From Antedon mediterranea (lineage: Eukaryota; Animalia; Echinodermata), in the NCBI RefSeq assembly GCF_964355755.1, contig NC_092679.1, positions 13,623,432 to 13,687,431 on the forward strand: 64,000 nt of DNA. The letters are read 5' to 3'. The position numbers and the translations under genes were made by a program. Below are positions 1-64,000 of the stretch, in pieces. Numbering within the stretch: position 1 is the first letter of the stretch; every line of letters begins with the position of its first letter. The notes under the pieces were generated by a model, which did no database searches, had not been told where the DNA came from, and saw only the letters and a program-made list of their open reading frames with translations.

Positions 1-959
1 AAACTGTTTATTTCATTTCTGATAAGGTACAAGCGTTTTTACATGTATTTATATTTTCAGGATGTTTCTGACGGGTCACATACAAGAGTTTAAAACAGCA
101 TCAGTACGAAATGGTAAAAGGAATATTGACCCACTAGGGTGAAACAAACGATCAATCTACCGTTCATCAAATTAATTAAATATTCTAGTTGTATATATCT
201 TATGCTATATATATCTTTCGTTATTTTGTACAACAGTATCTGTAAAAACAATTTAGTTTATCCTACTGGTCATGCATTCCTGGCATGTCAACATGATGTC
301 CACTTCAATCGAAAAGTTCATATACGGTACCTGTGGACGAGTATCGATCAACAGCTTGGATAGCACATGTGAAATGAATGTATTCTAAATTCCATTTTTA
401 TTATTTATTTGTTTATTACAATATAAAGAACATCATAAGAGACTATTGTATATACTATAAATAAAAATTGAAATAAAACAAAAGGATTGGAAGCATTTTT
501 ATTTTTGAAAAATATATTTTAATTCATCCTCTATACATAATATTCTGAATATTTACATTAGGTCAAATATATACAGTTATGCAATTATAATTTAAAAAAA
601 AACCCTAAATAAATACAAATTTTAAATCAATGAAATATGTCTTAAGCTATAAATTAAAAATCTAGGAATAAAAAGGCAAATTTATATTTTAAGACTCCTG
701 ATAAAATGATTAAAATCTATAACTAATTCGTCACAAACATCAACAGGTAAACAAATAAGTTGCGGCATATCTCATAATTATACTATTGCTTACGCAAGCT
801 GGTGTTAAGCTTTGATTAGTTTCTTTTAACTAAATCTTATCACCTTTTGTCAATGATGATGATATTGCATAGGCATAACATCAGATAGAGGGCAGTAATT
901 ATATTCAAGACTGAAAAGAAAAGTCTGATGATAAAGATAGTGCAAATGATGAGGAGTCT

Positions 960-1605
960 GTGTGGACAATGGATCTTCGGTTATGTCCTTGGCAAAATGC
1001 CAGTATCACCATGTACTATATAAAACAAAATTACAAGTTTACAATTTCACCCTCTACGACCTAAACAAGAAAGAGGGATATTGATATTGTGGGAAGAACA
1101 TGAAGAGGATTTAAGTAGTGATGTGTTTGTATCAATGCAATATACTCACTTTAACAAACTATCATTCAGCACTGAAATGGGAAGTCCTATCCACAAAGAA
1201 TTAAAATCCCAAATCAGCTCTTTGGATGGATGGGTACAACTGTATAGTGGTCCTAAACCCATAACTCTGCACAAGTACAATGACTTACAGCCCATGAAAC
1301 ATGTACGACCTAAACAAGAAAGAGGGATTGCTATGTGTGGGAAGACATGAAGGGGATTTAAGTAGTGATGTGTTTGCATCAATGAAATATACTCACTTTA
1401 ACAAAGTAACCAAGGGGAAAACCCACTGATTAAAGAGATAATTATCTGAAGCGACGGTTGTGGATACCAAAAACTGTTGCTAATGCATATCTGCTGTTGG
1501 CAATGCCAAAAAGGATAAAAATTACACAAAAATATCTTGTTGCAGGACATACTCAAATGGAAGTTGACAGCATGCATGCAACTATTGAGAGGAAAATTGT
1601 AAGAC
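960..1605 (+). mobile_element. Decayed DDE/D DNA-transposase fragment (superfamily uncertain, possibly Sola-type), with a local duplication
   Basis: Frameshifted translation gives MYY.KTKLQVYNFTLYDLNKKEGY..WEEHEEDLSSDVF, III*SDGCGYQ and KYLVAGHTQMEVDSMHATIERK. Segment ~1055-1155 is repeated at ~1305-1402. Confidence 0.6.
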
Positions 1606-3025
1606 AAGTTTTGCTTCTAATTTTGATCCCTAAGATGGTCTTATATTAATTGTTGATTATTGTTTATTGAAATATTGTTTGTTATATATTGTTTGTAAAT
1701 AAATGTTTATTGAAACTGAAACAGTTTTACCCCGCAGGATTAAATTGTAATGGAGAATTCTCGAAAAAGACCAACACCATAACAGGTTATTCAAGTAAAC
1801 CATTCACAGTTTAGAAAACTGACTGGAGTACAACACCAATGGCCAGATCAGATTCAAATTATCTTTCAACACCGAAACACAATGGGAAGTCCTACCACAA
1901 AGAATTAAAATCCCAAATCAATGTATTGTCACACTATACATACAACTATGTTCATAGTTTACCCCATGTGGAAGTGTGAATATTTCACTATTATTTGGGG
2001 GTGTGGCAGGGGTGTGGGGGAAGGGTTTGGGGAGGGGTGTTGTATAATTTGTAGTTTTTGATTATATTGTGTACCAATGCTGTTTAATGTAAAACAACCT
2101 ATTATGCACACTACATTCACAATATTTTTGCCTAAGTCAGTTTAATAATAGTGTTGCATAATAGTTATGTTGGGTCACTTCCATTGATATTTTGTAGGAA
2201 ACATAATGAAAAAAATATTTGTTTTTAAAGAATTTGTGATGTTTTTTGTCTTTTTCTCAAAACTACAAAAAAATGACTTGGGCATTTTTGTTATTGAGGG
2301 TTAATGCAATAAAACCACAAAGATCAAACGCCTGCGCTCTTTCATTTATGGTACAAATAATGCCATGAGTTGAATGTAGTCAAATGACATTATTTGTACC
2401 ATTCTTTGAATATAAATATTCATTATTTGTTTTATAACACCTAAAATAAAATCCTGTCATTTAGGACAACGGGCTTGCTGTATTCTGGCGCAACCCGGTT
2501 GCTTGGGGAGATTGGCTTAGTCCCACTTTCAGACGGGTTTAGGCAAGAGGAAATGCTGTCTCCTGATGAAAGATTTTTCCACCCAGGACCACCTGGCGAT
2601 CTGTCTGCATCTGAGGGGCAGCCGGGAAGAGGCTGTGCAGATCTGCTACCAGAACTGCCTGATCATTCTGCACAAATTTTCGTCAATAGTGCTGATGGCT
2701 GTGTTTTTTCCTTTACCTATTTCGGCTTCACACTTGCGGCAGAAAACTTCAACACAGAGCAGAAGGAAGGAGGCATGTCGGCACATATACCACACAGATT
2801 ATTGCTACCTGCTAATAAAATCTGACAGGCCTTAATTCACTCCAGCAGGTCAAAGAGTGGGCATGTCACATTTTGTGTACTCGACCACAGAGATAGTCGG
2901 AAGGATCCTAGGCCAGAATTAGAATTGACCCGGAAAAACAGCTGGGATTTCTTTCTAATGTCCTTAGCATCTATTCCAAATCATGAGGTCCAACACGTAG
3001 CTCAAGAGAAGTCTTTTATTTTGGA

Positions 3026-3920
3026 TTTTTAGGTGATCATTTAGAATAAAATGATCACCTATTGTTATTGTACAAAATCTTTATTAGGTGATCATTTAGA
3101 ATAAAATGATCACCTATTGTTATTGTATTAAATTAAAATATTATTCTTCTTTCTATACACTTTTTGTGTAACAATTATCTCAAAAAGTTGAATGGTATTG
3201 ATCACAAGAATTTCACAATGTCTTTCAAATACTTTAACTATAGTTCTAATAAGCTTTTCAGCGTGATCACTCATCTGTGACGTCATTTATACGCCATTTT
3301 GTGAAATCACATTATCAATCATATCTCCATAATTCATTATCACATATTAATGAAATTCACTACACGTAAACTTCAGGTCAAGGGTAAAAATATTAGCAAA
3401 TAAAAATGCACGCGCACGTAGGGTCATGCGCATGAAATCATGCGTTAAAAATTTTAAAAAGCTCAAAATTACGTTTTGATCAATTTAGAGCATGAATTAG
3501 GCCATTTGCATTTAAAAAAAAATTAAACACGTTTTTGCGTGTGTATACATAGAATAGAAAGCGTAAAAAATTGCATTCTACTCATCTTCCTTGGTACATT
3601 CACCAAATTTGAGTCAATTTCGACTTAAAATAGTGCTATACGAGCATGTTAAAAATGACAAAATGCGCACATTAATTGTACAAAAGTGCTAAAAATAAGG
3701 CCTTTTTAAAATGTATATAACTCTTCAGAATGGAAGGTGACCCCCAATTTTTTTTAAACTTATTATGGAAGCCAATGAGTTGTAGATATAAATGTATATA
3801 CACATTTAGACATACAAAATGGTATGATGTCATCATTTGGCCACATAAATTTTTAAAATAGAGTTTTTTCCCCTTTTGTCATAGACCACCATATTCCACA
3901 GTGCGCAACTCGCTTATCTG
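3026..3920 (+). mobile_element. Non-autonomous Helentron/HINE-like element with a duplicated 5' hairpin
   Basis: Starts in a T-run with the palindrome aggtgatcattt-agaat-aaaatgatcacct, present twice (3030, 3086). Internal sequence resembles the element at 29836-30569. The 3' end is approximate. Confidence 0.45.
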
Positions 3921-4334
3921 TGTAATTTTTAATATATACCAATTATGTTATTTATGAGTTTCCTTAAAGAATAGTGCTCGAAGACAGAAACCGGGGTATG
4001 ATAAACTTGTTAAAAAGCCTGGTTTGGATGTTGGACAATTTGTTTGGATGTTCGACCAGACAAAACAAAGGGGCTTGGCCCCCAAGTTAGAATGCAAATG
4101 GAAGGGACCATACTTAATTGTCAACGGATTAAGGCTGAGCCCCAGAGGGCGTGAACATGTGGTTCATTGTGATATGCTGAAGCCATATGAGGGACAATTT
4201 GAACCAACAATTGAACCCGAATTTGAACCAGCAATTAGACCAGAAATTGAACCAGAGACCAATCCTACATTTGAATCAGAGACGGACGTATTCTGCAGAA
4301 ACCCCAGACGGGCCAGGCATAGGCCTAAATCATT

Positions 4335-4604
4335 TTGTACTATTATGATAGTCATGTGTATTTTTGTTCAACAGATCCTGACCGTAGATCCGATGGTAAA
4401 CCGGCTGCAGCACCGGCGGAAAAGAAAGGGCATCCGTGTGAAGTCTGTAAGGGGGTATTTAAGACGGCTGAGAAGCTGCACAGCCACTTGAAACGAACCC
4501 ATAGGTTCAAAAGACGAGAGCCTGAACCCCAGGCCCTGCCGGGTGATGTGGATGTATTGACGCTCTCCGGGGTCACAGTCTCTAGTAGACTCGGTCCTGA
4601 GTGA
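4335..4604 (+). CDS. C2H2 zinc-finger-containing accessory ORF downstream of the Gypsy integrase
   Basis: HPCEVCKGVFKTAEKLHSHLKRTH fits C-x2-C-x12-H-x4-H. A splice-acceptor-like tttttgttcaacag ends at 4374. Confidence 0.5.
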   Translation: MYYYDSHVYFCSTDPDRRSDGKPAAAPAEKKGHPCEVCKGVFKTAEKLHSHLKRTHRFKRREPEPQALPGDVDVLTLSGVTVSSRLGPE

Positions 4605-4871
4605 CCCCCGCAGCCTAAAGTGAAGGTGAGGAGGCTTAGTGGTGGAAAGCCGTCATACCTTAGCTTAGAGCAGAGGAAGCAGTTGACAGAGCCAATTGAC
4701 ACGGAGTCTTCTGATCAAGGGTCAGCCTTGAATCCAGGGTTGATGAGCAGAGTGAGAGAAGTAGTCGAGGACGTGACGATTAAACACTTCATGGAAGATG
4801 GTCGGGTAACAAAGTTGGAGACAATCAAGAGGACTTATCGGTTTTAGTTCCTTAAAGACATTACATCTAGC

Positions 4872-6468
4872 GGTGTCTGATCATTTCGGCCGCCAGTCAT
4901 TTCGGCCGCCGGTTATGGAACGGCCAAAATCATAAAACGGCAAAAAAGACAAAATATGTATTGTTCATTTCGGCCGCCAGAATCGTCAATATTGTTAATA
5001 ACGTATGGCACGCCTTAATTGCCAAAAAGGGTGTATACATGTGCCTAGACTTGCCCCAAGTCTGTATTATCTTTTTTTAAAATTTATTTGTTTTTATTTC
5101 GACCGCGATTTTTGTCTGAAAATACAGACTTGTGAAACACGTATAGAAATCGATTTGCAGACCGCAAACATACGATAAGAATGACGTAGGTTATCATACC
5201 GTATTTGGCTATATGGGGCGGGCGGTATGTAAATATGGATTTCGAATCAACCAATGATCATTTTGTTTCAAAATGAAAGAGATCGAGTACGTAGTAGGCC
5301 TACCAGTGCTTAATGTACGATTGAGACTGTTGAAATATAAAATAGTAATGCCAAGTTGTTTTGTTTATTAATTGTTTAGTCCTTGGTCTAGGCCTCTTTC
5401 GTAGGTCCTACTCAACTCGCACGTATGACCTGCCAAATAAAACGCCAATGAAGTAGGCCTACATACCACCGGCACACAACAGGGCTACACCACTACACAG
5501 AACAGGACAGGGTCTGGGTGGGAATTAAATCAAAATTATCTCCGCGTAATAAATGATCCATTCAATGTTTGATTTGCGGAGAAGCTAGCCTATCATATAT
5601 CAAGACGAGTTTTCATGTTTCAAAGATCCCATCAAATGTTTACCAGACTACAAGGCATATAAAATAATTTCTAGCCTTCAGAACTTTCATAAAATGTACC
5701 CAAGTACACATTGTCTAAACGTAACATAGCGCATGCGCATCATCTTAGTTGTTGAGTCTTTGAAATTCTGAAATATGAATATTTAAACCGTGTACGAGAG
5801 AGTAGCCAATCGCATGCAGCTGAAACTAGTCAACCGGATAATCGTATGCACCAAGAATTCTTGGTGTCAACCCACGTGACTTGTGCGTGTTTCCCCAGAC
5901 ATAGTATCCAAAATCAAGTAGTATACGTATGAAACGCCATATGTGCCAAAATATTTATCTTTTAACTAATATTAAGACAAAACTCCGTCTGGAACCCAGA
6001 CTAACATGTGCCTATCGCCTGAATAGACGTGTGTAAATCACACAGCCAATTCATGACTTATGGAGGGATTATTTTAGTAGTTTTAACTAAAGTATTTCGG
6101 ATTCCAGTATTTCTACATGACTTACTTTATTTCATAGTGGTTGTTGTGGGGGGGGGGGGGGGAGGGTTGTATGGCCCAGGAAGAAGCCGGCGAATGATAG
6201 TAAAATATTGATAGCGCAGCTCCATGTAAATCAAAATGTGTGAACTATGATCGTTTTTGTTGATTGCTTGCTGTTTGAATACGCACGTCTATACAGGCAA
6301 TAGGCACATGTATACGTACACCCTTTTTGACAATTAAGGCGTTCCATACATTAACAATTTTGGCGGCCGAAATAAACAATACATATTTTGTCCTTTTTGG
6401 CGTTTCATGATTTTGGGCGTTCCATAACCGGCGGCCAAAATGACTGGCGGCCGATATGCACTGTGACC
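4872..6468. mobile_element. MITE with long imperfect TIRs (Mutator-like) and an 8-bp TSD
   Basis: Arms of ~170 bp (catttcggccgcc..ggttatggaacg..aaaatatgtattg and its reverse complement). CATCTAGC is directly repeated at 4864-4871 and 6469-6476. Confidence 0.85.
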
Positions 6469-6579
6469 CATCTAGCTACATTTCGTTACATTTGTATTTT
6501 GTTTTAGTTTGTTTAACTTTGTTCCTTTGGATTTGACTTCACAAGATTCAAGGGACGAATCTCTCTAAGGTGGGGGTAA

Positions 6580-6943
6580 TGTGATGAAAATGCACCCTCT
6601 ATCCATGTATAAAGTGTAGTAAGTTCAACAGTTAGAACAGCGGTTTTTTGCTAAAATGTGATTGGCTGGCTCCTTTCTTGGGGGATGGGTTGACATGATT
6701 TAAGAAGTGTACCTCTGTGGAAGCAGGGAGGGAACCGAGGGTAGTAATACGGGTTGGACGTGCTATTATTCGGTTGGTGGTACTGGATTATTCCTTCTTA
6801 CTTGATGAAGGGTGAGTGTTAAATAATAAAAACTATTGGAAATGAATTTATTGTGTTAGTTTTTTATTTATTAGTTTTGACGTGTAGACCACCTGCTGCC
6901 GAACCCGGAGGTTATTAACGTGACCTTATATAAAAACATTACA
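6580..6943 (+). repeat. 3' LTR of the Gypsy remnant
   Basis: TGTGATG...CATTACA termini immediately after the PPT; internal AATAAA near 6825. Confidence 0.7.
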
Positions 6944-7239
6944 ATACATAGGCCTAATATGCCTTTGTGTTTTTTTTCCTCTTCGAAATTGTTTTACTTT
7001 TTAATATTTTTGTAATGGAACTTTACAACTACAGAAATTGCCTTTTTCCTATGTAATTGTAAGGTCCAAGCTGATTGTGGCTAAATAACCTCATCAACCA
7101 GGCTGAACGAGTTATAATATCAATCAATCAACCACAGAGCCTTAAAAGAAATCTGCACTATTGCAGGTTATTGATTCATTACCTACAGAGATGGGTACTG
7201 TAAAAGAAGTCATACTCCAGGGTCCACAGATGGCAGATT

Positions 7240-7900
7240 AGTTCCATTTACAAATTGTCCTTGTATTTAATCAAGCAATTTATGCCAAAATACAAGAGAT
7301 TGGATGGGAAAATAAGTTTTCAGGAGAGATTGGTCGTAAGATTTGGGGAATTTCACACAGCAATGTCATTTATATCTGTAATTGGAAAGTGCTTTGGAGA
7401 AGCAGGCTTAAGAGATGTAGCAATCAAATCTGGAGTTGTTACCCAAGGATGAATCAACGATGTTGTGGTCATCATTACAACCACAGTATGCATACTTAAA
7501 AAGTTATGTTCAAAGCTTTTCAAAGACTGAGGTTTGGTTGCTTTTTAGACATGTTAAAGAAATGCTACTGAAGACTAGTCTTCTTGTGTTTCCTTGTGGT
7601 TGGACAGAAAAGACATATTATTAGCTACCAGAAGTGTTTAAAATACTTCCTTGGTGATGTATCATTTCCATTGTCTAATGCCAAAGAAACCTTAACAAAA
7701 ACAGAGTTGGCATTTACTGAAAGCATTGGTATACAAATGCAAAGATGTTCAGATCATTATTAGGATTCGCCTGAAGAATCAGCTTTATATTATTAGATTG
7801 GCTTAAAAACCAGATCAAAGCTCAAGAAGAAAATTAAGAAAAAGAATAGGCAAATAATGTGTTTGCGAGTATTGAAGGGATGGAACGGTGACTATGTGAA
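7240..7900 (+). mobile_element. Decayed DNA-transposon coding fragment (Academ-like)
   Basis: LVVRFGEFHTAMSFISVIGKCFGEAGLRDVAIKSGVV resembles the LG.FH..M..L..IG....GSGL motif of Academ-type transposases. Many stops follow. Confidence 0.45.
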
Positions 7901-8894
7901 TACAGTGACGCAACACAGTTAAGCCCCTTCTTTATAAGTTTAATCCAACGCATGTAATAACAAATGCAATGGTAAAAACAACAGTATGCACACCAGGTGT
8001 TGCCAATAAAGAATTATTAACAGAAGCATCGTAAGATATTTGTAAGTATATACTTTATTCAAACAAATACGTGCTGTTAAACATAAAATACAGATGCGGA
8101 TCCATTACATATTTGGATTCACAAAGGTCTTATCAAGACAGCATCAGGGAACAACAATGGATTAATTACAGCATATGATAAGGTTGGCCTCATCAAGTGA
8201 AAGCTGTTTGTAACAACCCGGAGGATGGATTTCCATGCCTTTATGGTGCAAGCTTCACCATGGCTGAAGTTTCAGGGGGAGTACTTTCTAAACAATGCAT
8301 CATTGGGAGAAAACCACTTCGATCAAAGGTTGCTGATAGCATCGAGGAATACTCTTGACATTCGATAGTTTTACATTTTCTTGACAACCTCATATAGAAA
8401 TGTTGTTGCAGAAGGAAAAAGATGGGCCACTTCTGAACGCAAGTTCGCACTCTGACTTGTTGGATGCGAGCATGTAATGTACGGAAAAAACGTGGCCAGC
8501 AGCAAGTCGACCCCGGACGAATACAGTGGATAAAGGATAAAGTGATAGTCATATTCAATTCCACTCAACAAACAAATCCAAACATAGAAGCTTTGTGTTC
8601 TGGCAATCGATGGGATGCAGGCGCGTGCAAAATCCTAGACCACAAGCACCACTTTAACGAATTCAGGAACCCCAGTCATCTACTAATCATCTCAAAACAG
8701 TACGGCTTCTATGATGGACCTAAGTGGTGGGAAAATTGTTTAAGTAAAGTACTAACTATTATTTCACTAGGACATTTTTACAAATATTTGTCTTAATAGT
8801 CAAATGAAGTATCATCAAGTAGTGCCATGGAAAAAAAGGGCTTATCAGAAGTGTAGACAGTTTTAAGTAAGAAAATGTAAAGATTGTGCGTGCG

Positions 8895-10476
8895 TGTAGT
8901 GTCGTGTTTGGCATAGTTAGTTGTTAGTAATAAAGCAAAGAAGTAGTAACTCTCGCAAAATCGTGTCTTATATTTCATTCATATTACACAAAATTACATT
9001 GGCGACGACGATGGCGACGTTCACGATACCTGCACCAATGCCTCTAGACATGGATTCAGGCAACATGGCTGAAAGCTGGCGTCGATTTGCGCAAAGATTT
9101 GACAATTTCGAAACAGCGACAGGAGTCAACGCGAAGCCCGAGGCAACACGAGTCGCCACACTCCTGTTGGTAATCGGACAGCGAGCCCTGGAAACATACA
9201 ACACGTTTACGTGGGACGCCGAAACTGACAAAACAAAGATCGGCCCAGTCTTAGCACAGTTAAAGAAATTCTGTGATGGGAAGCGCAATATCACGTATGA
9301 ACGACATATTTTTAACTGCAGGATTCAAAAAGAAGGTGAGAAATTTGATTCCTTTGTTACCTCGCTGAAAAGCCTAGCAGAGACATGCGAGTTTGGTACC
9401 TTGAAAGATAGCCTCATTCTTGATAGGATCGTAATAGGAATCAATAAGCCAAGCCTTAAACAATGCCTACTGCGTACAGAAAATCTAACATTAGACACAG
9501 CAATATCCAAAATACGAGCAGAAACGGCAGCATCCGAACAGATGGAACAAATGAAACAAAGCAAAGCGAGTGATGTTTCCGACGCAACTCAACACGCGAG
9601 AACAGTGCGTTCACACAAAAAAGGTAAACAGAAATACCAAAACACACCACAGGAAAGCAATCCAAGAAAATCACGTACAAGTTCAACAATCTGCACATAC
9701 TGCGGAGGTGAGTACCCTCACAAAAGCAAAAATACGTGTCCAGCATATGGGAAAAAATGCAACAATTGTGGTAAAATGAATCATTATGCTAAACAATGTA
9801 GACAAAAACACAATGCACATGCTGTTGACATCATGTCTAACGATGAAAATGATAGCACAACAAGCGAAGACGAATACTCATTTCATATCACAGGTACCGA
9901 ATCTGAAAAACAACCCAAAGTTAACCTGACCATTCAAGGTAGTACTGTCAATGCAATTATCGATACGGGTGCGACTATAAATATTATGAGTATGTCGACA
10001 TACAAACGCCTGCAACACAAACCACAGCTATATACCGAAAAGCTACCAAAGGTGTTCGGTTATGGAAGCCGACAAGCATTGTGCTTAGCTGGAACCTTCT
10101 CGGCAAACATAACCTATAAAACGAAATCAAAATATCAGCATCATTCTGCGTAGCCGAAAAAGGAGTCGAAACGCTACTCAGTTTTAACACAGCGAAAGCA
10201 CTCGACCTAATTCAAGTAACGTATAACTTGATAACCTGAACTCATAATAACATTTCTATAACACCGCAGATTGTCAATGCTTGACAACCAAATTGTTTAA
10301 AGTTTATTGTTTAGTTTTTATGTAAAAGATGGAGGGATGTAGTGTCGTGTTTGGCACACCATAGTTAGTTGTGTCACGTTTGGCACACCATAGTTAGTTG
10401 TTAGTAATAAAGCAAAGAAGTAGTAACTCTCGCAAAATCGTGTCTTATATTTCATTCATATTACACAACAATTACA
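8895..10476 (+). mobile_element. Mini LTR retrotransposon (Gypsy, Mag-like) encoding only gag and protease
   Basis: 5' LTR 8895-8998 and 3' LTR 10338-10476 (TGTAGT..ATTACA). PBS TGGCGACGA at 9000. PPT aaaagatggaggga at 10324-10337. 5-bp TSD GTGCG at 8890-8894 and 10477-10481. Confidence 0.93.
9011..10153 (+). CDS. Gag-aspartic protease polyprotein of the mini LTR element (frameshift near 10135; natural end probably at stop 10239)
   Basis: Gag motifs W.RF..RF and ERHIFNCRIQKEGEKFDSF; zinc knuckles CTYCG..H..C and CNNCGKMNHYAKQC; protease IIDTGATINIM. The shifted frame continues SFCVAEKGVETLLSFNTAKALDLIQ. Confidence 0.88.
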   Translation: MATFTIPAPMPLDMDSGNMAESWRRFAQRFDNFETATGVNAKPEATRVATLLLVIGQRALETYNTFTWDAETDKTKIGPVLAQLKKFCDGKRNITYERHIFNCRIQKEGEKFDSFVTSLKSLAETCEFGTLKDSLILDRIVIGINKPSLKQCLLRTENLTLDTAISKIRAETAASEQMEQMKQSKASDVSDATQHARTVRSHKKGKQKYQNTPQESNPRKSRTSSTICTYCGGEYPHKSKNTCPAYGKKCNNCGKMNHYAKQCRQKHNAHAVDIMSNDENDSTTSEDEYSFHITGTESEKQPKVNLTIQGSTVNAIIDTGATINIMSMSTYKRLQHKPQLYTEKLPKVFGYGSRQALCLAGTFSANITYKTKSKYQHHSA

Positions 10477-10481
10477 GTGCG

Positions 10482-10930
10482 GTCAAATGCCGCTATAAAA
10501 GCACTGTATCTTTTGTCACATAATCTTGCAAAGATGAGTGATGATATTGAAGACCTAATCAAGACTTCTTTTTCATATGCGGATGACCTACACTCTCCAG
10601 CTTGATACAAGCAAGAAGCACGATTGTGGCGGCATTATTGGGAGTCAGCAGAGGTGACAACCTCCACTTTAAATCACATAACATAAAAAAACAAGATCTT
10701 TCTGAACATCATAACTATAATGCGTATTCTCCCCGCAATTCCAGCTACAAGTGCAAGTGTTGAGCTAACAAATTCTGCTCTGAGGTTTGTTAAGAATACC
10801 TACTGATCAACGATGAGGGAAGAGCGCTTTCACGCCCTTGTTCTTTTTGTACACTCGGATATTTCACTTGATTATAGATATGTATGCCCGTAGGCATCCA
10901 AGAAGAATGTTATTTGATCCCTTGTTAGAA
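10482..10930 (+). mobile_element. hAT transposase C-terminal dimerisation-domain remnant
   Basis: From 10720: MRILPAIPATSASVELTNSALRFVKNTY*STMREERFHALVLFVHSDISLDY..YARRHPRRMLF. Confidence 0.7.
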
Positions 10931-11209
10931 TGCAATGCACGCCACTAACTAAAGGAGGCCAATCAGGGTTGTAACAACACACAACAACTGATGAAGTTTA
11001 GCCAACAGCCAGACAGATTTGTCTTGTAACGAAAGTTAAAATTACTGGTTTAAAATCAATAAACTAAATCAATTTACTAATCAAAACTAGAGGAAAATGT
11101 TTTCACTATTCAATTCTCAAAGAACCTTGGTTAAAATTCTTCTTCTCCTTCTATAATTGCAGAAATTGATAGCCTTTGTAAATAAAAATACAACTCTTTT
11201 ATTTTACTG

Positions 11210-11500
11210 TTATTAATTTATGGTATAGAAGTCTGGGGAAACACTCATTTAACATATTTGAATCAAATAATTTTAATTCAAAAAATGTTTGTACGATGTG
11301 CTACTTTTTCTGATTTTACAGCATCTTCTGCGCCTTTGTTTAAGCAACTTAATATTTTAGATGTTTATAAGTTATGTGAACTGTATGTATTAAAATTTGT
11401 TTCAGATCTTTTTTATTGTACCATACTAGAAACACAAGACTTAATAACCAATTAAACTTAATGCTCCCACAATTTCGTTCCCCACTTGCCCAGAAAAATA
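11210..11500 (+). mobile_element. CR1/L2-group LINE ORF2 C-terminal remnant
   Basis: YGIEVWGNTHLTYLNQIILIQKMFVRCATFSDFTASSAPLFKQLNILDVYKL; similar to the fragment at 57194-57710. Confidence 0.7.
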
Positions 11501-12389
11501 TTATTTATCAAGGACTAGTGACTGGTAGTGAGCTGAATTGAGCTGGTGGGTCTGTAAATTTTCTGGCTGTATATATCAGGGCCATAGGCACCAGCATGGT
11601 TGGTAAGGTTTCAACCTGACCACTTTTTCCACAGAGGTCTTTGACAACCCAGTGGCTTGAACAGAGATTGTTCCCTTTTCTTGAAAAAAACAGACAAATT
11701 TATTTCTTGTGGCTACATCACTGTTATGCACAAGCCGAGATAATGAACCTGTAAAATAGATGTAAAATTGATGCACACTTGAATTGGTATTCAATATTGT
11801 TGTTGAGAATTGAGATCTAGGATCAAACAACGAAACATTGGCCGTGGAGAGCCGTTAGCTGTTGTGGAATGTGGCTTGACCGACGTATGGACAGGACATT
11901 TGGAAAAACAAGGCATGGATACTGGGAGTGTAAGACAACAAGTGTAAATTTTGCTTACTGTCAGGGAATCTCAATCGACAACGAGTCGTTGCCATTCAAA
12001 ATCACAAATTAGTGTGTCATGAGCTACTACAAAACATTGATAAAGGTACTACTGAATCAGTACTACTACAACTAGTACTTGTAGAAGATGTTCCAGGTAC
12101 ATCTGATGATGCTACCTGTAGCACCACCTCCACACCCAAACGAAAAAACCGATGTGAATGCCTGCATTAGTAATTATATAGAATAACAAAAAATTCCTAA
12201 AAAAGACTCAGTGGGTCAAATTTTTTTTTTTTTTTTAAGGGCTTTCCCAAAAACAAAACAAATTCAAGTAATTAAAGGCAATGAAAACGTCAGTGCTGAT
12301 GACTACCTCGGTAGAAATTAATTATTACTTAACTTTAGAATTTACTTGCATATTACAGATGCTACAAATGTATGAAATGTGTATGATTA

Positions 12390-12922
12390 GATTATAAAGT
12401 TTGGAAAGCATACTGCTGTGGCCAGTCAAATGTAATTTTCGAGCGGTACCAATAAAACAAATCAACAGGAAGGAGAATATTTTCCAAATGTTTTGATTCG
12501 CCTACGCAAGCAAGCGTCCACATGTGTGTTTAGAAATCTAAACGATGAGACTATACGCGATTGAATAGTTTATGGAATACGTGACAAGGATATCTGGAAG
12601 GAGCTGTTGCAGGAGCCAAAACTCACCTTGGAGTCAAAACTTAAGGTAAAACCTTATGAACTTTCTGATAAAGTTACAAATGTAATGTTAAATACTGATG
12701 ATATAAATGCTATTGACAACGATAATGACAAGTCTAGCAGTAGGTCTATTAACTAGCGATTTAGTGCTTAAATTGGACCAGGTCGTAGTAACGAAAGCTA
12801 TGCGTCAAAGTGTTCGCAAGGAACTACATAGTGCACACTCGGGTCTAGCTTGCACTTTGCGAAGAGCGTGGGAGTGTGTGTTCTGGCCAGGAATGAATGC
12901 AGAGCTTAAAGATTATTTGTGA
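12390..12922 (+). mobile_element. Decayed Gypsy gag and integrase zinc-binding fragments
   Basis: IRLRKQASTCVFRNLNDETIRD*IVYGIRD..LLQEPKLTLE, and VRKELHSAHSGLACTLRRAWECVFWPGMNAELKDYL. Confidence 0.7.
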
Positions 12923-13307
12923 GAGGGTCTTGTAGAGAACACTAATTAAATCTTATAGTCTTCTAATCTACAACACGAGGAGGCATAGAAGCTCATCATC
13001 TACAACATGACGTCGTAACCAAGCAGTAAGGTGATAAAGATCTCTGATAGAGATCAAAACGTTCTGACTAAACTGATTAAACTGAAACTTATTCAAACAT
13101 TTTATAGTGTAACATTATTGTTGTACAGAAACGACAGCAATACTTTTCTTTATGTTAATACATCAACATTGCACAATAGAAATATAATTACATGTATGAA
13201 AACCTGAAATGCACGAATAATTTATTATAAATACTAATTTTGCGATAAAATGTACAATTAAGAAACAATTATGTAAAACAAAATATGATTGCAATTTGTA
13301 ATACCAT

Positions 13308-16300
13308 CTACTTGAATAAGTCTTGTATATGTGTCTTGATGTCCTCAAACTGTTTATCAGGTAAAGCCACCTGTTTTAGAATTTCTATAACTGTTTCTTC
13401 TGTCAATTTATTGTAGTCTTCTTCACCTAAAAAATTGCAAATTTAAATTAATTCATTATTTTAATTGGTTTCTCACAAGTACCGTACTGACGCGGGTATA
13501 AGCCCATACTCGGGTATAAGCCCACCCCCGACTTTTGACTAATTTTCATGAAAAATGAGGCACTCGGGTATAAGCCCACCCATTAATTCAAAGATCTACA
13601 GTGTGTGTATTATTTTGTATTTGGCGACGTCCATGCACCGAATACACCTACCTTTGATCATAACCAAGCTAGGCTAATATACGCTAGGCCATATGAGGCC
13701 TAGCGGTCCTGTTTTGTTTACACTCCATCGCGGTCGAAGATCGCTTCACACACGACGCTACAAGACGCCAAAACGGAAAACCACTATTTGGTATCGGCTG
13801 CAATAAACAAGCTTATTAAATTTCTTTGGTACATTTCTATTTAACGAACATTGTATACTTGCTTTTCTGCTTGATAAATTCTTGTACAATTGATGTTTAA
13901 AATAAGATATTCTACGATAAATTACACGAACTATAAGCTTGATTTCCGACACTCTACACCTCGTGTATTTAGAGGCAACGTCGTACACGTGAGGGCGCTC
14001 GCTCGCATGGTAGAATACACAGTGTACATGTGCTGTTTTTGACGATCTGCATTTTTGGATCCTCGGGTATAAGCCCACCCCCCAAACTTGACGTGATTTC
14101 ATGTTCAAGGGGGGTGGGGCTTATACCCGCGTCAGTACGGTAGTTATTTTAATTCTATTCCTATTCATTCATACAAAACCATTAAAAAGTACTGAAGCAA
14201 TTTCACCCACTTCCCCCTTGTCTGTCAAATTAACGATTCCTTATTTTAATATGTACAGTATTTGCCCAATATTACATGGTCAATACGGACATATTATTAC
14301 CATGAATAAGTGCATTTTGTAGGATTGTAGATAATAAATAAATCATTTTGTTTGACAAATCCAAAAGAAATTACTCACATTCTTTAGCTTTCGCCATCTT
14401 GGCTGATGGCTTGATCACAAGTGATCCGGTCCACTACTACTTCCTGGAAATCTGTTGTTATTGTTTCTAGGTGACGTCATACTTTTTCGTAGCAGTGATG
14501 TGTATACGTGATCGAGATATATGTATATGTTAGAGATAATTCAAAAAGACAGTACACAAAAACTTACTGACCACCTCAACTCCATCGATCCAACGGGCAA
14601 CATCAAGTTCACGTTTGAGGAAGAAGATCAGGGAAAAATCCCCTTCCTGGACACATTAATCGTCAGGAAAGAAGATGGGTCACTGAAATTACTGGTGTAC
14701 AGGAAAAAGACACACACTGACCAGTACCTGAATTTCCAATCCCAACACCCGCTACACCAAAAGCTAGGGGTCATCAGAACGCTCATGGATAGAATGGAGA
14801 ACATAGTTACAGAGGAGGCGGATAAGAAAGAAGAAGAAGTTAAGATCAGGAATGCGCTTAGGAAATGTGGATACCCCAAGTGGTCACTGGACAGAGTCAA
14901 ACAACAAATAAAAAATAAACAACCAAAGCAAAGGAAGAAGAACAAAGAGTCGGAGACACCATCTAAGGGTATGGTTGTTTTACCTTATATCGAGGGAGTG
15001 GCAGAACAAGCTCAAAAGATTTTTAAGAAATATGGTATTTCCACCGCCATGCGTCCAACGAACACTCTTAAAAGCATTTTAGTCCACCCCAAAGACAAGA
15101 AGGACATCACCCAAACAAGTGACATTGTTTACGACATCCCTTGCAAAAGTTGCAAGAAATCGTATATTGGGGAAACAGGTCGTCAATTTGGAGTAAGACT
15201 GAAAGAACACCAAAAAGACACTGAAACGGTCACCGATCGTAAATACACTCGGGCAACAAGAAAGGAATCAACATCCGAAATCCACAAATCCGCCATCACA
15301 GACCATGCAGCGCAAGAAAACCATATCATCGATTGGGATGGGGCAAAAATTCTTGACAGAGACTCTAACCCATTCAAGCGTAGAATCAGAGAGGCAATCC
15401 AAATCAGAAAGAGGGGGACTAACGCAATCAACCGCGACGAAGGGGCTGTATATCTCGATCACGTATACACATCACTGCTACGAAAAAGTATGACGTCACC
15501 TAGAAACAATAACAACAGATTTCCAGGAAGTAGTAGTGGACCGGATCACTTGTGATCAAGCCATCAGCCAAGATGGCGAAAGCTAAAGAATGTGAGTAAT
15601 TTCTTTTGGATTTGTCAAACAAAATGATTTATATATTATTACCATTTTTACATCCAACATTGAGTTTTGAAGAAAGAAATGTCTTAGGCTGTGATTTACA
15701 ACACCCTTCTTACTTCACACCCTTACTATATAGAACTGAGCAGTTCATACATAAATGGATGCTAGCTGCTGTGTTGTGAACAGGAAGGTCAGTTACAGCC
15801 AAACATCTGCTGGTATGTTCACATCTTCTCATAAGATTTAACCGGTCCTCAGGCAGCCTTTCCAGGTGGTTTAGTAAATACAAGGAATCCATGTCTGTTT
15901 ATACAACACACCAACGTAGAACCGTATTGAGTTAGTATGTTGTATAAACAGACCTTTAAGCTCCATCTACACTATCAAACTAGTTTGACAAAGTGTGATG
16001 TGTCCAATGGTAGTGATATGCCCCAATATGGTAGTGACACAGTATAACATCATCATGGCCATATATAGGCACACATTTTTTTGTCACATAAAGTTTGATA
16101 ATGTAGACAGAGCTTTAGACGTAGGTAAGCTTACCTAAGCACTGTCAATCAGATGGATAATATAAGTATTATTATTTTGTGTGGAGTTTAATTTAACACA
16201 AAACAACTTACATTTAACTAGAATATGTCCTGAAAGTTCACACACTGCTGGATTGAAAGCCATAAAGGTCTTAGCACCTGAAATTTTAATAATCATGTAA

Positions 16301-19300
16301 GTAATATTGTGTGCACTCTAAAAAACCTATGGCAAGTTTTGTGATGAGTAGGGTGTTACCCCGGCGTACTGGTTCAAATTCAGTCGCTCCTGTTAATTTC
16401 ACAGCAGTTATAGACGTTCTGTGTAGATTTTTGCTTGGTGTAATATTTCTTATACAGGAAATACAATTAAGTTCAGATAAATCATAGATCATGATGTATA
16501 ATTGCAAGGAGTGTTAAGAAATATAACAGGGTTGTGTTTTATATATTAGTTAATCGGACAATTGACCAAAAGGACAACTTTTGATGAGTAACCAATGAAG
16601 ACCTTTTGTCAGAATTTAATTATGGTATTTAGAGGATATCCAGCATAAACAGGCACATTATAGCAAAATAATTTGCGTAATGAAAGTCATGCTTCATCGA
16701 CTTACCATAGAATGATTGTCTAGGATATATATAAACTCTTATTGTCCTTCCATCTGGTCTCCTTTCCAGACAATCTCCTCTTGTTAAGAATACATTGTGA
16801 GCAGTGTTGTTTGCATGCAAATATGAAGTCACTTTGTATATATCTCTAGAAGAAATTTTGAATGTTTCATGAAAACTATACAAATATGTTTCAGTTGAAC
16901 ATTTTAAGTACAGTAGAACCTGTGTTTTACGTTCCCTGGATTTTACGTACGCTTAAAATAACCAATGACGTCATCATTTTCTTACATTGAAGACGCAATT
17001 TAACAAAAACAAACAGCCATGGCTGTGTGAGGAATACGTGCATTCCCCCTACAGCAGCGACTGTTTTTGTTGATAGAAAATACAGGAACATTGATATTTT
17101 ATTTATAACACTTAAACGCACAGGCTGTATAATACTGTACTTTTCTAGTTAGGCTAGGCCTGCTAGCCTGGCCTGAATAGTCTAGGCAAGGCCTAGCTAG
17201 TGGCTGCCACATCGAGTGTGCTATCATCTGGGATATTCCAAATTGACTAGGCCTACCTACCTGCCTATGTTCAGTAATAAACAATGGGTAATGACACCTT
17301 TCAAGCGTGGTATAGCCTAGCCCACCTACCGTAGGCCTATGATAATTTTGTTAATAAATAGACTTTTTAACTGACATTTGCAATTCCTTTTTTACCATGT
17401 GGGTGGACATCGCCTGACATATTGTGGCATGCGACATATTAATAAAATGTCACACGTGTGCTTGGCTTGGAAGTTGATAGATGGCTGTTAATTTGTAAAA
17501 CAAAGGCTTAAGAAATGCTTTTGTTTAAATACTGGGCGTCATTTTTAACAATGCCAGGAGTGTTAATTGTGAAATAATAATTGGGAAAATGTTGTTCAAT
17601 TTCAATTTATCTTGTGATCTGTATCATCTTCATATGCATTCTACATACATTATTAATCTATATAAATTAAACTCACTTGGTTAAGCTTTGTAAATCTGAC
17701 CCATTAAGTTGAAGAACAAATGATCTCACTGGCCAATCAGTGGTCTCAAACAAAGTACCTTCAACCTGTTGACATTCCTATAAATATAATTAATACACCA
17801 GATTTCAGAAAGAAAGGAAAACAATTTAATCACAATTTAGAAATATTTCACCAGTCAAAGTAAATACAACACCAAAGAACTTTATTGTATATCCCCTTAC
17901 ACAGAATCCCCATATACAGACTTATCTGAAACAGTGTAACTTAAAGTCATACACAAGATACATAAATACTGAATTGTAGACACGACACAATATATGTATG
18001 TATTCAATTTACAAAACTACCAACACAGAATTGGATTTAGTTTGGCAGTGTAAAAAGGGTATTAAGTATGATTTAAATTTTGCAACACATGGTTATAGCT
18101 GGTCTACAATAAGTAGATAAATACGCACTTTTCTTACTGAAAATAAAATTTAAAAGTTTTCACCCTAGAACTATAAGACAACTATTTATGCTACAGTATC
18201 TTTGATGAAAAGAATATTATTCTTTAGTATAAATGAGCCTTTATCCAAGTTAATTTAGAATTGTTCGATAGTCAAATGAGTAACTGTCAGTCTTATAATG
18301 TACGTTGTCACTAATGTAATAAATTATTAGGGTTAGCTTCATTTAAAGTTACCCTAAATTAAAATTCAATTTTTATTTATGAAAGCTATTAAAAGATACT
18401 TACAGTAATTTCAGTATAGAGGTTTCTCTCCAAGTAATATGCATGGAAATGTAAATGGTTGACGGATGCAAAAGCACACAGGCTATTCCAGGCAAGTCGT
18501 AAACTCCTACAATAAAAATATTATAAAAAAAAAAACAAATATCAGAAAAGTGCATCCAAAGCTAAAAATGTCCATAATACTTTATTAATAGTTTATCAGA
18601 TGGACAGATGGGTAAAGAATTAAATTGAGAGATTTTTCTGTTGTTTTTCCACGTATAAACTGCCATACAGAACACAGACATAAACTAGTATTATAAAGGT
18701 AGAGGAAAATACTTTGAATGATCTTACTTTTTTGAACTCAGAAGCATCATCTCCAGAGCTAGCTTTATGCTTATTTGATTGAGAATCTACAAACATCAAG
18801 AGAATAAATTTAAAAAAAAACACAATAATATAGCATAATATTTGTAGGTGAGAACGTCAACACTCCTAATTTGAATATTATAAGTGGCAGGTGTTAAGTC
18901 AAGATATGTAGATACTAAATCACAGTACAGAGTACAGTACATAATTCCATGCTTGAGTGATTATAATAGTATTAATTAATATTATAATTATATTATTATA
19001 ATAATTTAACAATTCATAAAGCAAATCACAGGTAAATGATTGCACCCTAGTTAATAAACCCAATGAAAATAAGAGTTCTTCACGTTCTCAGAATTCCATA
19101 GGTTTTAATGATTTTTTTATATCCCTCTTAAACATTTCCTACATATATTTATATCATTCTGTATTATGAAATTGACATTTTTATCTATAATAATATAATA
19201 ATGTTTAACATGTCAACAGTAGCTATGAGCGCTCACTGGCTAAACCCAGGGGCCCTAGAGCTTACAGGGCCCCCCAAGAAGGGCCAAATGAAACAACAGG

Positions 19301-21683
19301 CATTAAATAATTATGTTGAAAAAGTCTAAAACGCCTAGAAGTCTCCAGCGTTGGAGGGCCACTTACGGTTCCAAAACCAAGGGCCTCAGACCTCTGTGTT
19401 ACGCCATTGCTTGTCAATGAATATTTTTATAGGCATTTTATAGTGAAAGGAAAAGGAATAGAATGGAAAGGGCTAGATGGAAGCAAATGATTCACAACAG
19501 TAACTCAAAAACAAATGATTTGTGGTGGTTCCAAAGAAAGTGAAATAACTGAAAGAAGTTTTGAATTTACTTGTGGAAAACAGCTGTTGATATGTGGCAC
19601 CAATAGAACGTTGCAATATTCTAAAGGACTAATGTTGATTATAACTAGATGCGGATTGTGTTCTTTCTCTGCAGTAATGTTGTTCTGCTGAACATCCAAT
19701 CTATTCCCAACATGGTTGCTTACAGGTTTCATCTCAAACAGTATCTGAAAAGTGATTATTATATTATTAAGAAAAAAGATAAATAAAAAATACTGGAGTT
19801 GAGTAATTATTAGAAGTTTCACGTCTAATCCTGGACGCATCATCATTCATCATTATTATTTCAAACAGGGTTCAATTATTACAGTCAAGTATAGTATAAT
19901 AAAAATGCACTGAGCACCAGATCTGTAATTTATAAGTTTTAGTTTGTAAACACTCAGGCTAGCATATTGACTAGTAGGAAACCCTACAGCTACATCATGA
20001 GGACATTTCTCAAATGATCAAAATAAAAACAGTACTGGGCTTGATCTACTAGCATTCCTCCACCCAAAAGTGTAATAGTTGGATGTAATGGTTGCCCTGT
20101 TTAGCCTTTTAACATACTATTTTAATTGGTGATTACAATTAATACTCCTTATAATAGCTGAAGTTCGCAATATGATAATTTCTTGAAGCTAAAATTTACG
20201 CTCTCTACTAACAGCGTGGTTAGTGTCACTTTCTGACACCACCAATGCATCTTCAGTAGTTCAATTTCACAAAGTCGTGACATTAGGAGGTTTTTTTTTC
20301 AGACAATGAACACTACCCCAATGAAATTGAACATATTTAGAACCTACCTCATGCTTCTTTACTTTAGTGAAATTAAATCTTTCATGATTGAATGGCTGAT
20401 CTATACTAGATATCTGTTCAGGCTTCCTCCTCTCAGTGGCTCGTTTAGTATTCAACTATTGAAAAGGAAAAACAAACACCATTTGTTTTAAAATAGTAAT
20501 GAAGACAGTACATCACCATTTGTTTCACAATAGAAATTCTTGCATGAATAACTTAATATGTCTGGGATCAATTTGAAATAGATTCACACTTTCCCATTTG
20601 TGGATGGATAGACAATGGATGCTGAACTGCCAAGGGAATGACATGACTCCTTAGAGCAGGATATGACCCCTTAGAGCAGGATGTGACCCCTTAAAGCCTG
20701 ACATGACCCCTTGGAGCATGACGTGACCCTGTGGAACATGTCTGTGACACAAAATTTGCATTTTCAATCTTTACCATTAAATTTATTCTGAAGTATCAAT
20801 AATTTTAAAATAATTCAATATATTTTCTGAAAATGTCCAAATTGCTGTATAAAGTAATTTTTTTTCCAACTGATGTCGCAATTACTGTGGGAGCTTCCGA
20901 TTTGATACAACCGATGACTTTGCATTATATCTGTCATTACAACAAAAATACTTAGTGGTCGATATGATAAAGCGATCGCTATTTGCCATGAAAGACTCTG
21001 TTTCTTTTTGGAATTTGGTTGCAAAATTCCACGAAATATGAAGGCTTAATAAAAGTTATAAATAGTTTCTATATATTGGCATCATACTATTTTTACCTGT
21101 AATACAAATTTGTATTTGTCAGAAATAATCTTTGTCTGCAAGTCATCAAGTTTGTAGCGGAAGATTCCTGCTTCCATGGCAGCATCCCACTCAGAACAAA
21201 GCTTTTCATCAAACTGATAACAGGAAACATCCAATTATTCAATATTAAGATTATCAAGATTAAGTCAAATAAAAGATTGTAATGATGTTTGGATTGATGA
21301 AAACCTTTTTTCGATATCACATGTTTGATGTTCAAAATAGCATGTACTGGACAAGTACAAAAGTTTCAGATGTCTTCAAAAGGTTTTTCTGAGAGTGTGC
21401 TAAAAGTATAGAAAATTAAAGATATTTTTAATTATTATCAATTTTATAGCATTATAAATATTTTCTTATACTTGGAAAATGTTTAGGTTTTGCTTGTTTG
21501 TAGATATCAAAAGATGTTCATGATTAAGTAGATATTATGATTACAATACGCTCTTCTATGAAGGAGTAGATAAAGCCACTGTCAATAGTAAACCATGGAT
21601 ACCTTGCTATGAATATTCTCATCCCTTTCTGTCCATCTTGTAGGGGCAGATGCTAAGCCTTCAACGGCATATGTAAATTCCAT
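13308..21683 (-). CDS. GDPGP1: GDP-D-glucose phosphorylase 1 (HIT-like, VTC2 family), ~355 aa, 10 coding exons
   Basis: Phase-consistent GT-AG exons: 21683-21603, 21213-21097, 20455-20348, 19744-19571, 18786-18728, 18506-18404, 17777-17677, 16845-16706, 16277-16212, 13426-13308. Motifs: FDEKLCSEWDAAMEAGIFRYKL, QLNTKRATERRKP, FNFTKV, VIINISPLEYCNVLLVP, WNSLCAFASVNHLHFHAYY, AHNVFLTRG, FNPAVCELSGH. An upstream in-frame exon 21806-21771 (MKTGPPINGILP) is possible. Confidence 0.93.
13482..14140. mobile_element. Tc1/mariner-type (Tc2/pogo-like) MITE in the last GDPGP1 intron
   Basis: TIR CCGTACTGACGCGGGTATAAGCCC / GGGCTTATACCCGCGTCAGTACGG, flanked by TA on both sides; repeated ctcgggtataagccca motifs. 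Confidence 0.9.
14375..14424 (-). ncRNA. Second copy of the hammerhead ribozyme, in the inverted pLTR (sense to the GDPGP1 pre-mRNA)
   Basis: Reverse complement of 15546-15595. Confidence 0.72.
14521..15555 (+). CDS. Penelope-like RT C-terminus and GIY-YIG endonuclease (5'-truncated, uninterrupted)
   Basis: IKFTFEEE..IPFLD..VYRKKTHTDQYLNFQSQHP; IVYDIPCKSCKKSYIGETGR..RLKEH; H..DWD..ILDR..RRIREAIQI..INRDEG. Confidence 0.9.
   Translation: MYMLEIIQKDSTQKLTDHLNSIDPTGNIKFTFEEEDQGKIPFLDTLIVRKEDGSLKLLVYRKKTHTDQYLNFQSQHPLHQKLGVIRTLMDRMENIVTEEADKKEEEVKIRNALRKCGYPKWSLDRVKQQIKNKQPKQRKKNKESETPSKGMVVLPYIEGVAEQAQKIFKKYGISTAMRPTNTLKSILVHPKDKKDITQTSDIVYDIPCKSCKKSYIGETGRQFGVRLKEHQKDTETVTDRKYTRATRKESTSEIHKSAITDHAAQENHIIDWDGAKILDRDSNPFKRRIREAIQIRKRGTNAINRDEGAVYLDHVYTSLLRKSMTSPRNNNNRFPGSSSGPDHL
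15546..15595 (+). ncRNA. Minimal type I hammerhead ribozyme (G3-C8 core variant) in the Penelope pLTR
   Basis: ucacuu GUGAUCA a gccauc agccaa gauggc GAAA gc UA aagaau guga: core GUGAUCA..GAAA, 6-bp stem II, palindromic AGCU stem III, stem I ucac-uu/aa..guga. Confidence 0.75.
15959..16115. mobile_element. Short palindromic MITE (Harbinger-like)
   Basis: agctccatctacactatcaaact ... agtttgataatgtagacagagct inverted ends in a TTA/TAA context. Confidence 0.6.
20641..20748. repeat. 20-bp minisatellite, ~5 copies, intronic
   Basis: Unit atgaccccttagagcaggat, degenerating rightwards. Confidence 0.8.
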
Positions 21684-24289
21684 ATTCTGGAAAACAAAAA
21701 CATCAATATAACATATATACTTAATATGGCTGTAGTGTTAATAAACATATCAAAAAATTGTTTACTTTACGGGAAGTATGCCATTGATAGGAGGGCCAGT
21801 CTTCATGAATAGGTATTATGTCTAAGCATGTTAAAGTGCAATGTTTATTCTAACCAAAAGCGACATTCCAGTATTTAACTAGGCCAACTAGCCTAGGCCT
21901 AGACCAAATAAATAGCGCATGGTTGCTCAATTTAAATGGCTGGGTATGGGAAACTACACACAAGCACATGTGTCTAAAAAATCTGTTTGCAATGTAGTTT
22001 ATTCAACTTCTTTCAGAATGTTGATTGTTTGCACATCATCTTGCTGCTCACGTACCAAAGATTTATACGTGCTATTAACCTTCCTTGCCTTGTTGGTAGG
22101 GAGATCTGTTGTTTTTGTAGGCAAGTGAACCATATTACACATACATTTTAAATTAGTTTGTTAATTAAAAAATTAGAAATATTATTTCAATGATAAATCA
22201 CTTTAGCCGTAGCTTATTAAACCCAATAAACATAGGTCTGTTACCACATACAACAGAATAATGATGTTATACTAATAAGGGCACGTTGCTGTTGGTACTA
22301 CTTTACTAGCTAGGCTACATATCTCTACCGAAAACGCACTAATGCATAAAATGCCATTTCATAAAATAATGTGTTTCTGGCGGCGACTCAACTTGTCGGC
22401 AGCTCAATTTGGCCTAATCCATTGCTCCCTTGCATTGAAATAATGTTGTTGGGTTTTGTGTCGGATGATCGGAATGATCTTAGTGCTCGCTCCTCTGTCC
22501 AACATCTGGAATCTGAAGGTGGGACTGATAGGGGAGGCTCTGCGGAAAGGGGGTTACAGTAGGTTGCGATAAGGCTCGCTATAGATCTGTCGAAATGTTT
22601 GCAATGGAACAGTGGCTGGGGTCAGCAGAGTCTGAGTATTCTGGGGACTTATCTGTCAGTAGTAAGGGCGCAGGGGCAATAAAAAATGCTCTTAAGAAGG
22701 CGGGGTGTCCCGGGAAGGACGATATCCGTTCATGGAAACCTTGGCAAAAGCTTCAGTTTATGAACTTTCGGGAATTCTCTCGCTCTTCAGATGACCGAGA
22801 AGGGGGTTATTCTTGTGAGGAGGAGGCTCCTATGTGGGGTCGGTTGATGAGTATGTGGCGGCTCTCCGGTACAAGGCTGGGGAAAGGTCCTCATGGAGTG
22901 AGAGAAATGAGTATAGCGAATATGGGGCTCCAAGTTTTCGAGTGGGATATGATAAATCTCAATGGGAAGATGTTGGTGAAGGCCGACAATAGGCACCCAT
23001 GGGGTGGACATAGATCGGGGAATGAGTTCTCCGGGGATAGTACCTAGGACCGTCCTGAATATCGTCGAAGGGATAGGTGAACGAGACCATCACATACATG
23101 TTGGCCTACCCAGGAATCGGATTGGACTTTGGGCCGATCCGGGAGGTGGGACGACGGGTACCAGGAGTCGAAGTTTCCTCCTCCAGGCCGAACTAGAAAC
23201 TGCATTCCAAAATGAAACGGAGACATTAGTATTCGACCGGGTATTAACTTTAAAGAGGAAAGCATTCAAGCCGCTTTCCAATGAATGGATACAGGGGCAT
23301 TCAGCGATGAAGTTCTGTATTGGATGCCGTAACACGGGGGTGTGGAAATTGGTACTTTTGGAAAACTGCGCTACTCTGTCTGATGCGCTAAGAAAGTACA
23401 AAAAAACAGCTTCCAGTCCCTCTACTGTATAAATGGGGAAAAGAGATAGCATCACCATCACCCCAGACAAGGTCTCCAACAATCTCGACTAGGCGGATTG
23501 CACAACCACGTTCACCTTCTTCCACTCCTGTCTAACCAGAGGACAAAGATAGTGAAGGGGGAGGGGGGGGGGTGGAGTCCGGTTAGTCAAGCGTAGACCA
23601 GAGATTGAGAACCGGGGATTTTGCAGACAACCACCTAGAGGGGGCCCCAAGATCCGACCAGTTAGGTAAAGAGGGTTATGGCAATAGAGGCGGATTTGGC
23701 CCCGGTTAAGGGATTTTTAAAAAGTGTCTTGGAGATAGTAGAGGGCAGGGATCGAATGGGTGGGGGTGCAGGGCTGCCACTCCCTCCTCCAGCCACTACT
23801 ACTACCTGGGACCGCTGCTTTAAATGCAATGAGGTGGGTCATTTTTAAAGGGAATGCCCAAAATTTGCACGGGAAGTTGGGGAACAGGAAGATCCTTTAA
23901 ACGAATAGGGGTCGGGGGTTGACCACAGACTGCCATCATTCTGAAGGCTCGTGCGCTAAGAAGCGGTACAGGGTTCCCCAGGTGGGGATCCTCTGGGAGT
24001 GTCCGTGGACACCAGCATGTTAAGGGAACCATGCATTTAGTAAATAGGGTGAAGTCGGCGACAGTGTTTGTAAATGGGGTTTACACGGTAGCTGTAGTAG
24101 ATACCGCCGCTGATTTTGTCAGACCGGGTATTTGCCAAGCTGGACACCGCCCCACCAATAATTGCGGAGCTTTCCTTCAAATTAGCAGGGAGGGGGGGGG
24201 GCGCTTCTATGCCGGGGTACAGGGTAGGCCCAGTCACTTTCGCATAAGGTTCCGAGGTATACAAGTAGAGAGGGCGCTATGTAATGAAG

Positions 24290-25311
24290 ACGTACAGTTA
24301 CTGAGCTCCGTCAAAGCTAAATCTTATCGAACTCCCAAAAGTAAGTTAAAGGATGAAATAAACTAAACGTAAGTTTTAAACAGCTTCTACAATCAAATAA
24401 AAGTAAAATAAGAAGTCGATTGTAAATGCAGTTTCTTGCAAAGTATCCTCAATAATTGGTGCCATATGTCATATAAAAAATTTAGTATCTACTCAAGTGT
24501 TACTTACCATATACAAGACACTTATATTACCAGTGTTGACATGGTATTATTTATTGTATGGGATGCGGGAAACAAAGAAAATTTGGATCGCCTTCTATTG
24601 CTTCAGAAAAAAGCTCTTAGGATCATTTGTAAGGTAGACTTTCATCATCCCTCTTCTCAGCTCTTTGTGAAAACGGGCACATTTAATATATTTGATTTGT
24701 ATAAAAACAGTGTTTTAAATTTTATGTTTAAATACCAAAAAGGACAACTTCCAAAATGTTTTAATTCCTTATTCAGTTTATTTGATAATTATCATACATA
24801 TAACACTCGAAATAAAGACAATTATTGTATAAAATTAAAATCAACTAATATGGGTCAGCAAAGTATAGCATATAGAGGACCTAAGCTATGGAATCAACTT
24901 ATAAGAAATATGAGAGAGAGTGAAAATATATCAATATTTAAAAAACTATTACTAAATAAATGCATTAATAGTTATAAAGAAACAATATATCTTTGCGAAA
25001 ACAACATTTGTAAAATATGTCTAACTTTGACTTAATTAATTACATTTTCATATATATTCTGAGACTGTGATGTATATATATATATATATATATATTATAT
25101 TATAGTACGTTGTATTTTCCTTCATTTATTTACTACATGAAAAAATTTTTGTAATATATTTGTAAATTTATATTTTAAGTTAGGGTGCCACAGATTAAAA
25201 GCTTTGCTTACTTGTAGTTATCCTGTTTTTCACACTTTATTGTACTTAATTTTTTATTTATATTTTTATGAATGTTGTGTGAAAAATAAAAAAATCAATT
25301 AATCAATCAAT
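24290..25311 (+). mobile_element. 5'-truncated CR1/L2-group LINE inserted in the Gypsy protease
   Basis: LDRLLLLQKKALRIICKVDFHHPSSQLF..HTYNTRNK..SIAYRGPKLWNQL; 3' UTR ends aataaa..(aatc)n. The 5' boundary is approximate. Confidence 0.8.
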
Positions 25312-26639
25312 ACACTAAATTTATGTGCACTCCAATTAATGACGATATTGCTGGGAAGGGACTTTTTGATATCCCATCGAGCTCTTATTGATTGCGGGAA
25401 ACTATTATTATCTGTTGGAACGAGTATACTTTCGCTTCGGGAAGAGGCGGGGAAGGTTAGTCCTAGGGTTTGCCCGGGCGACGGTTGGCAAGCGCAGGGT
25501 GCTCCCTCCGTTTTCGGCAGGGTATATACTTTGCCGGTTAGTATGTAAAGGGAGATCATCTTGCCGATTATTTCATTGAGCCCAATAATCAGTTCCTGGG
25601 ACGGGCTAATTACCACCAGGAATTCATTGATCATTTTGCCAATAATACTGGGTAAAGGGGTGCCATTTGTATGGGGGCCTGAACAGCAAGCTGCTTTTGC
25701 TGTTTTAAAGTCGGCTCTCATTACCCCTCCTATTCTCACCCTTCCCAACACCAGGGACAAGTTCATTCTACAGTACCGACCATAACTACCACCAAATCGA
25801 GACGCGTCAGACGCATCAAGAATTCGTCTAGATAATAACATATTAAGGTTCAATTCATATTGCAAAGAAGCTGATTTTTTGGGAGTGTTAAAGGTCATTG
25901 ACCTCATTTTATAATGTTAAAAATGTTATCTTTGCAACAAAATATGGTATATGGTTGAACTTGGTGTCAAAATGCACTCAATTATAACAGGAATTAAAAA
26001 ATAAATAAATTGGACCATATCTTGACCTTCAAAAAACCGATTAAAGGTCAATATACCCATTTTTTGGTTTAACACATACTTATAAATTAATGCACTATCA
26101 AGTCAAATATTACTTTATAAAGTGCATGTCAACTGATTTGTGTAGGTATGGGTATACAGATTTCCCCAAAAAAGTAAGGAAGAATAGGGGGGTGGGGAAA
26201 TTCTTTTTTTCATGTTAAAGGTCATTGATATTCTTTAAAAATACTAAAAATTGTATCTTCGCAACAAAGTATGATATAAGGTTGATCTTGGTGTCGAAAT
26301 GCACAGAACTATACTAGAAATGAACCACAAATAAAATTGGTCCACTATGACTATCTTCACTTGTTACAAATAAGGTCAAAGGTTAATATATCCATTTTTG
26401 TGTTTTCCACAATCCAGTATGGCATTACATTATATAAAAAATCACTCACTAAAATATTGACTTCAGGTCTGAAAGAAAACAAGTTGGAACATGGTTTTTT
26501 TTTTAATAAAAGTCATTTAACAGATTGTGTTAAATGATTGGTACCTGTATATATATATATATACCATGGAGCTATAGCTCCACTGATAATAAATACAATT
26601 TGCATAAATAATAAATACATAATGATACACATGTTACTT

Positions 26640-26790
26640 GGTGATCGGTTTCCTCTTCATCACTAGGTTTGTTTGCACTTGTACCATTCGAGCAGTGCCC
26701 ACAGCACACCCTATATGCAGAAACACATGACAATCCTGCCTTGACACTGCCTATCGCCTTCTTTGCAGTTGCACTATATTCCTTTTAGAA
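26640..26790 (-). mobile_element. Cys-rich (CXC-like) C-terminal fragment of a DNA transposon, probably Academ-like
   Basis: Minus strand reads PDTLLKGI*CNCKEG, then in a shifted frame KAGLSCVSAYRVCCGHCSNG. Confidence 0.4.
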
Positions 26791-27119
26791 GAGTATCTGG
26801 TGAGATACTTCATGTAATCATTTTCCACCTTAGATTTCCGTTACTATCCAGATCTAAGCTATACAACCTGACAGCCAGGTGTCCACGTGTTGGGAATACT
26901 CCTGTATAGAGCTTAAGCGATTTCAGGCTAAGGATACCGATTTAGTGGTTATCAGGAGATGGCTAGAATTGGGGGAACTGCCAGATCGGGAGTTATTTAG
27001 CTCCAGTCTCGGCAGTGTCTATACCCAATAATAATACTAATAACAGTTAAAGTATTTTTAATTTCAAAGTTTTTAGTTTGTAACTTGCACCAGGCGCACG
27101 ACTGGGTGCCATGTCTTAT

Positions 27120-27332
27120 TATGTCACAAGAAGCTAGCGACCCCGTGAACCTAGTCTCAAGGGCTGGGTAGCAATGCTAGCCAGGTGATTCTCGGGTGAC
27201 TACCTCCTTTTCAAAAGGGGAGTGTTTATGTCACAAGAAGCTAGCGACCCCGTGAACCCAGTTTCAAGGGCTGGGTAGCAATGCTAGCCAGGTGATTCTC
27301 GGGTGACTACCTCCTTTTCAAAAGGGGAGTGT
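27120..27332. repeat. Tandem duplication (~107 bp x2) of the Gypsy 3' UTR/PPT
   Basis: tatgtcacaagaagctagcgaccccgtg...ctccttttcaaaaggggagtgt appears twice, nearly identical. Confidence 0.9.
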
Positions 27333-28107
27333 AGTATTGACACCAGGGGGTGGGCAATAAATGAATGGCCTGAACATACCATTACCGTCTGCGGGCGCCT
27401 GGATGTAGTACACATGACGTATGGACGTTTGAGGCATCCATGCGCAGACGGTTGGGAGAAACCAGAAATCGGGGCAGTTTAGCCACGGATTTTGCTGTGG
27501 TAACAAGATAGACGGCTATATTTGTTGATACGGAATATATACATTGGATTCATTTGTCCCAAGCGGGAAAGAAGTTCCAAGAGAGTATTGTGTAATACAA
27601 TAACATGTTACGCCCTCTTTTGGCCGCTTGGCGAATGCACGAAATAAACATGAAGTTTATAAATATAAAATTACGTTTTTTAGTAATTTGTTTTTGATAT
27701 ATTATATCAACATTGCCAATATAAATAATACGGATTATTAAAGATCTTTAAAAACTTGATAAATACAAAAAAAAATGTATATGAATTTGGTCTAAACTAA
27801 AGTGAGACGTTTCGGCCCAGAAGTTGGCCGAATCGTCCCGGATTCGATGCCAGTGCAGTCATCACATACTCAGCCAAAAAAGGCACGTGTCCATGCCGCT
27901 CTGTTCTGTGAGTGTAGTGTGGCCCCTGGAAATAAATAACAGTTAATGGACCTAGCTTACGTTAGGTTTAATTAAACTGCCAAACAAACCTTCTTGGCCA
28001 GTGTCTTTTAGCTGTCTGACGAGCTAAGGAAGATTACGTGTTTGGGGTGTTTGAACACCGACGACCCAGACGTCACGTCAAAAACTCGTAAACGCTTCTA
28101 AATTGAC

Positions 28108-28645
28108 GGTGTCTGATCATTTCGGCCGCCGGTTATGGAATTGCCAAATTCATGAAACGCCAAAAAGGACAAAATATGTATTGTTAATTTCGGCCGCCAG
28201 AATTGTAATTACTGTATTCTTGAATATGTATGACACGCCATGTGTGTTAAAATGTTAATATTTTACTAAATAGTGTATTATTAAGCCGAATCGGCGGTCT
28301 TCAATTCCAGAAACAGCAAGCGATATTTATAGCGTGCACATTGCCATCACTACAGTGTATATTAATGATATTTTTTTAATAAGAAGGAGTTGATGCTGAA
28401 GTTTTTAGCCCATTGCACAACTGATCTCTAGTTTAAATGACCATAATTCTCTGTGGCGTTCCATAGACTTGATAAAGTTATTTTTTTTCACTGTAATTCT
28501 GTACAGTTATTTCTGGCTATTTCAATTTGGCGCGCCATACCTGGCGACCGAAATGATCATGCCATATTTTGTCCTTTTTGGAGTTTCATGAATTTGGTCG
28601 TAACCGGCGGCCGAAATGATTGGCGGCCGAAATGCACTGTGACTC
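28108..28645. mobile_element. Shorter member of the MITE family at 4872-6468
   Basis: Same termini ggtgtctgatcatttcggccgcc... / ...ggcggccgaaatgcactgtgac; different internal sequence; no clear TSD. Confidence 0.85.
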
Positions 28646-28789
28646 GAACGCTTCGTACCCGACGTGTGGGGGCGCAAGGCAAACTGTACCTAAAATTAAA
28701 TTCTATAATTATATTTAGGTATAATACTACATTACATTATCGGTAATATTATAAATTCATTATTTTTTTCATTTCATAACATTTATTTA

Positions 28790-29830
28790 CAAAATCTGAA
28801 AGGAAAGAAAAATACAATGCATACAAAATGATAATAGGTCAGAGAATGAAGGCAGATTCCCGGAGAAAATCTTGTGGTTGGCGAGCCTTGAAAAAATAAG
28901 TAAAATAAAAGAAGAGACGGTAAAAGAGATAAAAGGATACCAGAGATGATTTGGCATGAGGGTAATGGAGGAGAAGATAACATTACTTTGTTGGATGAGG
29001 TTAATGTCATTGAGTATTTCATAATTATAGTAGATTCAAGAAAAAATTTGATGAGTGGGACGTCAGGTGCTCTAGATATATCCCGTTCTTTTGGAGAGTA
29101 TGAGAGTGAGAGTATTGCCTGACTTAGATAGGGGTAACGTGAGTAATCTTCGTCCTGTCTGGAAACACACCATTAGTTTGAACAAGATTAAAAATACGAG
29201 ATAATAGAAAGGAGATAATATCGGCAACGTATGGTATTTAATTGATTTTAACTTAAATTAATTCGTCGACACCGGATATTTGTTTGTTTTTTAAAGAGGT
29301 AAATGTTGGTAATTTCAGCCTCGTCAACAGGAAAACTATAGGCCTAATAAAGTATTATCGGTGGGGTTTGGCATAATGTCTTCAAATGATTTGTTTGCGA
29401 AGGAATTTTGTTAGCAAGAATAAGAATGGGTCTTATTTTCAACAAAGTGTTTGTTGAATGCGTTGTACTGTTATTTATTAGAGTTTTAAGGAGTAGATTG
29501 ATGGTTTCCAGGTTGCCTTGATATTATTTTTATGTTTTAGAAATGTGTTCTTGCAGTGTGTTTTATGGCCACTTTGATGAGAGTATTTAATCTGTTACGA
29601 AATTGTTTGTAGTTCTTTTCGTTTGTAGCAGTAATAGGACAATGGATACATTTAAAATAAAGTTTGTTTTTGTGTTTGATCGAATTCAGAAGTCCATTTG
29701 ACATCCATGATTTAAGTTGTTTTGATTTTTTTTAATGTTTGGAGTATAAAATGTTTGTCATGATTTTAATTCAAATTATTATAAGCTGTATTAGGATCAT
29801 TATAGCTATAGTGAATTTGAGTTTTACGGG
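28790..29830 (-). mobile_element. Decayed CR1/L2-group LINE ORF2 (endonuclease-RT linker)
   Basis: Minus strand retains pieces such as SWMSNGLLNSIKHKNKL, RNRLNTLIK and SGVDE..FK..KY; many stops. Confidence 0.6.
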
Positions 29831-29835
29831 TATTT

Positions 29836-30569
29836 TTAGTCGCGTGGACTCTATAGTTCACTATGTCGGTCGGTCGGTCTGTCTGTCTGTCGGTCTGTCG
29901 GTCTGTCTGTCGGTCCGGTATCACTATGCGATTTATCGATTTCTGACCTTATCTTGATATCAGTTTAATCTAGCTATGTCAATTTTTCACAGTATATTCC
30001 TTATGGCCAGGAATCGATGTGGTTATGTTTTCACGGTGCGCAATACAAAATTACGTGGTCTACGCACGATTTAACGAAATCACGTTTGTAATCATATCTT
30101 CACAACCATGAATCACAATTAAATAAAATTTGGTACTCATAAATTTCAGGGCATAAATCATCATATGGCAATACAATTACGTGCGTAGCGCATGTAACGC
30201 ATGCGTACGCGCGCCTCAAATTTTCAAAATTTATTTTCGATGAAATAAGAGTACGTTTCAGGCAATCTTAAGCGTTTACAAAATTGCCATGAGTGCGCAG
30301 ATTTTTGCGCGCGACCTGCGCGTTAAATGTTATTGCACACTCTTTTTGTTTTCTCGACTTCTGTTTTCTTGACTTACTTTTCAACTCGAAATTACGTTAT
30401 ACGAGCACGTCAAAAGTGACAGGCTACGCACGTGTAAATTAAAAAAATATAAATGTTTTTAAACATTTCAACATTTTTAAGTTCAGTAATTTCGGTCAGT
30501 TGGTAGGTTGGTCGGTCGGTCGGTAAACACTAATGAGCACGCGACTGCAGCCATCTATATGGCCTTGTT
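29836..30569 (+). mobile_element. DINE-1/HINE-like (Helentron-derived) non-autonomous element
   Basis: T-rich insertion site, 5' agtcgcgtg, (GTCG/GTCT)n microsatellite, subterminal inverted cacgcgact, 3' end atggccttgtt. Related pieces at 31410-31584, 36261-36368, 50600-50670(-) and 60920-61075(-). Confidence 0.75.
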
Positions 30570-31290
30570 TGTATATAGATGATATCGACAGCCTCATAAC
30601 AAAAGTGTCTAAGTCATAATTTGTGTTTTGTTTTTCTGCCTAACTCACTGCTTATATCAATATACTATATTTTTTTGTGTTTCTGCCTAAGTCAGCTGTG
30701 TGACTTAGGCAATTAAGGAGAGGAGACTGATGATTTTTAAAATAAAATAAGAAATACATTTTTATAGTATATTTTTTAACCCATTTGTTACAAATTCTTT
30801 CGCTTTTATTACTACTTTCCTTTTCTAAAACCATCTGTGTTAACTTTAATCTGAAGAGCTAATGCTATTAAATTGTGTTACTTAAAGGTAGCATTTTTTG
30901 TATATAGATGATATTGACAGCCTCATAACAAAAGCGTCTAAGTCATAATTTTTGTTTTGTTTTTCTGCCTACCTCACTGCTTATATCAATATACTATATT
31001 TGTTGAGTTTCTGCCTAAGTCAGCTGTGTGACTTAGGCAATTAAGGAGAGCTGACTTATGATCTGCCTAACTCACTGCTTATATCAATATACTATATTTT
31101 TTGTGTTTCTGCCTAAGTCAGCTGTGTGACTTAGGCAATTAAGGAAAGCTGACTTATGATCTGCCTAACTCACTGCTTATATCAATATACTATATTTGTT
31201 GTGTTTCTGCCTAAGTCAGCTGTGTGACTTAGGCAATTAAGGAAAGCTGACTTATGATCTGCCTAACTTACTGCTTATATCTTTATACTA
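30570..31290. repeat. Tandem array of ~98-bp units plus a larger segmental duplication
   Basis: ctgcctaactcactgcttatatcaatatactatattt..ctgcctaagtcagctgtgtgacttaggcaattaagga at 30636, 30964, 31063, 31161 and 31259 (partial). 30570-30720 is repeated at 30900-31050. Confidence 0.9.
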
Positions 31291-32917
31291 CCCTCTGTAC
31301 ATTATCTGAGTGCTTTTATATACATTTGCACATGCTCAGATCGTTTTTTGTGAGAGGAGACTCATGATTTTTTAAATAAAATAAGAAATACATTTTTATA
31401 GTATATTTTTTATGTCGGTCTGTCGGTCTGTCGTTCTGTCTGTCGGTCCGATATCACTATGCGTTTTATCGCTTTTCTGTACTTTTTGAACTGTTTTGAT
31501 GTACAGAAAAGTTTTGATGTACATTACTTTTTGAAAGTTCACTTTTTTTCTGAGAGCACGCGACTTATGGCTGTTGGCCTTGTTCTTATGTATTTTCATT
31601 GATCAAGTTTATACGTTTAGTTTTTAATACCTACCACCGTATAAACTTGTTTGCACTTTTTTTCATTTTCTGTGGATCATATATGAACTAACTACAGTAC
31701 TGAATGAAGTCTGACTGATTTTATTTAAAAAATATTTATTTGACTGCTTTTTAAGAGAAATTCTTTGCTTTTCGTCGTGATTTTTGTTACAAATTTAAAT
31801 TTAACCAGTTATATCTGGAATTCATGCCTATATATAGCTGAATATAGCTGAGCTTATGCAAAAGGCAGCGAACGGTGGCCTATACGTTAGACAGTATATT
31901 TTAAAAGTGATCCATTTAATTGTTTTGCACAAAAAAGTACAAAAACATAAATTCTGTGCCCAGTTCACGAAAGTAGGCCTATCAAAAATACTGGTAGGCC
32001 TGCGAAGTTACTGAATTTAAAGTCATTTGCGTAACATAAATATTTCCGTTTCACTTTAATAAAATATAAAATACGACTTAGATTAATTATATATTGACTA
32101 TTTTTAAAAGAGTAATAAAACATTCCGATAGAAATAAAATCCAATTATCCGTAATAAACAAATATTGCTTATAACGAATTGATATTTTTACGACCACAAG
32201 TCACGCACTACCTCAATTTGGTTCACAAAAGAAGGTCGGTTCACACAATCATATATGACCATATAGGTTTCATTTCCCAGTGTCCCTTGTAGGGAACACA
32301 CTCCTAATTATTATACATGGGAACAAGTTTACCATGACCAAATTCACTAAAAACAAGTACCTTTCTGTGGTTAAATTCAAGGTCTGCATGCCTCAGTAAA
32401 AAAAAAAAACATAAATTGTGTACGTTATTTGTTTATTGATAAATGCAATTCAAGTTATATGTACAGAAATATGGCTGAGATAGGCCTAAGATTTAACATC
32501 CTGTCAATGTAGTTAGTTAAATTATGTTTTTTTCCTATTACACCTTATTTATACAGCGTATGCTGACAATCAAGGGGCCTTCTTAATCAGTGGCTGTTTG
32601 TACAAGTTTGTGAACGCATGTCACACTCAAACCCCAAAGATTGGTTTCTACATAGAGGAATCATCATATAAGAGTTTGACTCTCCTTATTCTGTTATTGT
32701 TATTGTTATCCGAATCTGTTTATTATTTTAATAAGTTTTACCGTATGTGCTATAGAAATTATTACATAATATTTATCTTTATTGTACAACCTACCCGTCA
32801 ATATTCTGAACACATTAACTTTTATTATAAACAAATACCTATATACAGAATAACATAAACGAATGTTTGCCAGAAAATTTGTATTCACATGACAGGCCAC
32901 TAAAATATATACAAATA

Positions 32918-35048
32918 ATGTTTTTGGGACTATACTTGTTGCTGTCAGTTTTTCATTGTTCAATGTCGTTGGCAAACGATACATTGGCAAACAATGGTAT
33001 TGTTGAACTTTCAAGCGGTAATAATAAACAATCCTATTTCGATTATATTAACGACGAAGCGAAATTTTCGACAGATAGGAAGTTCGACTCTTCTAATACA
33101 GTCATCATTCGACAAGAGAAGTATATGTATAATGTTGTTCGAAAAATTATCTCAAGAACCGGATATTTTCTTCGAATTGGACGCAATGGACGTGTTCGTG
33201 GTACTGTCAATTGTAAAGACAAATACGGTAAGTACAGTAAGCCAACCCTCTATCATCATCAAAGAACTTGTTTGTTTATTTTTAACATATTCTGTCTCAT
33301 GTAAGGAGGATATGCTGTTAGAGATCCTCTTCTTTTATTACAATGGTTTTTCCATGGCCTCTGGCAAGGTAATTTCTGCAAGTACATCAGTTTGTTGTGA
33401 AGATTTTCCAGTGATTGGTATCTTGAAAAAAGCTTAATCATTCTAAAACATCTTTGTAGCGTAATATTGATCGTCGGTCGATTATGAATAAATGTGTTTG
33501 ATGATAGGAGATTCATCCTCTTGTATCTATCAATTTAGCAGGTCGACTATCATAATAGTGAAATGTATTGAGCACTGATGCTCATTACATGGGCAGGGCA
33601 AAAGTCTCATTCAAGTAATTAATTCGCCAGATTGGTGCATATATCTATATCTTGTATATGCTTTCTATGTATATTATGTTCTATGTATTGTCTTCTTGAG
33701 TGAGTGAGTGAGTGGAAATGGAATGAAATTTCCACCATTAACAAACTGTTCCAAATTGACAAGCCCAAATCAGAGGTAGGAGATCGGAGTGCATCCTCCG
33801 CATTACCAACATTACTATTTTCTATCATTCATTTATTTATTTATTTGACCAACAAACCATATATAAAATAATATACAGAATCTATGTAAGTCTGAATGTT
33901 AAATGTTGTTTATAGTATAAATCAATACGGTATCGGTGTTAATATTTTTGTAGCCTTATATGTTTTACATTTGTCAATACTATTATTATTTGGCAGGTTT
34001 GGTGCAACACAATGTCAGTGCTTCCAATCTGGAAACGTATACATCTTAAACGCTGTAAAATAATATACCACGCCAACTTATAGGCTCAATATCTATGTAA
34101 AAGATACTATAGTAGTCTCCGTATGTAAACACAATCTCTATTTTAACGTAAAACATAATCTCCGTCATGTTATTTTCTTCTTTAGTGCAATTAATCACAT
34201 TTGCTGTTGGGCCTAGCTTGCTTATCATCAAAGGAAGCGAAAGTGGTTTATACTTATCCATGGATAAAAATGGAAGAATTTCCGCTAGAAATGTGAGTAT
34301 ACGATATAGAAAGATTTAACATTATTCCAAACATAGGATTTGCGGTATTAGTAATCATGCTTTTCAACAAATGTTATGGAAGAAAAAGTAATCATTAATG
34401 TTATAAATATCTGCATTAGAACAAATTACGAGTGGTCGAACATATCAATTTTCAATTTATTTCACAAGATATAACTCAATACTAACATTTTTAATGGTTT
34501 AAGAAAAGTCATTCTTGTACTGGAGAATTTCAAGAAGCAGTAGGCCTACAACAAATTCCACCGAAATGTTTTTGGGCGTGCGAAAATTTTGGGCTTTACA
34601 GTATTTCTGTTCAGTTTGGTACTATTTACGGAACCAATTATATAAACATTTTAGAACCAACTTAGCACAGAATGTCTTGAGGTTATATTATATATTATAT
34701 TATTATATATCAGTTTATATTATATGATTTGAAATATTAAACGGCAATTAATTTTCATGGGTCGCATAGCATATATCTTTTAAAAAGCATTGGATAGTCA
34801 TTAAATCTTTTCAGAACACCCAGTCCAGGCTTGTCTGTCAAAACAATTTCGATATTCTTTGGATCGGAAAACATCAATCTGAATCGTGTTTTGAGTCACT
34901 TCAGTCACTGATACAATTCAAACTAAACACCGCTCAAGAGGGGAAACGAAAGAAACCAGCACGATTTCTGAGCATTACTAGTAATGGTCGTGCCACAACA
35001 TCAACCAGCGATGCCAAGTTCAGAAGTAATTTCTACTTGATGCCATGA
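32918..35048 (+). CDS. FGF: Fibroblast growth factor family protein, divergent, with predicted signal peptide, 216 aa
   Basis: Exons 32918-33227 (phase 1 out), 34186-34292 (107 bp, phase 1 to 0) and 34815-35048. Motifs RKIISRTGYFLRIGRNGRVRGT, LLIIKGSESGLYLSMDKNGRI and RFLSITSNGRA..SNFYLMP. Hydrophobic N-terminus MFLGLYLLLSVFHCSMSLA. The intron layout is the classical FGF one. Confidence 0.88.
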
Positions 35049-36260
35049 CAATTCTCGTGCGGTATGCCAAACAAAAGTCATGCAGTATCGTGTCTGCTGA
35101 CAGCAACCTGCTACAGCAACTGAATCCTCAAACTATTTCACACATCAGCACGCTGAAGAAAGTGTTGATATAACGCTTCTGATGAAGAGGCATGTACTGT
35201 ATAAATTAGAGTCTGGAGACGCTAGTATTTAATACTAAGAAGGTTGCTGTCAGAAAACGCGATTGTGGTGGTATATATAAGTGGTTGTTGGCGGAAATGA
35301 AATACGCATTATGAATTAATTCGATTTCATCTTGCTTTCATCATTTGTAAAGTAAAAAACTGAATTATTTGACATAAAAAACTAAACTGTACATAGGTTG
35401 CTTTCAACTTCAAAATGCGCGGTGACTATTATTTTTAGCATAGGCCTATAGGTAAAGTCGAACTTTAGTTGAAGATTACCGATACAAAACAAAACGTACA
35501 ACGTCTTGTTTATTTTCTTGTCTTTTTAATTTATGTACAACTACTGTATTTACTCTGATCAGGAAGAAATTACAGTAATTTCACTCTTCCCTGCTCTGGT
35601 GTATTTATTCTTGTGTATATAAAAACAGTAGGGCCTACAAGATTGAATTGCGTCTTATTACATAATATACAAACAGTTGTAAAAACGTAAAGCAAACCAT
35701 GAATTGATCCAAAATGCAAGCACAAAGTTGAATAATATTTGTGAAATATAAATTAGCAATTGAAGTGACGGTCTCTTGTATGTTAAAACAGTGAAAACTC
35801 ATTAAGTAGATTTTACGATGCACCATCGACATCACAGCAATTGATGGCGGCCGGCTGTATGGATGGTGAGCGCGTGCGGCGATATCCTTAATCTCGCGAT
35901 TGTTCTGAAATAATATGTACATCACTAATACGTTGTTAAAATATGGTCCTTGGTCAAGTTGTCCTTTAAACTCGAGTATTTTGAATAAGAGAAATAACAT
36001 TTAATCTTTGTTCTCTTCTGGAGAGGTCAAATGTCGATGGGTTAAATGACCCTCAAATGACTTTTATAATAAGCCATTTTAATGTATTAATGTCTTAATA
36101 AAATTATTAAAAGAGTTTGGCTACTGAAGTACACGGTAACTCAGCCCATTATATTAGTAGAAAGCTGATACGATAATGGAAGGACACAACGTAAAAAAAA
36201 ATGTCATCTGGGAGGGAAACATATCATAAATTGTCTTGGTTGTTGCCGTCAGGCCTTCTG

Positions 36261-36368
36261 TTAGTCGCGTGCAATGCGACTCAACAGCTCACTATGTCGG
36301 TCGGTTGGTCGGTCGGTCGGTAAACACTAACTTGAGCACGTGACTGCAGCCATGTATATGGCCTTGTT
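36261..36368 (+). mobile_element. Minimal (~108 bp) HINE-like element
   Basis: ttagtcgcgtgcaatgcgact..ctatgtcggtcggttggtcggtc..cacgtgactgcagcc..atggccttgtt: both ends of the 29836 element with no core. Confidence 0.7.
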
Positions 36369-36746
36369 GAACTCCTGGTGGTTTTCAGTTTTGCTAAGCT
36401 TTTTTTTAGCTTTCGTCGCCAAAAGTTGGAAATATCTGTCTGTCTCTAACATGATCAGAAACGATATATTAATAATAGAACTGTAGAAATTTTTTATACA
36501 TCATTTTATTAGTAAACCATCGATTCTAACAACAAATATATTTACTCTATAATCAATATTAAACATAAAACAAACTAGTCGAATTATTCTAAATAAATTC
36601 CTTGTAAAACCTTTTCATTGAACTAAGCTAGTCTAGTATATTTGTTTAAAAATATAGTATACTTTCTTCATATTAAAGATATCTTTACTCTTAACCATCT
36701 ATAAATCATAACAGCGCCACAGCCTTAGTATCCTGTATAACAAGTG

Positions 36747-38722
36747 TTACATTGTTATTTGTACTCCTCTGCGCGAACACTCCACCAACAACTCTATGTT
36801 TGTATCAATTGACAAATTGCATTTCTGTATGTCAAGTTTATGTAATTTAGGAGACTTACTTAAGAAAGTAACAAGTAAAGTACCATCAATGTTACTTAAA
36901 TCATTACCCCCAATATAAAGCTGTTGTAATTGTAACTCATCTCCTTTATACGTTATGTTCATTGCATTCACTATGTCACCTGATAGCTGGCACATGGTTA
37001 TCTCAAGTAAACTCAGCTTAGGAGACTTATTCAACAGATTACCAAGTAAAGTACCATTGATGTCACTAAAATCATTTTCCCTTATAAAAATTTCTTGCAA
37101 TTGCAAATCATCTCTTGCATATGCTATAAGCAGATTATTCATTATGAGTCCCGTTAGTTTGCACTTATTCATGTCAAGATGTCTCAGATTAGCAAACTTA
37201 CTTAGGAAAGTACCCAGTAGGGTACCATGAATGTTACTGAGATCATTATTTGAAATAACAAGCATTTGTAATCGAAATTCATCTCCTACATATACTCTCA
37301 TTATTGCATTCATTATGTCACCTGATAGCTTGCAACTGGACATCTCAAGTTCAAGCAGCTGAGACTTACTCAAGAAAATTCCCAGTGAACTACCATTAAC
37401 GTCACCTAAATAATTACCCGAAATATACAATTTCTTTAATTCTACCGCACACTCATATACTTTGATAGTTTCATTTATTATACGTCCTGATAGTTTACAA
37501 TTGTTTACGCCAAGTACACTCAGCTTACTGGCCTTTCTCAAGAAAATACCCAGTGAAGTACCGTCAATATCACTAACATCATTACCAGAAATGATCAAAT
37601 TTTGTAATTGTAACTCATCTCTTTCATACGTTCTAATCATTCTTTTCACTATGTCACCTGGTAAATGGCACATGGTTAGCTCAAGTACCATCAGCTTAGG
37701 AGACTTATTCAAGAAATTACACAGTAGAGTACCATCAATGTCAGTGAAATTATTGTTCCCTATAACAAGCTCATGTAATGGAAACTCATCTCCTTCATAC
37801 ACTCTGAACATTTGATTAATTATGTGCCCTGATAGTTTGCAATCATGCATGACAAGTTTCCTCAGTTTAGAAGACTTACTCAAGAAATTACCAAGTAGAG
37901 TACCATCAATATTACTGAAATCATTACACCCAATATAGAGGACCTGAAATTCTGAGTGTATACATACGCCTGTATACATTCTGATAAAATTATTCATTAC
38001 GTCACCTGATAGTTTGCAGTTATGCATCTCAAGTTGACTCAGTTTAGGAGTCTTAATGAAGAAAGTACACAGTAAAGTACCATCAATGTTACGGATGTCA
38101 TTATTCGTAATATAAAGGTCTTGTAACTCTACTGCACCTGTATACGCTCTGACCATTTCGTTCATCACATCACCTGATAGTTTGCAATCTCTCATTTCAA
38201 GCGCAGTCAACTTAGTAAGCCTACTTATGAAAGTACCCAGTAGCATACCATGAATGTTACTGAAATCATTATTTGAAATAACAAGCAATTCTATTTGTAA
38301 CTCATCTCCTACATACCCTTTCATCATTGCATTCATTATGCCACCTGATAGTTTGCAATCTTTTATGTCAAGTTCAGTCAGCTTAGTAAACCTACTTAGG
38401 AAAGTACCCAGTAGCGTACCATGAATGTTACTGAAATCATTATTTGAAATATTAAGCACTTGTATTTGTAACTCATCTCCTACAAACCCTGTCATCATGG
38501 CATTCATTACGTCACCTGATAGTTTACAATTTTTCATGTTCAGTGTAAGTAGATTAGGAGCCTTACTCAAGAAAGTACCTAGTAAAGTACCACCAATTTT
38601 ACTAACATCTGTATTATCAATATTTAACTCTCGTAAATCTAAATCTCTTCCTTCATACATTTGCAGCAATTCCTTTACTTGATTGCAATCATTTATGTTA
38701 CGTTTAAGGCAATAATCCTCAC
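36747..38722 (-). CDS. Terminal exon of an NLR-like gene: ribonuclease-inhibitor-type LRR solenoid (11 x ~57-aa double repeats)
   Basis: Uninterrupted ORF with repeated LQ.L.IS.ND.SNI.GTLLG.FLSK..KL..L....CKLSG.IMN. Strong acceptor ttctttttcttcag at 38723, phase 1, in frame with the upstream exon. Confidence 0.9.
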
Positions 38723-39361
38723 CTGAAGAAAAAGAATTTAGATTAAACAGATCCATATTCAAGGTGATGACGATCTTAATAAGTACCAAACATTATTAAC
38801 GATTCGACACTTACTCGGATCGTTCCTTAAAAACAATAAAAATAATGCAAATGTGCAATATTTACTTTCAATGTAAATACATTACTGTAGTTAAGAGCTC
38901 AATCATTATGATCTTAACCCTCAAAATTATCCAGAAAACAGTTTAAACATTTTTAAACCACAAACATGGTTTATTTTTATATCACTATGAGGACATAAAT
39001 ATGAAAATAATAAACCCTTGTCTTACTCATTTTTTCCCATTTAATTGAAAATAAGAGCTTTTTGTAACTCTTGTATTTTACTCAATATCTGGCAAATAAC
39101 AACTTTATTAATTGCTCACCAGGCTTTCGCTACAAACCAATAATATTGATAGTATCAGTGTAGGCTAGCATTTTAAAAGGATTAATACAAAAAATTATAT
39201 ATTTATTTATATTTATTGGGAGTAAAAAATTACATACATTAAAAATAATAAAATCATAACAATATCACAAAACTCTGCTGTTTCTTGACCATGTGCCTAA
39301 TATGTTTCCAGAGAAATAGTGAGCAATATAAATGATTACAATAACCAGATAAAATACATAC

Positions 39362-39908
39362 CGGTAATTAAAATCTCGTTCTGTGCGAGTATCCCAAGAA
39401 GTGTTGCAAACCGTTTTATTTCTGTGGGTAAAATTAGCTTGGTCTCTAATTTGAATACTACATCCCAAAGTGTGGTATAAAGGAAATGTCCTAGTCGATA
39501 CACATCAGTAACCCTCTTTAACGCACCTGCCTCAGCTTGGTTCACAGCCCTAAACAGTTGTTTGCGAAATGGCGACAACGTATTCATATCAGTGGGTATA
39601 TTCTGGATATTGTTATCTTCTATATACTGAAGTACAAGACGTTCGGCATCCTTCGGACCCGTTAGTATTGTAATCTCCAACAGCAGATTGACATCGCTAG
39701 ATGTTATGTATCCTTTGCCACCAGTGCTATCTAGTTGATTGAATAAAGAGTGTCCTGTGAGCCCTTCGTTGTCAAAGCTTGCTATTGGTAATTTTTCAAA
39801 TAGGCAAAATATCAGCAACTTGATGTTTTCACCCTCGTAGTGCTTACTGAGTGCAGCTTTCAACTCGGAAAACTTACTTTCAAGGTCTGTAATTTCTTTA
39901 CTTTGTAT
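39362..39908 (-). CDS. Exon encoding tandem death-effector-domain-like helical domains, spliced to the LRR exon
   Basis: Acceptor tttttgcag and donor G|gtatgt; 547 bp, phase 0 to 1. LFNQLDSTG..GYITSSDVNLLLEI and LSPFRKQLF..LWDVVFKLE resemble DED1/DED2 patterns. A possible start exon is 40099-40076 (MGLYSEIQ|gtagtc). Confidence 0.72.
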
Positions 39909-40115
39909 CTGCAAAAATATGTTTACAAATAAATTAAATCTTATTATGTCACTACATATGTTTGTCATCATCTGCATCATAATCGTTTCGTCACATATAC
40001 ATAATAACGCATTATTATTCATTTTAACCTTGCATTGATTAAGTAAATTTATATGAAATAGCATTTAAAGACTACCTGTATTTCGCTGTATAGGCCCATA
40101 TATTTATGCTAGATA

Positions 40116-40231
40116 CAGTACAACCCCTATTAAGGGGTCATCTTTGAAACTCAAAATTGTCTCCTTAATAGGGGTGTCAGCTAGATAGGTGTGTCCCCTG
40201 GATAAGGGTGTCATAACAGATGGGATCTACT
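40116..40231. mobile_element. Small Tc1/mariner-like MITE
   Basis: ta-cagtacaacccct ... gggatctactg ends; internal cctattaagg/ccttaatagg inverted motif. Confidence 0.5.
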
Positions 40232-40746
40232 GTTTTGTAAATTTCAAGTGAATGCTTCGAGCATATATCTGGACATACAAAATGACCAAAAAAAGAGTAC
40301 TTTAGGAATGGGTTTATAATATAAAATAGTAATTCGAACTTGTTTGAGTTTTCTAGACACCCCCATAGGATCTTATAATGCTGAATCATAGAGATGTATT
40401 TGGTCTTATTATATTATGTGTTATAAATGTAATTATATTTTTAACCACCTACTGTAGTTATTTTATTTGCATATGTTTGTAGTAAATATTTCTATAACAA
40501 ATATTGCCATGTGAATGCACTTTCAGAAAATATAATCTGCGAGAAAAATATACTTCCAATGGAGAATCTCAAATGTTATATTTTACCTTTAAGAAGGAAA
40601 AACAGAAACCATTATGATTAAAATGAATAAGTGGGCTATTACAGCTTCTACTTTTGTCATAAAAACCCAAAGCTTACTATAGTACAACAGCGTGCTGGTT
40701 GTATTTAACAGGCACACAGCAACCGAAGAGGAATATTCCCCCATGA

Positions 40747-42564
40747 CTAATCAAATACCAAAAAATGTTCAATAATTACCTTTCTACCGTGTATTTTCTG
40801 TGGTGTCATAACTGCCAAAGACTGCAATTCATCTGCCTTCACGCCTCCATGACTAAACCGTCTCCATACATAAGTGCATAGATTCTTCCAAACTTCAGTG
40901 GAATTACTTCTTCCTACCAATATCAGACCATTGCCTTTTCCAGGAGCCACAAAAACAGGATGGGTATCAATGATAAACGGATGGTTTTTTAAACATCCTA
41001 TTGTTATGGCTAAAGGGGTGCTAACATAAATCGCCGCAAAGTTTTGGGCAGATAATTCACAAAGCTTTGTGTGAAGTTTTGATCTTCCTTGTTTTGAAAA
41101 CACAGTATCTGCATATGGAAGCTCTTCTGAAAAGTCATATGATGACGATAATAGATTTTGTTGATGTAAAATGTGGTAGGCTCCCATTGCATCATACAGT
41201 TTCTCAACATCTCTGTGTTCATTTATTTTAGGAGGCAGATTAAGGATTGTATCTTCAGAAAGGTCACTAAAGGCTGAACATACATTGTACTCGTCTGTGT
41301 CGCGTTCATTTAGTATCTTGTCAGCAATTTTAACTGCAATAAAAGCACATGAATTTGTTGCTTCATTCAGATTGATTGCAGACTTTATCTGATTTGATAT
41401 TTCATAGGTATCTGTAAGGTTGGCTAATTGTGTATCAACATGCTCATCAAGCTGTTTTAGTGAAGAAGCTTGACTAACATTAAGGTTAACGACATCAATG
41501 TCACCCATGCCATCTTGATTAAGAATATGATTTATTTCTTCCAAAGTCAGACGACTCCCTTTTGCAACAGCACAACCTCTATATATGTTTTCTAAGCCAA
41601 TCCAGCATGTAGCTCTTTCAACCTCATATTTTGTGTCTTCCATTGGCAACTCTTTTTTTTCAAGTTTGGATTTGACAAGTGATTTCATTTGCGATTGGGT
41701 ATTGCATCCAGATGCCCTTGCCTCTAAAATCCATGGACATTTTAACGAGGGATTGATAAGACAAAAGAAAATCATCCCTAGTGCCCACATATCTATGAGC
41801 ATTAGGTCTTCTATTGAGGCATTCTTCAATAATTCATCGTTAACAAGAATTTCAGGGGCCATGTATGGAACAGTACCACGATCAAGACATTTAGACATTG
41901 AGGATAGCATTGACTGTGTCTGTATAAATTTTGATCTACCTTCCCCAAAATCAGTCAGCTTGCAAATTATTGGTTTAGTCTGAAACTGTTCAAAAAGTTC
42001 AGAAGAAGGTAAGTTAGCGTAGTGTTGATTACTCACCAAAATGTTTTCTGGCTTGAGGTCCCGGTGTGCAATGCCCTGTGAGTGCATGTAAGAAATACCG
42101 TTAATTATCTCTTTTCCTGCGTAACATACTAAATGATGAAAACTGTTGCAGTCATACATGTCTAGTTTCAGTAAAAGACTGGAAAGGTTGCTTATCTGGA
42201 AATCTTCACCAAATGACTTAAAGTCAAAGTAAATGTATTCTAACATGATTGCATAAGGTTGTTTGGACAATGCTTTGAGCTTTACAATATTATCATGCTT
42301 GAGCTCATGCAGTAGAGCCACCTCTTTAAAAAACATCTTTTTGTCTTCTGTGTCAAGCATTTGCGGCATTTTTTTTATGATTACACATTCAGGTTCTGTC
42401 ATTCCTGGGAGTTGATACGTGCTTGTATACACCACCTGCCCAAAAGACCCATTACCAACGATGCTGGTTACAGGTAGTTTATTACATTCAAATTCATGAA
42501 TTCCATGAAGTTGAATCATATCTGTTTTTTTCACCTTCAACTGAGGAATCTTTAATTCAGCCAT
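40747..42564 (-). CDS. Intronless Ser/Thr protein kinase with a C-terminal putative cysteine-peptidase-like domain, 605 aa
   Basis: Complete kinase motifs VGNGSFGQV, IIKK, FFKEV, HRDLKPENILV, DFG, GTVPYMAPE, DMWALG. The C-terminal ~240 aa has VSQ..NSCAFIAV..FIIDTHP. An acceptor tttgtttcag lies just upstream of the ATG. Confidence 0.9.
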   Translation of the reverse strand: MAELKIPQLKVKKTDMIQLHGIHEFECNKLPVTSIVGNGSFGQVVYTSTYQLPGMTEPECVIIKKMPQMLDTEDKKMFFKEVALLHELKHDNIVKLKALSKQPYAIMLEYIYFDFKSFGEDFQISNLSSLLLKLDMYDCNSFHHLVCYAGKEIINGISYMHSQGIAHRDLKPENILVSNQHYANLPSSELFEQFQTKPIICKLTDFGEGRSKFIQTQSMLSSMSKCLDRGTVPYMAPEILVNDELLKNASIEDLMLIDMWALGMIFFCLINPSLKCPWILEARASGCNTQSQMKSLVKSKLEKKELPMEDTKYEVERATCWIGLENIYRGCAVAKGSRLTLEEINHILNQDGMGDIDVVNLNVSQASSLKQLDEHVDTQLANLTDTYEISNQIKSAINLNEATNSCAFIAVKIADKILNERDTDEYNVCSAFSDLSEDTILNLPPKINEHRDVEKLYDAMGAYHILHQQNLLSSSYDFSEELPYADTVFSKQGRSKLHTKLCELSAQNFAAIYVSTPLAITIGCLKNHPFIIDTHPVFVAPGKGNGLILVGRSNSTEVWKNLCTYVWRRFSHGGVKADELQSLAVMTPQKIHGRKVIIEHFLVFD

Positions 42565-44743
42565 TTTCTAGTATATTGTTCTGAAACAAATGTGTAGAAA
42601 TTATTTTAATTGTAAATTATTCTAAAATTTAAATTAAATTTGTTTTCATTTTTTTCGTATATATACTGTAACAATGCTTTCAATGTTATTCAACTTGTAA
42701 TCTTGAATTATAAAATTACTACTACAACTACATACAAGTATTCGTACTATGCACATCAAGATCTCAGTTTTCTAGACACCTTAAATACGAGGGCACTCGA
42801 CAGTCGTAATATTTCATTTTGTATCATTTTGGTAAGTTATAATTTAGGTTTTAAGTAATTTTAAAACTTTCTTTAGAAACTTTACTGTGGAGTGTACAAT
42901 TTTTGACTTCAATAATTTGCAGAGCGAAAACCGTAAACTTCGTCTAGGTCAATGTTTTGTTTTGGATCTGACCAGCAATAAAGCGTGGCAGCATGTTAAA
43001 TTGCTGTGCAAAATAAGAAATTAAACCTATTATTGAATATATTGTTATGAGTGTGTACATATTACATGCAATAGCTTAGTTTATTGACCCGAGATAAAAT
43101 AACTTCTAATATAGCTAGAGTTCAAGTATTTATATTATAATTATTATAAAGTTGTATAGTATGGGAACAATAGACTTTTCTGAAGTTTTGTATACAATTA
43201 TACATCTTAAACCATGCATATCAAACACTCCCGCAAGGTACCTTATGATATAAACTAATATTGTGCTTATACAATAATATCCAGACTTATGGTTTACTAA
43301 CTTGCAATATGAAGAACAATACATATTATTATTATTATGTTATTAATTAATTATATATAATTAATTATTATTATTATTTTCTAGTGCCTCAATAATACGA
43401 ATGCACCCAAGTATATACAGAAAAGCAGATTTTTAAGAAAGCCAACAGAATAGTAGCTGTTTGCAACTGAAAAAAATGTTATACAAGGGAAGAAAGTATA
43501 CGTTTCCTGGTTGATATACATCAATACTATATAATAACACTTTAAATTAAAAACCTGCTAAGACAGGTCTTAATAGTGATACAGTATACTTTTTGTTATA
43601 AGAAAGTTTACTATAATTGAGATCAATTGTGCAAATCTCTAACATAAGTTATAGCTAAGTAGTGTTTTCTAAATCATTACTCAAAAGATATTTTCAGTAA
43701 GTATTTGGGTGCGGTTGAAAAATGCATGGTGTAAAATTTAACCTGTGTAATCTTAAATTATGCGTGCAACCTATGTTAGAAGTAAACCAATGATAAGTAG
43801 GCTTAATTTAGATATTGTAAACTGTAAAGTTTCCAAGGTATAATCTATCCATTTATTGTGGAAGTCGCCACAATTCAAACATAAAATAGCAATGATCTAA
43901 GGAAAAAATGTTCAATTTTACACATTTAAAAATTAAAATACAACATCTAAATACATAACGTATAAGTAAATAGTAATAATAATTTATACACACGATGACG
44001 TCAAACGCATATACTGTAAGCTGTATCTCGCTTTCGCATAAGATCTATGGTTGTATTACATAAATTAATATTGCGATCGCCTCGACGGCTGGATACATAT
44101 AACAAAAATTCATCGGTAGAAAGTGATTAGTGATTTGCAGATGCATTTTGACTAACGTAAGTTTATGGTTTCGCATTTTGGGAAAAAGGGCGTGGCAGGA
44201 AAAAAGAATACGTGCGATGACATCGAGAAACTACATGTCTTGTCCTTTTATCGCCAAGCGGTTCACCTTAAATAATATATTATATAATATTAAGTTACTA
44301 TAGGTCCTATTACTATTTCTGAGAAATTTAGTTTTTTTTTTTTCAAAATAATCTGCAGTATGCTACCAGTGAATGTAGGTCCGCATTACGTCATTACATA
44401 GACATGCATAGACCGCCGTTAGATAGATAGTTTAGCAGAATGGGAGGTTACTTACCGTATTCTTCAAAAGACATATACCTCTTTTGGTGACACAGTATAG
44501 TCGTGTATACTTTGTAGTTTTACCAGAGAAAAGTGAAATCCACTCTCCCTGATGTTGACTACCGTCCCAGTAGGCCCATCTGAAATGATTCTAAACCCGT
44601 GATATTGAAAGATCATTCGATTTAGGCAGGGATGGATTTAGCCAATCAAACGTGAGTACAACTTCAATAACAGAAGGTTGTTCAATTCAATTTTGCTTTT
44701 ATTTCGGATTCACGTCAATAGTTACACAATCGATTACAGCATA

Positions 44744-46801
44744 CAGGGCCGTAACCAGGTTTGACGGCGGGGTGGATCGTTAAGTTGTTTAGTGGAACCC
44801 AGGGGCGGATCCAGGATATTGAAATAGGGGTGGCGTAGCTTTGCGAGCGAAGCGAGCAAACATTGGCTGGGGGCCAGGGGGCCGCCAAGGGCCTCCGGTC
44901 GGGATCCAGGGGCCGACGGCCCCTGGAAATTTTTGGCGTTCTAGCGCATTGTAAGTCGTTTAAAAACGATTTACAAACATCTCATAATGTCATTTACCAA
45001 ACACTCTAAAGCTCGCAAATTACGACATGTGGAATATGCAGCTGATACTTACCTAGGGTACCAAAAGCAAGCTAACAACTTGCCTGTACTTTACATCTAA
45101 ATTTTTACAACGCGACGATGTTTTTCACCGTTATATTATAAACTTGTCCTAGCCTAGGCCGGTATTATTTTTTTACACGCGCGCCGCGGGTCGATCGCGG
45201 TCACTATACTTCGCATGCAGCTAAAGTAAAATGACGTCACGTTAAAGCAGGTCGTCACAGAGTCTCATGCATATTAATGAAGCAAACTTGCTGAGAGTGT
45301 TTTCACCAGTACCACGCAACACATTTATCGAAACTCCGAGCCATCGACTGACGGTCATGTTTTTGACAATTAAAATCACGGCATATTCAACGACCTGGTT
45401 TAAACGATAGTTTAAAAATTAGCGGTCGGCTCGATTACATTATATTTAGTGATTTGAAAAAAACAAAACACCTCTTTTGTCATGATGTCATCGCGATGTG
45501 TTAATGAGAATCATCGACGGGAAAGCAAATAAAACAACAAGGGTCATGAAATGCTGCAGCATTGTTAATATTCTAATAGTAATACGTTTTAATAAAATTT
45601 AGCCCTAACGGGATAATTTTCATAGGCATACAGTCCTAGCCTTTGTTTTTATTGTACTTGATAAATGGGCGCGTAGTATAGTAGCACTGACCATGTGGCT
45701 TCATCAACTCTATTGATCGTCTGAGGTACGCTACTCTACAATACGGGAGTGACGATCACAAAGGATGCCGACCTGCTTAGTGGAACGCGACCAAGCTCAC
45801 CACGTGACTTTTATCAACTTGCTCCTTTTACACTTAACTGTGAATGATCGTTGGTAACGCTAGAGATTGATAGTACACAAAGGATGTCGACGTACATGCT
45901 TGGTGGAATGCGATCAAGCTGACGATGTGCTCCGACGTACTATTTTCACTATGAAAATGTGCAAACCATCGGTGATTGATGACCGTCGAAACGATACGTG
46001 TTTTTAAAATCTATTTAATTAAACAAAAAAATACGCCCCCGCTAGATCCGCCACTGGAACCATACCCTCGAAATTTTTTTCTCTATATGCCTATGGCCGC
46101 AAATCCCATTTCCGGCTATTCTCTTTTGTTTATGAACTATATTGTTGGTGTAATTTCCAGCCCACAAATTTCAATTGCCGACCTTAATATTGCCGACCTT
46201 ATATTGTCAGAGGACGGCATTCTCTTGCCGACCGAAATTAGGCTAGATCCCTCCTCCTTTCAAGCCTCCTAGCAACAACATGGTACATTAGGGATCGTAT
46301 CATTGAGACTTTAACAGGCATATTCACCATCATGTGGTGTTTAGGTTAAAAACCATGGAATTAAGATGATCCCTGAATTCACTCAACCATTGCATCTTGC
46401 ACTTGCGTCCGTGTGAGTGTGAGCTGCATGCTTTCTCTATCAAGCAGCTGGCTGGGCACGTCACACACGCACGCGGAGATCTGTGTAGGGGAATACCCTG
46501 TTATGTCAACCAAACAACAACTATGCTCTGTGTACAGCTCGCTAGCTCCAGAACCACGATGTTCAGCAGTTATCAAATAGAACTTATCTTGTAAATTTTA
46601 GTGTTAGGTTTTTATATTTTAGTTAAAATATATATATATATATATTAATTAAATTTATTAAGGCTTGACTAGGCTTGTAGTGAACAATCGTCGTGTTGTG
46701 TTAGTATGCCCAGCAAAAAAAAAGTGGCAGGCCAAGCGGAACTCGCTGTTCAGCGGGGGGGATCGTACGATCCCCCCGATCCCCCCCTGGTTACGGGCCT
46801 G
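44744..46801. mobile_element. Non-autonomous hAT-like DNA transposon, 5-bp TSD GCATA (outer element)
   Basis: TIR CAGGGCCGTAACCAGG / CCTGGTTACGGGCCTG; GCATA at 44739-44743 and 46802-46806. Confidence 0.85.
44800..46056. mobile_element. Nested non-autonomous hAT-like element, 5-bp TSD GAACC
   Basis: TIR CAGGGGCGGATC / GATCCGCCACTG; GAACC at 44795-44799 and 46057-46061. Confidence 0.85.
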
Positions 46802-47514
46802 GCATACATGAAGAAATAAATACAATGGTTGCCTTAAGTTCAACTGGCGTATATTGAATAATAATACAACTCTGACTGTGGCACGATCGTTTTCAACCAA
46901 TCAATAAGCAATATAAGGTTGGCTATATAGAATGCCTGAATAATAAAATTTAATAATACTTTCATCCCCGCCCCTATTATTATCTCTTAGCGCGTAACTG
47001 TACATTTACCATACTTAAATAACAGTGGCGTGGCCTATATAATAATGATTATACATGGGCTGTACTTAGGATCAATGACACCAAATCAGTGGGATTACAC
47101 ACCTATCAAATCCTGTGTAAATATAGACGTATACGACGGTTAAATTATTTACTTATAATAATAGAATAACTGGTAATAATATTTTATTAATATAATATTA
47201 GCAAACCCAACTATGTCATCCATTTTCAATGACGATGGAAGCAGGACATTTTTCTTTTTCATTTTTTGTTGCCTCTTTATTTTTCGATCCACTAGAAAGT
47301 CTGAACCTATGTGTTGGGAATTTACTAATTTACGCGTTAATTTTTACGTTTTGGGTTGCGACGCTACATATTTTGAAACATATTTATTTAAAATAATAAT
47401 TTACGAATTAAGAACACATTTAGTTTATTCTACTACAGTCTCACTGTCGTCATTGTAGCAACAAAGCTTGGATTGTCTCAGTCCATACCTACATGAGATT
47501 AGCTTTTAAGCACG

Positions 47515-47664
47515 AATTCAATTTAAATCATTAAAATAAAAGAAACGGTTCTGATACAATATGATTCCTAATACCACTGCTGTAGGCCTATGGTTTGTCT
47601 ATTGCCTAGATCCTTTGTAATGTCGCCATAGACTAGGCCTACTGCTCTGATTTTGAGGTCGTGT
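47515..47664 (-). pseudogene. Decayed duplicate of the 3' end of the 49135-49738 gene
   Basis: Shares tatggtttgtctattgcctagatcctttgtaat and ctgctctgattttgaggtcgtgt with 49107-49230 (ITKDLGNRQTI). Confidence 0.75.
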
Positions 47665-47721
47665 AAATTTAGAGAGGATAAATTACTACCATTACTACCA
47701 ACTACTGGAGAGATTATAATG

Positions 47722-48736
47722 GGGTGCAGGTCAAGTCGGCCCCATACCGTCTCGGCCAAAGTCAAGTCGGCCCCACGTCAAGTCGGCCCCAAGGCAACTC
47801 GGCCTCAAGTCAACTCGGCCTCAAGTCAACTCGGCCTCACGTCAACTCGGCTAAAAACTAATCGGTCAACTCGGCCACGATAAAGTATGGAACGCAAAAA
47901 GTGCTTAATATTATTATGATTATTACTATCCACGCTTTAAAAAGAATGAAGAAATAAGAAAAATACTCATATAAAAAAATGATTCATGATTTGCGTTTTT
48001 AAAAAAGGGGAATCCCCCGGTCAGCGAAAATACGTAGCAGTTTTAGATATCGAAATAGCTGCCAAAGGCGCAGAGCTAGGGAGGCGCAGCTACGAATTGG
48101 TTTCAGATGTTGTCGCCTAATCAAATGCATACACTGAAAATTTCTACGCGTGATTCAACCATGGAGTTACCATTATTTTATACCTCAATGATTAAACCAA
48201 ACAATCCTATTACACCTAATAAATGTCCTCGCATATCGGACATGTTTATTGAATTTTGACGCACGAACGAACATACGCGCTGACGTACGTGCATCATCAT
48301 TATTGGGCCTATTTATTATCCAAATGTTCATTGTAATCATTAATAATAGCATGAATGCTTATCAATTGTTTGTTAGGCGCAATTTGAACAATTTGTGCAA
48401 TTTGAAATTTTATTAAACGTAAATAAAGGAAAGTTGTTGAAATCATTCTTATTTGTTTTTGTTAAATGTATTATTGTCTAAATATTAATATTAATTAAAG
48501 ATCAGGATTATTCATAGGTAAAAAAATGTGAAGAAATATCAATCCCCTTTCTTTGCACTTTTCCGTTTCATACTTTAACGGGGCCGAGTTGACCGATTAT
48601 TTTTTGGCCGAGTTGACGTGAGGCCGAGTTGACTTGATGCCGAGTTGACTTGAGGCCGAGTTGACTTGGGGCCGAGTTGATTTGGGGCCGACTTGACTTT
48701 GGCCGAGACGGTTTAGGGCTGACTTGGATCGAAATT
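47722..48736. mobile_element. Foldback/Mutator-like MITE with tandem 15-16-bp subterminal repeats
   Basis: (gtcaactcggcctcaa)n at the left end and (gccgagttgacttgag)n at the right; TTATAATG is repeated at 47714-47721 and 48737-48744. Confidence 0.85.
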
Positions 48737-49134
48737 TTATAATGCATGCCAGCGAGTATTGTCTAAAACTCAACAAACACAAGAGATTGATCATCGAGAA
48801 TGTATTTTATCTTGTGTATGACATTTTATTTTCAAATCATTTCATATTAATTCAGACTTTAAAAATTATGCAATCATGTGTCTTGAAAATATTATTTTGC
48901 TCACGTAGTGCCCATACAGGTTTCCTTTCATTCGGATCATCAATGCTTGTGAATAGTCGCTTTCACCAACTGTCATCATGTGAGGAACTCTGTTGAAGTT
49001 AGACTATGTTTCATTACAGTATGAACAAATTTAGTTGGAACGAAACTTGACTCTGGGTTTTCACCACGTTCTCGGAATCCATACATCTTAAGAGTAACTT
49101 TCTATCAATTAAATTTAAATCATTGAAACAGTTT

Positions 49135-49738
49135 CTAATTCAATGGATTCCTATACCACTGTATGGTTTGTCTATTGCCTAGATCCTTTGTAATTTGACG
49201 TAAACTGCTGCTCTGATTTTGAGGTCGTGTCATGTCTGGTGGTCTTGGTGCTACTTTTGAGGGTTTTGCCATTGCCAATTTTCCTGTGGCATTTATTGAT
49301 GGTAATGTCAAACTAGTAGTATGTTCGTCGTCACTTGGAAGACGAGTTGCAATCAGCCGTGGTGGGCTCAGTTGTGGCCTGTTCGTTAGTCGTCCATTTG
49401 GTGGTTGCTTCCTCGAAGCTTTCTTGTCTGTTGCCGTCTGTCGATCAGTGTTATTCGAGGAACGTCTTCCAAAAGCAGCATTATCAAGCGATGGACTGCT
49501 TCCTGACTGGATGGTTGAAAATGAGGCAGCTTTACGTCCGACGCTTTCATCTGAAAGTTTTTTTTCTTGTATCAGAAGTGTAGTGGTTGCCCATCTTTTG
49601 ACAGCTTGCAGTCGTTGGGCTAGAGTTGCCTCTATGGAGTCTTTTAAATAGAGGACTAGATTTACCAGCAAGTTCAACCATATCCAAAAGACTTCTCTCG
49701 TGCTGCTTCTCTCTTTGAGGCTTTCTTGTACCCTTCAT
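49135..49738 (-). CDS. Unknown Ser/Thr/Arg/Pro-rich protein (~200 aa) broken by a 1-nt frameshift in an A8 run; pseudogene or assembly error
   Basis: The ATG follows acceptor tttactttgtag. ORF 49738-49547 (MKGTRKPQREK..DTRKK) joins ORF 49677-49135 (LSDESVGRKAAS..WYRNPLN*) if one A at 49558-49565 is removed. Candidate 5' UTR exons lie at ~49962-49880 and from 50237 upward. Confidence 0.55.
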
Positions 49739-50599
49739 TAAATCTACAAAGTAAAAATATAAATAGGTCTTTTTTCAGTTCAACACATTTAACCTAGAGC
49801 ATGGTAGACTGGTTTGACTCCATCTGATACCCATTAGTGGTAGCCTACATGATTCTTAATTGGGAGACATGTGTTTTACCTTCGTGACGGGAGAATCCTA
49901 TTTTATTTAGATGACATCAAGTCACACCCAGAAGCCACATCTTTAGGATGCACATCAAAGATCTGAAAATCTGTGTTTGATCTATATCTACGATCGCCAG
50001 ATAATCTATATTATAAGAAAACATGGATTTATAAACAATAATATTGTTCTAAATGATTTCGGTACAAATACGGTTATGTATGTAGGCCTATATTATATTG
50101 GCGTGTGTACCTAGGCCTAGGCTAAAAAAACATTGATAGAAAACATTGTTCAAAAAATGTTTCAATACACAAATCTTTTATCTATTTATTATACATGCTA
50201 TTGAAATTTCATTTAGACTATAATTTAGTAACTTACCGTTTGTTTTTCGTGAATCCATTAGTAAATTCTGCTGAAATATTTTCGGAGAAATTGCAAGACA
50301 GTGTAAGCTTGTTGTTTGCTTTTAGACGTTTGTATGCTGTAGTTACTATACTAACGCGATACGTATACAATGGCAACAATCACGCGCTGTGCGTGTTACC
50401 ATGGCTGGAAGTTGGAGCATGCGCATTAATGCACTGTAATCTGCAGCTGTGATGTGTGGCAAACAATTATGACATGAACTTACATTGTTATAAATAAACA
50501 AGACCATTTCATTTCATTTCATTTATTTCGTCTCACATAATTATAACAAAAAATAACAAACAATAGAGAGAGACAGGATTCCCAAAAGCGCAAATTTAA

Positions 50600-51260
50600 G
50601 TCAGTGTTTACCGACCGACCTACCGACCGATCGACATAGCTAGCTATAGAGTAGCGTTTGCACGCGATTAAAATAAATAAATAATTAAATTAAAAACATT
50701 TATATTTGCCTCCAAGTATTAATATCGAGTGTCAAAATAACGAAAAACATGAATATGAGTTAGTGTTTACCGACCGACTGACCGACATAGTGAGGTACTA
50801 AAAAAACGAAAGAAATATGAATATGAGTTAGTGTTTACCAACCGACTAACAGGCTGACATTGCTGAACATGTTAACCGACTAACAGACCGAAATTGCTGA
50901 ACATGTTAACAAATGTTCAACATTTTTTTTAAACATTTATATTTGCCTCCAAGTATTTTAATATCAAATTAAAGAAAAATATGAATATGAGTTTAGTGTT
51001 TACAGACCAACCGACCGAAACTGCTGAAAAATTGTTTTAAACACTTATGTTGGCCTCCAAGTATTAATATCCAGTGTCAAATTTAAAAAAAAATATGAAT
51101 ATGTGTTTAGTGTTTACTGACCGACCGACCAACCTACCGAAATTGCTGAAGATGTAAAAAAATGTTGAAAAATGTTAAAAAACATTCATTATATTTGCCT
51201 CCAAGTATTAATATCCACTGTCAAAATAACTGGGAAAAATATTAATATGAGTTTCAATTA
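50600..51260. repeat. Degenerate tandem array derived from the HINE-like element end
   Basis: Recurring atgaatatgagttagtgtttaccgaccgac..gaaattgctgaa..atttgcctccaagtattaatatc, ~5 units. Confidence 0.75.
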
Positions 51261-53569
51261 AATAAATAACCGATTAGCAAACGATACAGTACGGTAGTAT
51301 GTTGCTATGAGTATAATTATCATACCGACTAACTGTTATTTATTTGATATAATACAGATTCCATCGATCAATATCTAATGTAAAGATCGTGTATGCTTGC
51401 TTTTTTACACGATCATACAATGGAGTGTGTGAATTTTGTTACATTAAAACAAATTTAAAAATGTATAATTAGTAAAACAAAATAGCATTGAATTTAGAGA
51501 GGATAAATTACTTTGAAAGTAGAAAATACAGGTTTCATTTCTAGATACAAAATCTACTTTTAATAGGATAGGGGTTATGCCTAGTTTCGATGTAAATGTT
51601 GTATGACTTATGAATTCTATCGGAATGAGATAGAATGAAAATCAATACAAAATAAATACTTACCGTTTGTTTTTTCTTGATTCCATTGTATATTTTGTTA
51701 GAATTAATTCCGAGAAACTATAGTATAATTGCCTATGATTATAATGCAGTTTGTATAGTATGTTGTTGCTATTTACGTATACAAACGCGCGCTACGTGCG
51801 TTGCTAAAGAGATATTTGATCATGCTCATTAATACATTGTGTTCTCAAATATACCTACCGTTTTCACTTATTTTCTTAATATTCATTCGAATAAACGCCC
51901 AGGGGAGTGTATTGCTAAGGAGGGTTTTTAGAGGGTAGGGCTATTCGAGGGAGGCGTTTTATTCGGAGAAGGCGTTTATTTTTTGGGTGTAAATATGTAC
52001 AATCAAATAAATACCCCCTAAATATAAATAAGTACAACACAATTAATATCGAGAACTTATAAAATACAATAAAAACTGGGGTTATTCGAAGGGAGGGGAG
52101 GTAGGCGTTTATTCAAAATGATGTTCTAAGGGGGTGAAATCTCAAAATACTCAATAACTTCTTTTTTTTCACAAATTTCTTGATTTTAAACAAAAGCGCA
52201 AACAAAATACACAAGTATTTAAGGCCGTCTGAACATTAATTTTAGAATCGAAATTCGTAAATTGGTTGTCGCATGGCAATATTTCAAAATGTATAAATTC
52301 TTTTATAATTCAAAACAGGCTATATTAATGTGTAAAATCTATTTAAATCAGGGAAGAGTGAATATTAACCTATCGATCTATCATTCATACAATGTTGAGT
52401 TGAATGCTTACCTCCCTGCTGTCATCATATTAATTGCTATGAATTCATCTAATCAAAACATTATTAAATGAAAGGCTGTTTGATTGACTGGTGCAGCTAG
52501 GTAAACTGTATGTTCCGAGATTTATATATACTAGATGATACGCTCGCTTCGCTCGCGTACCATCTAGGTCGTGCCCACAGATGGTTCTCGAAGACATAGT
52601 AATTTCAGCGTTTAAAAAACTGGCGACTTCAAATGCACATGCAGGACAATAATACATGTTGTTTACAGGAACGAATAAATAGACACGGTGATTTATGTAC
52701 TCAACTAAAATTAGCACCCCGGGAATTACTTCCGAAAAAGAAGTTTGTCACAAAATAAGAAACAAACTGAATTTGTGTTTTGTATGTAACATTTGGGTTG
52801 AGGGATGGGGAAGAGGATGGATGCAAATATATTCTTTATCGATTTAGTAACGAAATATGAATTGTTTTCATGTTTTACAAATAATATACCAGTAAACACA
52901 TTAAAACATTGCGATTTAATACTTTGTTGAAACTGTCACCGTCATAGTCGATTGAAATAGTACAGTACATGTAACGATACATCACTAATACGACGTTTAT
53001 ATTTTTTTGAAGTTACATGATTACAAACGTTCAGAAGGAACTGTCAGTAATATATTAAACACCTCTATTCGGGGCAAATCGTAAATTCGCTTTAATCGTC
53101 AATAAATAATTATCTAACTCAACTTAATTAGTAGGCCTAATGGCCAAGTGTTTCATAGAGCCAATTATGCTACCCACTACCCAACTTGTATTGAAAATTA
53201 AGTTGTTTCCTAACCACCAAAGTTGTTCTGCGTTTAGGGCATGTACTGATCATTCGTACTGTAGGCCTGTCCTCTACTGGCTTTACAACGCTACTCATGC
53301 CAGTGAGGGGAGGGTGGTGGTGTTGGTGGTGGTTTAGCTGCAATAATAAAGTTGATTGTACATAATAGACGGCGTCTGGAAAGGCTAGCTCATTATGTGT
53401 TAAAAAAAAGTATTCCACAGATTGGAAAAAAATGTATCGAATTTCTGTTATGACTGTACAGTACTTGTCTTTACGACGCCTGAGGGAATAGACACTTGTG
53501 GAACAGAGATTGGAATGTTCCATTTATCGCAGATCAAAACATTTGTATAAACGTATATTAAATCTATCA

Positions 53570-54020
53570 AAATAGTATTTTTTATAGAAAATCGGCCTGT
53601 CTTCAACATTATGATGCTGTACTCGAGCTGTTCAACCGGTTTTCAGCTATTAAAAACAATTATCGTAGGAGGAGATAGGAAAATGCGAAGCATCCTCGCA
53701 TTATTGTCTGCGGGTATTTTTCAAGTTGGACATCCATTAGACAGTGTATACCACGACCACGAAACACCCCTATTTGGGGCAAATCGTTGAACCTAAATTC
53801 GTTTTAATTGTCAATAACTAATTATCTAACTCAATTTAATTAGTAAACATGGTTACATCAGATGGTTAAAATCAGTACCGAAAGTACGAACCAACTTTAT
53901 ATACCATCGAGTAAAAATTCTAGAAATAAACTGCGATTTATCGAATTTTGCCCTTACGTAAATTTATATATAGATACGACATCTTCATGTCACACAAGAA
54001 TAAAATAAGCCCACCCCTTT
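53570..54020. repeat. Interspersed repeat family, unclassified
   Basis: 53815-54020 is repeated directly at 55376-55580 and inverted at 61868-62470; a partial copy lies at 53065-53130. Confidence 0.8.
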
Positions 54021-54204
54021 ATTTTTCAAGATTGGAATACGTTTTAATAATTTAATCGATTCTCGTTTAATGTAAAATAACTGCTGACGATACGCATATT
54101 AAAAAATTCAAAAGCTTTCATTAATCTCTCTCCATATGTTCAGTAAGTTTTACAAGATCGTAATTATAACCTAAGGTGTATGTGTCATGGTATAGGTGTG
54201 GTTG

Positions 54205-54500
54205 TTCAGAGGGTGTTGTTGTCCTAGGGGCATGGCAGTTGGACTAGAGGGTAGTTGTCCTAGGTGTAGTTTTCTAGGGGGTAGTTGTCCGGGTGGGAGT
54301 TGTCCTAAGGGGGTAGTTTTCCTAGAGGGTAATTGTCCTAGGGGGTAATTGTTCAGGTGGGAGTTGTCCTAAGCGGGTAGTTTTCCTAGATGGTAATTGT
54401 CCAAGAGGGTAATTGTCCGGGTGGTAGTTGTCCTAGGAGAGTCATTGTCCGGGTGGTAGTTGTCCAGGTGGTAATTGTCCAGGGGTAGTTGTCCGGATGC
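54205..54500. repeat. ~16-bp G-rich minisatellite (ggtagttgtcctaggg)n, probably a subterminal array of a MITE
   Basis: More than 15 degenerate copies of ggtagttgtcc/ggtaattgtcc. Confidence 0.85.
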
Positions 54501-55764
54501 AATTTTTTTTTTCGTACATAAGTTGGACACCCTCATGAAACGTCACAAAATAAACATGAATAATTCATCAGTTAAATTTTCTTGTTCCGTGTGCACCCAA
54601 GCGTATAGCAACAAGAAGTTATTACACAAGTGCGGTACGATTCTAGGCCTAATCTCCGCTGTGGTTGCCGAGTGCGATTTCATAATAGAATAGCGGCGTT
54701 TTGTGTGGATTGTCGGAATAATCAGCCTTTAGTTTATGGTGGTTTTAATATAATTTATTACTAAAGAATTACGTGTTAAAATTATAGTTTCTATTGATAC
54801 TATTTAGGCCTAATTACTAATACTAGTCTCTAAAACCATGTATATTCTAGTAGTAGCTGTGTGGGTGTGTGTGACGTGTGTGTTAGGTATGACACAGTCC
54901 GAGTAATAAGTCAGCAAAATTAAACAATAAACATTACACAAAAATACATTTTTTATTCTCGTGGGTCTAATCTTCCCATCTCATGTGTTTATATACGCGC
55001 ATTTTTAAAGTTCATTTGAGTACATGCATATTTGTTTGATAATAAAAGCAGAATTAAAAAATTACAGTACACAAATTATACACATTCTCTATTCTTGTGG
55101 GTCTAAGCTTTCTTTGGGCTATGTCCAATTACTACTTAGTTTAATGTCTTGCCTATAGCTGTCGATTAGCCTCGACACATTTTGCATAGTGGACGTGTGT
55201 GTGTGAAAAGAGTGCGCGAAGGCAATCACGTGAATCCTAGAATCCTAGGCCTATTATTGTAGAAAGAATCGTATCGCAGTTGTGTAATCACTTCTTGTTG
55301 CTATACGCTTGGGTGCACACGGAACAACAAATTTAACTGATGAATTATTCATGTTTATTTTGTGACGTTTCATGACTAATTATCTAACTCAATTTAATTA
55401 GTAAACATGGTTACATCAGATGGTTAAAATCAGTACCGAAAGTACGAACCAACTTTATATACCATCGAGTAAAAATTCTAGAAATAAACTGCGATTTATC
55501 GAATTTTGCCCTTACGTAAATTTATATATAGATACGACATCTTCATGTCACACAAGAATAAAATAAGCCCACCTATTTATTTGAATTGACCTAGAATCCT
55601 AGGCCTATTATTGTAGAAAGAATCGTATCGCAGTTGTGTAATCACTTCTTGTTGCTATACGCTTGGGTGCACACGGAACAACAAATTTAACTGATGAATT
55701 ATTCATGTTTATTTTGTGACGTTTCATGAGGGGTCCCCAACTTATGTACGAAAAAAAAAATCGA

Positions 55765-56900
55765 CTCCATTGATCACACATATCTACTTACTAAATTGGA
55801 TAATTATGGGCTAAAAGGTAATGAAATTAAATGGTTCAAAAGTTATCTTTCCCAGCGTAAACAAATAGTTAAATTTCATAATAAATTATCTAAAAAAACA
55901 AAAGTCAAAGTTGGCATACCACAAGGTAGTGTCTTAGGACCAATTTTATTTCTACTATTTATAAATTACCTTCCTCAATATGTATACCCAGCCAGTAAAT
56001 TCTGGTAAAACTAAACTTATGTTAATTGGAAATCATAATGTCCTCAGTCCTCTCTGAATTCAGATTGGTAGTGAAACCTTCGATGTCGTGAAGAATATCC
56101 GGTATCTTGGACTTCAAATTGATGAGAATTTATTGGAATGATTCGGCAATTAATTAAAACTATTGGATACAAAATTATTATCCTAAATAAATTGTCTGAA
56201 ACGCTAAGTGAATCTCTTTTAAATATGCTATATCAGCGAAATTCAGCCCTGTATGGACTATGCTATCTCTGTGTGGGGAACTACGTCTCAAAAAAATTAA
56301 AATATTCTTTTAAGGTTACAAAAACTCGAGTTGTAAAAAGTAATTTTTACTTCAAAAACTATCGTGGGATTGATATTATTAAACAAAATAAATGGAAATT
56401 GCTAGATGAACGTAGAGACTACGCTATTGCTTGTATTAAGTACAAATGTATACATGGTATTGCACCTCCCCGTATGTGCAACGATATTGAAATGGTTTAC
56501 GACCAACATGGATACTCTACGAGAATATTCCCAATCTGTGAATGTTATACCACCTATGCCAAATTGCTTATTAATGAACGGATCGCTAAACAGTTCAGGA
56601 GCAAAAGTTTGGAATAAAATCCCTGTAAAAATTCAAGATAGTTTGTCTGTAAATAGTTTTAAAATTAATTATAAAAGCATTTCTTAAAAAATTATTGTAT
56701 TTCCTCTCGTATTAATTTTAAAGTTCTATATTCACTGATTGTTTTATTTATTTATTTATTTATTTATTTTTTTAATTTCTTGTGTTTTTTGGGTTTTTTT
56801 AAGTTGTTTCATTGCAGGACCATATTGAAAAACAGATTTTTTTCTTTTCTGAATTATGTTATCCTGCCTAAATATTTTTTCTTCTTCTTTATTGTATCAA
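55765..56900 (+). mobile_element. Decayed CR1/L2-group LINE (RT to 3' UTR)
   Basis: LDNYGLKGNEIKWFKSYLSQRKQIV..VGIPQGSVLGPILFLLFIN; HGYSTR; GAKVWNKIP; several frameshifts. Confidence 0.85.
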
Positions 56901-57715
56901 ACAAAAAACAATTTAATACAAAAGGTAGCCAAGGTATAGCCGAAGCTAATCAAGCTTGGTACCTTTTATCTTAACTAACTTAAGCTACAAAATTGACAAA
57001 TAAATAACAGAACTTAAAAGAAAATAAAAATTTGATAACGTCAAAAACAAAACAAAAAATGTTGAATAATAAATAAATAACATAACATAACATAAAGTGC
57101 TGTATGTACTATACTGTAATAAACAAAACCATATCAGTTCAATAGATAATATCTGATGAATTAACAATATATAAAAACATTGTAAATTATAGATTATTCT
57201 TTTATATACTTAGATAAAAGTAATTCTTTAAGTTGTTTAGAGAAAGGAAATCTAGATGTAATTGTTCGTAATTCTAAAGGTAAATCATTCCAAATAACAG
57301 CACCAGAAAAAGAAATTCTAAATCGTCCACAATTAATACGACAAGGGGGAATGGCTAAATTAAAATAATTATTAATTCTTGCATTATATGCATAATCAGT
57401 AGTTTCAAAATAATCAGATAAACTATGAGGTAATCTATTATTAAATAGATCAGAAACAAATTTAGAAACACATAAGGTATATAGTTTATTTATATCTAAT
57501 ATTTTAAGTAAATGAAATAAAGGCAATGAATGTGTTCCAAACTTAGAAAAAGTCATACACCTGACACACATTTTTTGTTTAACTAAAAGGGGTTTTAAAT
57601 ACGAATCATATGTGCTACCCCATATCTCAATACCATACATTAGATGTGGCTGAATAAAAGCATTATAAAGCAAGATTAAAGTGTTCCGAGGGATATAGTG
57701 CCGTAATTTAAATAT
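56900..57715 (-). mobile_element. 5'-truncated CR1/L2-group LINE
   Basis: LYNAFIQPHLMYGIEIWGST..LFHLLKILDI..ISFSGAVIWNDLP, followed by a 3' UTR. Confidence 0.85.
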
Positions 57716-57814
57716 ATTTTAATAAACAAAATAAAATAAAATTTTGCAAAGCAGGCTCGTTGAGCTTGTGCACTCTTTGTGTTCATAATCAGTGTACCAT
57801 GTTCTGCATACCTC

Positions 57815-59070
57815 AATTCAATTCAATTCAAATTAACATTTATTTCTTCCACAGTAAAATAACAACAAATATCCAATATAAATTGTAAAATGAAGGAAGA
57901 GGGCAAAACTAAAAATGTAACGCCAGATGAAAAACAGAAATTATATTAATCAAAAGACCTTGTGACGAGCAAGCCCTTAATAAATAATATAAATAAAAAT
58001 TACAAATTAATTAACGTACACAAACACACAGACAGGACAGGAAAAAAAAAAAGGGAAAAAAGGAACAAACGATCATGTGATATAAAAGCTGATAATAATA
58101 TAAAAAAACATTTTATAAATCATATTTTGACAAAAGAAATTTGTTTGGCTTTATGAGAGAAAATTTTCCTGGAGGGGGTTGCAATGATTTTAGGAGAAAT
58201 GTCATTATATAATTTAACACCGCTATAAGCTATAACGGACGTTGTGTTGGAGCAACGTAAGTTTGGGCTGAGGAAGATGAAGTTTGTTGCAAGTTCTAGT
58301 AGAATAGGAGTGAGTGAGTTTTTGAGGAAGAAGCATAAATTGGATGGAAGAAGAGAATGCAAAGCTTCGTAAACAAAGATTGTGTAATTTATTAATGTCA
58401 TAAACAGTTAGTAAATTTAAATTTATAAAAGAGGGGACCAGAATGATCAAGGGGTGGCGAATCAGATATAATGCGTACCGCCTCCTTTTGGAGCTTATGA
58501 ATTTGATAGAGATTTGATTTAAAATTATTGGCCCAGATAAATAATAACGATATTTTTGGATATTTTTAATTCAACTTCTTTTATATGTTTTTTAAAATTG
58601 AGTTCGTGATCGATTTCAATGCATAGGAATTTGGTGTGCTGGACAAGAGGGATTATTTAGTCTCCAATTGAGATATTTCCTATTTCATTAGTTCTTGTTT
58701 TGTGACGATTTCCGAACAGCATGAAGTTGCATTTCTTAGTATTGATCGACAGTTTATTGACATTAAAGTATTCGGTAACATTATTAAGTTCGCGATTAAT
58801 AGAAAGAAAGAGGGAATCAAGATTTGAATTAGAATAAAATATGGTGGTGTCGTCAGCGTAAAGGTAGAACGTTAAATTTTTAGATGAGTTTGGTAAATCA
58901 TTTACATAAAGAAGAAATAAAAGAGGACCGAGGAGGGAACCCTGGGGGACACCACAAGTAAGATGTTTAAAATTTGAAAGTGAGCAATTAATCTTTGTAC
59001 ATTGATGTTGGTTGCTAAGGTAGTCTTTAAATAGGTTAAGAGAAGATCGGCGGATACCGTAATTAACTAA
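57815..59070 (-). mobile_element. 5'-truncated CR1/L2-group LINE with (ttgaa)n tail
   Basis: CGVPQGSLLGPLLFLLYVNDLPNSS..FYLYADDTTIF; THSYSTR; YSGVKLYN; tail aattcaattcaattc at 57815-57835. Confidence 0.85.
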
Positions 59071-59212
59071 ACAGTTGTCGTTACACCAGCGGAAAAAAAA
59101 TTAAGATCATCTTGTAAAAAAACAGGCAATGAGAGCTTACGATTTTCACAAAATGTAAGATCATCTACATATTTCAGATACTTAATTTTAGCATTTGTAC
59201 CAGCATCGTTGA

Positions 59213-60905
59213 TCATGATCTGGAAACATAAAGGCTAGGGCCTAACTTGGTTCCCTGTGGGACACCAGCTTTTAAGTAAGAGTAATTAGATAAGGTACCA
59301 TTATATTTAACACACTGCATACGCATAAAAAGAAAATCACACAACCATGGTACCAAAGCCCCCCTGACACCAATATCAATGATCTTATTAACAAGGATGG
59401 TATGGTCGATAAGATCAAAGGCCTTGGAGAAATCAGTAAGAACCATGGTACCAACATTGTGCTTATTCTCAGCACCTTGACAGAGATAATGCACCAAGTG
59501 GGTCAGGTAATGAGCAGTAGACAAACCCTTAACATTTCCAAACTGGTTAACATCGATTTTTGAACTTATATCTTGTAAGATCCAGTCTGTGATAAACTCC
59601 TCAGCTACTTTGGCAAACACAGAAGTGATGGAGATAGGTCTGAGTTTGTCAATAGTAGGAGGCTGAACCTTGGGCACAGGGACTACAACTGCCTTTTTCC
59701 ACTGAGAAGGGACAATGCCTTCAGAAAAAGAACAGTTGAGTATATCACAAAGTGGTTCACAAAACTCCATGGCAAATAATTTAACAATTTTGGGTGGGAC
59801 CAAATCTGGTCCGCAGGCCTTGTTTTCTTTAATAGATCTTAATTTTTTATAAATATCCCAAGGGTAAAGTTTGGGTGCAGGTTTGTCAGAGGGAAGGAAT
59901 GCAGGGAGTTGAGTTTTATTTAGAATAGGGATGTGAGCACTAATGTTAGTAAACAAGTCATTGATGACATTAGCAATGGATTTATGATCCAATGGAGAGA
60001 TTTCAGGAACTGGTATATTGAGATCAATTTTCTTAGTGTTTTTCATAACTCTGACCTGTTGGTGCCATTTACCTGGGTCAGTTTTTTGCAGGTGTCTAAC
60101 TCTATCTACATTAAATTTTACTTTAGCTTTAATGATTTCCCTCTTGACTTTGTTTCTGCAAGCTTTCCAATGGGTTAAGTTATTGGATTTAAACGCTTTT
60201 TGGCGTTCAGAAATAGAATTTCTGATATTTTGTGTTAGCCAAGGTTTATTAGTATTGTGCGTTTTAATATTTTTCAACGGGAAAAACTTATTAATAGCAG
60301 TGATCAGTTTGTAATAGAAAGCATCAACTTTACTCTGTGTAGAAATGCAGCTATAAATATCATTCCAATTCTGAGATACAATCCAGGTGCCAAACGATCT
60401 TATTCTGGTATCATATAAGGGACGAACACTTATAGATTTGACAACATTTTTGATAGCTTGAACTTTAGGTTTCCATAAAATACAGATGTGGTCACTAAAA
60501 CCAAGAGGAGACATCGCTTCCGGAGTATGGTATTTAGTTTCAAAATTAGTCAAGATGAAGTCTAATGTAGCAAGTTCACGGGTTGGAAAATTAACAATTT
60601 GTTTTAAACAGTTATTACGTAAAATGTAGTTAATGTTCATTCTGTTGAAATCGCCCATAATGCAAAAGCCAGTCTGAAGTGATCTAGAACGAATAAGGTC
60701 AATCGTTTCACAAATATGCCGCTCAAGAAGAAGTTGATATGGGGAGTCTGTTGTGATGTAGATAGCACAAACAACGATTGATGATATTCCTCTTGGTAGA
60801 CGAGAACATTTTAAGTTTATCCAAATGACTTCCAATTCAGGTGGTACAGGGATGTCAAGAATTGCACATTCAATGTTATCCTTCACATAAATTGCCACAC
60901 CGCCT
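59213..60905 (-). mobile_element. LINE ORF2 fragment (APE endonuclease plus RT to domain 4), uninterrupted 561-aa frame, truncated at both ends
   Basis: GGVAIYVK, GDFN, FPTR..TLDFILTN, SDH, KACGPD, LRPISITSVFAKVAE, QFG, DFSKAFD, GVPQGTKLGP. The YADD motif is absent. Confidence 0.92.
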
Positions 60906-61109
60906 CTAACTAACTAATAATTAATTGTGATTCATGCTTGTGAAGATATGATTACACGTGATTTCGTTAAATCGTGCGTAGACCGCGTAATTTTTTAGTC
61001 TTGGCCATAAAAAATATACTCTGAAAAATTGAATTACCGACCGACCGACCAACCGACCGACATAGTGAGCTGCAGAATATTCCCTTCATTTGAGGTAATC
61101 TATATATGA

Positions 61110-61867
61110 AACTAAACATAAAGAAAACAAAAGAAATGCAAATTTTTTAGGAAAATTAAAGAACCCTTAGAACCTCTGATTATAAATGAAAATGAGATTG
61201 AAGTAGTAAATGAGTACAAATATCTGGGTTGTATAATTGACAATAAGCTAAATTGGATAAATAATGTAAATAAAGCCACATGCAAAGCCAACCAAAGGAT
61301 GTTTATTTTAAGAAAAATGAAGTACCTACAAATTGACAAAACTATACTTAAATTGTTTTATAACTCTGTAATTCTCAGTGTAATACTTTTTTGTAATGTT
61401 TGTTTTTATGGTAATAAAATGCAAAAAGATAAAATTAAACTTAATCGAATAGGAAATAGAGCAATTAGACTAGTAGGAGAGCACTTACCTGATGTTGAAT
61501 CCTTGTATAAAGAAAATGTGTTAAAAAAAGTAAAAAGTATCATTGATGATGAAACACACCTCTTCACAAACAATTTGCTCTCATGAATTCTGGCATAAGA
61601 CTACGTGCACTTAATACCAAAACAAAACGGTTTAGGTGCTCGTTTGTACCTAATGCTATACACTTATATAACTCCAGAGTACAAAGGTAAAATGTAACCG
61701 ATAATTTTTATCTAATTTTAACAATTTTTAGCCTCTTAACTTTTTGTGTGTTTTTTTGTAAATTGTATTTTATATTTTTGTATTTTGCCAGTTTTCAAAT
61801 CACATTTCTGTTTTTTAAATGGACAATAAAGTATATATGACTATGACTGTATGACTATATGACTATA
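61110..61867 (+). mobile_element. 5'-truncated LINE (Rex1/Babar-like) with (tatgac)n tail
   Basis: IEVVNEYKYLGCIIDNKLNW..KANQRMFILRKMK..LFYNSVILSVILF..KTKRFRCSFVPNAI; AATAAA then tatgac repeats. Confidence 0.8.
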
Positions 61868-62854
61868 TAAATTTACGTAAGGGCAAAATTCGGTAAATCA
61901 CGCGTTATTTCTAGAATGTTTACTCGATGGTATATAAAGTTGATTAGAATCTCGGTACTGATTTAAACCACCAGATGTAACCATGTTTACTAATTAAATT
62001 GAGTTAGATAATTAGTTATGGACAATTAAAACGAATTTAGGTTGAACGATTTGCCCCAAATAGGGGTGTTTTCCGACCGTAGTATATACTGTCTAATGGA
62101 TGTCCTCTTAAAAAATACCTGCACACAATAATACGAGGATGATAAATCACGCGTTAATTCTAGAATGTTTACTCGATGGTATATATAGTTGGTACGTACT
62201 TTTGATACTGATTTTAACCACCTGATGTAACCCTGTTTATTAATTAAATTGAGTTAGATAATTAGTTATTGACAATACCCGCATACAATAATACGAGGAT
62301 GATTCACATTTTCCTATCTCCTCCTACAATAATTGTTTTTAATGGCTGAAAACGGGTTGAACAGCTCGAGTGCAGTATCATAATGTTGAAGACAGGCCGA
62401 TTTTCTATTTTGATAGATTTAATATACGTTTATACAAATGTACTGATTTGCAATGAATAGAACATTAGTTGGTTTAAACATGCTTGCATACCTCCATGGT
62501 TTAACACAAGTAGGTAAATTTATGGGCAATTAGAGAATAAACATAAATAGTATTGTAATGCTATACAATACTGTAAATAGGTATTAACCACTTTTGATCG
62601 CCATTTGAATCGCAAATTTCTTATTGTGTGTCTTGATAGGCCTACTGTTAGATATAATATAAACAAATATACTAATAAACTTTATTACTGTGACTGTGTG
62701 GGTAGTCCCTACTTTTAGATTATAAATATATAATAATAATAATAATACTTTATTACTGACAGTTGCTTCTCCACGTTTGTACCTAGTTAAGCTTAGCCTA
62801 ACTGGTAGGCTCACTGCTCTGTAGGCGCCTAGTGCACGAGGGTACTGTGAAGTG

Positions 62855-62973
62855 TAATCTAATAAGGGCCACAATGGAAATAAGTTTGACCTTTGGTTAC
62901 TTTTTTGTGTTACCCTGAATTCATTCTTTGTATTTTTTTTTTATGCTGTGTTATTTTATGAATTCGAATAAAG

Positions 62974-63001
<28 letters not shown>
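62855..63001 (+). mobile_element. Very short retroposed LINE 3' end with poly(A) tail
   Basis: gggccacaatggaaataag..tttttgtgttaccctg resembles the 3' UTR at ~56815; AATAAA is followed by a long pure A-run (62974-63001). Confidence 0.6.
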
Positions 63002-63004
<3 letters not shown>

Positions 63005-63469
63005 GCCTAGCCTAGTAGGCTTGGTCTAGTCCTGATGACTTTTACATTGCTTAGCCTAGATTTCCGCATGAATACATTGTTTTTATTGTTATTCATTATT
63101 ATTGTATTTCTAAATGGGATCAGGTGTCGTTTTCGGCCACCTCGACTTGTATGGACTATTCCATTATAAAAAGATGGAAAAATAGGGGTGTCCAATTTAT
63201 TCATTTAGTGTGCTGATTTGTTAACATACTGCTGCTTTTGTTCTTTTGTTTAGTGCATTATGTCTCAGCAACAAAGGGAAAACAACTACGCCCCGCATGC
63301 TGCAGAATTTATTGCAGTTTTTCAAGTTAATAGGCATGCTGCAGAATTTATTGCAGTTTTTAAGTTAATACAGTATAAAATATATTATATATCAATTATG
63401 GCTCCTCTTTCTATATCATTTTTAAGGTATTTCTTCCCTAATACGGATATTAGGTGGATAATTTTTAAA

Positions 63470-64000
63470 CTGATTTATTGTTTCTGTATCTACAATCGTT
63501 TTATTTATTTACATTTAACATTAAATGTATCAGGTCACCAAAACAAAAATACATATCATTATGTCAATACATTTTTCTGTATCTGCAATTGTTTCATTTA
63601 TTTACATTTAACAAGTAGGCCTAGTCGTACTGTACTATAGTACAGTAAACAAGGTGATCATTAAAACAAAAATACATATTATTATGTCAATGAATCTATT
63701 ACCATTTTGTTTCTGTATCTACGATCGTTTCATTTATTTACAAGTAGGACTTGTCGTACTGTACTATAGTACAGTAAAACAAAGTGATCAGTAAAACAAC
63801 AATACATATTATTATGTCAATGAATCTATTACCATTTTGTTTCTGTATCTACGATCGTTTCATTTATTTACATTTAAGTAGGCCTAGTCGTAATGTACTA
63901 TAGTACTATAGTACAGTAATCGAGGTGATCATTAAAACAAAAATACATAGTATGTCAATGAATCTGTTCCTATGTTGTTTCTTTATCTACAATCGTGTTT
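63470..64000. repeat. ~125-140-bp tandem repeat, 4-5 copies, continuing past the window end
   Basis: Unit includes tatgtcaatgaatctattaccattttgtttctgtatctacgatcgtttcatttatttaca..tgtactatagtacagtaa..gtgatcattaaaacaaaaataca. Confidence 0.9.

What the first reader, a model, noticed from the sequence alone, without database searches (positions are those of the whole stretch)
36747..42564. Possible kinase-peptidase-DED-DED-LRR chimeric immune receptor (~1435 aa) with no NTPase
Seen in sequence: the kinase ORF has a good donor AAG|GTAATT at 40780/40779, exactly after codon 595 (phase 0) and only 10 codons before its stop. The DED-like exon (39908-39362) begins in phase 0 and splices in phase 1 to the LRR exon (38722-36747). 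All three are co-oriented and join with no stop codon. Established: animal NLRs are death-fold-NACHT-LRR proteins, and kinase or protease effectors fused to STAND sensors are known mainly from plants, fungi and bacteria. Inference: this could be an LRR sensor hard-wired to its own kinase and protease, formed by capture of a probably transposon-borne kinase exon. The alternative is two separate genes, with the DED-LRR gene starting at 40099 (MGLYSEIQ).
Basis: partly seen in the sequence, partly recalled or inferred. Interest (0 to 1): 0.82.

Follow-up and report, generated by a model that had tools for sequence, protein, structure and literature searches.

The report
Transposon kinase exon beside truncated NLR
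In what is likely a feather-star genome, an intact exon for a kinase and a predicted ubiquitin-removing protease, likely left behind by a jumping gene, sits just upstream of an immune-sensor-type gene that lacks its ATP switch; the two join in one reading frame on paper but more likely work apart, and no RNA data were found to decide.

Summary
In detail: the three exons join into 1,435 codons without a stop. The parts are now identified. The 605-codon ORF is a Ser/Thr kinase plus a predicted viral-tegument-like deubiquitinase (Z 17.6 to 8add; Cys406, Asp533-x-His535 intact). Its longer relatives continue into a Mutator (MULE) transposase, so it is likely that transposon's 5' coding exon; no transposase and no terminal inverted repeat were found in the window. 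The downstream exons are a predicted caspase-8-like tandem DED and about eleven 57-residue LRR units, related to Antedon DED-DED-NACHT-LRR receptors but without NACHT. For fusion: the donor is the ORF's best (8/9), lies in phase 0 where relatives appear to use phase 2, and the DED's usual start ATG reads ATT. Against: two other in-frame starts exist, five candidate acceptors and an AATAAA lie nearer, and none of 61 DED relatives or 5 longer kinase relatives shows the fusion. No RNA run was listed. Odds: separate units 0.45, translated fusion 0.33, silent relic 0.22. The kinase-deubiquitinase-MULE element was not found in print in my searches but was noted earlier in this scan.

The parts
40747..42564 (-). 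Kinase plus VTD-type deubiquitinase ORF, 605 codons; likely the 5' coding exon of a Mutator-like transposase gene
   Evidence: Pfam Pkinase 33-277, E 3e-29; about 597-aa relatives at up to 52% identity over 97% of the length; longer relatives end in a MULE transposase
41734..42468 (-). Ser/Thr kinase domain, catalytic motifs intact (K64, E81, HRDLKPEN, DFG, APE)
40789..41499 (-). Predicted viral-tegument-like deubiquitinase domain (Q365, C406, D533-x-H535 invariant in 28 aligned sequences)
   Evidence: AlphaFold2 pLDDT 90.5; Foldseek 8adc E 2e-5, 2j7q E 5e-4; Z 17.6, rmsd 3.0 over 188 residues to 8add
42581..42600 (-). Candidate splice acceptor (TTTGTTTCAG) 16 nt before the kinase ATG
   Evidence: sequence; use not shown
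40774..40782 (-). Candidate donor AAG|GTAATT after codon 595, phase 0; 13 nt downstream of the family's inferred phase-2 donor position, which here reads ATA
40462..40603 (-). Competing acceptors (first exon bases 40586 and 40536; 5 and 14 residues to a stop) and AATAAA at 40467
   Evidence: AATAAA occurs 1.6 times per kb on this strand, so its presence is not evidence by itself
40116..40232 (.). Short repeat with inverted ends (CAGTAG...TACTG, TA on one side); MITE-like, label recalled
   Evidence: many contigs of run X1 lie on it and 8 break off at 40113
40076..40099 (-). Candidate short coding start (MGLYSEIQ), donor CAG|GTAGTC 6/9, phase 0
   Evidence: use not shown
39909..40064 (-). 52 stop-free codons in frame with the DED exon, holding six in-frame ATGs: a third possible start
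   Evidence: 98 of 20,000 shuffles are open this far (test chosen after seeing it)
39362..39908 (-). Predicted tandem death-effector-domain exon; codon 6 (39893-39891) is ATT where the closest relatives start with Met
   Evidence: pLDDT 93.3; Z 14.9, rmsd 2.5 over 155 residues to caspase-8 tDED 4zbw; 63% identity to XP_071955348
36747..38722 (-). LRR exon, 657 codons, about 11 units of 57 residues, ribonuclease-inhibitor-like; no NACHT before it
   Evidence: 48-52% identity to the LRR regions of Antedon NLR models P0253 and P0274; no NACHT match in the window
42766..42780 (-). First copy of an exact 15-nt direct repeat that flanks the kinase exon (unexplained)
   Evidence: 21 of 2,000 resamplings give such a pair
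40347..40361 (-). Second copy of the 15-nt direct repeat, 2,419 nt from the first

Best explanation
An intact kinase-deubiquitinase exon, likely the stranded first coding exon of a Mutator-type transposon, lies 871 bases upstream of a tandem-DED plus LRR gene that lacks NACHT, and the two likely make separate products. The kinase unit would end at its own stop (40747) or splice to a near acceptor with a short tail and use the AATAAA at 40467; in its element of origin it would phosphorylate and deubiquitinate, probably to protect or control the transposase it is fused to (inferred from Erven et al.'s proposal for Helitron VTDs). The NLR-derived unit would start from a short upstream extension (the 40099 mini-exon or an in-frame ATG at 40064-39968), which would have freed the old ATG to change to ATT. 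Without NACHT it could not oligomerise by ATP exchange, so it would likely act as a decoy or adaptor whose tandem DED joins or caps caspase-8/FADD-type DED filaments while the LRR binds a ligand. Shown: sequence, frames, motifs, homologies. Predicted: both folds. Inferred: transposon origin, splice pattern, every function.
For: Transposon origin: 4 of the 5 family members among 42 longer hits carry D, DGE, CxxH and E transposase motifs and the fifth the post-catalytic part (motifs read by me); Pfam MULE E 2e-4 to 9e-4 in 3 of 7 such proteins scanned, all below the gathering score; Atlas 0.95 with MULE clusters; the window kinase nests in that clade, away from crinoid kinase-DED proteins (quick tree); a second, broken copy lies in run X1. 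Separate products: no fusion in 5 longer family members or 61 DED relatives; five acceptor candidates downstream of the stop lie before 39908, and the DED acceptor has no more pyrimidines than any of them; two alternative in-frame starts, one open for 52 codons (98 of 20,000 shuffles); 5 relatives with short N-terminal extensions also lack the Met.
Against: The donor is the best in the ORF and is in the only phase that reads through the DED exon; a phase-2 donor would stop after 15 residues, phase 1 after 2. The start Met is lost although only 3 of 40 conserved DED positions deviate, and 6 of 11 internal DED modules lack it against 6 of 44 terminal ones. A transposon piece with no transposase and no detectable ends has kept 605 open codons and all catalytic residues. 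The mini-exon donor is weak (6/9). No promoter for a separate DED-LRR transcript was identified.
Confidence: 0.45

Rival explanations
1. Exon capture: the transposon piece sits in the first intron of the NLR-derived gene, is spliced in through its own acceptor (42580) and its shifted phase-0 donor, and yields a 1,435-residue kinase-deubiquitinase-DED-DED-LRR protein. Ligand binding at the LRR would cluster the tandem DEDs, letting the kinases phosphorylate each other and bringing the deubiquitinase to the signalling complex, in place of the NACHT switch.
For: Open join; best donor of the ORF, P about 0.006 by chance; phase differs from the family's inferred phase 2 (69 of 92 relatives that reach the motif end at the same codon; 73 of 74 ending within one codon of it end in a residue whose codon can end in G) and only phase 0 reads through; ATG to ATT; 11 of 55 DED relatives are internal modules, fused behind Roco, ZU5, kinase and TPR parts among others; capture by transposon-supplied splice sites is documented (Cosby et al., bioRxiv 10.1101/2020.05.07.082677, passages).
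Against: No such fusion among 5 longer family members or 61 DED relatives; nearer acceptors and an AATAAA; other starts are available; the native donor phase of this lineage's element is unknown, so the shift may be inherited; the kinase deviates at 17 of 132 conserved positions, the most of 18 sequences, which could be drift or sparse sampling.
Confidence: 0.33
2. A silent relic: a recently rearranged, haplotype-specific NLR copy that lost NACHT and its start codon, with a recent transposon fragment beside or inside it; the frames are open only because the changes are young.
For: Loss of NACHT and of the usual ATG; one 6,208-nt contig of run X1 covers 38563-44770 at depth 144.8 with no second allele laid over most of it, while other contigs lie at 264-303 (depth is a hint, not a copy number); the other kinase copy seen is frame-broken.
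Against: All three frames are free of stops (595 + 182 + 657 codons), while the kinase and LRR exons hold 45-108 stops in their other two frames; DED and catalytic positions are conserved.
Confidence: 0.22

Closest known systems
VTD (viral-tegument-like) deubiquitinases, Erven et al. 2022, PMC9741609 (abstract, section 6, passages, and a term search of 3 supplementary files)
   Same: Predicted fold (Z 17.6 to 8add, 14.7 to M48 2j7q), Cys plus Asp-x-His triad, transposon association; the paper says cnidarians have VTDs fused to several transposon-associated domains.
   Different: The paper names Helitrons as carriers; 'kinase', 'Mutator' and 'MULE' occur 0 times in its main text, and 'kinase' and 'MULE' 0 times in the 3 supplementary files searched. 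Here the VTD follows a kinase and, in relatives, precedes a MULE transposase. Activity untested.
Mutator/MULE superfamily, Dupeyron et al. 2019, PMC6446971 (passages)
   Same: Relatives carry DDE with CxxH and SWIM-like parts; the paper lists extra cargo, such as an 'Ovarian Tumour Gene' entry for Hydra MuDR-6_HM.
   Different: 'kinase', 'peptidase' and 'protease' occur 0 times in its main text; supplements not read. The window copy has no transposase, inverted repeats or target-site duplication that I could find.
Crinoid DED-DED-NACHT-LRR gene models of Antedon mediterranea (XP_071949634, XP_071956244, XP_071955348)
   Same: Tandem DED 54-63% identical; 57-residue LRR units 48-52% identical in the first two.
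   Different: No NACHT or helical domains in the window; start Met is ATT; these are automatic gene models, not studied proteins.
Host-transposase fusion genes (KRABINER, SETMAR), Cosby et al., bioRxiv 10.1101/2020.05.07.082677 (passages)
   Same: Transposon exon with its own splice site next to a host gene.
   Different: There mostly an acceptor captures a transposase behind host exons; here a donor would put non-transposase enzymes in front of host exons, and the junction is unproven.
Crinoid kinase-DED-DED models (XP_071963970, XP_071963914)
   Same: A kinase directly before the same tandem-DED module, so the order is tolerated in this group.
   Different: Different kinase (25-27% identity, outside the clade), no VTD, no LRR.

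Membership tests
VTD deubiquitinase family | Papain-like fold closest to herpesviral tegument DUBs | tested here: met
   predicted model
VTD deubiquitinase family | Catalytic Cys and invariant Asp-x-His | tested here: met
   C406, D533-T-H535 invariant in 28 sequences; motif from PMC9741609
VTD deubiquitinase family | Cleaves ubiquitin or NEDD8 conjugates | not testable with these tools
   needs an enzyme assay
Mutator/MULE transposon (window copy) | DDE transposase in the element | tested here: not met
   no match by tblastn with 10 proteins or by a profile of the relatives' transposase part over six frames of the window
Mutator/MULE transposon (window copy) | Terminal inverted repeats with 8-11 nt target-site duplication | tested here: inconclusive
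   none above chance; some MULE groups are listed without TIRs
Mutator/MULE transposon (family of the exon) | Same kinase-VTD unit fused to a MULE transposase in relatives | tested here: met
   P0122-P0125, P0248; Pfam scores below the gathering cut-off
Mutator/MULE transposon (family of the exon) | Several copies per genome | tested here: inconclusive
   one further, broken copy in run X1; no genome held
Animal NLR (death fold-NACHT-LRR) | N-terminal death-fold effector | tested here: met
   predicted tandem DED; no Pfam DED hit on the window exon itself
Animal NLR (death fold-NACHT-LRR) | NACHT NTPase | tested here: not met
Animal NLR (death fold-NACHT-LRR) | C-terminal ribonuclease-inhibitor-type LRRs | tested here: met
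Transposon-host fusion gene | Open frame across the splice | tested here: met
Transposon-host fusion gene | Spliced transcript across the junction | not testable with these tools
   no RNA holder listed
Transposon-host fusion gene | Conserved in related genomes or under purifying selection | tested here: inconclusive
   no fused relative, but no close orthologue either (best 63%)

The most novel reading that the evidence does not exclude
A feather star has swapped an NLR's ATP switch for a transposon's enzymes: a Mutator-derived kinase and herpes-tegument-like deubiquitinase exon, with its donor moved into frame, is spliced onto tandem DEDs and an LRR arm, making a one-chain sensor that writes phosphate and erases ubiquitin.
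Probability: 0.25. Interest if true: 0.8.

Novelty: new variant of a known kind. Interest (0 to 1): 0.5.

Why it matters
Firm part: relatives of this exon in corals, sea anemones and a sea cucumber show a kinase-deubiquitinase unit that is fused to a Mutator transposase where the longer form is on record, which widens the known carriers of VTD deubiquitinases beyond Helitrons and supplies a splice-ready enzyme cassette to host genomes. If the junction is real, it would be a young, single-locus case of an animal immune sensor gaining enzymatic effectors from a transposon while losing NACHT, testable with one RT-PCR. If not, it is an ordinary transposon fragment beside a degenerate NLR copy.

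Tried and rejected
No genome is held for the window, so paralogous loci and other element copies could not be read. Sequencing runs: no RNA holder listed; X1, X2, X4 are contigs of one sample, X5 is guessed RNA but covers repeats and intergenic DNA; X5 has no cover over the kinase, which proves nothing as that run is about half the size. Locus searches returned only generic kinases (79 loci each, best-segment identity 36% or less) and the family-specific DNA pattern found 0 matches in viral and prokaryote contigs, so the family's exon structure is inferred from protein ends only. Sequence search of the peptidase against solved structures gave nothing under E 0.2. Atlas search with the DED exon gave only a weak DED lead (0.82). 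Window ORFs are not in the protein collection. Pack-MULE idea (one element holding kinase, DED and LRR): no inverted ends with a target duplication above chance; not supported. Retrocopy idea for the 15-nt direct repeat: no poly(A) before the second copy; rejected. NACHT remnants in the intron: none. The tree is the quick version, the careful search did not finish; it used 50 rows. No complex prediction was run. Literature: ten searches, seen as listings except three papers opened; none listed a kinase-VTD-MULE element or a NACHT-less DED-LRR gene of crinoids. Subscription journals and Repbase are not covered, and unread supplements of PMC6446971 or figure-only content in PMC9741609 may bear on that claim.
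Full report
Observation. The kinase ORF runs 42564-40747 (605 codons), AAG|GTAATT follows codon 595, and joining 42564-40780, 39908-39362 and 38722-36747 gives 1,435 residues with no internal stop; the MGLYSEIQ alternative gives 848. Against a recalled donor consensus the site scores 8/9, the only such site in the ORF; 46 of 128,000 window positions score that well, so P is about 0.006 for the 16 phase-0 slots at the ORF end. No genome is held and no RNA holder was listed, so the splice itself could not be tested.

Organism. All 16 DED relatives looked up by name, and P0163, are Antedon mediterranea models, at 63% identity at best. The window is likely from a feather star; earlier AI notes on this genome say the same, which is not independent evidence.

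The kinase exon. Residues 33-277 are a kinase with K64, E81, HRDLKPEN, DFG and APE intact. Residues 356-592 fold with pLDDT 90.5 and match viral-tegument-like deubiquitinases: Foldseek 8adc E 2e-5 and M48 2j7q E 5e-4, herpesviral large tegument proteins, Z 17.6 with rmsd 3.0 over 188 residues to 8add. C406 and D533-x-H535 are invariant in 28 sequences, and Asp-x-His is the family's hallmark (PMC9741609). Near-length relatives at about 50% identity come from corals, a sea cucumber and unnamed records. Among 42 longer hits, 5 belong to the family; 4 carry D, DGE, CxxH and E motifs of a Mutator transposase and the fifth its post-catalytic part (my reading of the alignment). Pfam MULE scores are weak (E 2e-4 to 9e-4 in 3 of 7, below cut-off), and the Atlas places P0123 760-1300 with MULE clusters at 0.95. 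In a quick tree of 50 rows the window kinase is sister to the Holothuria protein inside this clade, apart from the crinoid kinase-DED proteins. The window holds no transposase and no inverted ends above chance. Run X1 holds a second copy with 66 differences over about 400 nt and a 59-nt gap; 25 of the 40 listed differences (33 more not shown) are at third codon positions, P 1.5e-4, as expected if the lineages diverged under selection. An earlier AI note reports a damaged full-length element of this build elsewhere in the genome; I reached the reading before seeing it and could not check that locus.

The family's donor. Of 212 proteins examined, 92 reach the QSL motif near the end; 69 stop exactly 11 residues after it. 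Of the 74 ending at 10-12, the last residue is R 43, K 22, T 4, M 2, W 1, E 1, N 1: 73 can have a codon ending in G (23 of 24 distinct tails; background 71%; many rows are near-identical). This fits NN|GT RA, a phase-2 donor whose intron supplies the apparent stop; it is inferred, as I had no DNA for these records. In the window that codon is ATA, and the donor is 13 nt further on in phase 0. Only phase 0 reads through the DED exon; phase 2 stops after 15 residues. So a donor here is inherited, but its phase may be new.

The downstream gene. The 182-codon exon has no Pfam DED hit, but many relatives do; its model (pLDDT 93.3) matches the caspase-8 tandem DED (TM 0.69; Z 14.9, rmsd 2.5 over 155). 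The module is promiscuous: among 61 relatives scanned it occurs with NACHT-LRR, Roco, ZU5, RING/NHL, VLIG, ubiquitin, MAM, PARP14 and kinase parts. The LRR exon has 11 units spaced 171 nt, resembles ribonuclease inhibitor (E 2.5e-11) and is 48-52% identical to the LRRs of two DED-DED-NACHT-LRR models. No NACHT lies in the intron or the window. The five closest full-length relatives start with Met at exon codon 6, where the window has ATT; this is one of 3 deviations at 40 conserved positions.

Weighing the splice. For fusion: donor strength and phase; the lost Met (absent in 6 of 11 internal modules against 6 of 44 terminal ones; 7 of 62 hits left out because they do not cover the first DED); 11 of 55 relatives carry the module internally; and a transposon piece without transposase has kept 605 open codons. 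Against: none of 5 longer family members and none of 61 DED relatives shows the fusion, and the 3 kinase-bearing ones have another kinase (25-27% identity for the two that aligned); five acceptor candidates lie between the kinase stop and 39908 (40586, 40536, 40380, 40268, 40197), and 40536 gives a 14-residue tail with AATAAA just after the stop, though AATAAA is common here; the DED frame is open for 52 codons upstream with six ATGs (98 of 20,000 shuffles), a coincidence as large as the donor's; 5 relatives with short extensions also lack the Met; and the kinase deviates at 17 of 132 conserved positions, the most of 18 sequences. One X1 contig of 6,208 nt covers 38563-44770 at depth 144.8 with no second allele over most of it, against 264-303 for other contigs: a hint that the whole unit is on one haplotype, which fits any of the three readings. 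An exact 15-nt direct repeat flanks the kinase exon and occurs nowhere else in the window (21 of 2,000 resamplings); it could mark an insertion into the NLR gene's first intron, which would favour either capture or knock-out, but I could not explain it. My rough weighing gives separate products 0.45, translated fusion 0.33, silent relic 0.22; these are judgements, and isoforms may coexist.

Mechanism. Most likely the kinase-VTD unit is transposon equipment: Erven et al. propose that Helitron VTDs protect transposition proteins from proteasomal loss, and a kinase on the same chain would add phospho-control (inference). The NACHT-less DED-DED-LRR protein would be unable to use the ATP switch of NLRs (established knowledge) and would act as a decoy or adaptor at DED filaments (inference from the caspase-8/FLIP-like fold). 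Under fusion, LRR-driven DED clustering would activate the kinase in trans and deliver the deubiquitinase.

Novelty. VTDs on transposons, MULE cargo and capture by transposon splice sites are all known (PMC9741609: abstract, section 6, passages, term search of supplements; PMC6446971: passages; bioRxiv 10.1101/2020.05.07.082677: passages). The kinase-VTD-MULE build was not found in ten searches but is already in this scan's notes. The chimeric receptor would be new, yet rests on an untested junction at one locus. Verdict: new variant of a known kind, interest 0.5.

Noticed in passing
window:40347-40361 and 42766-42780: Exact 15-nt direct repeat flanking the kinase exon, 2,419 nt apart; only two exact copies in the window. 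In runs X1 and X2 a contig fits 21 nt ending at 42779 and then goes on into a repeat like 51074, so the motif may be an element end.
   Followed up: partly
proteins P0122-P0125, P0248, P0121, P0084: Kinase-VTD-MULE transposase architecture; P0123-P0125 are single long proteins from Logan and ENA records, while the window's subfamily appears to have an intron after the VTD.
   Followed up: partly
proteins P0251-P0311: A crinoid tandem-DED module, mostly under Pfam's cut-off, fused to many partners (NACHT-LRR, Roco, RING/NHL, VLIG, ZU5, kinase, MAM, PARP14, TPR); some internal copies still carry the old start Met.
   Followed up: partly
window:44440-44720 (- strand): Stretch with GATTGG and TGACGT boxes (labels recalled) ending in an 8/9 donor ACG|GTAAGT at 44455: a candidate first exon upstream of both units.
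   Followed up: no
window:47732-48726: About 1-kb element with 168-nt inverted arms (92%) built of 16-nt units; very high depth in all four runs; foldback/MITE-like.
   Followed up: no
window:32831-33304 (+): Exon-like ORF with weak matches to FGF and beta-trefoil chains (best E 0.002); no Pfam hit.
   Followed up: partly
window:40541-40597: 57 nt holding the competing acceptor tract also match another X1 contig (11 differences, depth 303) and an X5 contig: a dispersed piece of unknown kind.
   Followed up: no
window:8921-10153, 14512-15555, 59213-60913: Retroelement remains: gag-protease, GIY-YIG-bearing and endonuclease-reverse-transcriptase frames.
   Followed up: no
window:47589-47664 and 49162-49230: Two short near-exact direct repeats (33 and 26 nt) about 1.57 kb apart on either side of the inverted-arm element; the second pair lies in a 199-codon ORF with no Pfam hit.
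   Followed up: no
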